A stretch of 45,466 bases of DNA. It comes from a virus. Taxonomy: Duplodnaviria; Heunggongvirae; Uroviricota; Caudoviricetes. Shown here one piece after another: positions 1 through 45,466 of the stretch (positions within the stretch are counted from its first letter, which is position 1; each line of letters starts with the position of its first letter). Both the position numbers and the translations under genes were made by a program. Under the pieces are notes generated by a model that was not told where the DNA came from, made no database searches, and was given only the letters and a program-made list of their open reading frames with translations. Location: IMG/VR virus record IMGVR_UViG_2609459834_000005. The stretch is one strand, 5' to 3'.

Positions 1-11254: not shown

Positions 11255-14200
11255 TACCGATATGCTCCACTTAACCGACCACCATCACGGGCCTGCTGTT
11301 GCATAAAGTCCGCTGCCGCTTTTTTCCCGAGGTCATAAACCGCCTTCAGGGCAGCCGGACCTATCTGCCCGTTCGTGCCATCGTTATTGATCTCGATGTT
11401 GTACTGCGGGGAAAACATCGCCATACCTGACCCCCCAATATCCGCCACAACCCCCAGCTTACCGTCAGCACCACGACGCAATGGCAGAATGGCTTCAGGT
11501 CCCGCTTCCCCCATCACACCCGCGCCTTTTGCAAAAGCAAAAAACGTCGGACGGTTAACCACCGTGCCACTGTAACGACTCAAATCAGCAGACTGATAAA
11601 TCCCCCCATTGGCATTCAGGGAAAGGCTGCTGAGATCAAATCCCAGTACACTGCCAATCCCTTTTATCGATTTCATCATGGTTGCCTGCGCCAGGATTTT
11701 CGCCATATCTGACAGCACAGAAGAGGTGAAGGATTTGAAATTGAGTTTGCCGGTAGTGACAAAAGTTGCCAGGCCATTTCCCATGTTGCTGAAGGCTGAC
11801 GAGAACACCTGTTCTGCTGTTTCTGCCGTATTATCTGCATCCACGGTAAAATCCTGAAATGCACGCAGGACTCCGTTTTTCCAGTTACCCTGCACAACTT
11901 CAAGCTGTTGCCAGTAACGGCGATTCTCATTCAGTTGTCGGTTCAGGCTCTCCGTCAGCGCCTGCTCGGCCTTTCTGTAGTCATCCGTGTTATATGTCCC
12001 TTTCTGCTCACTATCCCGCCTCAACTGCTCCAGCTGTTGCTGGTATTTCTGGCGAAGACTCAGTTGTACCTGATATCGCTGTCGCTGCTGATCACCCATA
12101 CCCACCGTGGCGATATCCAGGTCATGTTGCTGACGCTGAGCGCGCTCTTCTTCAGCCAGTTGACTGGTCAGCTGAATTGTTTTTTTCTTCAGCTCGTTGA
12201 GTGCCGTCTGTTTCTGAAGCTCCTGCTGTTTTACATCCAGCAGCGTCAGTGCCTGAATCAGTTCATCTTTACGGGTCAGCACACTCTTTTCATCTGCCGT
12301 CAGTTTTTTCCCGTCCAGGTCGCTGATGCGCTGCTGCAGAGCCAGAAGCTGTTTATGCGCTTCTGTCATCCTTTCCGTGGCAATGCCTGCTGACTGTCTG
12401 GCAGCAGCAATCTGTCCTTCCACCTGTGCCTGTTGCTGACTGTACTGCAGCAATAACCGGGTGGCCTCATCATTACGGGTTTCGCGTGTTTTTTTCTTAC
12501 CGGATGCCAGGGCTTTCTCGTAACGTTCATTTTCACGTTGTATCGCCGCATCCCTGACAGCCTGATCGGCGTACTGCATGGCATTAATACGCGCAATTTC
12601 ACGCTGATGTCGTGCTGCTTCCGTTTCATTCATCCGGTTCAGTGCAGCATTTTCAGCATTACGTCGTTTCTGTTGCTCCTGATAATTCCGCTCTGCCTGC
12701 TCTTTTGCATCCTGCAAATCCTTCTGGCGTTTTTTCTCCTGAAGATCGTTAAGACGCTGCTGATCGTATTCAACCTGAGAAGATGATGCCGTCCAGGGGA
12801 GTCTTTTCGCCCGCGACACTTTCTCCTGTAAAGCGGCAATCTGTTCATCCAGCGAGTCTTCACGACCAATATTCATGGCCGCATCCCAGAAACGACTCCA
12901 CAAATCAGACAGATACTTCAGCGTACTGCCAAGCGCATTGAGGTTATTATCAATATCCGCAGTACGCCGACCGGTTTCCTCTGCCAGTGCAGACATGGCT
13001 ATCCGTGCAGCATCACTGGACCGTCCCTGATCCCCAAGGACACGTATCTGCTCAAGCTGAGTGGCAGTAAGAAAATGCAGCTCATTGTCCAGAGCCTTCG
13101 CGGCATTTACAGGATCATCCTTCAGCCGCTTAAACTGATTTATGGTATCGCTGACCGACTGGCCAACCGATCGCTCCATCTGTGCGGCAGCTCTCGCCAC
13201 CATACCGATATCGTTTCCACGAAATGCACCACTCCCCACCACCTGAGCCATCGCACCGGCTGCAGCATGTTGCGTGATACCATTCCCGGAAATAGCACGA
13301 CTGAGCGTCCACAGCTGCCCGGCAGTGACTCCGGCATAATGCCCCGTCAGCGACAACTGGCGGTTAAATTCTTCCCCCTCCTTCTGACCGTCATACCAGG
13401 CTTTACCCAGACCATAGACGGCCGCGGCAATACCGCCAATAACCCCGCCAAGCATCATGCCTTTCGGTGACATCAGTGTGTCTATCCATCCGGCACGGTT
13501 AGCCAGCGTTATCCCGGATCCCCTCAGCGCCCCTAAATTGCCGCGGGCCAGTTCACCTATCAGAACGCCTATCTCCTGGCGGGCTGCTGCACTTTTCAGA
13601 CCCAGCGAATGCGTGGCTTTTCCTGCCTGCTCCATTTTGCGGATATACACTTCTGCAGCACTGCTTACCCCCAGCTGGGCTGCCTTAGCACGAAGCAACT
13701 CAGAAGATGAAAGATTCAGGCGGGTTGCCTGCTCTTTAAGCTGACGGATAAACGCCACTTTCTGTCGGGTAGCCTCTTCCTCAGCCTGTGTAAGAACACG
13801 GGTTTTCGCAGTAACCTCAGAAATCAGCGCCAGATAATCCTGCTGACCAATCCCGCCACTGTTTCTGGCCTGTCGGATCTGCTGCTGAATACGCTGTAAT
13901 TCCTGCAGCCCCGCACTGGCCTGTTTCACACTGTCAATCTGACGATAAAACGCAGCAGCCGCTTTATCCTGAGCCTCCGCCAGAGCCATGGCCTGCGCCT
14001 GTTCCTCGCGCATTTTCTGGCTCAGTGCCTCCATGCGCTGGCGGGTTTTCTCCACCTCGCGGGCCATGCGTTCATGAGCCTGTGCGTTCTTCTCCACCGT
14101 CTGCGCATGGACGGATGCGGCTGTTGCAGCCGAAGAAGCTGCCTGCGTTGTCTGCCGGGCGGCCTGAGTCTGACGCTCCATAAAACGCTGCATACGGGCA

Positions 14201-14319
14201 GAAGACCGTTCTGCATCGCTGGCTGCACCATTCAGAAGGTTTTTGATACGGGGAATTTCATTTTTAAACTCTGCCGCATCAATCCCCAAATCAATGACCA
14301 GGTTGGCTATCTGGTCCAT
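11254..14319 (-). CDS. H: tail tape measure protein H
   Basis: Long coiled-coil-rich ORF with lambda H-like C-terminus (NDGTNGQIGPAALKAVYD); start set at ATG 14319 preceded by GGAGGTG (track ORF starts at TTG 14349). Confidence 0.85.
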   Translation of the reverse strand: MDQIANLVIDLGIDAAEFKNEIPRIKNLLNGAASDAERSSARMQRFMERQTQAARQTTQAASSAATAASVHAQTVEKNAQAHERMAREVEKTRQRMEALSQKMREEQAQAMALAEAQDKAAAAFYRQIDSVKQASAGLQELQRIQQQIRQARNSGGIGQQDYLALISEVTAKTRVLTQAEEEATRQKVAFIRQLKEQATRLNLSSSELLRAKAAQLGVSSAAEVYIRKMEQAGKATHSLGLKSAAARQEIGVLIGELARGNLGALRGSGITLANRAGWIDTLMSPKGMMLGGVIGGIAAAVYGLGKAWYDGQKEGEEFNRQLSLTGHYAGVTAGQLWTLSRAISGNGITQHAAAGAMAQVVGSGAFRGNDIGMVARAAAQMERSVGQSVSDTINQFKRLKDDPVNAAKALDNELHFLTATQLEQIRVLGDQGRSSDAARIAMSALAEETGRRTADIDNNLNALGSTLKYLSDLWSRFWDAAMNIGREDSLDEQIAALQEKVSRAKRLPWTASSSQVEYDQQRLNDLQEKKRQKDLQDAKEQAERNYQEQQKRRNAENAALNRMNETEAARHQREIARINAMQYADQAVRDAAIQRENERYEKALASGKKKTRETRNDEATRLLLQYSQQQAQVEGQIAAARQSAGIATERMTEAHKQLLALQQRISDLDGKKLTADEKSVLTRKDELIQALTLLDVKQQELQKQTALNELKKKTIQLTSQLAEEERAQRQQHDLDIATVGMGDQQRQRYQVQLSLRQKYQQQLEQLRRDSEQKGTYNTDDYRKAEQALTESLNRQLNENRRYWQQLEVVQGNWKNGVLRAFQDFTVDADNTAETAEQVFSSAFSNMGNGLATFVTTGKLNFKSFTSSVLSDMAKILAQATMMKSIKGIGSVLGFDLSSLSLNANGGIYQSADLSRYSGTVVNRPTFFAFAKGAGVMGEAGPEAILPLRRGADGKLGVVADIGGSGMAMFSPQYNIEINNDGTNGQIGPAALKAVYDLGKKAAADFMQQQARDGGRLSGAYR

Positions 14320-15015
14320 AACGCACACCTCCGGAAATACCTTCCCCAAGATGCATCAGTTCTTCGTCCGTTCGCTCCGGTATCCCGTTCTCTTCCGGTA
14401 AAAGGCTGAAATCAGCCACCGCAGCATCACTGCTGCCGGACACCATTCTCACGATCAATGCCTTCAGCGAGGCAAACTGCGCATCCATCCACACATCACT
14501 GAAGCTCTGCATCCGGAAATAATCGCCCCACTCACCAAGCTCAGTGGCCGACATTTCCGACAGCATCCGCCGCCAGTCTGCCCGCCGGAACTCCCGGGCA
14601 AGCCGCATGACAAACTGCATTTCCCGCGTCAGGACTTTTCCGGCGTCAGCGCCTCATGCTCATCATCCACGGCATTATCAATGGCCCCCATACCGCTCAG
14701 CGACAGAACCATCTCCGCCCCCGCACCCAGGGCATCATACGACCATGTTGTAATAACGGATGCGCAAAGCGTCTCTACATCCTTAGACTGATCCGCATTC
14801 CACAGTGAGCGGGAAACCAGCCAGGCATTGATATCCATCCCCATCCGCAGAAAAGCAATCTGTCGTTCAGCCTCCGGCAGTTCTCCCTCCCCGGCATCAA
14901 ACTTTGCCGTTCGCTGCTGAACAAACGTCAGATATTCAATTCTCTGCAGCCCGGACAGCTCACTGAGCACCACGGACTGTTTTTCATAATTAAACGTGTC
15001 CTGTTTCAGAAACAT
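14291..15015 (-). CDS. T: tail assembly chaperone GT fusion (needs a -1 ribosomal frameshift near plus 14635-14641)
   Basis: T frame (track ORF 14291..14620) is -1 relative to G and open only from ~14653 downward; conserved G/T arrangement upstream of H. Confidence 0.6.
14629..15015 (-). CDS. G: tail assembly chaperone G
   Basis: ORF starting MFLKQ (lambda G starts MFLK), SD GGTGGAGA upstream; stop at 14629. Confidence 0.8.
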   Translation of the reverse strand: MFLKQDTFNYEKQSVVLSELSGLQRIEYLTFVQQRTAKFDAGEGELPEAERQIAFLRMGMDINAWLVSRSLWNADQSKDVETLCASVITTWSYDALGAGAEMVLSLSGMGAIDNAVDDEHEALTPEKS

Positions 15016-15075
15016 CATGTTCTCCACCTGCAAAAAAGCCCCGAATAACCGGGGCAAATGATGAGTATCGTCCTG

Positions 15076-15819
15076 TTAACCTGCTGCGCTGACAGTCACC
15101 GCAGTCACAGCCACAAAATTCCCGTCAGCGGTCATGCCCACAATGCTGACACTGCCCTGCTTCACGCCTTTTACCGTGGCCACAAGTCCGTTCAGGGTAA
15201 CCGTGGCAGTCTGTGGATCTGACGAATGCACACTGATCGCTTTGTCACTGGCTCCGTCAGGTTTTACTGTAAAGGTCAGCGTGGTGGTTGCTCCCACTTT
15301 TACACTGGCAGACGCCGGTGATACTGTCAGCCCGGTAACGCTCACGGTTTCAGTGCCTTCCTCTGCCAGATACGGACGCCCCACACCGCTGATTTTCACA
15401 GTGCGGGTCATCACGTCTTTTGAGGCAATGGTTTTACCCAGTGAGCTCAGCCAGCCACGGAAAACATCAACAGTGCCGTTGGGATATTTGATACGAAACG
15501 CGCAGACTTCACCGGAGTCGAACAACTGAACCAGTTTTTTCTGCCCGCTGTCACCCGGACGCCAGGCCAGCGTCGCCGAAGTATCACCAACGGATTTCTG
15601 CCCCTGGGTTGTCGTTTTCCAGTCTGCATCTTCATCATCGAGATAAGTGTCATCTTCTGCATCAGCGGTCATTTCGCCAGGTTGCAGATCCTTCACCATC
15701 GCAAGACGCAGCCAGTCAGTGTCCGACAAAGGGTTCGCAAACGCATCGCCGTTGCCGGTATACATCCAGAACGTCGTCCCCGCACCTTTCGTCTTTGCCA
15801 GTGGATTTGGTGTGGTCAT
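15076..15819 (-). CDS. V: major tail protein V with C-terminal Ig-like domain
   Basis: Lambda V-like; ATG at 15819 preceded by AGGAGGTG. Confidence 0.9.
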   Translation of the reverse strand: MTTPNPLAKTKGAGTTFWMYTGNGDAFANPLSDTDWLRLAMVKDLQPGEMTADAEDDTYLDDEDADWKTTTQGQKSVGDTSATLAWRPGDSGQKKLVQLFDSGEVCAFRIKYPNGTVDVFRGWLSSLGKTIASKDVMTRTVKISGVGRPYLAEEGTETVSVTGLTVSPASASVKVGATTTLTFTVKPDGASDKAISVHSSDPQTATVTLNGLVATVKGVKQGSVSIVGMTADGNFVAVTAVTVSAAG

Positions 15820-15829
15820 TACCACCTCC

Positions 15830-16243
15830 TTAATTCGTGTACGTGATCTGGTACGTGATTTCCGCCATCGCCCAGGTGGCCATCTCATTATCACGTTGAT
15901 AGTTAAAACCGAGTGGGATCAGGGTGTCGATGAGTCCGGAAAGTGCCGGTATATCATTCAGGGCAGGGAAAATGGTGCTCTCCATCCACATATCCAGCTC
16001 TGAATCCGGTGCCTGTGCCCGGATGAAGACGGCAATATGCAGAACAGCCTGCCAGTCATCTTCATCCGTCATTTTTCCGGTGTACTGAGCATCACTCAGC
16101 CACACCGCCACGGCAGGCAGTTCCTGCGCATCAATAAATGCCGGAAGCCCGTCAAAAAACGTGGCGCTGTCTCCACACTGTTCCCGAAGGCGTGCCAGTA
16201 CGGCCTGGCGGATTTGTGTATGTCGGTTCATCGGGTCAGCCAT
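15830..16243 (-). CDS. U: tail terminator protein U
   Basis: 137-aa ORF, lambda U-like (alternative start 16231). Confidence 0.85.
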   Translation of the reverse strand: MADPMNRHTQIRQAVLARLREQCGDSATFFDGLPAFIDAQELPAVAVWLSDAQYTGKMTDEDDWQAVLHIAVFIRAQAPDSELDMWMESTIFPALNDIPALSGLIDTLIPLGFNYQRDNEMATWAMAEITYQITYTN

Positions 16244-16806
16244 AACCTCAGTTGTTGTTTTAGTGCATACCCCAGCTGTTTCGGCATTTCCGCAGCAATG
16301 ATGTGGTCGCGGGCATCTTCAAATGCCTGTGTCAGCGGTCCGGACAGCGGGATTTTCACCACATCAATGGGGTAACGATTTTTGCCATCAATACGTCGCA
16401 TCACATGCCAGCGACCATTCGCCAGTTGCTGAATAAACGCATCCCGGAAAAGATATTTACCCACCTTCAGCACACTGCCACGGTACTGCAGTTTTCCACC
16501 ACGCCGGGCCAGTCTGACCCGGGCTGTCCCCAGCTTAATGGCGGGCAGATTGCCCCGGTTAACGCGGATCCTGACCGTCATTTTTCCTGACGGACTGGCT
16601 TTAAACACCCGGACACGCTGACGTACCAGTTTCAGGGGGATCCCTTTCACCTGGTTATCTCCCGCAACGGTATTCCCGGCAACCTGCCGGGTGGCAACCG
16701 AGACCGCTTTCTGTGCCACACGGTTTATCGCCCATGCGCTGGCCTGTGGCACCATACGGGTATCAAGGCTGTTCAGATTGCGGATGGCATTCTCAAGCCC
16801 CTTCAT
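16228..16806 (-). CDS. Z: tail completion protein Z
   Basis: 192-aa ORF, lambda Z-like; SD AGAGGTG. Confidence 0.85.
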   Translation of the reverse strand: MKGLENAIRNLNSLDTRMVPQASAWAINRVAQKAVSVATRQVAGNTVAGDNQVKGIPLKLVRQRVRVFKASPSGKMTVRIRVNRGNLPAIKLGTARVRLARRGGKLQYRGSVLKVGKYLFRDAFIQQLANGRWHVMRRIDGKNRYPIDVVKIPLSGPLTQAFEDARDHIIAAEMPKQLGYALKQQLRLWLTR

Positions 16807-16817
16807 CCCACACCTCT

Positions 16818-17093
16818 TTACTCAATAAAGATCATTGGCTTACCGTTAAAACGTTCATGCCGTGTGACCGTCCATTGTTGTCCGTCATAAACAACGCGAT
16901 CCCCGCGCCGTGGGCGGTATCCCGAAGAAAACACCACCAGAGAGACCGCAGGTCCGGACAGAGCATTCAGCTCTGCCAGTGTTTCTCCCGGGATCACAGT
17001 CATATCGACATCATTAATCGAGGCTGTCTTTCCCATCTTTCTGACCGTGATCGCATCCATACGCGCTGCCAGCCGGGAAAAGGGATCAGACAT
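16818..17093 (-). CDS. putative head-tail joining / head completion protein (FII-like position)
   Basis: 91-aa ORF between head and tail modules; assignment by position. Confidence 0.45.
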   Translation of the reverse strand: MSDPFSRLAARMDAITVRKMGKTASINDVDMTVIPGETLAELNALSGPAVSLVVFSSGYRPRRGDRVVYDGQQWTVTRHERFNGKPMIFIE

Positions 17094-17409
17094 TGAGTTT
17101 TACCGGCACTTCTTCTGCACTGGTTCCGGCATCTGCCCAGACAACCCCGACCAGCGGCTCAGAGCCGCTGTTAGTCAGCTGAACTTTTCCTGACTTCAGA
17201 TAAACCTTCTTACCCGTTTTCATGTCATCCGTTTTCAGCTTAGGCAGCATAAACACACCTTCGGTTATGCCGTCGCCTGTTTCTCCCTGTGGAATATCGG
17301 TCAGCGCCACCGCAAAAACATCCCCCACCTGCACCAGATCTCCGCTGCTGATGGCTGCACTGGCAACAATCGCCACCGTTTTTCCTTCTTCTACAAAATT
17401 CTTTGCCAT
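17086..17409 (-). CDS. small head-associated protein (possible DUF2190 / decoration-like)
   Basis: 107 aa from ATG 17409 with SD GGAGACAG, directly downstream of capsid gene. Confidence 0.45.
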   Translation of the reverse strand: MAKNFVEEGKTVAIVASAAISSGDLVQVGDVFAVALTDIPQGETGDGITEGVFMLPKLKTDDMKTGKKVYLKSGKVQLTNSGSEPLVGVVWADAGTSAEEVPVKLNV

Positions 17410-17453
17410 AACTGTCTCCGCACAGCCCCGTTCAGGGGCTGATTTCAGGTACA

Positions 17454-17480
17454 AAAAAAGCCCTTACGGGCCATCAGAGT
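17454..17480 (-). terminator. candidate terminator downstream of major capsid gene
   Basis: Minus strand gcccgtaagggc hairpin followed by TTTTTTT. Confidence 0.45.
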
Positions 17481-17495
17481 TGTTGTCTGCGACGT

Positions 17496-19454
17496 TTACG
17501 CCGTACATTTCACCAGGCCGCGGTGATCAACTGGCGCAACACCAGCGTCAATACGCACTTTCGTTGTCACGCCATCCACACTGAAGCCCTCCATCTGATC
17601 AATATATGGCGTATCCACACCGTTGAGATAAGCCACTTCAATCGTATCGGAGCCTTTGGACGCAGCCAGGTAGAAGGTGGTCTGGCTGTTATCATCAAGA
17701 CGAGGCTCTGCAATAACGGTCGCAAAATCTTTCACCGGGTTAATAATACCGGCGTTAATGTCAGCCCCCTTGACACTTGAGGAGCGAATGACCTGGTTAG
17801 CAACAGACTCCATCGCCGTCGGTACCAGTACGAACGCAGGACGAATATTCAGATGACGCTCACCCTCTTTCTGAACGCGCATCAACTGGCGGGCTTTATC
17901 CAGCGATGCCACGTCCATTGCCGCGCTCTCCAGTACGTTTGCATGTTTCGCTTTATCGAACAGACTTACATTATCTGTGGAGATTTTCGGGTTAGACGTC
18001 AGAATGGCATAAACCAGATCGGCAATAGTGGATTTCGCCGCACGGCCCAGCTTCATCGGGACATCGGTCAGCATATTCAGATCATCATTGATAATGGCCT
18101 GACGGGTGATACTGAACAGCTCGCCATAGGTCGCCAGTGCAATAGTGGCCTGTTTATCTCCGGTGGTGACGTATTTATATTCTGCCCCTTCACGCACCTG
18201 ACGCAGAGCACTGAAGCCCCCCATACCCACACGATGGGCAATTTTAAAATCAGACAACTGACCTTTCCGCGTCCACTGTTCATAGGTTTCAGGGGCATCT
18301 TCCCAGCCCTGCAGAATGGCTTTGTTCGCAACATCCAGCAGAATATTACCGAAGTCAGACGTACTGTGTGTGAACGCCGCACCGACCATCTGCATCGGGT
18401 TATAACTGGAAACACCAATACCACGTTCAGTCAGTGACATACGGGCATATTCACGCAGGGTCATCCCGTTGTAGACATTATCACGTTCAGTTTTTTCAAA
18501 CCCGGCGCGCGCCATCAGCGCCTGGCGGATCCCGTCCCCCACAAAATTACCGTTACCGGCATAAATATGAGCCGGGGTATTTTTATTGGATGGCGTGGAC
18601 TCGCGCCCCATCTCGTTCAACAGCTTTTCGCGGGCCTGCTCCAGCGAACATTCAGGATCGGCAAGACACTGAGCCTGCAACGACTGATAACGCCCGCCAA
18701 ACATGGCAAACAGATCATTAATACCGTTTACACGCGCTTTTTGCTCTGCCAGGACCTGCGCACGGATGCTGTTTTCATCCACCACGGGTGCTGCTGCCTG
18801 CACTGGCGTCCGGGAGGCTGCAGGTCCATCATCCTGTACGCGTGGAGCACTGTTGCGTGGCGGAGTAATCATATTTCGAATGGATTCCGGCATCTTTTTA
18901 AATTCCTCTGTACGTTTTGACTGAATACATGCCATTGCCTTAACGGCTGGTGTCACCTGATCAGCAAATCCCTGTGCCAGACATTCGGCACCGGACATCC
19001 AGGTCTCATCCGCCAGCATGGCAGCAATTTCATCGGTGGTTTTCCCGGTTTTCTGTGCATAAGCGGGTAACAGAACCGCCTCAACTTTATCGAGCAGGTC
19101 GGCATAGGTGCGCATGTCCTCCGCATCACCGCCCGTAAAGCCAAATGGTTTATGAATCATCATGAAGGAGTTTTCCGGCATAATGACCGGGTTTCCCACC
19201 ATCGCAATGACCGACGCCATTGACGCCGCCACACCGTCGACATAAACGGTAATGGACGCACCATGTGTTTTCAGTGCATTAAAAATGGCGATGCCTTCAA
19301 AGACATCGCCACCCGGTGAATTAATATGGAGATTAATGTGGGTGATATCGCCCAGTGCATTCAGATCACTGATAAACTGCTTCGCCGTAACACCCCAGAA
19401 ACCAATCTCGTCATAAATATAAATATCCGCGTCACTCTGGTGACCTGCCTGCAT
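17496..19454 (-). CDS. prohead protease (ClpP-like) / scaffold / major capsid fusion protein
   Basis: N-terminal ClpP-like motifs, Ala/Pro-rich linker, capsid-like C-terminal half; start set at ATG 19454 just after portal stop. Confidence 0.75.
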   Translation of the reverse strand: MQAGHQSDADIYIYDEIGFWGVTAKQFISDLNALGDITHINLHINSPGGDVFEGIAIFNALKTHGASITVYVDGVAASMASVIAMVGNPVIMPENSFMMIHKPFGFTGGDAEDMRTYADLLDKVEAVLLPAYAQKTGKTTDEIAAMLADETWMSGAECLAQGFADQVTPAVKAMACIQSKRTEEFKKMPESIRNMITPPRNSAPRVQDDGPAASRTPVQAAAPVVDENSIRAQVLAEQKARVNGINDLFAMFGGRYQSLQAQCLADPECSLEQAREKLLNEMGRESTPSNKNTPAHIYAGNGNFVGDGIRQALMARAGFEKTERDNVYNGMTLREYARMSLTERGIGVSSYNPMQMVGAAFTHSTSDFGNILLDVANKAILQGWEDAPETYEQWTRKGQLSDFKIAHRVGMGGFSALRQVREGAEYKYVTTGDKQATIALATYGELFSITRQAIINDDLNMLTDVPMKLGRAAKSTIADLVYAILTSNPKISTDNVSLFDKAKHANVLESAAMDVASLDKARQLMRVQKEGERHLNIRPAFVLVPTAMESVANQVIRSSSVKGADINAGIINPVKDFATVIAEPRLDDNSQTTFYLAASKGSDTIEVAYLNGVDTPYIDQMEGFSVDGVTTKVRIDAGVAPVDHRGLVKCTA

Positions 19455-19467
19455 CCTGAACCAGGAA

Positions 19468-20976
19468 TTATTCTTCGGACTGGTCGTCGGTGTGCTGCGG
19501 CTCCTGTCGTTTCGTTGCGGCACTGCTGCCTCCTTTATCACTGGCCGGATCGGTATCAAATACCAGATCCAGCTTGCGGTTTTCATCAATTTCGGCCTTG
19601 CGCCGACGTTTGACATCATCCGGATTACGACCACCTGCACGTACCCAGTCTGATTCTGTCGCCGCTCCACCACGAATCTGAATTTTCCAGGCCTCAGCCT
19701 CCTTAACAGGGTCAATCCACGGCATCACCGGTCCGGAATACACCGCGGTATACAGTGAAGATCGGTCCAGATCGCGGGGTAGCCTGATAACACCGGATGC
19801 CACAGCCTGTTTCAGCCAGGCACGGTACATCGGGCGGGTGACGGCACCAATAAACCAGTCCTGCAGGATCAGGTAGCCATCAGTAGATTCAACCAGCTCC
19901 TGACGCTGGGCGCTGTAAGTGCCGTTATAGTTGCGCGCTGTACTGGAAAAACTCAGACGACTGCCCGCAGCCACGGCACGCAACTGACCATTACGAAAAG
20001 TTTCAAGGTTAGGATTGGGGCGATCCGACTTCACCATTCCGATTTCTTCGCCGGGTTTCAGATCGTCGTAAATAATGCCTGGCTGAATGGTAAGCTCGCG
20101 TTCATTCTCCTTGCTGTCATTACCATCCGTTTCATAGCTCTGTCCGTCGCCTTTCCGGATGTACATCCCCAGAGCAGCGGCGATCCTTGCTGCAGTCAGC
20201 TCAGAATCTTCATACTCTTTCAGAGCACTGAGGCGGATCAGCACACCGGACAACAAAGACGTCCCGCGCATCTGGTGCAGACGGCGAACAAATTTAAGAT
20301 GCAGCATTCGCTCTGCATCCACTTCTTTGGTTTCCATCTGCCGCCCGGATACGGGACGGCTTTTATACACCAGATATTTTTCGGGACGCCCCCAGTCATC
20401 AACAAACACGCCCTGATTCAGCCTGTTGCTCTCATCACTGGTCATGGGAATAAAGTCCGGCTCGAGCGCCTCCAGCCAGAAATGAACACCGGCAGAAGGC
20501 GTCAGGCTGTTTATGCGCCCGGAAACCATCTGGGCAAACACCTCACCATCGCGCAGCCAGGTACGCAGCATCAGACGTTCCAGCATCGGACGGGTAAACT
20601 GCCCGGTGACCTCCGGACTGACAGACCATTCACTCCATCGGGTACGTATCTCCGCTGCCAGATCACGGGCAATGGCCCCATTGCGTAATACCGGATGTGG
20701 CTCGACAATAATCCCGTTTTTCCCCACCACCCGTTCTTCCAGCTTGTCAAATACACCAATGACCAGATCGTGGTTGTCATCAAGGTAACGGGCCTGCTCA
20801 CGTAACGACACGGCCCCGTACTGGCTTAACTGGTCGGCAGTTCGGCTCTCCCGTCGGGCTTTGTGTGTCCGCGTCGTTTTTACGGCCTCATAAGCCTGGA
20901 TCACCGCACGGGAACGCAGCCTTGCCGCTTTCCATCCTGGTGAAAAAACGCCAATCACATCATCAAGAATTGCCAT
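19468..20976 (-). CDS. portal protein
   Basis: ~500-aa ORF between gpW-like and protease-capsid genes; start at ATG 20976 overlapping W stop. Confidence 0.85.
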   Translation of the reverse strand: MAILDDVIGVFSPGWKAARLRSRAVIQAYEAVKTTRTHKARRESRTADQLSQYGAVSLREQARYLDDNHDLVIGVFDKLEERVVGKNGIIVEPHPVLRNGAIARDLAAEIRTRWSEWSVSPEVTGQFTRPMLERLMLRTWLRDGEVFAQMVSGRINSLTPSAGVHFWLEALEPDFIPMTSDESNRLNQGVFVDDWGRPEKYLVYKSRPVSGRQMETKEVDAERMLHLKFVRRLHQMRGTSLLSGVLIRLSALKEYEDSELTAARIAAALGMYIRKGDGQSYETDGNDSKENERELTIQPGIIYDDLKPGEEIGMVKSDRPNPNLETFRNGQLRAVAAGSRLSFSSTARNYNGTYSAQRQELVESTDGYLILQDWFIGAVTRPMYRAWLKQAVASGVIRLPRDLDRSSLYTAVYSGPVMPWIDPVKEAEAWKIQIRGGAATESDWVRAGGRNPDDVKRRRKAEIDENRKLDLVFDTDPASDKGGSSAATKRQEPQHTDDQSEE

Positions 20977-21194
20977 CAGAACCTCGCCAGCCGGTACCCG
21001 GGATGCCCCCGTCGTCGTGTAATCAGAGCCGCAAGGCGGCGCTCCCACTCCTGCCGCCCCTGCCGGATCTCAGATAAGTTTTCCATGGTCATCTGCTGAC
21101 CATTAAAAGTGACGGATTTTCCGTCCAACACCGCCATTTCAGCTTCCGTATAACGCTGAATCATGGCTTCAATATCATTCTGATTCATAACCAT
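20976..21194 (-). CDS. gpW-like head-tail joining protein
   Basis: 72-aa ORF between terminase large subunit and portal; ends ...RRRGHPGYRLARF resembling lambda W C-terminus. Confidence 0.55.
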   Translation of the reverse strand: MVMNQNDIEAMIQRYTEAEMAVLDGKSVTFNGQQMTMENLSEIRQGRQEWERRLAALITRRRGHPGYRLARF

Positions 21195-32497: not shown

Positions 32498-32749
32498 TTA
32501 TTCTCCTGAAAAAGCAGAAAAGCCAGCTTTTATTCCGATCTCTTTCAATGCCTGTAATGAAGTGACAAACTCACCTTCGCGCAAGATAAATCCGTCCGTG
32601 ACCCGAGCATCCACAAAATTAATTAACGCAGCCCCATTCTTTCGCAAACACATAATGCGGTAATGACTAACAAGATTTCCATTTTCAACGCACACAGCAT
32701 AGAGGCCATCTTCACAAAAAATTTTACGCAGTTCTTCGATGTTCATCAT
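32498..32749 (-). CDS. hypothetical protein (83 aa); possibly Rem by length and position
   Basis: Track ORF between hokD terminator and ydfU; identity not recognised. Confidence 0.4.
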   Translation of the reverse strand: MMNIEELRKIFCEDGLYAVCVENGNLVSHYRIMCLRKNGAALINFVDARVTDGFILREGEFVTSLQALKEIGIKAGFSAFSGE

Positions 32750-32868
32750 CAGAATCCTTCCGGATAATTAGCTCTCCCCTTTAAGGGACCATCCCTCTTA
32801 TCCCTGCGCGCTACTTAAGTATTTTTGATTCTATTCCGGCACCGTCCAGAACTTCAAACGCGTTGAAA

Positions 32869-32897
32869 ATAAAAACAAAAACCCGCCGAAGCGGGTT
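32869..32897 (-). terminator. rho-independent terminator after hokD
   Basis: acccgc-cgaa-gcgggt hairpin followed on minus strand by TTTTTGTTTTT. Confidence 0.6.
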
Positions 32898-32966
32898 AAG
32901 TGCGGGTGCGTTGAGGATGCCTGCCACATCAGAGGTGGCGAGGGATTTCTCCCCCGCCGGGTCTCT

Positions 32967-33122
32967 TACTCCTCAGGTTCGTAAGCTGTGAAGACAGCGA
33001 CCTCCGTCTGGCCGGTTCGGATTCGTACCTCGCAGAGGTCTTTCCTCGTTACCAGTGCCGTCACTATGACGGTTAAACAGATGACGATCAGGGCGATTAA
33101 CATCGCCTTTTGCTGCTTCATA
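32967..33122 (-). CDS. hokD: Hok-family type I toxin HokD/RelF (51 aa)
   Basis: Hand translation gives MKQQKAMLIALIVICLTVIVTALVTRKDLCEVRIRTGQTEVAVFTAYEPEE. Confidence 0.9.
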
Positions 33123-33192
33123 GCCTGCTTCTCCTGTCAACGCAAAGCAGAAGTGTCACCTTCGGTGCGAAACAGAGATGTCATGCTTTGGT

Positions 33193-33480
33193 TCAGAGAA
33201 TGCGTTTGACCGCCTCGCTATATACTTCCGAGCGTTCTCTTTTCCCAACAGAAATCACGAAAACGACAACTTTCTCGTCTATAACCTGGTATACAAGGCG
33301 ATAGCCTGAAGACCGGAGCTTAATCTTGTAACAATCAGGCATACCACGGAGCTTGTTTGCTTCAATCCGGGGTGACTCAAGTACTTCAACCAGCTTCTTT
33401 TTCAACTGTTCACGTACCGTCGAGCCCAGCTTTCGCCATTCCTTTAGTGCCCGCTCGTCAAAATCCAGAAAATACGCCAT
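33193..33480 (-). CDS. relE: mRNA interferase toxin RelE
   Basis: 95-aa sequence matches remembered RelE. Confidence 0.92.
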   Translation of the reverse strand: MAYFLDFDERALKEWRKLGSTVREQLKKKLVEVLESPRIEANKLRGMPDCYKIKLRSSGYRLVYQVIDEKVVVFVISVGKRERSEVYSEAVKRIL

Positions 33481-33719
33481 CAGAGTTCATCCAGCGTCAC
33501 ACGTACTGGCTTAGGATTACGAAGCCGTTCTTTCACTATCTCCACAAGTTCAGCATCTTCATCACTCAGGAGTGTCTGTTTGAACGGCAAGCGTTCATTG
33601 TCAGCGATATACTCGAGCATGAGACGAAGCGCTTCAGAAGGAGTTACACCCATTTTTTCAAGCGCGGCGTAAGAACGCGCTTTAAGTTCATCGTCAATAC
33701 GCAGGTTAATGCTACCCAT
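33480..33719 (-). CDS. relB: antitoxin RelB
   Basis: 79-aa sequence matches remembered RelB. Confidence 0.92.
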   Translation of the reverse strand: MGSINLRIDDELKARSYAALEKMGVTPSEALRLMLEYIADNERLPFKQTLLSDEDAELVEIVKERLRNPKPVRVTLDEL

Positions 33720-33730
33720 GTCTTACACCT

Positions 33731-33756
33731 CTTGTAATTACAAATGTCATTACAAG
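33731..33756 (-). promoter_or_regulatory. relBE operator-like palindrome (CTTGTAAT...ATTACAAG)
   Basis: 26-bp region with inverted 8-mers just upstream of relB start. Confidence 0.55.
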
Positions 33757-34049
33757 TATCGCACTACAACATGCTTAGGGCAAGTCACGAAGGAAGTCAG
33801 AAAGTAGTCGTAAGAACGGTGATCACTGTCCGCTTTGTGCCAGGAGCAGCCATTGCTAAGTCCATCCTGTATTGTGCAGGTCAGCTCGTTTTTAAAGAGT
33901 CCGGCCATCATCTTACTGGTACAGACACCATATACTTTGTGACGGTCAGGCTACATATGCACAACTCAACTTATTCATCTATTTTTTGCTTTAGCATGTC
34001 AGTGTTGCTTTCTCGTCGGCGGGTGAGCGGTGACCTGACCTGTCGATAA
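33744..34049 (+). CDS. hypothetical protein (101 aa), YdfV-like by position and length
   Basis: Track ORF between relB and flxA. Confidence 0.35.
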   Translation: MSLQVSHYNMLRASHEGSQKVVVRTVITVRFVPGAAIAKSILYCAGQLVFKESGHHLTGTDTIYFVTVRLHMHNSTYSSIFCFSMSVLLSRRRVSGDLTCR

Positions 34050-34200
34050 AGGAACGTAGCACGTTTTATGCAACACCCGCATGCGGCAGAAAATTATTGC
34101 CGAACGTTTACCCCTGTCAACAAGCTTTACTTTCTGAGGCGCGCCAGCCCGCGAGGAAAACAATCTGAACATCAAACAATTAATGACACAAGAAATACGA

Positions 34201-34227
34201 TTAAAGATTTTTTTGTGCATGCCGATA
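34201..34227 (+). promoter_or_regulatory. sigma-28 (FliA)-type promoter for flxA: TAAAGATT-N11-GCCGATAG
   Basis: Close match to TAAAGTTT-N11-GCCGATAA, ~25 nt upstream of flxA start. Confidence 0.6.
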
Positions 34228-34251
34228 GTGCTTTTTTAAAAGGAGAAATCT

Positions 34252-34584
34252 ATGTCTGTCACAATTCAGGGAAATACCTCAACCGTTATTTCAAACAACT
34301 CCGCCCCGGAAGGAACATCAGAAATAGCCAAAATCACAAGACAAATTCAGGTGCTGACTGAAAAGCTTGGGAAAATCTCATCGGAAGAGGGGATGACGAC
34401 ACAGCAGAAAAAAGAAATGGCTGCATTGGTACAGAAGCAAATTGAAAGCCTCAGGGCTCAACTGGAGCAGTTGTTAAGGCAGCAGGCAGAGAAAAAGAAT
34501 AAAGACGCGACAGTTCAGCCTGATAAAAAAGAAGAGAAAAAAGACGATACAAATACCGCTGGCACCATTGATATTTACGTCTAA
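34252..34584 (+). CDS. flxA: FlxA (FliA-regulated protein)
   Basis: 110 aa MSVTIQGNTSTVISNNSAPEG..., matches remembered FlxA. Confidence 0.9.
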   Translation: MSVTIQGNTSTVISNNSAPEGTSEIAKITRQIQVLTEKLGKISSEEGMTTQQKKEMAALVQKQIESLRAQLEQLLRQQAEKKNKDATVQPDKKEEKKDDTNTAGTIDIYV

Positions 34585-34598
34585 GTGACAGCCGTATT

Positions 34599-34625
34599 GT
34601 GGCCCTCATCGGGCCACTTTTCGCC
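34599..34625 (+). terminator. rho-independent terminator after flxA
   Basis: gtggccc-tcatc-gggccac hairpin followed by TTTT. Confidence 0.6.
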
Positions 34626-34999
34626 ATCAGCCTTTTCTTTAAAGACATATTATCTTTGTATCATTTCTGATAGTTAACATTACAAGATATAAGTAATGGA
34701 CGCACTCCCAATTAGTCTATTTAAATCGCCACGAGTTTAACTGACAACCCATGATCAATTATGAATTGCAACTATTTCTGTAGTCACTTTTGTGGGGACA
34801 GTCCACAAAACTGCCAACTTCCGCTTCTTGCTCTTAGCGGACATTAGCATAGGCTATTTACCATAACGCCTCATTACGCGCACCGCCCAGACTGACTCAG
34901 CGCGTTTATGGCATATCCCCGGTAAAACAAGTAACAAACCACCCGAAAATGAACATCAGAAACGCGACTTAAGAATCTACCCTATGAATGGATATGCAC

Positions 35000-36400
35000 T
35001 CAACCGAATCGATCTTGGTTTCAATCTATTTTATCGGGATCAGGCTTCTTTTTAGGTAACTTCGGGGGCTTAACTTGCTGATGACTTTGCGTTCGGCGCG
35101 TAAGCCAGGGATGGTCAGCTTTAGATTTAACATAGTATTTTGAGCGTAAATCAATACGGGCATTATCCACTCGTTCATGGACACTCTTTTCATCATCCAG
35201 TGGTATAGGCTCCGGGCCATCAACATACTTTTCCCAGCCCAGCGCTTTCCCGTCATACAGAACGTTAATTTCACCGTCAAAGTTCTCACATACAGTAACA
35301 ACCGAATGCCTAAGTCGATATCCCCGGCCCTCACTGCGTACCTGAAACGCACTGCTTTTGTACTGGAAAGTGAGATTTTTAGACAGAACGCGCTTCGCCT
35401 GTAGGCTGAAGATATAACCCAGTTCCTCTTCAGAATGGTGCACATCAAGATGAGCATTATCAGTAGTACGAGGCGACGTAGCGAACCGGTTGTTATAGGC
35501 TTCAATAAAGGTCGGCAACCATGCATTTGCTGTTTCAATATCACTGATATTCTGAAGCCGCATTTCTTTGACCAGCCTGTCCTGTAGTGTCTGATTGGCG
35601 CGCTCTACCCGCCCTTTTGCCTGCGGGCTGTTGGCATGGATTGGCTCGATGCCCAGTGTCTTTATCGCACGAGTGAACTGGGTCAGCTCACCTTCCCGCT
35701 CTGGGTTATTTACCCTGAATATACTGTGTCTATCAGAGTAGAGAGCGAGCGGTACGCCATGATCATTAAGGTAACCCCGGAGGGTTTCCATGTAAGCCCG
35801 GGTTGTTTCAGCAGGCACAAAACGCAACGCCATCAACGCACTGGTGGCATCATCAATGAAAACGATCAGTGTACATCTGGGGCCTCGATTTTCAAACCAG
35901 TCATGAGGTGAGCCATCAATCTGGATCAGTTCACCGTAAGATGGTCGTCGCATGCGGCGTTGATATATACGGGCAATTTTACGACGGCGTTCACGCCATA
36001 ACCCCTCTTCTATCATCCACTTTCTGAGAGTTTCAACGGATAAAGATAAACCGTGTATCTCGCGCAATTTTTCGCACGCAAACGTAGGTCCAAAATCAGC
36101 GTAACGGCCTTTGAGGAGTGAAATTACTGTTGCTCTGAATTCAGTAGAAAAGGAATTATTAGGACGCTTTCCACGTCGGTGGGAAACCAGACCAGAAGGC
36201 CCTTCATTTCTATACCGTTGCACCAGACGTTTAACCTGCCGAATAGAAATGCCAATGCGTGCCGCAGCTTGTTCCTGAGTAATATGTCGATTAATTGACT
36301 CCTGAATAATCTGAAGTCGGTGGAGTTCCTTATGACTCATCGTAACAGTCTCTTTGATCATGAAAAATCCCCCAGAGAATTGTCTGGGGACATTTTAGAA
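35000..36400 (-). mobile_element. inserted IS-like element with a single DDE transposase gene (IS481/ISNCY-like); ends not resolved
   Basis: 446-aa transposase ORF; flanking ORF appears truncated at the element edge. Confidence 0.5.
35021..36361 (-). CDS. DDE-type transposase (N-terminal HTH, integrase-core-like catalytic domain)
   Basis: Track ORF 446 aa; family assignment uncertain. Confidence 0.75.
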   Translation of the reverse strand: MIKETVTMSHKELHRLQIIQESINRHITQEQAAARIGISIRQVKRLVQRYRNEGPSGLVSHRRGKRPNNSFSTEFRATVISLLKGRYADFGPTFACEKLREIHGLSLSVETLRKWMIEEGLWRERRRKIARIYQRRMRRPSYGELIQIDGSPHDWFENRGPRCTLIVFIDDATSALMALRFVPAETTRAYMETLRGYLNDHGVPLALYSDRHSIFRVNNPEREGELTQFTRAIKTLGIEPIHANSPQAKGRVERANQTLQDRLVKEMRLQNISDIETANAWLPTFIEAYNNRFATSPRTTDNAHLDVHHSEEELGYIFSLQAKRVLSKNLTFQYKSSAFQVRSEGRGYRLRHSVVTVCENFDGEINVLYDGKALGWEKYVDGPEPIPLDDEKSVHERVDNARIDLRSKYYVKSKADHPWLTRRTQSHQQVKPPKLPKKKPDPDKID

Positions 36401-36814
36401 TGGTTCAAAGGGGACATTACAGCTTGGTGTTAACAATAGCCTGCTTCTCCTTGCCTTCCGGCACTCGCGACAGATTATGTTTAGACGACTGTCGTAGCGA
36501 CGTATTTCTCCGTCAGGTAATGACCAGATAAGGTCCGGATCAACCACAGCAGGTTTCTTCACCTTTGCCCTCGAGAGTTTTTTGCGGGCGTTTTGCCAGT
36601 CCTTACGCGCCTGTTCAGACGGGAATAACCCGTAACCAGAGCTGTATACATCGCCACTGGCAACCAGCTCTCTGGCCAGAACGCTCATCAGATATCTTGT
36701 TGCCCCAGTTTTAGCTTCCAGTTGTCGTAACGTCTCGCGCCCACTCTGGCGTACGAGTTCCACCACCTGCCCTTTAATTTTTTCCCGCTCTTCTTGTGTA
36801 AAAACTTTTGCCAC
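36395..36814 (-). pseudogene. phage replication-region gene, probably 3'-truncated by the transposase insertion
   Basis: 139-aa ORF ending within a few nt of the presumed IS boundary; sits at the lambda P position. Confidence 0.35.
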
Positions 36815-36854
36815 AAGTCCTCCTGAACATTACTTTATACCCTAAAATCAACAC

Positions 36855-37874
36855 TTATCCCCTGAAACCAGGCGGAATTTCTGTATCCGGTTCAGAAATA
36901 TGATTCACACAACGCTGTACAGGTGAACGTCCCAGGCGGATGACCAGTTCGTCCCATTTTTCGCGGAGTTTTGACGGGCTCATGATGTTTTTTACCCAGA
37001 ATTGATCTCGCTGTACCCGACCAAACATTTCGCAAATTTGTCTGTGGCTTCTGCCATCCAGCATCCGCATTGTGCGCACGTCATTGGCCCAGGCTGTCCA
37101 GTTAGGCTCTTTTGGTCGCATGATCTCTCCATCGTCGCTGGCAGCCTGTTCGTAAAGGTTCACGATCCGCCCCCAAATCCACTGCGCACACGCCAAATCC
37201 TCCCTGCTACCCCACTGGCGTTTTTTCGCACTAAACACAACCGCGTCGGGGTTCCGGGTTAAAAAATCCTGTTCAGCGGTCTGCTGGTCCGGTTGCGAAG
37301 CTTCCGGACGAAAAGTGTTTTTATTCTCTGTAGTAATCTCTGTTGTATTCTCTGTAAGATCATCAGGCCATTTTGACCCGATGACATTGGGTCGTTTTGA
37401 ACCAATGGAGCGTTTCATTTTGACCTCTTCCATCGTGTCATTTTGACCTGATGGAGCGGCGCATTTTAAACCGATGGATTCGCTCAATTTGCCACCATCT
37501 AAAAGCTCGCTCCCGTAGTTGATCGTGTAGAAATTGGTCATATCGCGCTTTGATTTATTGAGCTTTTCACAACGCAAAAGCCCCAGCGTTTTCAGACTTG
37601 CAAACGCGCGCTTTAACGTTGACTCTGACCAGAATGGGAACTGTTCCAGCCATTGTTCCGTTGTGTTGTAAATCCAGCGAACACCATCACATTCCATGCC
37701 GGAATTGGTATCTCTCAACCAGCAATGCAACTGCTGCAACACAATGGCTTCATTTAAGCCAATCTTCATCGCAAGCTGTGTGTTTATAACCAGTGGGCGT
37801 TCAGCAAAAAGAAGGCTCATAATTCCATCCAGCTTTTTGTTGGTATTGCTGTCGATACGCAAGTTTGAAAGCAA
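36855..37874 (-). CDS. replication initiator O-like protein
   Basis: 339-aa ORF downstream of the cro/cI-like pair, with internal iterons. Confidence 0.65.
   Translation of the reverse strand: MLSNLRIDSNTNKKLDGIMSLLFAERPLVINTQLAMKIGLNEAIVLQQLHCWLRDTNSGMECDGVRWIYNTTEQWLEQFPFWSESTLKRAFASLKTLGLLRCEKLNKSKRDMTNFYTINYGSELLDGGKLSESIGLKCAAPSGQNDTMEEVKMKRSIGSKRPNVIGSKWPDDLTENTTEITTENKNTFRPEASQPDQQTAEQDFLTRNPDAVVFSAKKRQWGSREDLACAQWIWGRIVNLYEQAASDDGEIMRPKEPNWTAWANDVRTMRMLDGRSHRQICEMFGRVQRDQFWVKNIMSPSKLREKWDELVIRLGRSPVQRCVNHISEPDTEIPPGFRG
37325..37480. repeat. origin-like iterons inside the O-like gene: five ~16-bp CATTTTGACC-GATGG repeats at ~23-bp spacing plus three 12-bp TCTCTGT-type repeats
   Basis: Direct repeats read by eye at 37369, 37393, 37415, 37439, 37462 and 37325-37360. 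Confidence 0.55.
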
Positions 37875-38322
37875 TTGCTTTTTCTATAAGTTCGTCAGTT
37901 TCACGATCCACTACGGCAGGATCAGCAAAAAGCAGTCCGGACTCCACCACATCGCCATATTCTTTGTTTAACCCGGCGATCATGTACGTGATGCTTTTTC
38001 CGTCACTAATTTCACGATACAACCTGAAATCATTAATCCGAATAGCCTCCATAATTGCAGGCACTAGCGCCGTGAACTTTTCACGCTTATCCCTGGTGTC
38101 GATAGCCTTCCAGCGTTCGAATATCTTCACTCGATTAACGCCAAGTGCTCGCTGATCAACCGCGCCACCTTCATCTGTGACACGCTGAACATCGATGTTC
38201 GGGCGCTCTTTCAAAGCCCAGAATGCTTCAGTGATTAATATCGTCGCCTGCTCCTGTGTCATTCCTGGTCGACATATCCAGGCATCCAGAGCCTCACGAG
38301 CCTGTTCAGGAGTGATTTTCAT
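37801..38322 (-). CDS. YdaT-like protein (cII position)
   Basis: 173-aa ORF; segment RWKAIDTRDKREKFTALVPAIMEAI resembles Rac YdaT as remembered. Confidence 0.45.
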   Translation of the reverse strand: MKITPEQAREALDAWICRPGMTQEQATILITEAFWALKERPNIDVQRVTDEGGAVDQRALGVNRVKIFERWKAIDTRDKREKFTALVPAIMEAIRINDFRLYREISDGKSITYMIAGLNKEYGDVVESGLLFADPAVVDRETDELIEKAIAFKLAYRQQYQQKAGWNYEPSFC

Positions 38323-38533
38323 TGTTCAACCGCCCCGCCCGCTTCGTCTTACGATATTCGTCATAAACCTTGGGATCATACAGAAGCTCGCCGCCAGATG
38401 CCTCCTGTAGACGCATCGCGCGACCTTCAGGAACCAGCTCTTGCCATTGAGAAACAGCAGATGGGTCAACGCCAGCAGCTTTCGCTACTTTGGCTTTCGT
38501 ACCGTAAAAATTAATTACGTCTGATTTAAACAT
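38306..38533 (-). CDS. dicC: Cro-like repressor DicC
   Basis: C-terminus LVPEGRAMRLQEASGGELLYDPKVYDEYRKTKRAGRLNNENHS matches DicC; SD GGAGGTG. Confidence 0.85.
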   Translation of the reverse strand: MFKSDVINFYGTKAKVAKAAGVDPSAVSQWQELVPEGRAMRLQEASGGELLYDPKVYDEYRKTKRAGRLNNENHS

Positions 38534-38545
38534 CGCACCTCCAAT

Positions 38546-38561
38546 ATTGAGTTTTCTCAAT
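38546..38561. promoter_or_regulatory. operator-like palindrome ATTGAG-TTTT-CTCAAT in the dicC-dicA divergent region
   Basis: Perfect inverted repeat between divergent starts. Confidence 0.4.
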
Positions 38562-38610
38562 GCTAATCACTCAAGGAATCTCAAGTCAAGGGTTATTAAG
38601 ATATCTAAAT

Positions 38611-39018
38611 ATGAACGAGAAAACTTTAGGTCAACGCATTAGAGAAAGACGTAAGCAGGTAGGCTTAAGTCAAAACGGTTTAAGCAAAGCTGCTGGCGTA
38701 TCTGGCTCATCAATTTCATTATGGGAAAGTGACCATACAGCCCCGCGCGGGCAAAATTTGCATCGCCTCGCCGAGGTATTGCAATGTTCACCAACTTGGA
38801 TACTGTTTGGCGACGAGGACAAAACACCAGCTCCCCCTGTTTCACTCGATAGTGCCTTAGACTTATCGGAAGATGAGTTAGAGATGCTGCGTTTGTATCG
38901 CGCACTTCCTAAATCAGAGCAACAAGCACAACTCAGCGAACTCCGCGCCCGCGTTGAGAATTTTAATCGCCTGTTCACCGAGCTATTAGAGGCTCGCAAA
39001 CGCAACAAGCATCAATAA
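38611..39018 (+). CDS. dicA: CI-like HTH repressor DicA (135 aa)
   Basis: HTH N-terminus and LQCSPTWILFGDEDK motif match DicA; start adjusted to ATG 38611. Confidence 0.85.
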   Translation: MNEKTLGQRIRERRKQVGLSQNGLSKAAGVSGSSISLWESDHTAPRGQNLHRLAEVLQCSPTWILFGDEDKTPAPPVSLDSALDLSEDELEMLRLYRALPKSEQQAQLSELRARVENFNRLFTELLEARKRNKHQ

Positions 39019-39210
39019 TCATCCCTTCACAAAATTTTAAAGCCTTACATTTCAATGTATTGGCTTTATCTTGCGCCAACACTTGAGTTTTCTCATCAAA
39101 AAACCCTGACGAAAAATAATGAGAAAACTAAATTACCTCCATCAAGACACCGCACGGTGTTCTCAGCAAACAGTTCCGCTACCCCGGCGTTAAGGGGAAA
39201 TGAGGTCAGC

Positions 39211-39366
39211 ATGGATACTATCGATCTTGGCAACAGCGAATCTCTGGTATGTGGCGTGTTCCCCAACCAGGACGGCACGTTCACCGCGATGACGTATACC
39301 AAAAGCAAAACGTTTAAAACCGAAAATGGTGCCCGTCGCTGGCTGGAAAGAAACTCAGGTGAGTGA
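39211..39366 (+). CDS. ydfA: YdfA (51 aa)
   Basis: MDTIDLGNSESLVCGVFPNQDGTFTAMTYTKSKTFKTENGARRWLERNSGE. Confidence 0.8.
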   Translation: MDTIDLGNSESLVCGVFPNQDGTFTAMTYTKSKTFKTENGARRWLERNSGE

Positions 39367-39367
39367 T

Positions 39368-39943
39368 ATGGATTTCGACACAATCATGGAAAAGGCTTAC
39401 GAAGAATACTTCGAAGGCCTTGCCGAAGGCGAAGAAGCTCTCAGCTTCAGTGAGTTTAAACAGGCACTCAGAATAAGAATGTGCTCTCACAATGACGCGG
39501 AGCACAAATATGAGAAGCAAAATCAGACCGCAGAAAATTTTGTTCTGGAACCCGGAGAAACGCTTTTCAAAATTCCCGTTACGTGCCCCATTTGCGGTTT
39601 TACATCAGAAGAACTTGACGACTCCTGTAACAATCAGGAAACAACCAAGTATGTCGAAGATGATACCGAGTGCGCACGAAGAACGATTATATCCACGAGT
39701 CCAAACTCCAGGACCAATAAATCTCACTATGAGAGGGTGATTAATCCACTCCCCCAAACCAATAAAAAAGATGCCGGAGGACAAAAAACCCAATGGAACA
39801 ACGGGATATCTGTCAAAAAAAGACGTTCCATTAAAGACAAACAACGCAGCGCCAACAACTGTAAGCGCTTTATACCAGTAATCAATTTTCATGTTCTTAA
39901 GCGGATTTATTGGTGGTTGCGACATTGCTTAATGAATCCTTAA
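39368..39943 (+). CDS. YdfB/YdfC-like protein as one contiguous 191-aa ORF with a CPICG zinc-finger-like motif
   Basis: Track ORF 39326..39943; start set at ATG 39368 right after ydfA stop. Confidence 0.55.
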   Translation: MDFDTIMEKAYEEYFEGLAEGEEALSFSEFKQALRIRMCSHNDAEHKYEKQNQTAENFVLEPGETLFKIPVTCPICGFTSEELDDSCNNQETTKYVEDDTECARRTIISTSPNSRTNKSHYERVINPLPQTNKKDAGGQKTQWNNGISVKKRRSIKDKQRSANNCKRFIPVINFHVLKRIYWWLRHCLMNP

Positions 39944-40202
39944 AACTGTGGTGATTTTAAGGATACCACCTCGCCTGACGTGGTTAAAAGCAGGCACACA
40001 ACACGAAAGCGCACGGCGAAGTTCGTCTCACTGTACGGTGTCGTTAAATTTAATTCGACCGTGCGCTTCCGGTTGTGGCAACCCGCAAAATGGCGCGGCG
40101 GTAAGTATGGCGGGGGTATTCCTTCCCCGTTGAGGACACCGGGTTGTCAGGTTGACCATACGCTTAAGTGACAACCCCGCTGCAACGCCCTCTGTTATCA
40201 AT

Positions 40203-40260
40203 TTTCTGGTGACGTTTGGCGGTATCAGTTTTACTCCGTGACTGCTCTGCCGCCCTTTTT
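40203..40260 (+). ncRNA. dicF: DicF small RNA (ftsZ-targeting) with intrinsic terminator
   Basis: tttctggtgacgtttggcggtatcagttttactccgtgactgctctgccgcccttttt matches remembered DicF. Confidence 0.88.
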
Positions 40261-40429
40261 AAAGTGAATTTTGTGATGCGGTGAATACGGCTAAGCGCAC
40301 GCGGAACAGTTAAAACCAAAAACAGTGTTATGGGTGGATTCTCTGTATCCGACGTTAATTGTTAACTGGTTAACGTCACCTGGAGGCACCAGGCACTGCA
40401 TCACAAAATTCATTGTTGAGGACGCGATA

Positions 40430-40618
40430 ATGAAAACGTTATTACCAAACGTTAATACGTCTGAAGGTTGTTTTGAAATTGGTGTCACTATCAGTAACCC
40501 TGTATTTACTGAAGATGCCATTAACAAGAGAAAACAAGAACGGGAGCTATTAAATAAAATATGCATTGTTTCAATGCTGGCTCGTTTACGTCTGATGCCA
40601 AAAGGATGTGCACAATGA
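40430..40618 (+). CDS. dicB: cell division inhibitor DicB (62 aa)
   Basis: MKTLLPNVNTSEGCFEIGVTISNPVFTEDAINKRKQERELLNKICIVSMLARLRLMPKGCAQ. Confidence 0.9.
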   Translation: MKTLLPNVNTSEGCFEIGVTISNPVFTEDAINKRKQERELLNKICIVSMLARLRLMPKGCAQ

Positions 40619-40806
40619 ATTCAGCATTTGCGCTTGTTCTGACAGTTTTTCTTGTTTCCGGAGTGCCAGTTGATATTGCAGTCAGTGTTCACAGGACAAT
40701 GCAGGAGTGTATGACTGCAGCAACCGAACAGAAAATTCCCGGTAACTGTTACCCGGTCGATAAAGTTATTCACCAGGATAATATCGAAATCCCGGCAGGT
40801 CTTTAA
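40615..40806 (+). CDS. ydfD: YdfD (63 aa membrane/lysis-associated protein)
   Basis: MNSAFALVLTVFLVSGVPVDIAVSVHRTMQECMTAATEQKIPGNCYPVDKVIHQDNIEIPAGL; ATGA overlap with dicB. Confidence 0.8.
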   Translation: MNSAFALVLTVFLVSGVPVDIAVSVHRTMQECMTAATEQKIPGNCYPVDKVIHQDNIEIPAGL

Positions 40807-40899
40807 AACAGTTCCGTAATAAATATCCGGTTTCATTCTTATATGCCAGCAATGGCAGGGATTTGTTCATCCTTAAATCTGTCATGAGGTTAAAACAAA

Positions 40900-45466: not shown

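What the first reader, a model, noticed from the sequence alone, without database searches (positions are those of the whole stretch)
14629..14655. G/T programmed -1 frameshift confined to a ~21-nt window with an atypical slip site
The T frame is -1 relative to G and is closed by a TGA only ~8 codons upstream of the G stop, so the shift must occur within GCGCTGACGCCGGAAAAGTCC. That stretch contains GGAAAAG, but phased as CCG|GAA|AAG in the G frame rather than lambda's G|GGA|AAG. The slip would rely mainly on tRNA-Lys AAG to AAA re-pairing.
Basis: partly seen in the sequence, partly recalled or inferred. Interest (0 to 1): 0.5.

Follow-up and report, generated by a model that had tools for sequence, protein, structure and literature searches.

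The report
Phage tail chaperone G/T frameshift site
This is the usual lambda-type tail-assembly G/GT programmed -1 ribosomal frameshift of an mEp460/cdtI-like E. coli prophage; its GGAAAAG slip site looks odd next to lambda's but is the commonest version in this gene family and was already marked as the slip site in phage N15.

Summary
The genes lie on the minus strand. G (Pfam Phage_TAC_2) ends at TGA 14631-14629. The T frame (Pfam Phage_tail_T) is -1 and is closed upstream by TGA 14656-14654. That leaves 22 nt in which to shift. The only slip motif there is GGAAAAG (14641-14635), phased CCG|GAA|AAG.

Comparison with 26 lineages of lambda-like G/T pairs puts the shift on this heptamer:
- G_GAA_AAG sits at the homologous, in-phase spot in 19 lineages. 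G_GGA_AAG (lambda type) is in 4, G_GCA_AAA in 2 and G_GGA_AAA in 1.
- T-frame amino-acid conservation starts at the codon right after the heptamer.
- 8 lineages have no start codon for a separate T.
- The overlap shrinks to 13 nt in two lineages.
- Heptamer base 1, a synonymous site, is G in all 26, so P-site re-pairing of tRNA-Glu (GAA to GGA, central G.U) also appears to be selected, not only tRNA-Lys.

No conserved downstream RNA structure or upstream SD-like element was found.

The N15 GenBank record already annotates GGAAAAG as the slippery sequence. This is therefore an unannotated member of a known kind, and interest is low. One point remains open: biochemists use G GAA AAG as a poorly slippery control.

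The parts
14629..15018 (-). Gene G, the tail assembly chaperone. Candidate starts are ATG 15018 and ATG 15015. The second gives the conserved MFLK N-terminus and sits 6 nt after GGAG. The stop is TGA at 14631-14629.
   Evidence: Pfam Phage_TAC_2, E 3.8e-40, and phrog_42, E 8e-52. Annotated as G or minor tail protein in mEp460, PhiR55_1 and Ayreon.
14635..14641 (-). Slip heptamer G_GAA_AAG. Zero-frame codons are (CC)G GAA AAG. After a -1 slip the tRNAs face GGA AAA.
   Evidence: It is the only slip-type motif in the 22-nt overlap. It is conserved in phase in 19 of 26 lineages, and a G_GNA_AAR heptamer occupies the same spot in all 26. The identical heptamer is annotated as the slippery sequence in N15.
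14654..14656 (-). TGA in the -1 (T) frame. It sets the upstream limit of where the shift can happen.
14629..14631 (-). G stop codon TGA, one codon after the heptamer. It sets the downstream limit of the shift window.
14291..14635 (-). T-frame part of the predicted GT fusion. It starts by re-reading G at 14635 as the first base of GTC and runs through 114 codons to the stop at 14293-14291. The predicted GT is join(15015..14635, 14635..14291), 241 aa, with junction ...ALTPEK|VLTREMQF...
   Evidence: Pfam Phage_tail_T, E 5e-15, and phrog_39, E 8e-43. The fusion is colinear with lambda gpGT (UniProt P03735), E 9e-43, and K|V aligns with lambda's K|V.
14618..14620 (-). The ATG that public annotations use as an independent start for T. 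It is probably not the way T is made.
   Evidence: It is annotated as the start in mEp460 and PhiR55_1. An ATG at this position occurs in only 2 of 26 lineages, conserved T residues (VLTRE) lie upstream of it, and the only SD-like bases (GGGAA) abut it directly.
14652..14655 (-). GAGG, a weak SD-like tetramer 10 nt upstream of the heptamer. It is a possible minor stimulator and is not conserved across the family.
   Evidence: Anti-SD duplex energy is -5.6 kcal/mol, matched or beaten by 11% of 8-mers in the same gene. Other lineages are inconsistent.
15076..15819 (-). Major tail tube gene (lambda V-like), directly upstream of G.
   Evidence: Pfam Phage_TTP_12, E 5e-67, plus Big_2.
11254..14319 (-). 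Tape measure gene (lambda H-like), directly downstream. It overlaps the 3' end of T by 29 nt.
   Evidence: Pfam TMP_2, Tape_meas_lam_C and TMP_4. The start is placed as in mEp460.

Best explanation
A few percent or fewer of the ribosomes translating gene G slip back one base on G_GAA_AAG (14641-14635). Peptidyl-tRNA-Glu is on GAA and Lys-tRNA-Lys is on AAG. Both re-pair in the -1 frame.

- tRNA-Lys moves from AAG to AAA, which is a better match for its modified U34.
- tRNA-Glu moves from GAA to GGA. It keeps G:C at codon position 1 and A:U at position 3, with a G.U at the centre.
- Translation then continues with GTC CTG ACG... This gives a 241-aa G-T fusion (...ALTPEK|VLTREMQF...) alongside abundant 128-aa G.

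By homology with lambda, the G part binds the tape measure protein and the T part recruits the tail tube protein, so the slip rate fixes the G:GT ratio.

Shown here: the frame geometry, the homology, and the comparative conservation that places the shift on the heptamer. Inferred: that slippage happens at all in this clade, its efficiency, and that both tRNAs contribute.
For: - Synteny is V - G - T(-1) - H, with lambda-family Pfam domains on all four genes.
- The shift window is 22 nt here and only 13 nt in Providencia heimbachae L070 and Edwardsiella L052. In both, it still contains the heptamer.
- A G_GNA_AAR heptamer is in phase at the homologous site in 26 of 26 lineages clustered at 90% nt identity: G_GAA_AAG 19, G_GGA_AAG 4, G_GCA_AAA 2, G_GGA_AAA 1.
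- The heptamer is the information peak of the junction alignment.
- -1 frame codons upstream of the heptamer are unconserved. Conservation (V/A-L-x-x-E-L-x-F-x-x-x-L-A-R-E-F) starts at the very next codon.
- 8 of 26 lineages have no ATG, GTG or TTG between the heptamer and LAREF.
- Synonymous choices are skewed in the direction slippage needs. Base 1 is G in 26 of 26 across CCG, GCG, CTG, TTG, ATG, GTG and ACG (background 0.378). Lys is AAG in 23 of 26 (background 0.31). Glu is GAA in 19 of 19 (background 0.58).
- The fusion aligns colinearly with lambda gpGT, and the junctions coincide.
- N15 annotates the same heptamer as the slippery sequence, and the Gifsy-2 homolog is annotated as part of a frameshift hybrid.
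- In E. coli, A_AAG is the most shift-prone tetramer (PMC4066793).
Against: - No experiment exists for this clade or, as far as I could find, for any G_GAA_AAG phage site.
- In a reconstituted E. coli system, G GAA AAG was chosen as the unfavourable control and gave mainly 0-frame product at every EF-G concentration (PMC6924986).
- The A_AAG tetramer alone gives only about 0.15% without a stimulator.
- I found no conserved stimulator. RNAalifold on 26 lineages gives -1.25 kcal/mol with no covariation. Folds of the window's own sequence are not better than shuffles (z -0.96 and 0.09). SD-like elements are inconsistent.
- The two G_GCA_AAA lineages show that the P-site match can be poor.
- The lineages are related, so the conservation counts are not independent events.
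Confidence: 0.85

Rival explanations
1. Same GT fusion, but made by slippage of tRNA-Lys alone on the A_AAG tetramer. The GAA-decoding tRNA contributes nothing, and the upstream G is conserved for some other reason.
For: - tRNA-Glu on GGA has a second-position mismatch, and Peng et al. class G GAA AAG as a 'one tRNA can slip' site.
- Two lineages use G_GCA_AAA, where P-site re-pairing would be poor.
- A_AAG is the best tetramer in E. coli.
- In 5 of 26 lineages the G stop codon directly follows the heptamer. That could favour slippage of a single P-site tRNA while the A site waits for a release factor (the mechanism is from my own knowledge).
Against: - Heptamer base 1 is a four-fold synonymous site in most lineages and lies upstream of anything translated in the T frame. 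It is nonetheless G in 26 of 26 lineages, across seven different codons, against a 38% background.
- Base 2 is also always G.
- A pure tetramer model predicts that both positions are free to vary.
Confidence: 0.1
2. T is made as a separate 109-aa protein from ATG 14620, for example by re-initiation of ribosomes that terminate at the G stop 8 nt upstream, as public annotations imply. No frameshift is needed.
For: - An ATG lies 8 nt after the G stop.
- All 17 near-identical phage records list a T gene separate from G, and the three I opened (mEp460, Ayreon, PhiR55_1) call T as a stand-alone CDS rather than a join.
- The exact-sequence lookup found no annotated EK-junction fusion.
Against: - An ATG at that position occurs in only 2 of 26 lineages, and 8 lineages have no start codon at all before LAREF.
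- Conserved T residues precede it.
- The only SD-like bases abut the ATG directly.
- Heptamer conservation and the codon skews would be left unexplained.
- In lambda, T is known only as part of gpGT (Levin et al. 1993, cited from memory and via PMC5009743).
Confidence: 0.04
3. The T frame is a decaying remnant in a defective prophage and is not expressed.
For: The window is a prophage-like element, and prophages often decay.
Against: - The T frame is intact for 113 codons and has a full-length Phage_tail_T match.
- The same module is 99% identical in viable phages such as mEp460, Ayreon and Tritos.
Confidence: 0.01

Closest known systems
Phage lambda G/GT programmed -1 frameshift (Levin, Hendrix and Casjens 1993; Xu, Hendrix and Duda 2004, 2013, 2014; gpGT is UniProt P03735)
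   Same: - Gene order V-G-T-H.
- Same Pfam families on G and T.
- T is in the -1 frame with no start of its own.
- The heptamer sits at the homologous codon positions, and the K|V junction aligns.
- No conserved downstream structure was found in the family alignment, which includes lambda.
   Different: - The heptamer is G_GAA_AAG rather than G_GGA_AAG, so the P-site tRNA is tRNA-Glu with a central G.U after the slip, instead of tRNA-Gly with full pairing.
- The overlap is 22 nt against 61 nt in lambda.
- Protein identity to lambda is only 34%.
- The lambda event is experimentally proven. This one is not.
Phage N15 genes 14/15 (GenBank NC_001901, misc_feature 'slippery sequence for -1 translational frameshift')
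   Same: Identical heptamer GGAAAAG in the identical phase (GCG GAA AAG), at the homologous position of a homologous G/T pair.
   Different: - N15 is a different lineage, and the E-site codon is GCG rather than CCG.
- The overlap is 34 nt.
- The N15 assignment is itself a sequence-based prediction, as far as I could establish.
Gifsy-2 STM1039 / STM1041.1n (annotated 'part of G+G' frameshift hybrid protein')
   Same: It is the closest divergent relative, at 54.5% identity to the GT fusion. It has the identical junction CCG GAA AAG TCC TGA.
   Different: The overlap is 28 nt, and there is no in-frame start codon at all before LAREF.
Non-canonical bacterial -1 sites that depend on tRNA-Lys at A_AAG (B. 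subtilis cdd and IS1222 CGA_AAG; dnaX A_AAA_AAG)
   Same: The A-site AAG to AAA re-pairing of tRNA-Lys is the main driver. In the CGA_AAG sites the P-site re-pairing is imperfect. (The cdd paper appears in the reference list seen. IS1222 and the pairing details are from my own knowledge.)
   Different: Those sites rely on defined stimulators, an upstream SD and/or a downstream stem-loop or pseudoknot. None was detected here.

Membership tests
Lambda-type tail assembly chaperone G/GT -1 frameshift module | Two ORFs lie between the major tail tube gene and the tape measure gene. | tested here: met
   V-like (Phage_TTP_12) at 15819-15076, then G, then T, then H-like (TMP_2, Tape_meas_lam_C) at 14319-11254.
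Lambda-type tail assembly chaperone G/GT -1 frameshift module | The upstream ORF is homologous to gpG. | tested here: met
   Pfam PF06894 Phage_TAC_2, E 3.8e-40, covering profile positions 1-123 of 126.
Lambda-type tail assembly chaperone G/GT -1 frameshift module | The downstream ORF is homologous to gpT, lies in the -1 frame, overlaps the 3' end of G and has no conserved start of its own. | tested here: met
   PF06223 Phage_tail_T, E 5e-15. The frame is -1 in all 159 loci examined. The ATG is not conserved.
Lambda-type tail assembly chaperone G/GT -1 frameshift module | A canonical X_XXY_YYZ slippery heptamer lies in the overlap. | tested here: not met
   G_GAA_AAG has XXY = GAA, so the first triplet is not homopolymeric. 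This feature defines the canonical motif, not the family: 19 of 26 lineages lack it.
Lambda-type tail assembly chaperone G/GT -1 frameshift module | A GT fusion protein is made at a low, fixed ratio to G. | not testable with these tools
   This needs western blotting, mass spectrometry, a reporter assay or ribosome profiling.
N15-type GGAAAAG slip site | GGAAAAG is phased NNG GAA AAG at the codon positions homologous to lambda's G GGA AAG. | tested here: met
   Window 14641-14635. The N15 misc_feature at 10027-10033 is GGAAAAG in the phase GCG GAA AAG.
dnaX / IS-type stimulated -1 frameshift signals | A downstream stem-loop or pseudoknot 5-9 nt after the heptamer, and/or an SD-like element 10-14 nt upstream. 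| tested here: not met
   No fold is better than shuffles. There is no conserved or covarying structure. There is no Rfam match. Only a weak, non-conserved GAGG lies 10 nt upstream.

The most novel reading that the evidence does not exclude
G_GAA_AAG is used by ribosome biochemists as the poorly slippery 'one-tRNA' control. Yet it appears to be the predominant, and perhaps ancestral, natural frameshift signal of lambda-like G/GT genes. It has interconverted with G_GGA_AAG at least three times, and its first base is under purifying selection.

If so, one of two things follows. Either a central G.U in the P-site codon-anticodon helix is well tolerated in vivo, or these phages run tail assembly at a much lower GT:G ratio than lambda's roughly 1:30. 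The second case might be helped by an unrecognised stimulator such as the conserved E-x-x-x-(P/A/L)-E-K nascent peptide or the nearby stop codon.
Probability: 0.4. Interest if true: 0.4.

Novelty: new member of a known kind. Interest (0 to 1): 0.22.

Why it matters
There are two practical consequences.

1. **Annotation.** The three near-identical phage records I opened (mEp460, Ayreon, PhiR55_1) call T as a stand-alone gene from a non-conserved ATG or from one further downstream. An exact-sequence lookup found no E-K-junction GT fusion for this clade in about 15 billion proteins. The GT product should be annotated as join(15015..14635, 14635..14291).

2. **Frameshift prediction.** The family-wide rule found here is G_GNA_AAR, not X_XXY_YYZ. 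Predictors that require the canonical heptamer will miss most lambda-like G/T frameshifts.

Scientifically the finding is modest. It offers a natural series of heptamers in one homologous context (G_GAA_AAG, G_GGA_AAG, G_GCA_AAA, G_GGA_AAA). That series could be used to measure how much P-site mismatch a bacterial -1 site tolerates, and how the G:GT ratio is tuned.

Tried and rejected
- **Downstream stimulatory RNA structure.** Folding the 60 and 100 nt after the heptamer gave z-scores of 0.09 and -0.96 against shuffles. Per-lineage folds show a recurrent hairpin about 33 nt downstream. It lies over the conserved LAREFGRPDWR codons, is too far away to act at the ribosome entrance, and is different in the window. 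RNAalifold on 26 lineages gave -1.25 kcal/mol, four pairs and no covariation. Rejected.
- **Upstream SD-like stimulator.** Anti-SD duplex energies 6-16 nt upstream are inconsistent across lineages. The window has only GAGG (-5.6 kcal/mol, at the 11% level of its own gene). Not conserved, at most a minor local contributor.
- **Known RNA families.** Rfam hits in 14250-15100 were all far below the gathering scores.
- **Independent initiation of T.** Rejected on conservation.
- **Transcriptional slippage.** The A run is only 4 nt, too short for RNA polymerase slippage (established knowledge). Not pursued.
- **Reduced variability around the slip site within the close clade** (89 loci, 57 unique sequences). 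There are 3 variable sites in the 60 nt from -15 to +44, against about 0.10-0.16 per site elsewhere. That is too weak to claim.
- **A pre-existing fused GT annotation for this clade.** The exact lookup found none with the E-K junction. One 'TPGKVL' fused ORF in a Logan assembly turned out to carry an extra C in a C run.
- **Literature.** Xu et al. 2004 (Mol Cell) is not held. No open-access paper in the library discusses GGAAAAG as a phage tail slip site. The PRFect supplement held nothing relevant.

Full report
**What is in the sequence**

The finding lies on the minus strand of an mEp460/cdtI-like lambdoid prophage. The 851-nt G/T region is 97-99.9% identical to 17 phage records, and the left 25 kb of the window matches the mEp460-type structural module. 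Read 5' to 3' on the minus strand, the gene order is:
- a lambda-V-like tail tube gene at 15819-15076 (Phage_TTP_12, E 5e-67);
- an intrinsic terminator hairpin at 15055-15038, followed by a T run;
- gene G at 15018/15015-14629 (Phage_TAC_2, E 3.8e-40);
- a T reading frame running to 14291 (Phage_tail_T, E 5e-15; phrog_39, E 8e-43);
- a tape measure gene at 14319-11254 (TMP_2, Tape_meas_lam_C).

**Check of the observation**

G ends ...CAT GAG GCG CTG ACG CCG GAA AAG TCC TGA, with the stop at 14631-14629. The T frame is the -1 frame. It reads ...gCA TGA GGC GCT GAC GCC GGA AAA GTC CTG ACG CGG GAA ATG..., with TGA at 14656-14654, and is then open for 113 codons. A ribosome must therefore change frame within 22 nt (14653-14632). 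The only slip-type motif there is GGAAAAG at 14641-14635, phased CCG|GAA|AAG. Lambda has GCG|GGA|AAG.

The heptamer by itself is common, with 13 copies in the window against 7.7 expected. The case rests on comparison with relatives.

**Comparative evidence**

I collected three sets of G/T junctions:
- eleven loci from annotated phage records;
- 74 loci from one-genome-per-species bacterial contigs, at 32-100% identity to the GT fusion;
- 80 IMG/VR contigs at 91-100% identity.

T is in the -1 frame in every analysable locus. Clustering the 120 nt downstream of the slip at 90% identity gives 26 lineages. An in-phase heptamer occupies the homologous position in all of them:

| Heptamer | Lineages | Examples |
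|---|---|---|
| G_GAA_AAG | 19 | this window, Gifsy-2, N15/HK225, the phi80/mEp213 group; prophages of Citrobacter, Kosakonia, Kluyvera, Atlantibacter, Enterobacter, Trabulsiella, Klebsiella, Sodalis, Providencia |
| G_GGA_AAG | 4 | lambda, E. albertii, Serratia/Symbiopectobacterium, Edwardsiella |
| G_GCA_AAA + TAG | 2 | Kluyvera, Ewingella |
| G_GGA_AAA + TAG | 1 | Providencia rustigianii |

The 'atypical' heptamer is therefore the majority form. In a neighbour-joining tree of the GT proteins, the lambda-type heptamer appears on at least three separate branches. The two forms differ by one transition and have evidently interconverted repeatedly.

**Where the shift occurs**

Four results place the shift on the heptamer.
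- The permitted window shrinks to 13 nt in Providencia heimbachae (A TCA CTG GAA AAG TAG) and in Edwardsiella. In five lineages the G stop codon directly abuts the heptamer. The only element common to all the windows is the heptamer.
- In the junction alignment the heptamer is the information peak against a variable upstream linker.
- Translated in the T frame, the codons upstream of the heptamer are unconserved. From the first codon after it, the sequence is conserved across all lineages (V/A-L-x-x-E-L-x-F-x-x-x-L-A-R-E-F).
- The predicted fusion (241 aa...ALTPEK|VLTREMQF...) aligns colinearly with lambda gpGT (UniProt P03735) at E 9e-43, and its K|V lies on lambda's K|V.

**Independent start for T?**

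Public records call T from ATG 14620, or from a later ATG. An ATG at that position exists in only 2 of 26 lineages. Eight lineages, including the closest divergent relative Gifsy-2, have no ATG, GTG or TTG anywhere between the heptamer and LAREF. Conserved T residues also lie upstream of the ATG.

**How the slip most likely works**

After a -1 slip, tRNA-Lys moves from AAG to AAA. This is the classic E. coli driver. A_AAG is by far the most shift-prone tetramer, at 5.6% with a strong pseudoknot but only about 0.15% alone (Sharma et al. 2014, PMC4066793). The P-site tRNA-Glu would move from GAA to GGA, leaving a central G.U.

Heptamer base 1 is the third position of the preceding codon. It is synonymous in G and lies upstream of anything translated in T. 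Yet it is G in 26 of 26 lineages, across seven different codons (CCG, GCG, CTG, TTG, ATG, GTG, ACG). G occupies only 37.8% of comparable third positions in the same genes. The neighbouring codon's third position varies freely. Lys is AAG in 23 of 26 lineages (background 31%), and Glu is GAA in 19 of 19 (background 58%).

The lineages are related, so these are not independent trials. But the first two positions of that codon have changed repeatedly while the third has not. I infer that the G:C pair at the first position of the shifted P-site codon is under selection. That makes this a two-tRNA slip with one tolerated G.U, and the family rule G_GNA_AAR. PRFect's authors proposed the same tRNA-Glu GAA-to-GGA G.U re-pairing for other phage motifs (PMC10885494). 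The G_GCA_AAA lineages show that the P-site match can be worse, so a tRNA-Lys-only model keeps some weight.

**Stimulators**

I found none.
- Folds of the window's own downstream sequence are no better than shuffles.
- There is no conserved or covarying structure across the 26 lineages.
- There is no Rfam match.
- SD-like sequences upstream are inconsistent. The window has only a weak GAGG 10 nt upstream.

From memory, lambda's site likewise lacks a defined structural stimulator.

**What counts against the model**

There is no experiment for this clade. In a reconstituted E. coli system, Peng et al. 2019 (PMC6924986) chose G GAA AAG as the unfavourable counterpart of G GGA AAG. They saw mainly 0-frame product at every EF-G concentration. 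Either the in vivo context raises the efficiency, or these phages work with a lower GT:G ratio than lambda. This is the one open and mildly interesting point.

**Comparison with what is known**

The module meets the defining features of the lambda G/GT system except for the strict X_XXY_YYZ form of the heptamer, and most family members lack that form too. The same heptamer, in the same phase, is already annotated as 'slippery sequence for -1 translational frameshift' in the N15 GenBank record. The Gifsy-2 homolog is annotated as half of a frameshift hybrid. I could not read Xu et al. 2004. The open-access library holds no discussion of GGAAAAG as a phage slip site.

For this clade no joined GT is annotated. 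The three near-identical phage records I opened (mEp460, Ayreon, PhiR55_1) call T as a stand-alone CDS. No protein with the E-K junction was found among about 15 billion sequences. The single fused ORF found, in a Logan assembly, is due to an extra C in a C run, in a contig that also splits the tape measure gene.

**Verdict**

This is an unannotated member of a known kind, and interest is low (0.22). The practical value lies in annotation and in frameshift-prediction rules.

Noticed in passing
L054-L067 and L076-L079 (genome-contig hits): G/T junction sequences identical to phage lambda turn up on short, mostly very low-coverage contigs of unrelated genome assemblies (Neobacillus, Oceanobacillus, Pseudomonas, Kitasatospora, Chromatium, Shewanella, Leeuwenhoekiella, Paenibacillus, Enterococcus, Pseudoxanthomonas, Psychrobacter). 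This is almost certainly lambda DNA contamination or spike-in, not real prophages.
   Followed up: partly
L166 (Logan ERR14102340 contig), position about 688: A single public contig encodes G and T as one ORF (...TPGKVL...) because of an extra C in the CC run just before the heptamer (ACGCCCGGAAAAG). The tape measure gene is also split in that contig, so this looks like a homopolymer sequencing error rather than a natural in-frame GT mutant.
   Followed up: yes
window 15032-15055 (-): An intrinsic-terminator-like hairpin, GCCCCGGTTATTCGGGGC followed by TTTTTT, lies between the tail tube gene V and gene G. mEp460, Ayreon and N15 annotate a terminator at the same place. It may lower G/T/H transcription relative to V.
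   Followed up: partly
window about 14326-14291 (-), at the T/H junction: Among 57 unique close relatives, variability jumps from about 0.1 per site to nearly every site starting about 315 nt after the heptamer. That is where the tape measure gene starts (ATG 14319, overlapping T by 29 nt). It looks like a mosaic recombination boundary that joins one G/T module to several H alleles.
   Followed up: no
window 14653-14655 (-), and the homologous codon in the other lineages: The codon four places upstream of the E-site codon is an acidic GAR (Glu) in nearly all 26 lineages, although the surrounding linker is highly variable. This gives a conserved E-x-x-x-(P/A/L)-(E/G/A)-K tail on G. I cannot say whether this is a protein requirement, a nascent-peptide effect or a weak rRNA contact.
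   Followed up: no
L019, L021, L036, L053, L070: In five of 26 lineages the G stop codon (TAG) directly follows the heptamer (AAG TAG or AAA TAG). This includes all three lineages that use AAA instead of AAG. An adjacent stop may compensate for a weaker heptamer.
   Followed up: no
window 17496-19715 (-): A single 739-aa ORF lies here. From reading its translation, it appears to join a ClpP/S49-like prohead protease or scaffold region to an HK97-fold major capsid region. Relatives annotate the region variously as 'protease/scaffold protein' and 'major head protein'. I ran no domain search on it.
   Followed up: no

What the first reader, a model, noticed from the sequence alone, without database searches (positions are those of the whole stretch)
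17496..19454. Single ORF fusing prohead protease, scaffold-like linker and major capsid protein
Unlike lambda (separate C, Nu3, E), one ~650-aa reading frame encodes a ClpP-like protease region, an Ala/Pro-rich linker and a capsid-like C-terminal half. It is followed by a hairpin plus T7 terminator and sits with lambda-type tail genes. This points to an HK97-like head module joined to a lambda-type tail and lysis module.
Basis: partly seen in the sequence, partly recalled or inferred. Interest (0 to 1): 0.35.

Follow-up and report, generated by a model that had tools for sequence, protein, structure and literature searches.

The report
Fused protease–scaffold–capsid gene, probably nested
This is the already known Gifsy-2-type phage head gene that joins a ClpP-like protease, a scaffold segment and the major capsid protein in one reading frame, and comparative analysis suggests it also has a conserved, unannotated internal start that would make a protease-free scaffold–capsid protein.

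Summary
A minus-strand ORF ending at 17496 encodes an N-terminal ClpP-type prohead protease, a hypervariable Ala/Pro-rich linker, a helical scaffold-like segment and a C-terminal Mu-gpT/HK97-fold capsid domain. A hairpin plus U7 terminator follows it, and it sits among lambda-type portal, terminase and tail genes.

It is not new. The window is about 99.5% identical to phage mEp460. The gene matches NCBIfam NF045540 ([quoted passage not shown]) end to end and occurs in about 2,100 of 5,426 complete E. coli genomes. It is 70% identical to the Gifsy-2 "tripartite capsid gene" (Effantin 2010).

Two corrections: the true start is probably GTG 19523 (675 aa, strong SD, overlapping the portal gene), not ATG 19454. 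The head module is Gifsy-2-type, not HK97-family.

One addition: an invariant in-frame ATG at 18893, at the protease/scaffold junction, carries the full signature of a translation start across 44–76 diverged homologs. That signature is an SD kept through synonymous choice, A/U-enriched third positions and almost no RNA structure. A sister family with a different fused protease shows the same thing. I infer a nested 465-aa scaffold–capsid product, analogous to lambda C/Nu3. This is untested experimentally.

The parts
17496..19523 (-). Full-length CDS: protease-linker-scaffold-capsid fusion, 675 aa, 73.4 kDa, with a GTG start
   Evidence: RefSeq calls this CDS in an identical E. coli S88 prophage. 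NF045540 matches at 984 bits. The SD and start arrangement is conserved in homologs. Mass.
19529..19535 (-). Shine-Dalgarno AAGGAGG of the full-length start, 5 nt before GTG 19523
   Evidence: Sequence. Anti-SD duplex -11.6 kcal/mol. The same motif is present in the Stx, mEp213 and Klebsiella homologs.
17496..19454 (-).
   Evidence: This ATG has no SD (dG -2.2) and is Ile in Gifsy-2 and MD8.
18951..19388 (-). ClpP-like (S14) prohead protease domain. Catalytic Ser codon at 19221-19223 and His codon at 19152-19154.
   Evidence: Pfam CLP_protease E 4.6e-36. NF045542 'head maturation protease, ClpP-related' 217 bits. It aligns to solved ClpP with the GxAAS-M and MIH-xP motifs conserved. Coordinates.
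18904..18907 (-). Internal SD-like AGGA, 10 nt upstream of the internal ATG
   Evidence: Codon -5 ends in G in 71/71 homologs against 29.8 expected. It is the extreme outlier among 29 E/Q/K columns. An SD motif is present in 100% of 44 dereplicated sequences, against 0-5% at other conserved Met codons.
18891..18893 (-). Invariant in-frame internal ATG (Met211 of the 675-aa form, Met188 of the 652-aa form), the predicted internal start
   Evidence: Met in 76/78 homologs. The window's local fold energy is -1.6 kcal/mol and A+U is 70%. Third-position G/C is 138 observed against 255 expected, z -11.6. This ATG passes the joint criterion in 32/44 sequences, against 1/1651 other in-frame ATG/GTG codons.
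17496..18893 (-). Predicted nested product: scaffold plus capsid, 465 aa, 50.6 kDa (inferred, not shown)
   Evidence: Some stand-alone relatives begin with the same MP..K.LF motif.
18777..18869 (-). Ala/Pro-rich hypervariable linker
   Evidence: A+P 37-40%. Length and sequence vary among homologs. Synonymous and amino-acid variability are highest here.
18603..18776 (-). Conserved helical scaffold-like segment
   Evidence: This is the only part of both AF2 models with pLDDT 65-84, and it forms three helices. It is covered by the NF045541 match to residues 197-649. A scaffolding role is inferred from its position and from what is said of Gifsy-2.
17508..18395 (-). Major capsid protein domain (Phage_capsid_4 / Mu gpT-like, HK97 fold by homology)
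   Evidence: Pfam E 6e-55 and Mu-like_gpT E 3.7e-8. The profile matches the solved JBD30 capsid protein 8rkc/8rkx at E 2e-10.
17453..17472 (-). Intrinsic terminator-like hairpin (5-bp GC stem, GUAA loop) plus U7
   Evidence: Annotated as a terminator in mEp460 and at the same place in mEp213.
17423..17441 (-). Second, stronger hairpin (7-bp stem, -13.9 kcal/mol) with no U run, 13 nt before the cement gene start
17086..17409 (-). Capsid cement/decoration protein gene (107 aa)
   Evidence: Pfam Phage_cement_2 E 2.7e-20. 62% identical to the Gifsy-2 counterpart.
19468..20976 (-). Lambda-family portal gene. Its last 56 nt overlap the fusion gene.
   Evidence: Pfam Phage_portal_2 E 1.2e-81. Annotations.

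Best explanation
Shown: this is the head-shell gene of an mEp460-like lambdoid prophage. It is a member of the known family of ClpP-like prohead protease/major capsid protein fusions and a 70%-identical homolog of the Gifsy-2 'tripartite capsid gene'. Translation from GTG 19523, which overlaps the end of the portal gene, gives a 73-kDa protein made of an S14-type serine protease, a variable Ala/Pro linker, a helical scaffold-like segment and an HK97-fold capsid domain.

Inferred from comparative sequence evidence only: the same mRNA also has a second, in-frame initiation site at ATG 18893, exactly at the protease/scaffold junction. This site would give a 50.6-kDa scaffold-capsid protein without the protease, equivalent to HK97 gp5 with its delta domain. 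The two products would co-assemble on the portal into a T=7 procapsid. The full-length form would be a minority subunit whose capsid domain anchors the protease inside the shell. The protease would then remove the scaffold and linker parts and degrade itself. After expansion, trimers of the downstream cement protein would bind the shell. The weak terminator after the gene is presumably read through by Q-antiterminated late transcription.
For: Family and identity:
- NF045540 at 984 bits end to end.
- CLP_protease plus Phage_capsid_4.
- PHROG 133 full length.
- 99.4-99.9% nucleotide identity to mEp460.
- Named as this fusion in RefSeq and present in 2125/5426 E. coli genomes.
- 70% identity to the Gifsy-2 gene over the full length, and 62% for the cement protein.
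- Gifsy-2 is described as having fused protease and coat genes, trimeric cement at threefold axes and T=7 geometry.
- Catalytic Ser and His are conserved.

Start at 19523.

Internal start at 18893:
- ATG invariant in 76/78 homologs down to 46% identity.
- Codon -5 is GAG, CAG or AAG in 71/71 against 29.8 expected. The five sequences with other residues still have GGAG or AGGAG.
- This codon is the extreme outlier among 29 comparable columns.
- Only this one of nine conserved Met codons has an SD motif (100% against 0-5%), an open context (mean fold energy -5.1 against background -13.9, sd 4.8) and 62% A+U.
- Third positions are depleted of G/C, 138 against 255 expected, z -11.6. This also holds in high-GC Pseudomonas-type genes.
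- Joint criterion: 32/44 at the junction ATG against 1/1651 elsewhere.
- The synonymous-variability minimum of the whole gene lies here.

Independent replication: the sister family with an HK97-type protease fused to the same scaffold-capsid has an SD-plus-ATG in open RNA 17-32 codons after the protease domain in 10/11 dereplicated genes. Elsewhere in those genes 4/282 candidates pass, and three of those are probably the gene's own start.

Precedent: nested protease/scaffold genes are known in lambda, HSV-1 and the archaeal virus HFTV1.
Against: - No expression data were available, so the internal start is an inference.
- In the window the internal SD is only moderate (AGGA, dG -6.0, 10 nt from the ATG), and 12 of 44 homologs miss the joint threshold.
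- Met-Pro is also part of a conserved protein motif. In more distant ClpP-type fusions (38-45% identity) the Met is replaced by Ile, Val or Ala before the Pro. The ATG is therefore not universal, and some of its conservation is at the protein level.
- The positive control on lambda gene C was ambiguous. The RefSeq-annotated Nu3 start fails the joint criterion, and a different in-frame ATG is the best site.
- I could not read Effantin et al. 2010, so I do not know which polypeptides they saw in procapsids or whether they discussed an internal start.
- The homolog sequences are related, so the counts overstate the number of independent events, although they were dereplicated at 85% identity and span many genera.
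- Both structure predictions failed, so the HK97 fold and the domain boundaries rest on profile homology only.
Confidence: 0.7

Rival explanations
1. Single polyprotein only. Every capsid subunit is made as the full 73-kDa protease-scaffold-capsid chain, as the phrase 'fused genes' suggests. Each subunit brings its own protease, which later cuts itself off. The internal SD-like motif and ATG are not used for initiation. They could be a translational pause at the domain boundary, or a by-product of selection on the protein motif and on RNA openness for some other reason.
For: RefSeq and all phage records annotate a single CDS. A 2025 paper by lambdoid-phage specialists describes the Gifsy-2 genes simply as fused. 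Met-Pro is part of a protein motif, and the Met is replaced by Ile, Val or Ala in distant relatives. The internal SD is modest in the window.
Against: Protein-level constraint cannot explain the 71/71 G-ending codon -5 when the amino acid itself varies among E, Q and K. Nor can it explain the z = -11.6 depletion of G/C at synonymous third positions. A pause site would not require an ATG at fixed spacing, nor an unstructured A/U-rich context. The same signature appears independently in a family with an unrelated protease domain. A strict 1:1 protease-to-capsid ratio differs from the nested protease/scaffold systems read here, where the shorter product is the more abundant one. From established knowledge of lambda and HK97, the protease is also a minor component there.
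Confidence: 0.25
2. Artefactual or degenerate fusion. Two originally separate genes, a protease and a capsid gene, were joined by a sequencing error or by a mutation in a decaying prophage, so the long ORF is not a functional unit.
For: Some database entries show obviously chimeric longer proteins containing this sequence, for example 1027-aa and 1135-aa entries that also carry terminase or portal domains. The VT1-Sakai copy is interrupted by IS629.
Against: The uninterrupted frame is conserved in 74 phage records, including plaque-forming phages (mEp460, mEp213, LLS, cdtI, F10, MD8). It is also intact in about 2,000 E. coli genomes and in 70 of the 80 loci kept from a scan of one genome per bacterial species, at 46-100% identity. 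A curated NCBIfam model covers the whole length. No other capsid gene lies between the portal and tail genes.
Confidence: 0.01
3. The C-terminal half is a scaffold or some other head protein rather than the major capsid protein, as many GenBank records imply with names such as 'protease/scaffold protein', 'Nu3' or 'head maturation protease'.
For: The annotation names in phage records are inconsistent.
Against: Pfam Phage_capsid_4 at E 6e-55 and Mu gpT. The profile matches the solved capsid protein of phage JBD30, whose paper describes it with an N-terminal arm, extended loop, peripheral domain and axial domain. No other capsid candidate exists in the head module. The Gifsy-2 homolog is reported as the coat protein.
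Confidence: 0.02

Closest known systems
Gifsy-2 'tripartite capsid gene' (STM1034.3n in NC_010393; Effantin et al. 2010, Virology 402:355) and NCBIfam NF045540
   Same: 70% amino-acid identity over the full length. The order ClpP-protease, linker, scaffold-like segment, capsid is the same. The gene has the same position after a lambda-family portal and before a homologous cement protein (62% identity) and lambda-type tail genes.
   Different: The linker differs in length and sequence. The window's start codon is GTG rather than ATG, and the N-terminal extension is shorter. No difference in kind was found.
Phage mEp460, phage cdtI and related E. coli prophages
   Same: 98.3-99.9% nucleotide identity across the gene and its flanks, and the same terminator.
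   Different: The GenBank mEp460 record starts the CDS at the SD-less ATG 19454 and calls it 'protease/scaffold protein'. RefSeq genome annotation uses GTG 19523 and the fusion name.
HK97 gp4/gp5 head module
   Same: The scaffold function is fused to the N-terminus of the capsid protein and removed by a phage protease. The predicted 465-aa internal product would be organised like gp5 (delta domain plus capsid). Both have an HK97-fold capsid.
   Different: The protease is ClpP/S14-type, not the HK97 gp4 type, and it is encoded in the same frame as the capsid. The capsid domain belongs to a different Pfam family (Phage_capsid_4/Mu gpT). A separate cement protein is present, which suggests stabilisation by decoration rather than by covalent chainmail.
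Nested protease/scaffold genes: lambda C/Nu3, HSV-1 UL26/UL26.5, HFTV1 gp17/gp17.5
   Same: An in-frame internal start inside the protease gene yields a shorter, C-terminally identical assembly protein. The window gene shows the sequence signature of such a start at the protease/scaffold junction.
   Different: Here the shared C-terminal part would include the capsid protein itself, not only the scaffold. Lambda's protease is S49-type and its capsid gene E is separate. The internal start here is predicted, not demonstrated.
NF045541-type fusions (a different protease domain, probably HK97-type, fused to a related scaffold-capsid)
   Same: The scaffold-capsid half is homologous: NF045541 matches residues 197-649 at 399 bits. 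The overall architecture is the same, and there is the same junction initiation signature.
   Different: The N-terminal protease domain is different, and the whole-protein score is below that family's cutoff of 525.
Phage JBD30 capsid protein gp38 (PDB 8rkc), Mu gpT family
   Same: This is the closest solved structure by sequence profile (E 2e-10, two collinear blocks). Its capsid is also decorated by trimers of a minor protein.
   Different: JBD30 encodes the scaffold (gp33), the protease (gp37) and the capsid protein (gp38) as separate genes.

Membership tests
NF045540 ClpP-like prohead protease/major capsid protein fusion | Whole-protein HMM score above the curated cutoff, over the full length | tested here: met
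   984 bits against a cutoff of 475. Residues 9-651 match profile positions 2-651 of 652.
NF045540 ClpP-like prohead protease/major capsid protein fusion | N-terminal ClpP-related head maturation protease domain with catalytic Ser and His | tested here: met
   NF045542 at 217 bits (cutoff 120) and Pfam CLP_protease E 4.6e-36. Ser78 in GVAAS-M and His101 in MIH-KP (652-aa numbering) align to the ClpP active-site motifs and are invariant in homologs. The residue aligned to the ClpP Asp is an invariant Glu150.
NF045540 ClpP-like prohead protease/major capsid protein fusion | C-terminal major capsid domain | tested here: met
   Phage_capsid_4 E 6e-55 and Mu-like_gpT E 3.7e-8. Profile match to the solved JBD30 capsid protein.
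Gifsy-2-type head module | Gene order: lambda-family terminase, small connector gene, lambda-family portal, fusion gene, cement protein, head-tail genes, lambda-type tail | tested here: met
   Pfam on ten neighbours. Gifsy-2 annotation. Pairwise identities of 70% and 62%.
Gifsy-2-type head module | T=7 capsid with cement trimers at threefold axes | not testable with these tools
   Reported for Gifsy-2 in papers read here. Inferred for this phage by homology.
   Only ClpP-type protease families matched. No HK97-type protease family appeared in the Pfam or NCBIfam hits at E <= 0.01.
   The only capsid families found in Pfam at E <= 0.01 were Phage_capsid_4 and Mu-like_gpT.
   A cement protein gene follows the capsid gene, which argues indirectly against chainmail.
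Lambda head module (C, Nu3, D, E) | S49-family protease gpC and separate capsid gene E | tested here: not met
   Only a weak partial SppA/S49 hit, far below cutoff (21.8 bits against 155). The capsid is in the same frame as the protease. Lambda layout is shown.
Nested protease/scaffold genes (lambda C/Nu3 type) | In-frame internal translation start within the protease gene, giving a C-terminally identical shorter protein | tested here: inconclusive
   The comparative signature is strong: an SD kept by synonymous choice in 71/71, A/U-rich third positions at z -11.6, open RNA, and 32/44 against 1/1651. There are no expression data. The lambda control was ambiguous.
Nested protease/scaffold genes (lambda C/Nu3 type) | The shorter product is made in excess over the full-length protease form | not testable with these tools
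   The relative initiation strengths cannot be derived reliably from sequence. The upstream start is GTG with SD dG -11.6 and fold energy -12.1. The internal start is ATG with SD dG -6.0 and fold energy -1.6.

The most novel reading that the evidence does not exclude
The 'tripartite' protease-scaffold-capsid genes may not be simple polyprotein genes but nested two-product genes. A conserved internal SD plus ATG at the protease/scaffold junction would produce a protease-free scaffold-capsid protein as the main shell subunit. The full-length chain would be a minority subunit that carries the protease into the procapsid. This would apply both to the ClpP-type family, which is present in about 40% of complete E. 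coli genomes, and to the sister family with a different fused protease. It would extend the lambda C/Nu3 and herpesvirus UL26/UL26.5 strategy to the capsid protein itself. The internal product is unannotated in every record I saw. The probability below is for the start being functional and also not already described in work I could not read.
Probability: 0.45. Interest if true: 0.55.

Novelty: already known. Interest (0 to 1): 0.35.

Why it matters
The fusion itself matters little, because it is curated, widespread and was studied by cryo-EM in Gifsy-2. Three practical points follow from this check.

1. Annotation of this gene is inconsistent. Records call it 'protease', 'Nu3', 'scaffold', 'terminase protein' or 'major head protein', and they use two different start codons. 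Automated capsid finders are reported to have missed the Gifsy-2 capsid protein.

2. If the internal start is real, it explains how a phage whose protease and capsid share one frame can still make far fewer proteases than shell subunits. It also adds an unannotated protein to thousands of prophages.

3. The same junction signature in two families with unrelated proteases suggests a general design rule for capsid maturation modules. That would link bacterial, archaeal and herpes viruses more closely.

Tried and rejected
(1) Structure prediction. Two AlphaFold2 runs gave mean pLDDT 36.4 and 36.9. The first used the 675-aa protein with 15 sequences. The second used the 465-aa internal product with 36 sequences. 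Only a three-helix scaffold segment was confident. I ran no fold search because low-confidence models give meaningless matches.

(2) A sequence search of the PDB with the single protein found only ClpP chains. A profile of 28 diverse homologs was needed to reach a solved capsid protein.

(3) The first IMG/VR scan returned only near-identical copies, which were useless for conservation tests. I replaced it with annotated phage hits and the species-dereplicated genome scan.

(4) I tried to find the genomic context of a stand-alone scaffold-capsid relative (P0130) to see whether a separate protease gene lies upstream. No locus encoding it was found, and the best matches were only 54% identical.

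(5) A column-wise search for a conserved start in the sister family failed because its linker does not align. A per-sequence scan was needed.

(6) The lambda C/Nu3 positive control was ambiguous. The RefSeq Nu3 start (lambda 5132) is in structured RNA, and the best site is lambda 5342. I could not obtain Medina et al. 2011, Liu and Mushegian 2004 or Effantin et al. 2010 to resolve this or to check prior descriptions.

(7) I considered an internal start giving capsid alone. No in-frame ATG or GTG near the capsid domain boundary (residues about 290-360) has an SD or an open context.

(8) I considered Met114 as a start. It has a GGAGG motif, but only 2-3 nt from the ATG and in structured RNA, so I rejected it.
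Full report
**1. The observation**

The window has a long open frame on the minus strand whose stop codon is at 17496-17498. Translated from 19454 it is 652 aa.

- Pfam finds a Clp protease domain at residues 23-168 (E 4.6e-36) and a phage capsid domain, Phage_capsid_4, at 354-649 (E 6e-55). There is a weaker Mu gpT match.
- Between the two domains, residues 196-225 are 37-40% Ala+Pro.
- The stop is followed by GGCCC-GUAA-GGGCU and a run of seven U. The fold energy is -8.8 kcal/mol. The mEp460 record annotates this as a rho-independent terminator.
- The neighbours are lambda-type: gpA terminase, lambda-family portal, then Z, U, V, G and T tail genes.

**2. What it is**

NCBIfam model NF045540, named 'ClpP-like prohead protease/major capsid protein fusion protein', matches end to end at 984 bits against a cutoff of 475. 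PHROG 133 matches over the full length.

The DNA is 99.4-99.9% identical to phage mEp460 and its relatives. Identical or near-identical copies occur in 2125 of 5426 complete E. coli genomes, where RefSeq already gives the gene that name.

The protein is 70% identical over its whole length to the Gifsy-2 gene. This is the gene Effantin et al. (2010) called the tripartite capsid gene. The downstream 107-aa protein is a Phage_cement_2 member, 62% identical to its Gifsy-2 counterpart. Papers I could read describe Gifsy-2 as having fused protease and coat genes, a trimeric cement protein at threefold axes and a T=7 capsid. I could not read the primary paper. My recollection of its abstract is that it describes a ClpP-like N-terminus, a central domain of about 200 residues with a possible scaffolding role and a C-terminal capsid protein. 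That recollection is from memory only.

Full-length fusions are found in 74 phage records from Escherichia, Salmonella, Klebsiella, Providencia and Pseudomonas. They were also found in 70 of the 80 loci kept from a scan of one genome per bacterial species, across Enterobacterales, Pasteurellaceae, Shewanella, Vibrio and others. The scaffold-capsid half alone has about 10,600 relatives at the 50%-cluster level.

**3. Protease and capsid details**

The catalytic Ser (GVAAS-M) and His (MIH-KP) align with the ClpP active-site motifs and are invariant in homologs. The position aligned to the ClpP Asp is an invariant Glu.

No solved structure matches the capsid half by single-sequence search. A profile of 28 diverse homologs matches the capsid protein of Pseudomonas phage JBD30 (PDB 8rkc/8rkx, E about 2e-10, two collinear blocks). 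The JBD30 paper describes that protein with an N-terminal arm, extended loop, peripheral domain and axial domain, and describes decoration by trimers.

Two AlphaFold2 attempts failed (pLDDT 36-37) because the permitted alignments were shallow. Only a three-helix segment in the scaffold-like region was confident. The HK97 fold is therefore inferred from homology and was not modelled here.

**4. Correction of the start**

The ATG at 19454 has no Shine-Dalgarno sequence (anti-SD duplex -2.2 kcal/mol). Sixty-nine nucleotides upstream, a GTG at 19523 is preceded by AAGGAGG at 5-nt spacing (-11.6 kcal/mol). RefSeq uses this start, giving 675 aa. The commonest database clusters are also 675 aa.

Homologs keep the same SD-plus-start arrangement. 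The residues between the two candidate starts are conserved as protein (…SWF/Y…). The gene thus overlaps the last 56 nt of the portal gene.

**5.

The domain reading is right. The label 'HK97-like head module' is not:
- The protease is ClpP-type, not the HK97 gp4 type.
- The capsid domain is not in the HK97 gp5 sequence family.
- A cement protein is present.
- The terminase and portal are lambda-family.

The head is of the Gifsy-2 type. It resembles HK97 in having the scaffold fused to the capsid protein, and it resembles lambda in having a decoration trimer.

**6. The internal-start question**

No credible start lies at the capsid domain boundary. The in-frame ATG at 18893 is different. It is Met188 of the 652-aa form and Met211 of the 675-aa form, exactly at the end of the protease domain.

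- *Invariance.* It is Met in 76 of 78 homologs down to 46% identity.
- *SD conservation.* Five codons upstream, the amino acid varies (Glu, Gln, Lys), but the codon is always GAG, CAG or AAG and is followed by GAN. This keeps AGGA in 71 of 71 cases, where each gene's own codon usage predicts 29.8. The five genes with other residues there still have GGAG or AGGAG. Among all 29 alignment columns dominated by Glu/Gln/Lys, this one is the extreme outlier: 98% G-ending, against 75% for the next and a median near 47%.
- *Specificity.* Of nine conserved Met codons, only this one has an SD motif at proper spacing (100% of 44 dereplicated sequences; 0-5% at the others; 4.9% background). It also has open RNA (mean fold energy -5.1 against -13.9 +/- 4.8 kcal/mol) and 62% A+U.
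- *Third positions only.* Using third positions and each gene's own amino-acid-specific codon usage, G/C is 138 observed against 255 expected around this ATG (z = -11.6). The depletion also appears in high-GC Pseudomonas-type genes (z = -6.5). Among 89 control windows along the gene, the most extreme falls on the same site.
- *Joint criterion.* With SD dG <= -5.5 and fold energy >= -8, the junction ATG passes in 32 of 44 genes. Only 1 of 1651 other in-frame ATG/GTG codons passes.
- *Window values.* In the window the site has SD dG -6.0, fold energy -1.6 kcal/mol and 70% A+U.
- *Synonymous variability.* In an initial set of eight phages, the lowest synonymous variability of the whole gene also fell here.

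**7. Independent replication**

About 30 of the nearest 148 cluster representatives of the scaffold-capsid half carry a different N-terminal domain. Going by its conserved motifs, this is probably an HK97-type protease, the NF045541-like architecture.

I fetched 26 full-length members from viral contigs, which became 11 after dereplication. In 10 of the 11, an in-frame ATG lies 17-32 codons after the end of the protease domain. It has a canonical SD (AAGGAG, GAGGAG, AGGAGG) and almost no local structure. Elsewhere in these ORFs only 4 of 282 candidates pass, and three of those lie where the gene's own start should be. So two families with unrelated proteases share the same junction signature.

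**8. Caveats on the internal start**

- There are no expression data.
- Met-Pro is also part of a conserved protein motif. In more distant ClpP-type fusions the Met is Ile, Val or Ala, so the ATG is not universal.
- Some stand-alone relatives begin with the same MP..K.LF motif, but I could not retrieve their genomic context.
- The positive control on lambda C was ambiguous. The RefSeq-annotated Nu3 start fails the joint criterion, and a different in-frame ATG (lambda 5342, GGAGG, dG -10.8) is the best site. I could not obtain the papers needed to resolve which start gpNu3 uses.
- The sequences are related, so the raw counts overstate independence.
- Effantin et al. may already have discussed an internal start.

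**9. Proposed mechanism**

Shown: the gene belongs to the ClpP-protease/capsid fusion family and sits in a Gifsy-2-type head module.

Inferred: two products are made from one frame, a 73.4-kDa full-length chain from GTG 19523 and a 50.6-kDa scaffold-capsid chain from ATG 18893. They co-assemble. The capsid domain of the full-length chain tethers the protease inside the procapsid. The protease removes the scaffold and linker parts. The shell expands and is cemented by trimers of the downstream protein.

This is the lambda C/Nu3, HSV-1 UL26/UL26.5 and HFTV1 gp17/gp17.5 strategy, extended so that the shared C-terminal part includes the capsid protein. The rival is a simple polyprotein with a 1:1 protease-to-capsid ratio. 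It cannot be excluded without experiments.

**10. Verdict**

The finding is real and correctly read in its essentials, but it describes an already known, curated and very common prophage gene. The corrected start and the family label are minor. The conserved internal initiation signature is the one result that might be new. It is a concrete, testable prediction.

The rest of the window looks like an ordinary complete lambdoid prophage.

Noticed in passing
window 19454 vs 19523 (minus strand): Public records disagree on the start of this gene. GenBank mEp460 uses the SD-less ATG (652 aa), while RefSeq genomes use the GTG with AAGGAGG (675 aa). Product names in phage records range from 'Nu3' and 'head-tail preconnector protease C' to 'terminase protein' and 'major head protein'.
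   Followed up: yes
window 17423-17441 (minus strand): A second, stronger hairpin (7-bp stem, -13.9 kcal/mol, z -3.4) with no U run lies between the terminator and the cement gene start at 17409. It could be an RNA stability or processing element, or it could modulate translation of the cement gene.
   Followed up: partly
window 18915-18917 (Lys180 codon, 652-aa numbering): The Lys codon eight codons before the internal ATG is AAA in 37 of 37 dereplicated homologs. This is a second synonymous-site extreme next to the SD, consistent with an A-rich initiation region.
   Followed up: partly
loci L241-L298 (IMG/VR contigs): A sister family, in which a different (probably HK97-type) protease is fused to a related scaffold-capsid, also has an in-frame ATG with a canonical SD in unstructured RNA, 17-32 codons after the protease domain, in 10 of 11 dereplicated genes.
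   Followed up: yes
L321 (lambda NC_001416) locus 1143 = lambda 5342, versus the annotated nu3 start at lambda 5132: Within lambda gene C, the best initiation-like in-frame site (caGGAGGgcgaATG, dG -10.8, least structured) is not the RefSeq-annotated Nu3 start, which lies in structured RNA. The annotated Nu3 start may deserve a second look.
   Followed up: partly
window 1430-1628 (minus strand): Rfam IS009 small RNA, 226.7 bits.
   Followed up: no
window 26274-26659 and 29170-29562 (minus strand): Two cspA-type thermoregulator leaders (112.8 and 158.8 bits) lie in a low-GC stretch (35-41% GC at 25-30 kb). This implies two cold-shock-protein cargo genes in the late/lysis region of the prophage.
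   Followed up: no
window 40204-40255 (plus strand): DicF antisense small RNA (76.7 bits), as in Qin-type prophage immunity regions.
   Followed up: no
AP000400.1 (phage VT1-Sakai), hits H20/H97: The homologous fusion gene in VT1-Sakai is interrupted by IS629, so that copy is probably non-functional.
   Followed up: no
window 16818-17093 (minus strand): The 91-aa protein at a head-tail connector position matches Pfam PF13856 'Gifsy-2', described as 'ATP-binding sugar transporter from pro-phage'. RefSeq calls it 'DNA breaking-rejoining protein'. Both names look inappropriate for a gene lying between the cement gene and the gpZ-like gene.
   Followed up: no
proteins P0006, P0033, P0063: Database entries of 1027-1135 aa join this protein to portal or terminase domains. 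Because the portal and fusion genes overlap by 56 nt in different frames, a single indel would create such chimeras. They are probably assembly or frameshift artefacts.
   Followed up: no

What the first reader, a model, noticed from the sequence alone, without database searches (positions are those of the whole stretch)
32869..33756. relBE type II module with a downstream intact hokD type I toxin and an operator palindrome
relB, relE and hokD are intact and followed by a strong terminator; the relB upstream region holds a 26-bp palindrome built from TTGTAAT-type hexads. Hok toxins normally need an antisense Sok RNA; whether a sok-like promoter exists opposite the hokD 5' region is unclear from sequence.
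Basis: partly seen in the sequence, partly recalled or inferred. Interest (0 to 1): 0.35.

Follow-up and report, generated by a model that had tools for sequence, protein, structure and literature searches.

The report
relBE-hokD operon lacking Sok antitoxin
This is the long-known relB-relE-hokD (relBEF) operon of the Qin-type prophage of E. coli, base-for-base identical to strain K-12; its small membrane-toxin gene hokD is intact, but the antisense-RNA (Sok) control region that the same gene carries in most other E. coli is missing, and hokD is transcribed from the RelB/RelE-repressed promoter instead.

Summary
Window 32860-33860 has no mismatch to E. coli K-12 MG1655 Qin prophage relB-relE-hokD. 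RelB, RelE and HokD are intact. The "26-bp palindrome" is the published relO operator, made of four [A/T]TGT[A/C]A hexads. The terminator is real.

In at least 4232 of 5426 complete E. coli genomes the same hokD ORF follows a ~190-nt hok leader (promoter, tac, mok start, Sok target, sok promoter). Rfam's sok model scores that leader at 104-117 bits. In the window the leader is replaced, 14 nt upstream of the ATG, by the 3' end of a relBE cassette, and the sok model finds nothing. Only the Shine-Dalgarno sequence, the ORF, an orphan 3' fbi element and the terminator survive. hokD is therefore a third cistron under RelB2E/relO transcriptional control, as published (relBEF co-transcription; "inactivated by genomic rearrangement").

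One side observation may be new. The ~713-bp relBE cassette, about 99% identical across genera, ends precisely at TTGACA. In about half of its contexts it abuts the start region of very different hok genes.

The parts
33135..33847 (-). Discrete relBE cassette: promoter, relO, relB, relE and a 57-nt 3' tail. The same unit is found in many genera and contexts.
   Evidence: BLAST of the window against 38 loci from other genera. Homology (83-99.9%) starts at 33840-33855 and stops at 33135 wherever no hok follows.
33778..33783 (-). Probable -35 of PrelBE (TTGCCC).
   Evidence: Read from the sequence. A 17-nt spacer separates it from GATACT. This is an inference: at 8/12 matches it falls below the scan tool's threshold. 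An RpoD holoenzyme site was reported in the relB-ydfV spacer (PMC3946193).
33755..33760 (-). Probable -10 of PrelBE (GATACT), overlapped by the operator.
   Evidence: Sequence. PMC2812701 states that relO overlaps the -10 box.
33732..33755 (.). relO operator: four hexads TTGTAA | TGACAT | TTGTAA | TTACAA, forming two abutting 12-bp half-sites. With the flanking C/G it is the 26-bp palindrome 33731-33756.
   Evidence: It matches the published core [A/T]TGT[A/C]A repeated four times, with one pseudo-palindromic and one perfect half-site (PMC2812701).
33480..33719 (-). relB: ribbon-helix-helix antitoxin and repressor, 79 aa.
   Evidence: Pfam PF04221, 112.3 bits. Identical to K-12 b1564.
33193..33480 (-). 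relE: ribosome-dependent mRNA endonuclease toxin, 95 aa. Its start overlaps the relB stop.
   Evidence: Pfam PF05016, 51 bits. Identical to K-12 b1563.
33136..33192 (-). 57-nt 3' tail of the relBE cassette, the spacer between relE and the hokD SD. It is not derived from a hok leader. It contains a 15-codon ORF (ATG 33184 to TGA 33137).
   Evidence: No similarity above shuffles to nine hok leaders. The tail is conserved with relBE in contexts without hok.
33131..33135 (-). hokD Shine-Dalgarno AGGAG. Homology to intact hok leaders begins here; the breakpoint is 33135|33136.
   Evidence: Megablast matches in thousands of genomes end at window 33135. Alignments A1 and A3.
32966..33121 (-). hokD (relF): Hok/Gef-family membrane toxin, 51 aa, intact.
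   Evidence: Pfam PF01848, 82.9 bits. The CDS is identical to that of intact loci. The HokD CDS was toxic on overexpression (bioRxiv 10.1101/2025.08.07.668861).
32973..33140 (-). Remnant of the mok reading frame overlapping hokD. The native mok ATG is lost; only a TTG remains.
   Evidence: ORF list. In intact relatives the mok ATG lies about 60 nt upstream of the hok ATG, in the part that is missing here.
32981..32983 (-). Codon 47, TAC, within TACG: the TadA A-to-I editing site (Tyr to Cys).
   Evidence: Sequence. hokD mRNA editing of about 6% is reported in PMC12214031 and PMC5630033.
32904..32916 (-). Orphan fbi (fold-back inhibition) element CCUCAACGCACCC in the 3' UTR.
   Evidence: In the intact C9 mRNA the predicted MFE structure pairs the 5' tac GGGUGCUUGAGG with exactly this element (duplex -31.9 kcal/mol). 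In the window, its best partner within the relBE part scores -18.0, against -20.8 +/- 2.4 for shuffles.
32870..32897 (-). Intrinsic terminator of the operon, which is the native hok terminator.
   Evidence: It is identical in intact hokD loci.
33818..33837 (.). 5' arm of an imperfect terminal inverted repeat of the cassette (CAAAGCGGACAGTGATCACC).
   Evidence: Local alignment with the reverse complement of 33143-33160 scores 24, against 12 +/- 2.7 in shuffles (3 of 2000 reach it). I saw it by eye first, so the test is post hoc.
33143..33160 (.). 3' arm of the same inverted repeat (GGTGACACTTCTGCTTTG).

Best explanation
The region is the relB-relE-hokD (relBEF) operon of a Qin-type lambdoid prophage. 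One promoter, overlapped by the relO operator, drives a tricistronic mRNA that ends at the hok terminator.

RelB dimers, with RelE as co-repressor (conditional cooperativity), occupy the four hexads and keep transcription low. When RelB is degraded (Lon, translation stress) or RelE is in excess, the operon is derepressed.

hokD is an intact Hok-family toxin gene that has lost its own promoter, tac/ucb elements, mok start, Sok target and sok gene. These were replaced, 14 nt upstream of the ATG, by the 3' end of a relBE cassette. There is therefore no antisense antitoxin. HokD output is limited by three things:

- RelBE-dependent transcriptional repression (shown in the literature);
- probably poor translation of a start region that normally depends on mok-coupled ribosomes (inferred);
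- the need for rare A-to-I editing to create the second cysteine (editing is published; its effect on HokD is inferred from HokB).
For: - **Identity to K-12:** 0 mismatches over 32860-33860, with K-12 annotation of relB, relE and hokD in Qin.
- **Operator:** matches the published relO architecture.
- **Leader replaced:** relatives C9, EDL933, Sanji and pEcoUTI1e carry a ~190-nt leader upstream of the same ORF, where the window has the relE 3' end.
- **Rfam test with positive controls:** RF01794 sok scores 104-117 bits on those four leaders. It gives no hit in window 31500-35500 at E<=10, nor in the whole window at gathering threshold.
- **Frequencies:** the intact leader is present at >=80% coverage in 4232 of 5426 genomes. 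The relBE-hokD junction is present in about 1160-1200.
- **sok promoter geometry:** in C9 it is TTGCCT-17-TAACCT, matching the geometry upstream of the annotated K-12 sokB and sokC starts. The corresponding window positions read TGTCAA and ACCTTC.
- **Annotation:** K-12 annotates sokB and sokC but no sokD.
- **Orphan fbi:**
- **Literature:** relBEF is one transcript and the relF part accumulates after toxin induction (PMC3598666). hokD is described as inactivated by genomic rearrangement with loss of canonical components (PMC12214031, citing Pedersen & Gerdes 1999). The intact relative hokW-sokW of phage Sp5 (93% identical over the same segment) is a working type I system (PMC8621323).
Against: - Nothing contradicts the identification.
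- The translation-level part is weak. The predicted energy to open the hokD start region (10.1 kcal/mol) is only modestly higher than for relB (7.9) and relE (8.3) in the same mRNA, so folding does not prove that HokD is poorly translated.
- I could not consult transcription-start maps of K-12, so an unannotated antisense start is excluded by sequence criteria only.
- The original description (Pedersen & Gerdes 1999) is not in the held library. Its content is cited second-hand.
Confidence: 0.88

Rival explanations
1. hokD is a silent relic. It is transcribed as a passenger on the relBEF mRNA but never translated into functional toxin, so the operon works purely as a type II relBE module.
For: - The literature classes hokD with the inactive chromosomal hok genes (PMC5630033 and PMC12214031).
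- mok, on which hok translation normally depends, is gone.
- Editing to the second Cys is only about 6%.
- From my own knowledge, not checked here: relB mutants that derepress the operon are viable.
Against: - The ORF and SD are intact and identical to those of working-type loci, and the HokD CDS is toxic when expressed.
- The hokD-containing part of the mRNA is the most abundant fragment after toxin induction.
- The same relBE cassette is joined to at least nine different Hok ORFs, nearly all full-length, always 1-13 nt before the ATG. Chance relics would not be expected to look like this.
Confidence: 0.3
2. A cryptic, non-homologous antisense RNA still controls hokD. It would be made from the weak plus-strand promoter-like site TTAACA-18-TAGCCT (33097-33126), start near 33133, and cover the SD.
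For: The site matches 8 of 12 consensus positions and would give a transcript complementary to the SD. Genuine sok promoters also have poor -10 boxes (TAACCT, CACTCT).
Against: - Its score of 7.6 is below the 90th percentile (8.2) of the best scores from random 221-nt segments of the window.
- It lies inside the conserved hokD codons and is equally present in intact loci that have their real sok promoter 38 nt away.
- No plus-strand terminator is found in 32500-34300. This tool also misses the Sok terminator in the positive control, so that negative is weak.
- Rfam gives no hit, K-12 has no such annotation, and no paper in the library mentions a sokD gene.
Confidence: 0.04
3. The 15-codon ORF in the cassette tail replaces mok. 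It runs from ATG 33184, 8 nt after the relE stop, to TGA 33137, 2 nt before the hokD SD. Ribosomes leaving relE would re-initiate on it, open the hokD start region, and so couple HokD synthesis to RelE synthesis.
For: The geometry fits translational coupling in the window. It fits even better in Klebsiella plasmid pC280_2, where the ORF's stop lies 6 nt before the hok ATG and the SD-ATG spacing is 0. The ORF's start is the most accessible of the four starts in the predicted mRNA fold (5.2 kcal/mol).
Against: - No SD precedes the ATG.
- The ATG is AGG in diverged copies of the cassette (L031, L036, L038, L042, L045, L047), so the ORF is not a conserved feature of the tail.
- K-12 has no annotated gene there.
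- The hok-linked copies are about 99% identical, so conservation cannot be tested.
Confidence: 0.1

Closest known systems
relBEF (relB-relE-hokD/relF) operon of the E. coli K-12 Qin cryptic prophage (b1564-b1562)
   Same: Identical in sequence over 32860-33860. Gene order, operator, spacer and terminator are the same, and so are the neighbours rem, ydfU, ydfV and flxA.
   Different: Only the wider context differs. The window is 99.69% identical to K-12 over 27847-35205. It also keeps about 2.8 kb (35206-38042) that K-12 has lost, so it comes from another E. coli strain with a fuller Qin-like prophage.
hokW-sokW of Stx2 phage Sp5 (VT2-Sakai) and the 'hokD' loci of most E. coli prophages
   Same: The Hok ORF, SD, 3' UTR with fbi, and terminator match (93-99% identity over window 32860/32894-33135). 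They occupy the same position in the lambdoid nin region, before the rem/DUF968/Q genes.
   Different: Those loci have their own promoter, tac, mok start and a sok gene (RF01794 at 104-117 bits), and hokW-sokW was shown to work as a type I pair (PMC8621323). The window has none of these upstream parts.
hok/sok of plasmid R1 and hokB/sokB, hokC/sokC of K-12
   Same: Same toxin family (PF01848). Same 3' fold-back element logic.
   Different: Sok is made from a promoter whose -35 overlaps the hok SD region. That promoter is destroyed at the breakpoint in the window.
Type II TA operons with a co-transcribed downstream passenger gene (e.g. mazEF-mazG)
   Same: The TA cassette carries a promoter/operator but no terminator of its own, so the next gene is read through (PMC5120126).
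   Different: Here the passenger is itself a toxin gene of another TA type, and the same pairing recurs with many hok alleles.

Membership tests
relBE type II toxin-antitoxin module (E. coli RelB/RelE) | RelB-family ribbon-helix-helix antitoxin encoded first | tested here: met
   PF04221, 112.3 bits, full length. Identical to K-12 RelB.
relBE type II toxin-antitoxin module (E. coli RelB/RelE) | RelE/ParE-superfamily toxin encoded second, translationally coupled | tested here: met
   PF05016, 51 bits. The relB stop and relE start share base 33480.
relBE type II toxin-antitoxin module (E. coli RelB/RelE) | relO operator: four [A/T]TGT[A/C]A hexads in two abutting 12-bp half-sites overlapping the -10 | tested here: met
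   TTGTAA/TGACAT/TTGTAA/TTACAA at 33755-33732, compared with PMC2812701.
relBE type II toxin-antitoxin module (E. coli RelB/RelE) | RelE cleaves mRNA on the ribosome; RelB neutralises it and is Lon-labile | not testable with these tools
   Taken from the literature for the identical K-12 proteins (PMC2812701, PMC3507626).
[quoted passage not shown] | Hok/Gef-family toxin ORF of about 50 aa | tested here: met
   PF01848, 82.9 bits.
[quoted passage not shown] | cis-encoded antisense Sok RNA with its own promoter opposite the leader | tested here: not met
   RF01794 is absent from the window but scores 104-117 bits in four intact relatives. The promoter positions read TGTCAA/ACCTTC.
[quoted passage not shown] | mok reading frame starting upstream and overlapping hok | tested here: not met
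   The mok ATG region is missing. Only a TTG-started remnant of the frame remains, 32973-33140.
[quoted passage not shown] | own promoter and 5' tac/ucb elements pairing with the 3' fbi | tested here: not met
   No part of the C9 leader upstream of the hokD SD is found at the relBE-hokD locus. The only other match in the window is a separate 27-nt hok start-region fragment at 36438-36464. fbi is present, but no partner scores better than chance.
[quoted passage not shown] | 3' fbi element and terminator | tested here: met
   CCUCAACGCACCC at 32916-32904, identical to C9 where it pairs with tac. Terminator.

The most novel reading that the evidence does not exclude
The relBE unit is a discrete mobile cassette of about 713 bp with imperfect terminal inverted repeats. 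It is about 99% identical across many enterobacterial genera and always ends at ...GCGTTGACA.

In about half of its distinct contexts, that end sits 1-13 nt upstream of the ATG of a hok gene. At least nine Hok proteins, 26-98% identical to each other, are involved, with at least eight different junction sequences. In one case the end abuts a complete hok leader in the opposite orientation. In each same-orientation case Sok/mok control is replaced by RelBE transcriptional control.

This would mean either that the cassette targets the hok translation-start region, or that sok-less hok placed under PrelBE is repeatedly selected. In other words, it would be a recurrent hybrid in which a type II module governs a type I toxin, rather than a one-off accident in K-12.
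Probability: 0.4. Interest if true: 0.55.

Novelty: already known. Interest (0 to 1): 0.2.

Why it matters
As submitted, the finding re-identifies a textbook locus. Its open question, whether hokD has a Sok, was settled in general terms in 1999. Here it is re-derived with explicit positive controls, and the breakpoint is placed to the nucleotide.

The practical value is a cleaner annotation. hokD here is a Hok-family gene, but the locus should not be counted as a type I toxin-antitoxin system, even though RefSeq labels it a "type I toxin-antitoxin system toxin".

The recurrent relBE-hok junction could matter more. It appears on IncHI2 and IncF plasmids and on chromosomes of many genera. If it reflects targeting or selection, it would be a natural example of one toxin-antitoxin type taking over control of another. 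It would also bear on how hok genes persist without an antisense antitoxin. A recent large survey of Hok diversity does not mention this association.

Tried and rejected
- **Residual hok-leader homology in the 57-nt relE-hokD spacer.** Smith-Waterman against nine leaders (C9, EDL933, pEcoUTI1e, Sanji, hokB, hokC, an R1-like Klebsiella leader, IncHI2, L023) gave scores within the shuffle distribution. A collinear 19-nt match to EDL933 was reached by 69 of 500 shuffles. Rejected.
- **Displaced leader.** I tested whether the hok leader was merely pushed upstream of relB, as a simple insertion would do. No part of the leader is found there. The only match outside the hokD SD is a separate 27-nt hok start-region fragment at 36438-36464. 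RF01794 does not hit upstream of the cassette in any of the 20 cassette loci searched. Rejected.
The consensus scan finds none. A graded scan finds only a background-level site. The terminator scan also fails on the true Sok terminator, so I relied on the Rfam model instead.
- **mRNA folding to decide whether the hokD start is occluded.** Opening energies are too similar to those of relB and relE. Inconclusive.
- **uORF-for-mok hypothesis.** Weakened by loss of the ATG in diverged cassettes.
- **Weak Rfam hits (isrK, rsmX, P9) on 32876-32981.** These are sub-threshold matches to the hok 3' UTR and terminator, and the isrK hit is also seen in three of the four intact loci. Not meaningful.
- **Papers not held:** the K-12 TSS map (PMC4288677), the Fozo/Storz 2008 review (PMC2593563), Gerdes 1986 (PMC1167073) and Bech 1985 (PMC554300). 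Pedersen & Gerdes 1999, which I did not try to fetch, is cited only through later papers.
Full report
**1. What is there**

Read on the minus strand, window 33790 to 32870 contains the following elements, in order.

| Element | Coordinates | Notes |
|---|---|---|
| Probable -35 | 33783-33778 | TTGCCC |
| Probable -10 | 33760-33755 | GATACT, after a 17-nt spacer |
| Operator (26 bp) | 33756-33731 | CTTGTAATGACATTTGTAATTACAAG |
| relB | 33719-33480 | |
| relE | 33480-33193 | start overlaps the relB stop by one base |
| Spacer | 33192-33122 | 71 nt, ends in AGGAG-N9-ATG |
| hokD | 33121-32966 | |
| 3' UTR | 32965-32898 | |
| Terminator | 32897-32880 | AACCCGC-TTCG-GCGGGTT, then TTTTGTTTTT |

Pfam assigns the three proteins to RelB (112 bits), the RelE/ParE toxin family (51 bits) and Hok/Gef (83 bits). 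The terminator hairpin is predicted at -11.3 kcal/mol. The 24-nt operator core occurs once in the window, with none in 100 shuffles. The one qualification is that the palindrome is imperfect: 12-nt arms at 92% complementarity, also readable as two adjacent 12-bp units.

**2. Identity**

Window 27847-35205 aligns without gaps to E. coli K-12 MG1655 positions 1,640,000-1,647,358 at 99.69%. None of the 23 mismatches falls in 32860-33860. In K-12 this stretch lies in the cryptic prophage Qin and is annotated relB (b1564), relE (b1563) and hokD (b1562). The flanking genes are ydfV and flxA on one side and rem, ydfU and the Q antiterminator homologue on the other.

The window is not K-12 itself. It retains about 2.8 kb (35206-38042) that K-12 lacks. 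Five other E. coli genomes, and one phage deposited as a complete genome (PhiR42_1 from ECOR13), match the locus at 100%.

**3. The operator**

The palindrome is the experimentally defined relO. Overgaard et al. (PMC2812701) showed by mutagenesis and hydroxyl-radical footprinting that RelB dimers occupy four hexads with core [A/T]TGT[A/C]A. These are arranged as one pseudo-palindromic and one perfect 12-bp half-site with no spacing allowed, and they overlap the -10 box. RelE acts as co-repressor. The window reads TTGTAA, TGACAT (ATGTCA on the other strand), TTGTAA, TTACAA at 33755-33732, which is exactly that architecture.

**4. Is there a Sok? No**

- **Homology stops at the SD.** Megablast of the region against 5,426 complete E. 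coli genomes shows hokD in 4,733 of them, but relBE plus hokD in only about 1,160-1,200. In all the others homology stops at window 33135, the first base of the SD.
- **Relatives have a full leader.** Alignment with four such relatives shows that the same ORF is preceded there by a canonical hok leader of about 190 nt. The four are C9 next to AIPR genes, EDL933 next to paa, Sanji, and plasmid pEcoUTI1e. The leader includes a promoter (TTGGCG-17-TAGAAT in C9) and a 5' GGGUGCUUGAGG element, which the fold of the C9 mRNA pairs with the 3' fbi (tac), and, by analogy with annotated hok loci, a mok ATG. The window has the end of relE instead.
- **Rfam test with positive controls.** Rfam's sok model RF01794 scores 104-117 bits on the four relatives (gathering score 59). 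It returns nothing in window 31500-35500 even at E<=10, and nothing in the whole window at gathering threshold.
- **The intact leader is the common state.** It is present at >=80% coverage in 4,232 genomes.
- **The sok promoter is destroyed.** In C9 it is TTGCCT-17-TAACCT on the opposite strand, and its -35 overlaps the bases just upstream of the hok SD. The annotated K-12 sokB and sokC start 7 nt after equivalent promoters. The breakpoint cuts through this -35. The corresponding window positions read TGTCAA (2/6 to consensus) and ACCTTC (0/6).
- **Only a background-level candidate remains.** The best plus-strand promoter-like site near the hokD 5' end is TTAACA-18-TAGCCT at 33097-33126. It scores 7.6, below the 90th percentile (8.2) of random segments, and it is equally present inside the conserved codons of intact loci.
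- **Annotation agrees.** K-12 annotates sokB and sokC but no sokD.

**5. What remains of the hok system**

The 3' UTR still carries the fold-back-inhibition element CCUCAACGCACCC (32916-32904). In the predicted structure of the intact C9 mRNA, this element pairs with the 5'-terminal GGGUGCUUGAGG (duplex -31.9 kcal/mol). In the window, its best partner anywhere in the relBE part scores -18.0 kcal/mol, which is no better than shuffles (-20.8 +/- 2.4). A TTG-started remnant of the mok frame overlaps hokD.

The 57-nt segment between the relE stop and the SD shows no similarity to any of nine hok leaders beyond chance. The leader was therefore replaced rather than mutated. No part of it upstream of the hokD SD is found at this locus; the only other match in the window is a separate hok start-region fragment at 36438-36464 (section 9).

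**6. How it most likely works**

*Shown in the literature for the identical K-12 sequence:*
- relB, relE and relF/hokD form one transcript from PrelBE.
- Deleting that promoter abolishes induction of the transcript.
- After induction of RelE, MazF, MqsR or HicA the mRNA is cleaved, and the hokD-containing 3' part becomes the most abundant fragment (PMC3598666).
- RelB2-RelE represses via relO by conditional cooperativity (PMC2812701, PMC3507626).
- The HokD coding sequence is toxic when overexpressed.
- hokD mRNA is edited by TadA at the TACG of codon 47 (32983-32981) in about 6% of transcripts, recoding Tyr to the Cys that is needed for toxicity in HokB.

*Inferred:* with no Sok and no mok, HokD synthesis is held down first by transcriptional repression. 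It is probably also held down by inefficient initiation at a start region that evolved to depend on mok-coupled ribosomes. Folding gives only weak support for the second point. The opening energy is 10.1 kcal/mol for hokD, against 7.9 for relB and 8.3 for relE in the same mRNA, and 11.3 for the inactive full-length C9 mRNA.

A 15-codon ORF in the tail (ATG 33184 to TGA 33137) could in principle couple hokD to relE translation. However, its ATG is not conserved in diverged cassettes, so I rate this low.

**7. Comparison with what is known**

The locus is the relBEF operon, first sequenced in 1985, with relF recognised as a hok homologue in 1986 (references listed). [quoted passage not shown]

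The nearest intact, experimentally characterised relative is hokW-sokW of Stx2 phage Sp5. It is 93% identical from the SD onward and works as a type I pair (PMC8621323).

Membership: the region is fully a relBE type II module. hokD is a Hok-family gene, but the locus fails three defining features of a hok/sok system: Sok, mok, and its own promoter with tac.

**8. A side result that may be new**

I scanned one genome per species with RelE and obtained 80 loci. In 26 of them relBE lies within a discrete unit corresponding to window 33135-33847. The unit is mostly 91-99.9% identical (83-84% in the three most diverged copies). The hosts include Kluyvera, Enterobacter, Citrobacter, Klebsiella, Pseudocitrobacter, Huaxiibacter, Buttiauxella, Superficieibacter, Pantoea and others. 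Its 3' end is always ...CTGCTTTGCGTTGACA, whatever follows. Its ends carry an imperfect inverted repeat (score 24 against 12 +/- 2.7; 3 of 2,000 shuffles reach it; this test is post hoc).

What follows the 3' end in the 26 copies:

| Context | Copies |
|---|---|
| hok ORF starting 1-13 nt downstream, same orientation | 14 |
| Complete hok leader (RF01794, 94.7 bits) in opposite orientation, beginning at the hok ATG (L023) | 1 |
| Unrelated flanks | 11 |

The 14 same-orientation cases involve nine or ten different Hok proteins, 26-98% identical to each other, and at least eight junction sequences. None of the hok-linked copies searched with Rfam keeps a hok leader upstream of the cassette.

The IncHI2-type version (relBE plus a different hok at the same junction as in the window) occurs at >=80% coverage in 451 plasmid records from Salmonella, Enterobacter, Klebsiella, Citrobacter and Escherichia. 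A Klebsiella IncFII/IncR plasmid has AGGAG abutting the ATG of an R1-like hok.

The cassette is nearly identical everywhere while the hok genes are highly divergent, so these look like repeated recent events rather than one old fusion. Whether this reflects target preference or selection for sok-less hok under PrelBE is unexplained. Within the held library, searches found no description of it, and a 2025-26 survey of 44,000 Hok homologues does not mention it. That is not proof of novelty.

**9. Verdict**

The finding is real, correctly interpreted and already known. Interest in the finding as given is low. The cassette-hok association is the only part that might repay further work.

Noticed in passing
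window 36436-36464 (minus strand), with 35021-36430: There is a second, orphan hok start region. GTGCCGGAAGGCAAGGAGAAGCAGGCTAT is identical to the last 27-29 nt of the intact hokD leader through the AT of the ATG. It is fused upstream to the 3' end of a DUF977 gene (36395-36814). It is cut right at the start codon by an insertion sequence whose transposase (35021-36361, HTH + rve_3) survives in K-12 only as the ydfW remnant. As a result, the 16 nt AGGAGAAGCAGGCTAT occur twice in direct orientation (36451-36436 and 33135-33120), bracketing IS-flxA-ydfV-relBE.
   Followed up: partly
window 35206-38042: About 2.8 kb is absent from K-12 MG1655. It contains most of the IS, the DUF977 gene, a 339-aa ORF with no Pfam hit, and part of a YdaT-like gene. 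K-12 Qin therefore carries a deletion relative to this strain, so the window is not from K-12.
   Followed up: partly
window 33135-33847; loci L009, L012-L047: The relBE cassette has precise ends and imperfect terminal inverted repeats, and it recurs at the start region of at least nine different hok genes on plasmids and chromosomes of many genera. The cassette ends in a perfect -35 hexamer, TTGACA.
   Followed up: partly
locus L023 (Citrobacter portucalensis) 1546-1711: Here the 3' end of the cassette abuts a complete hok leader/sok (RF01794, 94.7 bits) in the opposite orientation, starting exactly at the hok ATG. No hok ORF was found within the 2.7-kb locus.
   Followed up: partly
loci L037 (Kluyvera sp.) and L041 (Lelliottia sp.): These are relBE-hok copies in which the relE reading frame is interrupted early (codon 53 and codon 14) while a hok ORF is still present downstream.
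   Followed up: no
window 32876-32957 (minus strand): Sub-threshold Rfam match to isrK (25 bits, gathering score 50) over the hok 3' UTR and terminator. The same weak match appears in three of the four intact hokD loci, so it probably reflects shared terminator-type structure.
   Followed up: partly
window 33744-34049 (plus strand): The ydfV ORF (101 aa, no Pfam family) starts inside relO and runs divergently from relB. Roughly its first 100 nt lie within the relBE cassette and the rest lies outside it, so its reality as a gene is doubtful.
   Followed up: no
window 1430-1628, 26274-26659, 29170-29562, 40204-40255: Rfam gathering-level hits to IS009, two cspA-type thermoregulator leaders (the cspB/cspF region) and DicF. 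All are consistent with a Qin/Kim-type prophage context.
   Followed up: no
loci L002, L003 (E. coli C9, EDL933): In other lambdoid prophages, the slot immediately upstream of an intact hokD/sok locus holds different cargo: split AIPR abortive-infection genes in C9 and the paa adhesin in EDL933. This position appears to be a cargo (moron) hotspot.
   Followed up: no

Follow-up and report, generated by a model that had tools for sequence, protein, structure and literature searches.

ISEsa1 represents the third subgroup of the IS1202 family and is catalogued in ISfinder as a unit of 1,609 bp, with terminal inverted repeats (IR) scored 15/22, no detectable target duplication and no target given (Harmer, Pong & Hall 2023; PMC10132070). 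In a different line of work, hokD was found to be co-transcribed with relBE, and the integration of relBE at hokD was attributed to horizontal transfer (PMC5120126, PMC6379469). The papers that could be searched contain no description of the vehicle of this integration, nor of its ends or target duplication, and no IS1202 element described as targeting hok or carrying relBE was found in the searchable literature.

The window analysed here (the whole stretch of viral DNA, 45,466 nucleotides) shares 99.9% identity with E. coli O26:H11 str. 11368 and is a Qin-like lambdoid prophage of this serotype. Comparison of its sequence with related loci indicates that, very probably, a relBE-bearing transposon entered the start of hokD and a separate deletion of 1,989 bp then clipped a DUF977 gene.

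Two open reading frames on the minus strand, one of 139 aa (36395–36814) and one of 446 aa (35021–36361), lie where the original prediction had placed them, and the second is a DDE transposase, as had been proposed. The intact 446-aa protein is of ISEsa1 type (IS1202 family) and matches NCBIfam NF033594 (IS1202/ISNCY-type DDE) over its full length, with 465.5 bits against a cut-off of 250 and coverage of profile positions 1–365 out of 368; Pfam HTH_28/29/32 and rve_3 are matched as well. Both its size and its N-terminal HTH are those of the large DDE transposases (394–507 aa) of the IS1202 family. It is at least 99.5% identical to the proteins named 'IS1202-like element ISEsa1 family transposase' by PGAP, and the plasmid-borne copies of loci L009 and L014 differ from it at two points.

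The mobile unit spans 33135–36435 (3,301 bp) and comprises, in this order, the left inverted repeat (IRL), the ISEsa1-type transposase, flxA, ydfV, relB, relE and the right inverted repeat (IRR). The IRL (TGTTAACACCAAGCTGTAATGTCCCC; 36410–36435, minus strand) has its outermost base at 36435, exactly where all independent copies start matching, the common sequence being found only from TGTTAAC inward. The IRR (...GGTGACACTTCTGCTTTGCGTTGACA-3'; 33135–33160, minus strand) has its outermost base at 33135, a terminus found also in L003, L092, L093 and L083. The two repeats agree at 19 of 26 positions (22 of 30 over a longer span) and, like the imperfect repeats of about 24–29 bp known from the IS1202 family, carry 5'-TGT...ACA-3' ends, reading TGTTAACACC... 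from 36435 inward and ...GCGTTGACA up to 33135. Another family character, an extra copy of the inner IR motif (a putative transposase binding site) near each end, is present too. At the left end the AATGTCCCC motif recurs 24 nt further in, the two copies reading TAATGTCCCC and AAATGTCCCC, 24 nt apart; at the right end, AAGTGTCACC and AGATGTCATG occupy the corresponding positions.

Both termini are touched by an exact 15-bp repeat, GGAGAAGCAGGCTAT, whose length is among those known for duplications of the IS1202 family (5–6, 15–17 or 24–29 bp). The left copy (36436–36450, minus strand), consisting of the hokD Shine-Dalgarno sequence and spacer, abuts the IRL, while the last two bases of the right copy (33120–33134, minus strand) open the hokD start codon. 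The left junction is therefore read as GGAGAAGCAGGCTAT followed by TGTTAAC, and the right one as ...GCGTTGACA followed by GGAGAAGCAGGCTAT and the G of hokD. The repeat does not occur by chance, because the reconstructed empty site stands uninterrupted in other genomes; in a Qin-like remnant of strain CP53 (CP033096), leader, a single copy of the target and hokD are contiguous, with 99.5% identity.

The IS family and the terminal repeats, whose identification had been called for, are thus resolved together with the duplication, and the observation on which the original prediction was based is confirmed in part. The DDE element does abut the 139-aa ORF, but its edge (36435) falls inside this ORF, about 40 nt upstream of the stop codon, and not next to its end; on the other side, the limit assumed at about 35000 is wrong, as the true element reaches 33135. 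Moreover, the transposase gene belongs to a larger unit, a 3,301-bp cargo transposon, and not to a simple IS, which is one of the outcomes named beforehand as speaking against the original prediction.

Other candidate ends and duplications were discarded. A blind inverted-repeat search of 34400–36900 did not reveal credible ends, the right one being located beyond this interval. A right end near 34816–34830, deduced from the 1,609-bp ISfinder length, was rejected, since neither an IRL complement nor a duplication is present there, and no self-contained 1,609-bp ISEsa1 unit ending at about 34827 was found; the likeness of the left flank to the 34816–34830 region was judged not to be a duplication. 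A duplication of 27–28 bp would be expected from the IS1202 subgroup proper, but the 27-bp length difference of some genomes, considered in this respect, is an in-frame deletion in the HTH region of the transposase (36273–36299). Three loci taken into account as empty sites or IS ends (H67–H69) were mosaic junctions or IS26 truncations.

Independent copies diverge at 34816–34845 (minus strand), a boundary between the conserved transposase module and the variable cargo that is marked by a hairpin (GTCCGCT...AGCGGA). The cargo located between IRL and IRR includes flxA (34252–34584; Pfam FlxA and annotation) and ydfV (33744–34049; annotation), both on the plus strand. The relB-relE type II toxin-antitoxin genes (33193–33719, minus strand; annotation) make up the right arm of the transposon, which is conserved.

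The hokD toxin ORF (32966–33121, minus strand), identified by the ORF list, annotation and the junction, is cut off from its leader by the transposon. In an alignment with an intact hok locus the IRL falls at the hok ATG, and the hok/sok leader has its 3' end in the left copy of the duplication, where Rfam RF01794 matches stop in L002, L003 and L004. In undeleted relatives the full hok leader stands directly against the IRL. In the window, the hokD ORF is present and the same-strand mok/sok leader expected upstream of it is reduced to its last 20–29 nt, within 36436–36464; no RF01794 (sok) match was found in 32500–37000, where the only Rfam signals were weak isrK/rsmX-like matches at the hokD 3' terminator region.

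The 139-aa ORF has its stop codon 33 nt from the transposase ATG. On the evidence of profile searches, this ORF is a DUF977/LygF ('Ren-like') gene and not an analogue of lambda P. Among Pfam families it matched only DUF977 (PF06163; residues 1–121, profile 1–115 of 134), no match was obtained with NCBIfam, and the PHROGs retrieved were a DNA-binding protein family and the 'Ren-like exclusion protein' PHROG 142 (profile 1–98 of 116, vs 1–115 of 116 for the intact homologue in L004). No homology with lambda P or with DnaC/IstB AAA+ loaders was detected in these Pfam, NCBIfam and PHROG searches. A complete DUF977/LygF/Ren-like protein has about 140 aa including a conserved C-terminal segment, whereas here the match is limited to the N-terminal 120 residues, with profile positions 116–134 (Pfam) and 99–116 (PHROG) missing. 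Accordingly with this picture, homologues are mostly 140–141 aa long and match residues 1–120 but not the last 19 of the window protein, spanning typically 87–88% of the query (about residues 1–121) and 93–98% in a few cases.

At the DNA level, the native part (codons 1–120; 36455–36814, minus strand), delimited by Pfam, PHROG 142 and the match with L004, shows about 96% identity with the DUF977 gene of L004, starting at 36455. A three-way alignment assigns the remaining 19 codons and the stop (36395–36454, minus strand) to a foreign 3' tail, made up of a hok-leader remnant (36436–36454) and of transposon IRL (36395–36435); after the shared residues ...CRK, the window protein ends with ARRSRLLLTPSCNVPFEPF and the intact one with SEVMQRILAFYQGNFQDVAQ, each followed by the stop. 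From these alignments the gene is a truncated, chimeric member of its family. The truncation originally proposed therefore stands as regards the loss of the native 3' end and the foreign nature of the last 19 residues, but only about 14% of the protein is affected.

The replication gene itself is intact. The ORF at 36855–37820 (minus strand) codes for a 321-aa O-like initiation protein matching PHROG 391 ('replication initiation O-like') at 4.6e-92 over profile positions 11–298 of 298, with 99.1% identity over 321/321 aa to the O-like protein of phage mEp460_ev081; it is, in other words, a lambdoid O-type initiator conserved in a viable phage. In mEp460, an isolated phage, LygF comes directly after the same O-like gene and no P gene is present. 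A replication-defective prophage had been predicted; no sign of such a defect was found and, given the complete O-like initiator, insertion and deletion probably left prophage replication functional. A role of DUF977/LygF in replication may exist.

Native and foreign parts of the DUF977 ORF meet at a microhomology, CTTCCGGCAC (36455–36464), with a 9/10 match between the parental copies in L004. The window matches L004 up to position 5816 and again from position 7796, with a 10-bp overlap, and the two repeat copies lie in L004 at 5807–5816 and 7796–7805, hence 1,989 bp were deleted. The undeleted arrangement is present in L004 and L002, while the deletion junction is shared by 105 of 5,426 complete E. 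coli genomes. The deletion most likely arose by illegitimate recombination or replication slippage and not by transposase action, because the target duplication and an extra flank survive. By parsimony, the insertion would have preceded the deletion. Some alleles without transposon show the same DUF977::leader junction, with tandem duplications of 14 bp or 9 bp at the site; by their sequence these are footprints of recent transposon loss, which could derive in part from slippage, the 9-bp footprint fitting a CAGG microhomology. Strains 10205, 03_3503 and 12689 have such footprints.

The comparisons show the following course of events. The ancestor was a Qin-like lambdoid prophage that had in its nin region an intact hokD type I toxin locus (mok/sok leader, then hok ORF), preceded by the O-like gene, DUF977/LygF, a methyltransferase gene, DUF7167 and a hypothetical gene. 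The 3,301-bp IS1202-family transposon inserted at the hokD start codon, 11 nt 3' of the Shine-Dalgarno GGAG, duplicating 15 bp and parting the hok ORF from its leader; the ORF kept a Shine-Dalgarno copy and ended up directly downstream of relBE, namely in the relB-relE-hokD arrangement of K-12. In the lineage of the window, the 1,989-bp deletion, which probably came later, took away the last 20 DUF977 codons, the three nin-region genes and the hok leader except for 20–29 bp. The DUF977 frame now continues into what is left of the leader and over 41 nt of the IRL to a stop codon, giving the 139-aa chimera.

Elements with the same organisation were found elsewhere. Duplications were scanned in more than 25 related loci (2.5 kb each), among which the right end lay within the span only in L025 and L083; the right ends of L092 and L093 were resolved from larger stretches, and enterobacterial duplications were scored where the right end was covered. 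An E. coli plasmid (L003) has the same architecture with its own duplication of 16–17 bp, a K. pneumoniae plasmid (L092) carries an element of 12,843 bp with a 16/16 duplication, and an E. hormaechei plasmid (L093) one of 9,174 bp with a 13/15 duplication, followed by a hok ORF; a 13/15 duplication was also scored in L083. The relB-relE genes adjoin the IRR also in the 12.8-kb (L092) and 9.2-kb (L093) plasmid elements, and the Klebsiella/Enterobacter plasmid sisters of 9–13 kb share the same ends, the relBE right arm and duplications of 15–16 bp. A more distant Hahella relative is an IS of 1,449 bp, 62% identical, with the same termini (...GGGTTGACA at its end), showing clear 15–17-bp duplications in 9 of the 10 copies examined, at varied insertion sites.

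As to the targets, full-length Rfam sok (RF01794) matches finish exactly at the IRL in 8 distinct contexts, and hok-type contexts make up about 10–11 of the 16 among close relatives. At least 10 distinct hok sequences have the insertion at the same position (GGAG + 11–12 nt), with a variation of no more than 1 nt. Copies in non-hok DNA include those of L017, L024, L044 and L083, besides relatives of 78–81% identity. It appears from these positions that the transposon family favours hok translation-initiation regions, as a strong bias and not as a rule.

Different explanations were considered for the clipped gene and for its vicinity to the transposon. According to the original prediction, a simple IS split a lambda-P-like helicase-loader gene, leaving the prophage replication-defective and the remainder of the gene beyond the IS. 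The ORF indeed comes after the O-like gene, adjoins the transposase gene and has a non-native C-terminus, but it bears no P or DnaC signature, being DUF977/LygF, 'Ren-like', and its place after the O-like gene is that of LygF in mEp460, which does without P. Furthermore, duplication and empty site locate the insertion at the hokD Shine-Dalgarno/start region and not in DUF977, the sequence past the element is the hokD ORF and not the sought DUF977 3' end, and in undeleted relatives this missing 3' end is 2 kb away from the element. The cut is rather due to the separate microhomology deletion, which fused DUF977 to the hok leader 20–29 bp outside the element. The interpretation is thus partly supported, but a split P gene is hardly credible. 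IS elements can cause adjacent deletions, and the present deletion stops 20–29 bp from the transposon, which could suggest that the IRL end attacked DUF977 in an intramolecular transposition event; such transposase-mediated deletions, however, begin at the terminal base, whereas here the full 15-bp duplication and 5–14 bp of flank are kept and the junction lies in a 9/10-bp direct repeat found in both parental sequences, which makes this origin very unlikely.

The order of the two events might also be reversed, with the DUF977::hok-leader deletion occurring first and a hok-targeting transposon arriving later, independently of the insertion in undeleted relatives. An apparently site-specific element could plausibly insert repeatedly at the same nucleotide, and the remaining 20–29 bp of leader still have GGAG and spacer. 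Nevertheless, transposon and 15-bp duplication are the same in deleted and undeleted prophages (99.6% over 3.3 kb), the only junction alleles found without transposon bear 9-bp/14-bp duplications, that is post-insertion footprints, and not a clean single GGAGAAGCAGGCTATG, and the leader hairpins, if recognition needs them, would already have been lost; a deletion preceding the insertion is therefore improbable. A similarly low probability is given to the view that the association with hok reflects spread of the element from one hok gene to another by homologous recombination, or else random insertion followed by selection, and not target choice by the transposition machinery. In its favour, hok loci are multicopy and similar to each other, the Hahella relative occupies varied sites, and cargo and flanks are mosaic. 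Against it, L003 and the window carry elements 99% identical to each other, yet in each locus both duplication copies are of the local hok type as far as the termini, and the constancy of the position within 1 nt holds across hok sequences that differ from one another.

Insertion of a transposon at the start of hokD, followed by a microhomology deletion, remains the preferred reading of the window. On balance, we also favour a wider one, in which the ISEsa1-type elements of Enterobacteriaceae are cargo transposons of 3.3 to about 13 kb homing to hok starts, and the relBEF genes of K-12 are a decayed right arm. In this family, IRL and transposase would form a conserved left arm, and relB, relE and IRR a right arm that is conserved as well. 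Its members would generate duplications of 15–17 bp and would home, in a single orientation and with a precision of 1 nt, to the sequence between Shine-Dalgarno and start codon of hok type I toxin genes on plasmids and prophages. Insertion would free hok from its Sok-controlled leader and set it behind relBE, at the same time placing the transposase gene 3' of the hok promoter and leader.

As first posed, the finding is a minor one, in which an ordinary microhomology deletion exchanged the short C-terminal part encoded by an accessory gene of the prophage. The resolved ends have a broader meaning, in that they would correct the boundaries of the catalogued ISEsa1, explain the absence of a detectable target duplication in the ISEsa1 subgroup of the IS1202 family, and add hok toxin start sites, besides Xer/dif sites, as a second type of target in the family. 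They also point to a vehicle by which relBE, nickel and other cargo genes may move between plasmids and prophages.

When compared with known systems, the DUF977 protein of the window shares with lambda ren/LygF (PHROG 142; DUF977) its first 120 residues and the place right after the replication gene(s), differing in the C-terminal ~20 residues, which lie within both profiles and are swapped for unrelated sequence. The transposon resembles the ISAjo2/ISAba32 subgroup of the IS1202 family in transposase family, TGT...ACA ends, subterminal inner-IR repeat and oriented insertion at a fixed distance from a recognisable feature. This feature is, however, dif/pdif (XerC/D) for ISAjo2/ISAba32 and the hok translation-initiation region for the window element; duplications are 5–6 bp in the former and 15–17 bp in the group of the latter, which, unlike ISAjo2/ISAba32, combines variable cargo with a right arm of conserved toxin-antitoxin genes. 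The ISTde1 subgroup has duplications of the same length class (15–17 bp), but it is separate from the ISEsa1 transposase according to Harmer et al., who describe no hok link or relBE cargo for it (PMC10132070). With ISEsa1 itself, compared by its published length and IR score (PMC10132070) and not by the ISfinder sequence, the window element agrees at the left end and over the initial ~1.6 kb, the published 439-aa transposase corresponding to the window ORF read from Met8. The 1,609-bp point (36435 - 1609 + 1 = 34827) is in the window the place where copies part into different cargo, whereas the unit delimited here has 19/26 IRs, TGT...ACA ends, duplications of 15–16 bp and a length of 3.3 kb (9–13 kb on plasmids), with cargo including relBE. 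Finally, the relB-relE-hokD (relBEF) region of the K-12 Qin prophage has the same gene set as window positions 32966–34584, and its match covers 34650–35205 and then breaks off. Of the transposon, K-12 holds only the right part, namely IRR, relBE, ydfV and flxA together with the last 49 codons of the transposase, which are annotated as 'ydfW'; this artefact of annotation has been passed on from K-12, PGAP splitting the intact transposase into a 'pseudogene' and 'ydfW', with intact copies labelled pseudogenes. The element suggests, in concrete terms, how the relB-relE-hokD operon arose in K-12.

The two adjoining minus-strand ORFs of the original prediction, a 446-aa transposase (nt 35021–36361) and a 139-aa ORF (nt 36395–36814), were both found. 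The latter had been taken for a lambda P/helicase-loader gene, but its only Pfam match was DUF977 (residues 1–121, profile positions 1–115 of 134) and its PHROG match was family 142, "Ren-like exclusion protein" (profile 1–98 of 116), a profile covered at positions 1–115 of 116 by the intact 140-aa homologue of L004, a related locus in another genome. In phage records the gene is named LygF or Ren-like (132–140 aa). The 321-aa gene upstream of it is a full-length O-like replication initiator (PHROG 391, 4.6e-92), showing 99.1% identity over the entire length with a protein of phage mEp460_ev081, where LygF directly follows the O-like initiator; the replication module is therefore one without a lambda P gene, and the 139-aa ORF does not occupy a P position. 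With this initiator complete, the proposed replication defect was not upheld.

The region nt 34200–37900 shares 99.9% identity with E. coli O26:H11 str. 11368 (NC_013361.1), and likewise with many further genomes of O26 and STEC strains. The entire window is a Qin-like lambdoid prophage carrying tail, head and lysis genes, Q antiterminator, ydfU, rem, hokD, relE, relB, ydfV and flxA, followed by transposase, DUF977, the unnamed 321-aa gene, YdaT/cII-like, cro, repressor, dicB, exonuclease and xis. The xis gene (nt 43444–43536) is cut off by an IS66-family ISCro1 element from nt 43567 onward (window 43444–45466), and ydfB is partial (nt 39368–39469). Should the prophage be defective, the evidence favours a failure of excision over one of replication.

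To find the ends of the transposase element, the window was compared with relatives located in other contexts. On the side upstream of the transposase gene, all copies, whether from E. coli prophages and plasmids or from Klebsiella, Enterobacter, Kluyvera, Citrobacter and others, begin matching at TGTTAACACCAAGCTGTAATGTCCCC, whose outer base is nt 36435. On the other side, similarity lasts for about 1.6 kb and is lost at nt ~34816–34830, coinciding with the published ISEsa1 length of 1,609 bp (15/22 IR, "no TSD detected"; Harmer et al., PMC10132070); neither an inverted repeat nor a duplication was found at this divergence point. By tracking the hok ORF, the right junction was located downstream of relE, as ...GGTGACACTTCTGCTTTGCGTTGACA / GGAGAAGCAGGCTAT G AAG CAG..., the final part being hokD. 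At the left junction the sequence is ...GGCAA GGAGAAGCAGGCTAT / TGTTAAC. So delimited, the element is 3,301 bp long, with left (IRL, nt 36410–36435) and right (IRR, nt 33135–33160) inverted repeats matching at 19/26 positions (22/30) and a 15-bp target-site duplication (nt 36436–36450 and 33120–33134). An IS1202-family element with terminal repeats was thus recovered, but it ends at nt 33135 and not at ~35000. Exactly where the transposase module ends and variable cargo starts, a conserved hairpin (AATGTCCGCT...AGCGGA(A/C), nt 34816–34845) includes AATGTCC, a motif resembling the transposase site, in both orientations, and could be a terminator or a recombination/assembly site for cargo exchange.

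IRL is bordered on its outer side by a hok/sok leader: Rfam RF01794 matches over the full length stop exactly at IRL in L004, in L002 (a second relative) and in L003 (an E. coli plasmid), and the match also stops at IRL in loci L014, L018/L030, L021, L032 and L047. In alignment with an intact hok locus, IRL starts at the hok start codon. Strain CP53 has the reconstructed empty site (383 nt, made up of the hokD leader, a single target copy and the hokD ORF) without interruption in a Qin-like remnant, at 99.5% identity; at ≥80% coverage the site is found in 4,032 of 5,426 genomes. Among close relatives (transposase at least 86% identical), hok leaders account for about 10–11 of the 16 distinct left flanks, IRL lying in hok-type contexts 11–12 nt past the hok GGAG and always in the same orientation. 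Each hok locus has flanks of its local hok type around a near-identical element, which argues for transposition over homologous exchange. Several copies, as well as the 78–81% relatives and the Hahella IS described below, reside in non-hok DNA; the preference for hok is therefore strong, not absolute. In Citrobacter portucalensis (L028 2400–2427), the IRL left flank has the usual hok SD-ATG target in reverse complement (CATGGCCTTCTTCTCC), suggesting that an inversion took place between two elements or that this one inserted the other way round. In Kluyvera (L024 2337–2450, minus strand), a Rfam isrO match that exceeds the gathering score (58.8 bits) overlaps an ISEsa1-type element at its IRL junction, and in the window a weak isrK-like match (25 bits, E = 0.019) lies over the hokD 3' terminator region (nt 32876–32957, minus strand); these Rfam families may take in mobile-element or hok 3' sequences.

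The altered 3' end of the 139-aa ORF was confirmed. Among the 120 homologues listed of 851 in the database, the typical length is 140–141 aa and typical members span just 87–88% of the query, approximately residues 1–121, a few reaching 93–98%; residues past ~121 are unlike these homologues, and the protein is not native full length, its C-terminal 19 residues being foreign. Insertion into the gene had been held responsible, its continuation being expected beyond nt ~35000; what lies past IRR is the hokD ORF, at whose start region the element inserted. The undeleted order (L004, L002) is O-like gene, intact DUF977 (140 aa), SAM methyltransferase, DUF7167, a hypothetical gene, hokD leader, transposon and hokD ORF. 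The transposon-side match of the window ends at L004 5816 and the DUF977-side match starts at L004 7796, the two overlapping by 10 bp at nt 36455–36464 (CTTCCGGCAC; leader copy CTTTCGGCAC). By this comparison, the DUF977 3' end was lost when 1,989 bp were deleted between direct repeats matching at 9/10 bp, changing the C-terminus from ...ICRECRK-SEVMQRILAFYQGNFQDVAQ to ...ICRECRK-ARRSRLLLTPSCNVPFEPF; residues 121–126 derive from the hok leader and duplication remnant, and residues 127–139 with the stop from IRL. The junction retains the complete target duplication and 5–14 more flank bases, so the deletion is not of the classical adjacent kind made by a transposase. The window has lost the hok promoter and leader, and its transposase gene would now follow the chimeric ORF within the early rightward (pR) operon. 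The original interpretation was mostly wrong on what the gene is, how its end was lost, where the continuation lies and whether replication is impaired.

The DUF977::leader junction occurs in 105 of 5,426 complete genomes, and without the transposon in three complete genomes and several draft contigs. At the insertion site, a 14-bp tandem duplication (AAGGAGAAGCAGGC twice) is seen in L094 (4330–4420, GCA_002764735.1) and in strains 10205 and 03_3503, and a 9-bp one (AGGAGAAGC twice) in strain 12689 (L096 1590–1625, NZ_CP074982.1), whose prophage is otherwise that of the window; NZ_CP074987.1 and NZ_CP074951.1 also hold such transposon-free alleles. These alleles look like transposon loss after the DUF977 deletion, the duplications being likely excision or deletion footprints; the 9-bp type fits a 4-bp CAGG microhomology, and the 14-bp type is not accounted for by simple slippage. 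In O111 strains (E. coli O111:NM 08-4377, L097 1232–1764), a separate deletion joins the full-length DUF977 frame in frame to mid-hokD, giving a 177-aa product (P0020, Pfam DUF977 + Hok/Gef). The DUF977–hokD interval seems deletion-prone, and the truncation itself is an ordinary event.

A match to NCBIfam NF033594 (465 bits) over profile positions 1–365 of 368 identifies the 446-aa protein as a complete IS1202/ISNCY-type transposase; it differs at two positions from plasmid copies named by PGAP "IS1202-like element ISEsa1 family transposase". The PGAP annotation of the O26 record divides the intact gene into a "pseudogene, missing C-terminus" (nt 35291–36361) and "ydfW" (nt 35021–35170), the latter in frame as codons 398–446. 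K-12 keeps only window 34650–35205, the deletion running from nt ~35205 into the ydaT-like gene "ydfX"; since only the transposase tail survives there, K-12 "ydfW" is a transposase fragment. The split looks like an artefact carried over from K-12, and the name leads to intact copies being wrongly annotated. Many E. coli copies, including that of L002, have a 27-bp in-frame deletion in the N-terminal HTH region (nt 36273–36299), and the L004 transposase is frameshifted near nt 36000. Judged by its intact sequence, the window element may be one of those still active.

The same IRL-to-IRR unit lies in a different hok locus in L003, with its own 16–17-bp duplication of local sequence. Larger sisters carry cargo flanked by the transposase module on one side and the relBE right arm on the other: a 12,843-bp element with a perfect 16-bp duplication in K. 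pneumoniae plasmid NZ_CP056374.1 (L092: IRL, transposase, ~11 kb cargo, relB, relE, IRR), and a 9,174-bp counterpart, its duplication matching at 13/15 and a hok ORF coming next, in E. hormaechei plasmid NZ_CP118384.1 (L093). Their cargo is nickel resistance ncrA, B, C and Y with a chrB-domain gene and HupE/UreJ, or oxidoreductase, MFS and regulator genes; ncrABCY (and others) belong to the K. pneumoniae element. The family carries metal-resistance cargo around on clinical plasmids. In Leclercia sp. EMC7 (L029 2386–2460), IRR (...GCGTTGACA) is followed 10 nt on by another copy's IRL (TGTTAATCC...), a tandem or head-to-tail layout of two related elements. A clean minimal member of the ISEsa1 subgroup is the 1,449-bp IS of Hahella sp. 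SMD15-11 (L033–L039, L042, L043, L059; transposase 62% identical, at least 10 copies), with ends TGTTAGCC...GGGTTGACA, targets unrelated to hok and clear 15–17-bp duplications in nine of ten copies examined.

The insertion would part hok from its mok/sok control region, leaving the hok ORF, with its duplicated SD, behind relBE. No description of the vehicle that brought relBE to hokD was found in the searchable literature. Co-transcription of relBE and hokD in K-12 is documented in work cited in PMC5120126, and arrival of relBE at hokD via horizontal transfer has been noted (PMC6379469, citing Ramisetty and Santhosh 2016); the interest here lies in the redefined element, with its 15–17-bp duplication, relBE right arm and apparent homing to hok start sites.

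What the first reader, a model, noticed from the sequence alone, without database searches (positions are those of the whole stretch)
37325..37480. Iteron array inside the O-like gene (candidate replication origin)
Five CATTTTGACC-GATGG-type repeats at ~23-bp spacing plus three adjacent 12-bp TCTCTGT-type repeats lie within the coding sequence, as lambda ori lies within O.
Basis: seen in the sequence. Interest (0 to 1): 0.5.

Follow-up and report, generated by a model that had tools for sequence, protein, structure and literature searches.

The report
Replication origin inside phage initiator gene
The repeats are real and have the layout of a phage replication origin sitting inside the gene for its own initiator protein, as in phage lambda; the kind is familiar, but this version uses a different DNA-binding domain, has no helicase-loader gene beside it, and shares its layout with phages of very distant bacteria.

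Summary
Observation confirmed. On the minus-strand O-like gene (36855-37820) there are six head-to-tail 23-bp units (37361-37499). Five are clear and the promoter-proximal one is degenerate. Consensus: CATCGGGTCAAAATGACCCGATG, i.e. inverted arms around AAA. Next comes a GATC, then a 40-bp block (37318-37357) with three 12-bp ACAGAGAnTAC repeats. That block is the least stable duplex in the gene.

The 23-bp period puts the units in all three reading frames, so the repeat is a DNA feature, not a peptide repeat.

The initiator is a mosaic. Its N-terminal winged helix has no Pfam model; the best fold match is the staphylococcal plasmid RepA initiator. Its C-domain is homologous to lambda O, and its last 21 residues resemble host DnaT. 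No P, DnaC or DnaB gene follows.

The same layout (N-domain, about 23-bp iterons, CAGAGA repeats) occurs in all 17 homologues examined, from Proteobacteria, Firmicutes and Bacteroidota phages. It also occurs behind unrelated N-domains, each with its own iteron sequence.

Best reading: a lambda-style origin (initiator binding sites plus unwinding element). It is a new variant of a known kind, common in E. coli (1,890 of 5,426 genomes), and not tested experimentally. Interest is moderate.

The parts
36855..37820 (-). O-like replication initiator gene (321 aa from ATG 37820; the mechanical ORF extends to TTG 37874)
   Evidence: ORF list. The annotated CDS in the 99.6%-identical phage mEp460_ev081 and in HannyBb maps to these coordinates. 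Matches phrog_391 'replication initiation O-like' at 5e-92.
37506..37820 (-). Coding region of the N-terminal winged-helix domain (aa 1-105), the presumed iteron-binding module
37477..37499 (.). Iteron slot 1 (promoter-proximal), degenerate here: GATGGTGGCAAATTGAGCGAATC on the gene strand
   Evidence: The same slot holds GAGGTCAAAGTGA in mEp460_4F5 and Kp4882-3.
37454..37476 (.). Iteron 2: CATCGGTTTAAAATGCGCCGCTC (only the left arm is good)
   Evidence: 71 of 79 near-identical IMG/VR copies have C instead of T, giving GGTTCAAAATG.
37431..37453 (.). Iteron 3: CATCAGGTCAAAATGACACGATG (dyad symmetric)
   Evidence: (0 mismatches to the search motif).
37408..37430 (.). Iteron 4: GAAGAGGTCAAAATGAAACGCTC (core only)
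37385..37407 (.). Iteron 5: CATTGGTTCAAAACGACCCAATG (9-bp inverted arms; shares the 9-mer TCAAAACGA with lambda iteron 1)
37361..37383 (.). Iteron 6 (next to the AT-rich block): CATCGGGTCAAAATGGCCTGATG
37358..37361 (.). GATC (Dam site) at the junction between the iterons and the AT-rich block
   Evidence: Read. The same GATCTTACAGAG junction is present in 4F5, Kp4882-3 and the Stx-phage O gene.
37318..37357 (.). AT-rich, low-stability block with three 12-bp repeats (gene strand ACAGAGAATACA / ACAGAGATTACT / ACAGAGAATAAA); presumed DNA unwinding element
   Evidence: TRF. 30% GC, the lowest in the gene. Least stable 40-bp duplex in the gene and in 36300-38600: rank 1 of 2,261, 3.2 SD from the gene mean. 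A 40-bp stretch is 97.5% identical in Stx-phage O genes that have a different N-domain. The Glu codon in the repeats is GAG in 19 of 20 cases, against 101 GAG to 159 GAA elsewhere in the same genes.
36939..37253 (-). C-terminal domain homologous to the lambda O C-terminal domain
   Evidence: BLASTP against lambda O: 34% identity over 148 aa, E 2e-28.
36858..36920 (-). Last 21 codons (VQRCVNHISEPDTEIPPGFRG), which resemble the C-terminus of host primosomal protein DnaT
   Evidence: phmmer against PDB: 2ru8, 6aep and 9zbt, DnaT residues 159-179. NCBIfam DnaT scores 16 bits against a cut-off of 201, so only the tail matches.
38560..38589 (-). pR-like promoter (TTGACT-18-TAGCAT) that would drive cro-like, cII-like and O-like genes through the origin
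   Evidence: Consensus scan only.
36395..36814 (-). DUF977 / Ren-like gene directly downstream, in the place where lambda has P
   Evidence: Pfam DUF977 4e-22. phrog_142 'Ren-like exclusion protein'.

Best explanation
This is the vegetative replication origin of a lambdoid (mEp460 / Qin / CP-933O-like) phage or prophage, embedded in the gene of its own initiator.

Proposed mechanism, with the status of each step:
1. Transcription from the pR-like promoter produces the initiator and passes through the origin. The gene order is shown; activation by transcription is inferred from lambda.
2. Dimers of the N-terminal winged-helix domain bind the six contiguous 23-bp dyad-symmetric iterons, core GGTCAAAATGACC. 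This is inferred from the fold, the dyad symmetry, and the fact that iteron sequence changes with the N-domain family.
3. The resulting nucleoprotein complex strains and opens the adjoining block of three ACAGAGA 12-mers. It is shown that this block is the least stable duplex and that the motif is conserved at DNA level. Opening itself is inferred.
4. The lambda-O-like C-terminal domain and/or the DnaT-like tail bring in the host helicase. This is inferred. No phage P, DnaC or DnaB gene lies between this gene and Q, so host DnaB-DnaC, possibly through the PriA/DnaT restart machinery, must be used.
For: - The repeats are real and far above chance.
- The 23/24-bp spacing places the units in three reading frames (SIGLK / SGQND / EVKMK), so the repeat is not a peptide repeat. 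An in-frame 27/42-bp repeat elsewhere in the window serves as a contrast.
- The AT-rich block is the stability minimum.
- The order is N-domain coding, then iterons, then AT-rich tract, then C-domain coding, as in lambda (PMC7466680).
- The N-domain is a winged helix whose best structural match is a plasmid replication initiator N-terminal domain.
- The C-domain is homologous to lambda O.
- All 17 homologues examined, from phages of Escherichia, Klebsiella, Erwinia, Pseudomonas, Acinetobacter, Xanthomonas, Vibrio, Staphylococcus, Bacillus, Geobacillus, Listeria, Lactobacillus, Flavobacterium and Bacteroides, show iteron-like repeats at the same place (nt ~300-480) by eye. In 14 of 17 there are at least 5 positions with an 11/14 self-match at lag 20-26, essentially all of them within nt 290-480, against 0.1-1.4 in shuffles.
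- Among 97 distinct viral contigs that carry the CAGAGA block, 92 have an iteron-like array in the 200 nt upstream, mostly at lag 23. None has one in the control segment 300-500 nt upstream, and 4 have one in the downstream control segment. Iteron sequences are specific to each N-domain family.
- The module is 96.7-99.6% identical in three phage records, mEp460_ev081, HannyBb and PhiR42_1.
- The idea of an origin embedded in the organizer gene has experimental precedent in lambda, Stx phages, SPP1 and 80alpha (PMC7466680, PMC5499656).
Against: - No experiment: initiator binding, unwinding and origin activity are all untested.
- Only three of the six units have good dyad symmetry. Iterons 2 and 4 keep mainly the core, and iteron 1 is degenerate.
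- The window's iteron 2 carries a minority T in the core.
- The CAGAGA repeats are mostly read in one frame (114 of 120 contigs) as T-E-x-T, so a peptide-level role for that block is not excluded.
- No DnaA boxes above chance.
- How the helicase is recruited is a guess.
- I did not search the rest of the window exhaustively for a second origin.
Confidence: 0.8

Rival explanations
1. The repeats are only a by-product of a repetitive, low-complexity peptide linker between two protein domains and have no function as DNA.
For: The region does encode the inter-domain linker. The 12-bp repeats are in frame and encode TENT/TEIT/TENK. In 114 of 120 contigs the CAGAGA block is read in the same phase.
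Against: The 23-bp units fall in three different frames and give unrelated peptides. The 23-bp phasing is conserved across phyla while the encoded peptides differ. Within the T-E-x-T repeats the synonymous choice is fixed: GAG 19 to GAA 1, against 101 to 159 elsewhere, Fisher p 5e-7, with the caveat that the sequences are not independent. TP21-L and mv4 read one copy of the same DNA motif in other frames.
Confidence: 0.03
2. The units are binding sites for the initiator or another regulator that act only in control (autoregulation, transcription roadblock, incompatibility or exclusion of related phages), while replication starts elsewhere.
For: Iterons in plasmids and extra iterons in Stx phages also have control roles (PMC7466680). 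Ectopic copies of the lambda origin inhibit phage growth (PMC4488673, abstract only). A Ren-like exclusion gene lies next door.
Against: The sites are coupled everywhere to the least stable AT-rich block, which control sites do not need. No other comparable out-of-frame repeat array exists in the window. Control and origin roles do not exclude each other.
Confidence: 0.07
3. The CAGAGA block is mainly a conserved recombination joint (module boundary) that lets N-domain-plus-iteron cassettes be swapped onto different C-terminal domains; it is not an unwinding element.
For: A 40-bp stretch is 97.5% identical in Stx-phage O genes that are otherwise unrelated. Similarity to 4F5 and the Klebsiella phages ends close to it, and their C-domains differ (Phg_2220_C in Kp4882-3). 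The block follows at least six different N-domain families.
Against: It is the thermodynamic minimum of the region. It always sits directly after the iterons, where lambda has its AT-rich tract. The motif persists in Firmicutes and Bacteroidota phages, where exchange with enterobacterial phages is unlikely. Both roles can coexist.
Confidence: 0.1
4. The array is an inactive relic in a decaying prophage.
For: The window carries an IS transposase about 500 bp downstream (35021-36361) and Qin-like features (DicF, relE-like, cspA leaders). Iteron 2 has a minority base. Some IMG/VR copies are frameshifted.
Against: The gene is intact. It is 99.6% identical to the gene of phage mEp460_ev081 and 96.7-97.5% identical to those of HannyBb and PhiR42_1. 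76 of 80 IMG/VR copies are full length.
Confidence: 0.05

Closest known systems
Phage lambda ori within gene O (O/P system)
   Same: Iterons with internal dyad symmetry around an A-rich centre: lambda TCCCTCAAAACGAGGGA, here GGGTCAAAATGACCC, with the 9-mer TCAAAACGA shared with iteron 5. They sit in the linker-coding middle of the initiator gene and are followed in the direction of pR transcription by an AT-rich tract. The C-terminal domain is homologous (34% identity, E 2e-28).
   Different: Six contiguous 23-bp units instead of four 18-19-bp units with spacers. The N-terminal domain is not PF04492 and is not detectably related by hhalign. The AT-rich tract is made of three ACAGAGA 12-mers. 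There is no P gene; a DUF977/Ren-like gene follows. The C-terminal tail resembles DnaT.
Stx-phage origins (933W, P27) with six iterons
   Same: Six iterons inside O, only some of them strongly bound in vitro, but the weak ones are still needed (PMC7466680). That is a precedent for the mix of good and degenerate units here.
   Different: Those are lambda-type iterons and true lambda-type O/P proteins. The Stx2_14040-type O gene that shares the 40-bp CAGAGA block has yet another N-domain, has GGGAAAC-type iterons, and is followed by a DnaB-like helicase gene.
RepA_N-type plasmid initiators of Gram-positive bacteria (structure 4pta) and the DnaD/DnaB N-terminal winged helix
   Different: No sequence-level membership: no Pfam RepA_N or DnaD_N hit. 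This is a phage, not a plasmid, and the C-terminal domains differ.
SPP1 G38P/oriL and staphylococcal phage 80alpha ORF20 (replisome organizers with an embedded origin)
   Same: The origin is embedded in the organizer gene; 80alpha ORF20 cannot be complemented in trans (PMC5499656). Staphylococcal phage 96 ORF015 is a 50%-identical N-domain homologue with GGACAAAATGGCCCGA iterons at the same place.
   Different: Those phages encode a helicase loader and/or helicase next to the organizer. I did not test whether 80alpha ORF20 or G38P belongs to this N-domain family.
E. coli DnaT (primosomal protein I)
   Same: The last 21 residues are nearly identical: SEPDTEIPPGFRG here, SEPDSQIPPGFRG in DnaT. 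This explains the database label 'Primosomal protein I'.
   Different: Only the tail matches: NCBIfam DnaT scores 16 bits against a cut-off of 201. The rest of the protein is unrelated.

Membership tests
Lambda-type origin (ori-lambda in O, O/P system) | Several direct repeats (iterons), each with internal dyad symmetry, in the middle of the initiator gene | tested here: met
   Six 23-bp slots at 37361-37499. Units 3, 5 and 6 have 7-8 of 9 matching inverted arm positions.
Lambda-type origin (ori-lambda in O, O/P system) | AT-rich, easily melted tract directly after the iterons in the direction of transcription | tested here: met
   37318-37357: 30% GC and the least stable 40-mer in 36300-38600.
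Lambda-type origin (ori-lambda in O, O/P system) | Initiator N-terminal domain belongs to Pfam PF04492 (Phage_rep_O) | tested here: not met
   No hit at E<=0.01, while lambda O as a control gives 5.7e-36. hhalign probability is 0.3%.
Lambda-type origin (ori-lambda in O, O/P system) | C-terminal domain homologous to lambda O | tested here: met
   34% identity over 148 aa, E 2e-28.
Lambda-type origin (ori-lambda in O, O/P system) | Dedicated helicase-loader gene (P, or a DnaC/DnaB analogue) directly downstream | tested here: not met
   The next gene is DUF977/Ren-like. None of the nine ORFs of 70 aa or more that I scanned between it and Q matches a helicase or loader family, and none is annotated in the relatives.
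Lambda-type origin (ori-lambda in O, O/P system) | Initiator binds the iterons and the fragment supports replication | not testable with these tools
   Needs EMSA or footprinting and an ori-plasmid assay.
RepA_N / DnaD-N-like winged-helix initiators with a gene-embedded origin | N-terminal winged-helix fold of the RepA-NTD / DnaD-NTD type | tested here: met
RepA_N / DnaD-N-like winged-helix initiators with a gene-embedded origin | Sequence membership in Pfam RepA_N or DnaD_N | tested here: not met
   No such hit for the window protein. One of the 10 homologues hits DnaD_N at E 0.22 only.
Iteron plasmid origins (RepE/pi/TrfA type) | DnaA boxes next to the iterons and the AT-rich repeats | tested here: not met
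   TTWTNCACA: 4 hits in the window against 4.3 expected, none within the iterons or the AT-rich block.
DnaT (primosomal protein I) | Full-length match to the DnaT family model | tested here: not met
   NF002770 scores 16.3 bits against a cut-off of 201. Only residues 301-321 align.

The most novel reading that the evidence does not exclude
The window shows one instance of an ancient, portable origin cassette that has not been named. It consists of a winged-helix N-domain, a tandem array of roughly 23-bp dyad-symmetric iterons that the domain recognises, and a DNA-level conserved run of CAGAGA repeats spaced 10-12 bp apart that acts as a sequence-specific unwinding or loading element. The cassette is shared by phages of Proteobacteria, Firmicutes and Bacteroidota and by several unrelated N-domain families, and it is fused to interchangeable C-terminal modules. 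In this E. coli version the C-terminal DnaT-like tail would plug the phage origin directly into the host PriA/PriB/DnaT-DnaC restart pathway, which would make a phage helicase loader unnecessary.
Probability: 0.3. Interest if true: 0.6.

Novelty: new variant of a known kind. Interest (0 to 1): 0.4.

Why it matters
This origin type is in about a third of complete E. coli genomes (1,890 of 5,426). Its initiator domain has about 9,500 cluster representatives but no Pfam model, no solved structure and, as far as I could find, no described origin.

Annotating it would place the replication origin in many lambdoid and Qin-like prophages. It would also give a simple DNA signature for finding phage origins: 23-bp iterons followed by CAGAGA repeats.

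The lack of a helicase loader, together with a DnaT-like tail, suggests a testable route by which a phage could borrow the host restart machinery.

The principle itself, an origin inside the initiator gene, is textbook.

Tried and rejected
- Pfam and NCBIfam gave no family for the initiator. Only chance-level Slx4 and the DnaT tail turned up.
- A sequence search of PDB with an N-domain profile found only a marginal winged-helix regulator, E 0.35.
- A profile of the C-domain found nothing in PDB.
- hhalign of the N-domain against lambda O found no relationship. That is a weak test because the template was a single sequence.
- DnaA boxes are at chance level.
- Single-strand folding of the region gave z -2.3, which reflects the iteron palindromes; the CAGAGA block stays unpaired. 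This was not informative beyond that.
- Rfam found no RNA family in the region.
- The promoter scan gives only one weak pR-like site.
- The best 80 IMG/VR loci were all about 99% identical, so they showed only that the iteron cores are nearly invariant in the population, not selection.
- The 2026 preprimosome paper does not say what the extreme DnaT C-terminus binds.
- Literature searches found no description of this particular origin or of the CAGAGA element. The library lacks most subscription-journal reviews, including Weigel and Seitz 2006, so absence of a prior description is not established.
- An error on my side: one Pfam call failed on wrong coordinates and was repeated.

Full report
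**1. What is in the sequence**

The finding lies inside a minus-strand gene, 36855-37820. It encodes 321 aa from the ATG used in the annotated relatives; the mechanical ORF runs up to a TTG at 37874.

Read in the gene's direction, the DNA after codon ~105 consists of six head-to-tail 23-bp units:
- I1 37499-37477 GATGGTGGCAAATTGAGCGAATC
- I2 37476-37454 CATCGGTTTAAAATGCGCCGCTC
- I3 37453-37431 CATCAGGTCAAAATGACACGATG
- I4 37430-37408 GAAGAGGTCAAAATGAAACGCTC
- I5 37407-37385 CATTGGTTCAAAACGACCCAATG
- one extra base
- I6 37383-37361 CATCGGGTCAAAATGGCCTGATG

The idealised unit is a palindrome, CATCGGGTCA-AAA-TGACCCGATG. I3, I5 and I6 keep both arms, I2 and I4 keep mainly the core, and I1 is degenerate.

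Directly after I6 comes a GATC (37358-37361). Then follow three 12-bp repeats, ACAGAGAATACA / ACAGAGATTACT / ACAGAGAATAAA (37357-37322; TRF).

The array has a sixth slot and extends to 37499.

**2. More than chance, and a DNA feature**

- The 17-nt motif with up to 3 mismatches occurs 6 times in the window against 0.26 expected. Four of the hits are in phase here.
- The locus is the strongest cluster of 18-30-bp-lag self-similarity in the 45-kb window. The only comparable cluster (4009-4174) has 27- and 42-bp spacing, in frame, inside a 916-aa ORF, so it is an ordinary peptide repeat.
- The 23-bp period is not a multiple of three. I2, I5 and I6 are read as (S/V)IG(L/S)K, I3 as SGQND and I4 as EVKMK. 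The repeat is therefore maintained at the DNA level.
- The 12-mer block is 30% GC. By nearest-neighbour energies it is the least stable 40-bp duplex in the gene and in the whole 36300-38600 region: rank 1 of 2,261, and in the top 1.3% of the window.

**3. Context**

The window is a lambdoid phage or prophage. The gene is 99.6% identical to that of Escherichia phage mEp460_ev081 and 96.7-97.5% identical to those of HannyBb and PhiR42_1. There it is labelled 'Primosomal protein I', 'replication initiation O-like protein' or 'DNA replication protein O'.

Upstream on the same strand lie a pR-like promoter (consensus scan only), a P22-Cro-like gene and a cII-like gene. Opposite is a cI-like repressor gene.

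Downstream, where lambda has P, is a DUF977/Ren-like gene. After that come an IS transposase, a RelE-like toxin gene, small ORFs, an HNH-endonuclease-family gene and Q. I found no P, DnaC or DnaB homologue there, and none is annotated in the relatives.

The 221-bp origin segment is present in 1,890 of 5,426 complete E. coli genomes.

**4. The protein is a mosaic**

- Residues 1-105 have no Pfam family. Lambda O as a positive control hits PF04492 at 5.7e-36. There is no solved relative by sequence.
- The family is large: 9,489 representatives at E<=1e-3.
- Residues ~147-294 are homologous to the lambda O C-terminal half (34% identity, E 2e-28).
- The last 21 residues (…SEPDTEIPPGFRG) are almost those of E. 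coli DnaT. Only the tail matches.
- The same tail ends the mEp460_4F5 protein. It also ends the Klebsiella Kp4882-3 protein, whose C-domain is a different Pfam family, Phg_2220_C. It therefore behaves as a portable terminal motif.

**5. Comparative test within the N-domain family**

tblastn with the N-domain finds 148 phage records, at 30-60% identity in phages of very distant hosts. I read 17 genes, from phages of:
- Proteobacteria: Escherichia, Klebsiella (two types), Erwinia, Pseudomonas, Acinetobacter, Xanthomonas, Vibrio (two types)
- Firmicutes: Staphylococcus, Bacillus, Geobacillus, Listeria, Lactobacillus
- Bacteroidota: Flavobacterium, Bacteroides

In all of them, the DNA just after the N-domain coding part holds tandem dyad-symmetric units with a CAAAATG-like centre and host-specific flanks. 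Examples are GAGGGCAAATTGCCCTC, GGGACAAAATGGCCC, GTGTCAAAATGA, TTGCAGAAATGAACA and CCTACCCAAAATGGGG. These are followed immediately by CAGAGA/CAGATA repeats, such as AATACCAGAGACTACACAGAGACT.

Quantitatively, 14 of 17 genes have at least 5 positions with an 11/14 self-match at lag 20-26. Essentially all of these lie at nt 290-480 of the gene, against 0.1-1.4 in shuffles.

**6. Comparative test starting from the other end**

- The motif lies a median 465 nt into an ORF of median 309 aa.
- 80 loci have the window-type N-domain. The others have at least six other N-terminal families, all of replisome-organizer appearance.
- Among 97 distinct upstream segments, 92 (66 of 67 with the window-type N-domain, 26 of 30 others) have an iteron-like array in the 200 nt before the motif, mostly at lag 23. 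None of the 97 has one in the control segment 300-500 nt upstream, and 4 of 97 have one in the downstream control.
- The iteron sequence differs with the N-domain family: GGGAAAACCAGCAAACTAG, GACCCTCCCCATTT, GGTCAAAAACGACCA and others.

So position, period and the CAGAGA block are constant, while the repeat sequence tracks the DNA-binding domain. This is what is expected if the repeats are the binding sites of that domain. The search is biased by the exact motif; the flanking control segments control for background.

**7. The CAGAGA block: DNA or peptide?**

Most copies are read as (T/P/S)-E-x-T, so a linker-peptide role is possible. Three observations point to a DNA-level constraint:
- Within peptide-defined T-E-x-T repeats, Glu is GAG 19 times and GAA once. 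In the rest of the same genes GAG:GAA is 101:159 (Fisher p 5e-7). The preceding codon always ends in CA, even in low-GC Staphylococcus and Bacillus phages. The sequences are not independent, so the p-value is indicative only.
- TP21-L (spacing 11 and 10) and mv4 read one copy of the same DNA in another frame.
- A 40-bp stretch is 97.5% identical between this gene and Stx-phage O genes that are otherwise unrelated.

The block may also serve as a recombination joint. Similarity to 4F5 and to the Klebsiella phages covers the N-domain plus iterons and ends near it, with different C-domains beyond.

**8. Interpretation**

The best-supported reading is a lambda-style origin: iterons bound by dimers of the N-terminal winged helix, an adjacent unwinding element, and transcription from pR through the site.
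- Shown: the anatomy, its non-randomness, its DNA-level nature, the stability minimum, the protein folds and homologies, and the co-variation across families.
- Inferred: binding, opening, and helicase recruitment.

Because no phage loader or helicase gene is present, host DnaB-DnaC must be used. The lambda-O-like C-domain normally binds P, which is absent here. The DnaT-like tail suggests contact with the host restart primosome, but the literature I could read does not say what that tail binds. I hold this step at low confidence.

**9. Known or new**

An origin inside the initiator gene is classical. It is documented for lambda and Stx phages (PMC7466680) and for SPP1, and is suggested for 80alpha by the failure of ORF20 to be complemented in trans (PMC5499656). 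From my own knowledge, RepA_N plasmids do the same.

This instance fails two defining features of the lambda O/P family (N-domain family and P partner) and meets the others. I therefore file it as a new variant of a known kind rather than a member of the lambda family.

I found no paper that describes this origin or the cross-phylum layout of 23-bp iterons plus CAGAGA. The library is incomplete, so prior description cannot be excluded.

**10. Verdict**

Confidence that this is the phage origin is about 0.8. Interest is moderate (0.4): the principle is ordinary, but the element is widespread, unannotated, and has an unusual helicase-recruitment question attached.

Noticed in passing
window 36858-36920 (-): The last 21 residues of the initiator are nearly identical to the C-terminus of host DnaT. 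The same tail ends homologues that have a different C-terminal domain (mEp460_4F5; Klebsiella Kp4882-3 with Phg_2220_C). It behaves as a portable terminal motif with no known partner.
   Followed up: partly
window 30336-36855 (-): No P, DnaC or DnaB-type gene lies between the initiator gene and Q. The slot after the initiator holds a DUF977/Ren-like gene (36395-36814).
   Followed up: partly
window 35021-36361 (-): An IS transposase (446 aa, phrog_8463) is inserted just downstream of the DUF977 gene. The same element at 99.4% identity is in phage PhiR42_1. mEp460_ev081 has a 1,350-nt 'hypothetical' CDS on the other strand in its corresponding region, which I did not compare with this transposase.
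   Followed up: partly
window 40204-40255 (+); 26274-26659 (-); 29170-29562 (-); 1430-1628 (-): Rfam finds DicF RNA, two cspA-type thermoregulator leaders and an IS009 RNA. The element therefore resembles the Qin/CP-933O group of lambdoid prophages.
   Followed up: no
window 33193-33480 (-): RelE-like toxin gene (phrog_1213) in the early-right operon, with an adjacent small ORF at 33480-33719.
   Followed up: no
window 37454-37476: Iteron 2 of this window has T in the core (GGTTTAAAATG), where 71 of 79 near-identical IMG/VR copies have C (GGTTCAAAATG). It is a minority allele in a binding-site core.
   Followed up: partly
IMG/VR loci L015-L094 (one copy): One copy is shifted relative to the window from within iteron 3 onward, in a way that suggests loss of one repeat unit, which would frameshift the gene. 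Four of 80 copies have truncated ORFs. Which locus carries the shift, and the exact indel, were not checked.
   Followed up: no
window 37385-37407 and lambda J02459 39034-39051 (L006 1035-1052): Window iteron 5 and lambda iteron 1 share the 9-mer TCAAAACGA, although the two N-terminal domains show no detectable sequence relationship. Lambda also has a single CAGAGAAT just after its AT-rich tract.
   Followed up: partly
viral contigs L101-L220: The ACAGAGAnTACnACAGAGA block follows at least six different replisome-organizer N-domain families. In each it is preceded by family-specific iterons, mostly at a 23-bp period. This could serve as a general DNA signature for phage origins.
   Followed up: partly
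protein representatives P0125, P0128, P0132, P0143 and others: Many family members of 400-880 aa match the N-domain in two stretches, i.e. they carry tandem copies of the winged helix. I did not look at their origins or context.
   Followed up: no
window 4009-4174, inside ORF 1971-4721 (-): In-frame 27- and 42-bp repeats in a 916-aa ORF, i.e. ordinary peptide repeats. I used them only as a contrast to the out-of-frame iterons.
   Followed up: partly
window 25025-25066: A 21-bp tandem repeat, 2 copies (ACATAGTGTTAGTAAAACGACA). Not examined.
   Followed up: no
window 4388-4404 (-) and 21406-21422 (-): Two isolated 3-mismatch matches to the iteron motif lie elsewhere in the window. They are single copies and probably chance, but they were not examined.
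   Followed up: no

What the first reader, a model, noticed from the sequence alone, without database searches (positions are those of the whole stretch)
40203..40806. dicF sRNA, dicB and ydfD form a division-inhibition and lysis module under the dicA/dicC switch
DicF (ftsZ-targeting sRNA), DicB (MinC-dependent division inhibitor) and YdfD are all intact and co-oriented with ydfA, ydfB/C and ydfE downstream of the DicA repressor. Derepression of this operon is toxic.
Basis: established knowledge. Interest (0 to 1): 0.35.

Follow-up and report, generated by a model that had tools for sequence, protein, structure and literature searches.

The report
Known dicF–dicB–ydfD prophage division-inhibition module
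This is the well-known prophage module that blocks cell division and can lyse E. coli (DicF small RNA, DicB, YdfD); it is intact here in a nearly complete mEp460/Qin-type prophage, so it is ordinary, although the operon around it differs from the K-12 textbook version in several details.

Summary
DicF lies at 40203-40255 (Rfam RF00039, 76.7 bits, E 2.6e-15). It is base-for-base identical to K-12, as are its terminator and about 165 nt of upstream precursor. DicB (40430-40618) is identical in protein to K-12. YdfD (40615-40806) differs at two residues, V6A and E17V. All lie on the + strand, downstream of a DicA-family repressor and ydfA and upstream of a full-length 823-aa exonuclease, which K-12 retains only as the truncated ydfE.

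- ydfC is absent and ydfB is broken after codon 34. A ~530-bp cassette replaces them. It carries a reverse-strand 106-aa membrane-protein gene that RefSeq leaves unannotated.
- The repressor is a different-immunity DicA variant (57% identical to K-12) with different operators (TTGAGTTTTCTCA, three copies).
- The -35 hexamer of the operon promoter has a T-to-C change (TTGACG to CTGACG) that none of 570 complete genomes with this promoter type matches.

The module is present in 4639 of 5426 complete E. coli genomes and in isolated phages (HannyBb, Tritos, mEp460_ev081). It is already known and of low interest.

The parts
38306..38533 (-). DicC-family Cro-like regulator (75 aa)
   Evidence: Matches Pfam P22_Cro at E 3.2e-16. 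Matches NCBIfam DicC at 165 bits against a cut-off of 130. It is 70% identical to K-12 DicC, and the differences are in the N-terminal DNA-binding part.
38546..38561 (.). Operator-like perfect palindrome ATTGAGTTTTCTCAAT between the divergent dicC-like and dicA-like genes
   Evidence: Searches give exact copies of TTGAGTTTTCTCA at 38547 and 39083 and a 1-mismatch copy at 39120 (reverse). K-12 has a different sequence here.
38611..39018 (+). DicA-family repressor (135 aa), different-immunity variant
   Evidence: Matches NCBIfam DicA at 239 bits against a cut-off of 101. Pfam finds only HTH-type DNA-binding domains and no peptidase S24 domain. It is 57% identical to K-12 DicA.
39083..39134 (+). 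dicBp-equivalent (PL-like) promoter: -35 CTGACG at 39106-39111 and -10 TAAATT at 39129-39134, flanked and overlapped by two operator copies (39083-39096 and 39119-39132)
   Evidence: The hexamers were placed by alignment with the K-12 dicBp region and by my own scan. C at 39106 is T in every comparator.
39211..39366 (+). ydfA (51 aa, DUF1391)
   Evidence: Pfam E 8.8e-28. The gene aligns with K-12 ydfA.
39368..39469 (+). ydfB remnant (first 34 codons; the open frame continues to 39943 as a likely shadow ORF)
   Evidence: Identity to K-12 ends after codon 34. RefSeq annotates it as a partial pseudogene. The forward frame is in codon register with the reverse gene, from my own coordinate arithmetic on the ORFs.
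39605..39925 (-). Gene for a 106-aa hydrophobic (probably membrane) protein, convergent with the operon, inside the cassette that replaces ydfC
   Evidence: 60 homologues down to 34% identity, with invariant DYWYKA and GLGEWxNHP motifs. A 58% homologue sits at the same position beside cI in three other prophages. A distant homologue has only this frame open. There are three hydrophobic segments.
40004..40071 (+). Stem (40004-40016 / 40059-40071) at the position of the RNase III cut that gives the 190-nt DicF precursor in K-12
   Evidence: Inverted repeat and predicted fold. It is conserved with K-12. The processing scheme is from PMC10448788.
40203..40255 (+). dicF small RNA (53 nt), followed by the terminator U-run to about 40260
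   Evidence: Rfam RF00039 at 76.7 bits. Identical to K-12 b1574. The terminator hairpin folds as expected.
40265..40412 (+). Long-range helix (40265-40283 / 40394-40412) in the dicF-dicB spacer, the probable RNase III substrate that yields the 72-nt DicF 3' end
   Evidence: A 19-nt inverted repeat, 95% complementary. The fold has a z-score of -5.0. The 72-nt species is reported in PMC5069750.
40430..40618 (+). dicB (62 aa), cell-division inhibitor
   Evidence: Pfam DicB E 1.9e-40 and NCBIfam 132.8 bits against a cut-off of 100. There is one synonymous difference from K-12.
40615..40806 (+). ydfD (63 aa, DUF1482), lysis protein; V6A and E17V relative to K-12
   Evidence: Pfam E 2.2e-25. The changes are read from the alignment. 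The allele matches RefSeq WP_001083280.1, 'lysis protein YdfD'.
40900..43371 (+). Full-length 823-aa exonuclease (intact counterpart of the truncated K-12 ydfE)
   Evidence: The C-terminal Rv2179c-like 3'-5' exonuclease domain scores E 2.4e-67. phrog_2082 exonuclease matches the full length. K-12 ydfE is a pseudogene cut by IS2.
32498..32749 (-). rem, the antirepressor of DicA in K-12
   Evidence: 83 of 83 residues identical to K-12 Rem. The function is from PMC10448788.

Best explanation
This is the early-left (PL-type) operon of a nearly full-length mEp460/Qin-type lambdoid prophage integrated next to rspB.

**Control (inferred).** In the lysogen, the 135-aa DicA-family repressor binds TTGAGTTTTCTCA-type operators at the divergent dicA/dicC promoters and at the promoter upstream of ydfA, and keeps the operon off. 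This repressor has no self-cleavage domain. Repression is therefore presumably lifted by the Rem antirepressor or by a spontaneous DicA/DicC switch, as in K-12.

**Transcript and processing (inferred from K-12).** On derepression, one transcript would run ydfA, the ydfB remnant, across the antisense of the 106-aa gene, then dicF, dicB, ydfD and the exonuclease. RNase III and RNase E would cut DicF out of it. Its 3' end would come from the intrinsic terminator or from an RNase III cut in the spacer helix.

**Effectors (K-12 literature).** DicF represses ftsZ and other mRNAs by base pairing. [quoted passage not shown] YdfD inhibits IspG and causes lysis.

**What is shown here.** The sequence identity of the parts, the regulator family memberships, the shared operators and the conserved processing stems.

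**What is not shown here.** Repression, processing and toxicity in this strain are taken from K-12 work and were not tested.
For: - DicF scores 76.7 bits in Rfam and is identical to K-12, together with about 165 nt of upstream sequence and the terminator.
- DicB protein is identical to K-12. YdfD is 61/63 identical with both conserved cysteines kept.
- NCBIfam DicA and DicC match above their cut-offs.
- The operator motif occurs three times within 590 bp, at the OR-like and PL-like positions.
- The -35 and -10 hexamers align with K-12 dicBp.
- Stems are conserved at the positions of the K-12 RNase III cuts.
- Rem is identical to K-12.
- No terminator-like site lies on the + strand between ydfA and dicF.
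- The same 1.9-kb arrangement is 99.3% identical in the isolated phage HannyBb, where exonuclease follows it. In the window, exonuclease, xis and int follow.
- The structural half of the window matches mEp460-type phages.
- Functions are from PMC10448788, PMC5069750, PMC6832061 and PMC8835842.
Against: - There are no expression or phenotype data for this strain.
- The -35 hexamer is CTGACG instead of TTGACG, which may weaken the promoter.
- The repressor is only 57% identical to K-12 DicA, so control by the K-12-identical Rem is an assumption.
- A convergent gene lies between ydfB and dicF and could interfere with read-through.
- Both YdfD changes (V6A, E17V) fall in the N-terminal domain, which binds IspG in K-12 (PMC8835842). 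This allele is not covered in the papers I read.
- My DicF-ftsZ duplex calculation was no better than shuffled controls (148 of 1000 as good). The pairing claim therefore rests on sequence identity with K-12 and on the literature, not on that test.
Confidence: 0.9

Rival explanations
1. The genes are intact, but the module is effectively silenced or attenuated in this strain. The -35 T-to-C change weakens the operon promoter, and convergent transcription of the 106-aa gene limits read-through. Derepression would then give much less DicF, DicB and YdfD than in K-12.
For: - C at 39106 replaces the T found in O26 11368, NCTC9699, GN05505, phage HannyBb and K-12.
- None of 570 genomes with this promoter type is identical over the 60 nt around it.
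- A real reverse-strand gene lies inside the operon.
Against: - One base change in a -35 hexamer still leaves 4 of 6 matches and an unchanged -10.
- The same cassette occurs in a phage that was isolated as a virus (HannyBb), where downstream early-left genes such as the exonuclease must presumably still be transcribed across it.
- No promoter-like site at the 9-of-12 threshold was found for the reverse gene.
- The single base could be a sequencing error.
Confidence: 0.2
2. The prophage is still inducible. The operon would then act mainly as the ordinary early-left operon of a live phage, giving host takeover and recombination/excision functions during lytic growth, rather than as a domesticated host module.
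For: - The window holds tail, head, terminase, lysis, Q-like, int and xis genes.
- It matches isolated phages over most of its length.
- int and xis are intact here, whereas O26 11368 has an IS66-family element in xis.
Against: - An ISEsa1-family transposase ORF (35021-36361) interrupts the early-right region between the replication genes and the Q-like antiterminator.
- Close relatives carry frameshifts in the capsid and Rz genes.
- Inducibility was not tested.
Confidence: 0.25

Closest known systems
[quoted passage not shown]
   Same: - Same chromosomal site, next to rspB.
- dicF is identical, DicB is identical, and YdfD is 61/63 identical.
- ydfA is conserved.
- Same gene order and strand.
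- The stems at the RNase III cut positions are conserved.
- Rem is identical.
   Different: - ydfC is absent and ydfB is cut after codon 34. They are replaced by a cassette with a reverse-strand 106-aa gene.
- DicA is 57% and DicC 70% identical, and the operator sequence differs.
- ydfE is a full-length exonuclease rather than an IS2-truncated pseudogene.
- xis and int are intact, and the phage structural genes are present.
- The -35 hexamer carries a T-to-C change.
Early-left regions of isolated mEp460-like phages (HannyBb PP925841.1, mEp460_ev081 LR597641.1, Tritos OV696610.1, PhiR42_1)
   Same: - HannyBb has the same 1.9-kb repressor-end / ydfA / cassette / dicF / dicB / ydfD stretch at 99.3% identity.
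- Tritos carries an annotated DicF, dicB and ydfD in the same order, before the exonuclease.
   Different: - Tritos keeps the K-12-type ydfB and ydfC, and mEp460_ev081 and PhiR42_1 do not match across the cassette.
- HannyBb has T, not C, at the -35 position.
- The phage records annotate forward ORFs across the cassette, not the reverse gene.
Lambda PL operon with kil (a phage-encoded FtsZ inhibitor) under CI/Cro
   Same: The logic is the same: a division inhibitor in the early-left operon, held off by the immunity repressor binding operators at both PR-like and PL-like promoters. The analogy is drawn in PMC10448788, and phage Evi carries a Kil protein at this position.
   Different: There is no sequence relationship between DicB/DicF and Kil. 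The repressor here is short and lacks a RecA-dependent cleavage domain, so it depends on an antirepressor as the Gifsy repressors do (PMC10448788).

Membership tests
DicF RNA (Rfam RF00039) | Covariance-model score at or above the gathering score over the full model | tested here: met
   76.7 bits against a gathering score of 48, model positions 1-52 of 52, E 2.6e-15.
DicF RNA (Rfam RF00039) | Sequence of both target-pairing regions (5' end for xylR; 3' part for ftsZ and pykA) unchanged from the characterised K-12 RNA | tested here: met
   All 53 nt are identical to K-12 b1574. The pairing regions are as described in PMC5069750.
DicF RNA (Rfam RF00039) | Terminator hairpin plus U-run at the 3' end | tested here: met
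   GGCGG...CCGCC stem followed by CUUUUU. The fold gives -15.9 kcal/mol, with 5 of 200 shuffles as good.
DicF RNA (Rfam RF00039) | [quoted passage not shown] | not testable with these tools
   The flanking stems are conserved. My duplex calculation with the ftsZ leader of an O26 genome did not beat shuffles.
DicB (Pfam PF05358, NCBIfam NF049927) | Full-length match above the curated cut-offs | tested here: met
   Pfam 136.8 bits against 27. NCBIfam 132.8 bits against 100. The protein is identical to K-12 DicB.
DicB (Pfam PF05358, NCBIfam NF049927) | MinC-dependent inhibition of FtsZ-ring assembly | not testable with these tools
   Inferred from 100% protein identity to the characterised K-12 protein (PMC6832061, PMC5069750).
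YdfD lysis protein (Pfam DUF1482, PF07358) | Full-length match above the cut-off, with the two conserved cysteines present | tested here: met
   88.7 bits against 25. C32 and C45 are retained, read from the translation. The cysteines are described in PMC8835842.
YdfD lysis protein (Pfam DUF1482, PF07358) | Lysis through IspG inhibition by this allele (A6, V17) | not tested
   Both substitutions lie in the N-terminal domain (residues 1-28), which binds IspG in K-12 (PMC8835842). The same allele is named 'lysis protein YdfD' in RefSeq, by homology only.
DicA/DicC immunity switch | Divergently transcribed DicA-family and DicC-family regulators | tested here: met
   NCBIfam DicA 239 bits against 101 and DicC 165 bits against 130. 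The genes are 77 bp apart on opposite strands.
DicA/DicC immunity switch | Shared operators at the divergent promoters and at the operon promoter | tested here: met
   TTGAGTTTTCTCA occurs exactly at 38547 and 39083, with one mismatch at 39120 (reverse). The only other matches in 45 kb have 2 mismatches. Binding itself was not tested.
DicA/DicC immunity switch | Same immunity specificity as K-12 Qin | tested here: not met
   DicA is 57% identical and DicC 70% identical, with the differences in the DNA-binding parts. The operator regions do not align with K-12.
DicA/DicC immunity switch | Short repressor without a self-cleavage domain, paired with a Rem antirepressor | tested here: met
   The repressor is 135 aa with HTH-type DNA-binding domains only. 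Rem is present and identical to K-12. Rem action on this variant was not tested.
K-12-type dicBF operon composition (ydfA-ydfB-ydfC-dicF-dicB-ydfD-ydfE) | ydfB and ydfC present between ydfA and dicF | tested here: not met
   ydfB matches only through codon 34, and no ydfC sequence is present. RefSeq annotates a partial ydfB pseudogene and no ydfC.

The most novel reading that the evidence does not exclude
The cassette that replaces ydfC in about 15% of complete E. coli genomes encodes a conserved 106-aa membrane protein that RefSeq leaves unannotated in the records examined. It is transcribed against the early-left operon, at the same place beside the repressor gene as in other lambdoid prophages. 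If it is expressed in the lysogen, it could be a new lysogen-expressed accessory ('moron') gene for superinfection exclusion or immunity. Its convergent transcription, together with this strain's -35 change, could also dampen leaky DicF/DicB expression.
Probability: 0.2. Interest if true: 0.35.

Novelty: already known. Interest (0 to 1): 0.1.

Why it matters
The module itself adds nothing new. DicF, DicB and YdfD have been studied for decades, and this copy is essentially the K-12 sequence. The check is useful for annotation in four ways:
- The 'K-12 operon' cannot be copied across wholesale to this strain.
- A real gene on the opposite strand is being missed, or replaced by a shadow ORF, in public annotations.
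- The repressor belongs to a different immunity type from K-12 DicA, while the antirepressor Rem is unchanged. That raises a small testable question about Rem specificity.
- One strain-specific promoter base may change how toxic derepression is.

Tried and rejected
- **DicF-ftsZ duplex.** RNAduplex of DicF against the ftsZ leader of O26:H11 11368 gave -38.5 kcal/mol, but 148 of 1000 shuffles did as well. I did not use it as evidence.
- **Selection test on the cassette.** I looked for diverged copies in E. coli to compare substitutions in the forward and reverse frames. All full-length copies are at least 99.5% identical, so there was no power. I used protein homologues instead.
- **Consensus scan.** It found no promoter or terminator count above shuffle expectation in 38200-41000. 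A relaxed scan gave only 8-of-12 candidates for the reverse gene's promoter.
- **Family searches for the 106-aa protein.** PADLOC, Pfam, NCBIfam and PHROGs all gave nothing.
- **Genome context of distant homologues.** The Herminiimonas and Reinekea contexts gave no functional clue beyond arrays of small unknown genes.
- **The forward 191-aa ORF (phrog_35040, WP_000344958.1) as the real gene.** I considered and rejected this. Its tail is the in-register antisense of the 106-aa gene, and the distant homologue has only the 106-aa frame open.

Full report
**The observation**

Rfam finds one DicF match in the window, at 40204-40255 on the + strand. It scores 76.7 bits against a gathering score of 48, with E 2.6e-15, and covers the full model. 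Transferring the K-12 annotation (b1574, 53 nt) gives 40203-40255.

Downstream are dicB (40430-40618, 62 aa; Pfam DicB E 1.9e-40; NCBIfam 132.8 bits against a cut-off of 100) and ydfD (40615-40806, 63 aa; DUF1482 E 2.2e-25). The two genes overlap by four bases, as in K-12.

**Comparison with K-12 MG1655**

From about 40037 to 40910 the window and K-12 differ at only ten positions.
- The 53 nt of DicF, its terminator and the preceding ~165 nt are unchanged apart from two bases in the precursor.
- dicB has one synonymous change, so the protein is identical.
- ydfD has two missense changes, V6A and E17V. Both lie in the N-terminal domain, which binds IspG in K-12, and both conserved cysteines are kept (PMC8835842).
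- The allele is the RefSeq protein WP_001083280.1, named 'lysis protein YdfD' by homology.

**Processing signals**

In K-12, DicF is cut from a transcript that starts upstream of ydfA. RNase III makes a 190-nt species, RNase E makes the 53-nt 5' end, and the 3' end comes from termination or from an RNase III cut that gives 72 nt (PMC10448788, PMC5069750).

The window keeps an inverted repeat at 40004-40016 / 40059-40071. A 190-nt species ending at 40255 would start within its 3' arm. The window also keeps a 19-nt repeat at 40265-40283 / 40394-40412, which contains the expected 72-nt end. The spacer fold has a z-score of -5.0.

**What differs upstream**

Homology to K-12 ends after ydfB codon 34 (about 39469) and returns only near 40000. 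ydfC is absent.

The ~530 bp in between is a cassette found, at 99.5% identity or more, in 795 of 5426 complete E. coli genomes. It contains two overlapping open frames: a forward 191-aa frame that continues from the ydfB start, and a reverse 106-aa frame at 39605-39925. The evidence favours the reverse frame as the real gene.
- It has 60 homologues down to 34% identity in Yersinia, Herminiimonas, Reinekea and metagenomes. All are about 100-110 aa, with invariant DYWYKA and GLGEWxNHP motifs.
- A 58% homologue sits in three other lambdoid prophages at the same place: next to the repressor gene and opposite to the early-left genes.
- In the Herminiimonas locus only this frame is open.
- The forward frame is in codon register with it, which is the antisense frame most often open by chance.

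RefSeq annotates neither frame in O26 11368 or NCTC9699, calling only a partial ydfB pseudogene. Other records and phage HannyBb call the forward ORF. No family library gives the protein a function.

**The switch**

The regulators pass the NCBIfam DicA and DicC cut-offs. They are only 57% and 70% identical to the K-12 proteins, and the differences are concentrated in the DNA-binding parts.

The operator sequence has changed with them. A palindrome ATTGAGTTTTCTCAAT lies between the divergent genes. Two further copies (39083-39096 and 39119-39132) bracket the promoter upstream of ydfA. No other copy with fewer than two mismatches exists in the 45 kb. So this is a DicA/DicC-type switch of a different immunity specificity. 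Binding is inferred, not shown.

The repressor has no cleavage domain. In K-12 it is controlled by the antirepressor Rem (PMC10448788). Rem in the window (32498-32749, minus strand) is 100% identical to K-12, which leaves open whether one Rem serves both repressor types.

**A promoter base not seen elsewhere**

Aligned with K-12 dicBp, the promoter here is -35 CTGACG (39106-39111) and -10 TAAATT (39129-39134). O26 11368, NCTC9699, GN05505, phage HannyBb and K-12 all have TTGAC at the -35 position. The window has C at 39106.

None of 570 complete genomes with this promoter type is identical over the surrounding 60 nt. I confirmed that the mismatch is at 39106 only for the genomes aligned. The change may weaken the promoter, or it may be a sequencing error. 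This is inference.

**Context**

The window is a nearly full-length mEp460/Qin-type prophage next to rspB. It has tail, head, terminase, lysis, Q-like, relBE, hokD, rem, immunity, early-left, xis and int genes. An ISEsa1-family transposase ORF lies in the early-right region.

The gene after ydfD is a full-length 823-aa exonuclease. K-12 ydfE is its IS2-truncated remnant.

The 604-bp module matches in 4639 of 5426 complete E. coli genomes, with a median of 2 copies and up to 9. It also occurs in isolated phages. The presence of multiple copies and the wide conservation were already reported (PMC5069750).

**Verdict**

The finding is a correct identification of a well-known system. The module is intact. 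Toxicity on derepression is a reasonable transfer from K-12 but was not tested here.

The corrections are:
- ydfC is absent and ydfB is broken.
- A reverse-strand gene was missed.
- The repressor is of a different immunity type.
- ydfE is full length.
- The -35 hexamer carries a change not seen in other genomes.

None of these moves the finding out of the 'already known' class.

Noticed in passing
window 39605-39925 (minus strand): A 106-aa hydrophobic protein gene lies inside the operon on the opposite strand. It has real homologues in other prophages and in unrelated bacteria. RefSeq leaves it unannotated in near-identical genomes, and some records call the in-register forward shadow ORF instead.
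   Followed up: partly
window 39106: C replaces the T found in every comparator at the first base of the -35 hexamer of the operon promoter (TTGACG to CTGACG). No complete E. coli genome with this promoter type is identical over the surrounding 60 nt.
   Followed up: partly
window 32498-32749 (minus strand) and 38611-39018: The Rem antirepressor is 100% identical to K-12, while its presumed partner DicA is only 57% identical. Rem may recognise a conserved part of the repressor, or the pairing may not hold here.
   Followed up: no
window 35021-36361 (minus strand): A 446-aa ORF matches the ISEsa1-family transposase that RefSeq marks as partial in relatives. It sits between the replication-region genes and ydfW/flxA and may make the prophage defective.
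   Followed up: no
window 43444-45010: The excisionase and integrase ORFs are intact here. O26:H11 11368 diverges from the window at 43537, where it has an IS66-family element that truncates xis.
   Followed up: partly
window 26274-26659 and 29170-29562 (minus strand); 1430-1628 (minus strand): Rfam finds two cspA-type thermoregulator leaders, which by position correspond to the cspI and cspB genes annotated in near-identical NCTC9699. It also finds an IS009 RNA match in the tail-fibre end of the prophage.
   Followed up: no
window 40207-40217 and 40433-40445: In the predicted fold of the dicF-dicB transcript, the 5' end of DicF pairs with dicB codons 2-5 in an 11-bp duplex with three G-U pairs. 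The sequence is the same in K-12, and the pairing is probably of no significance.
   Followed up: no
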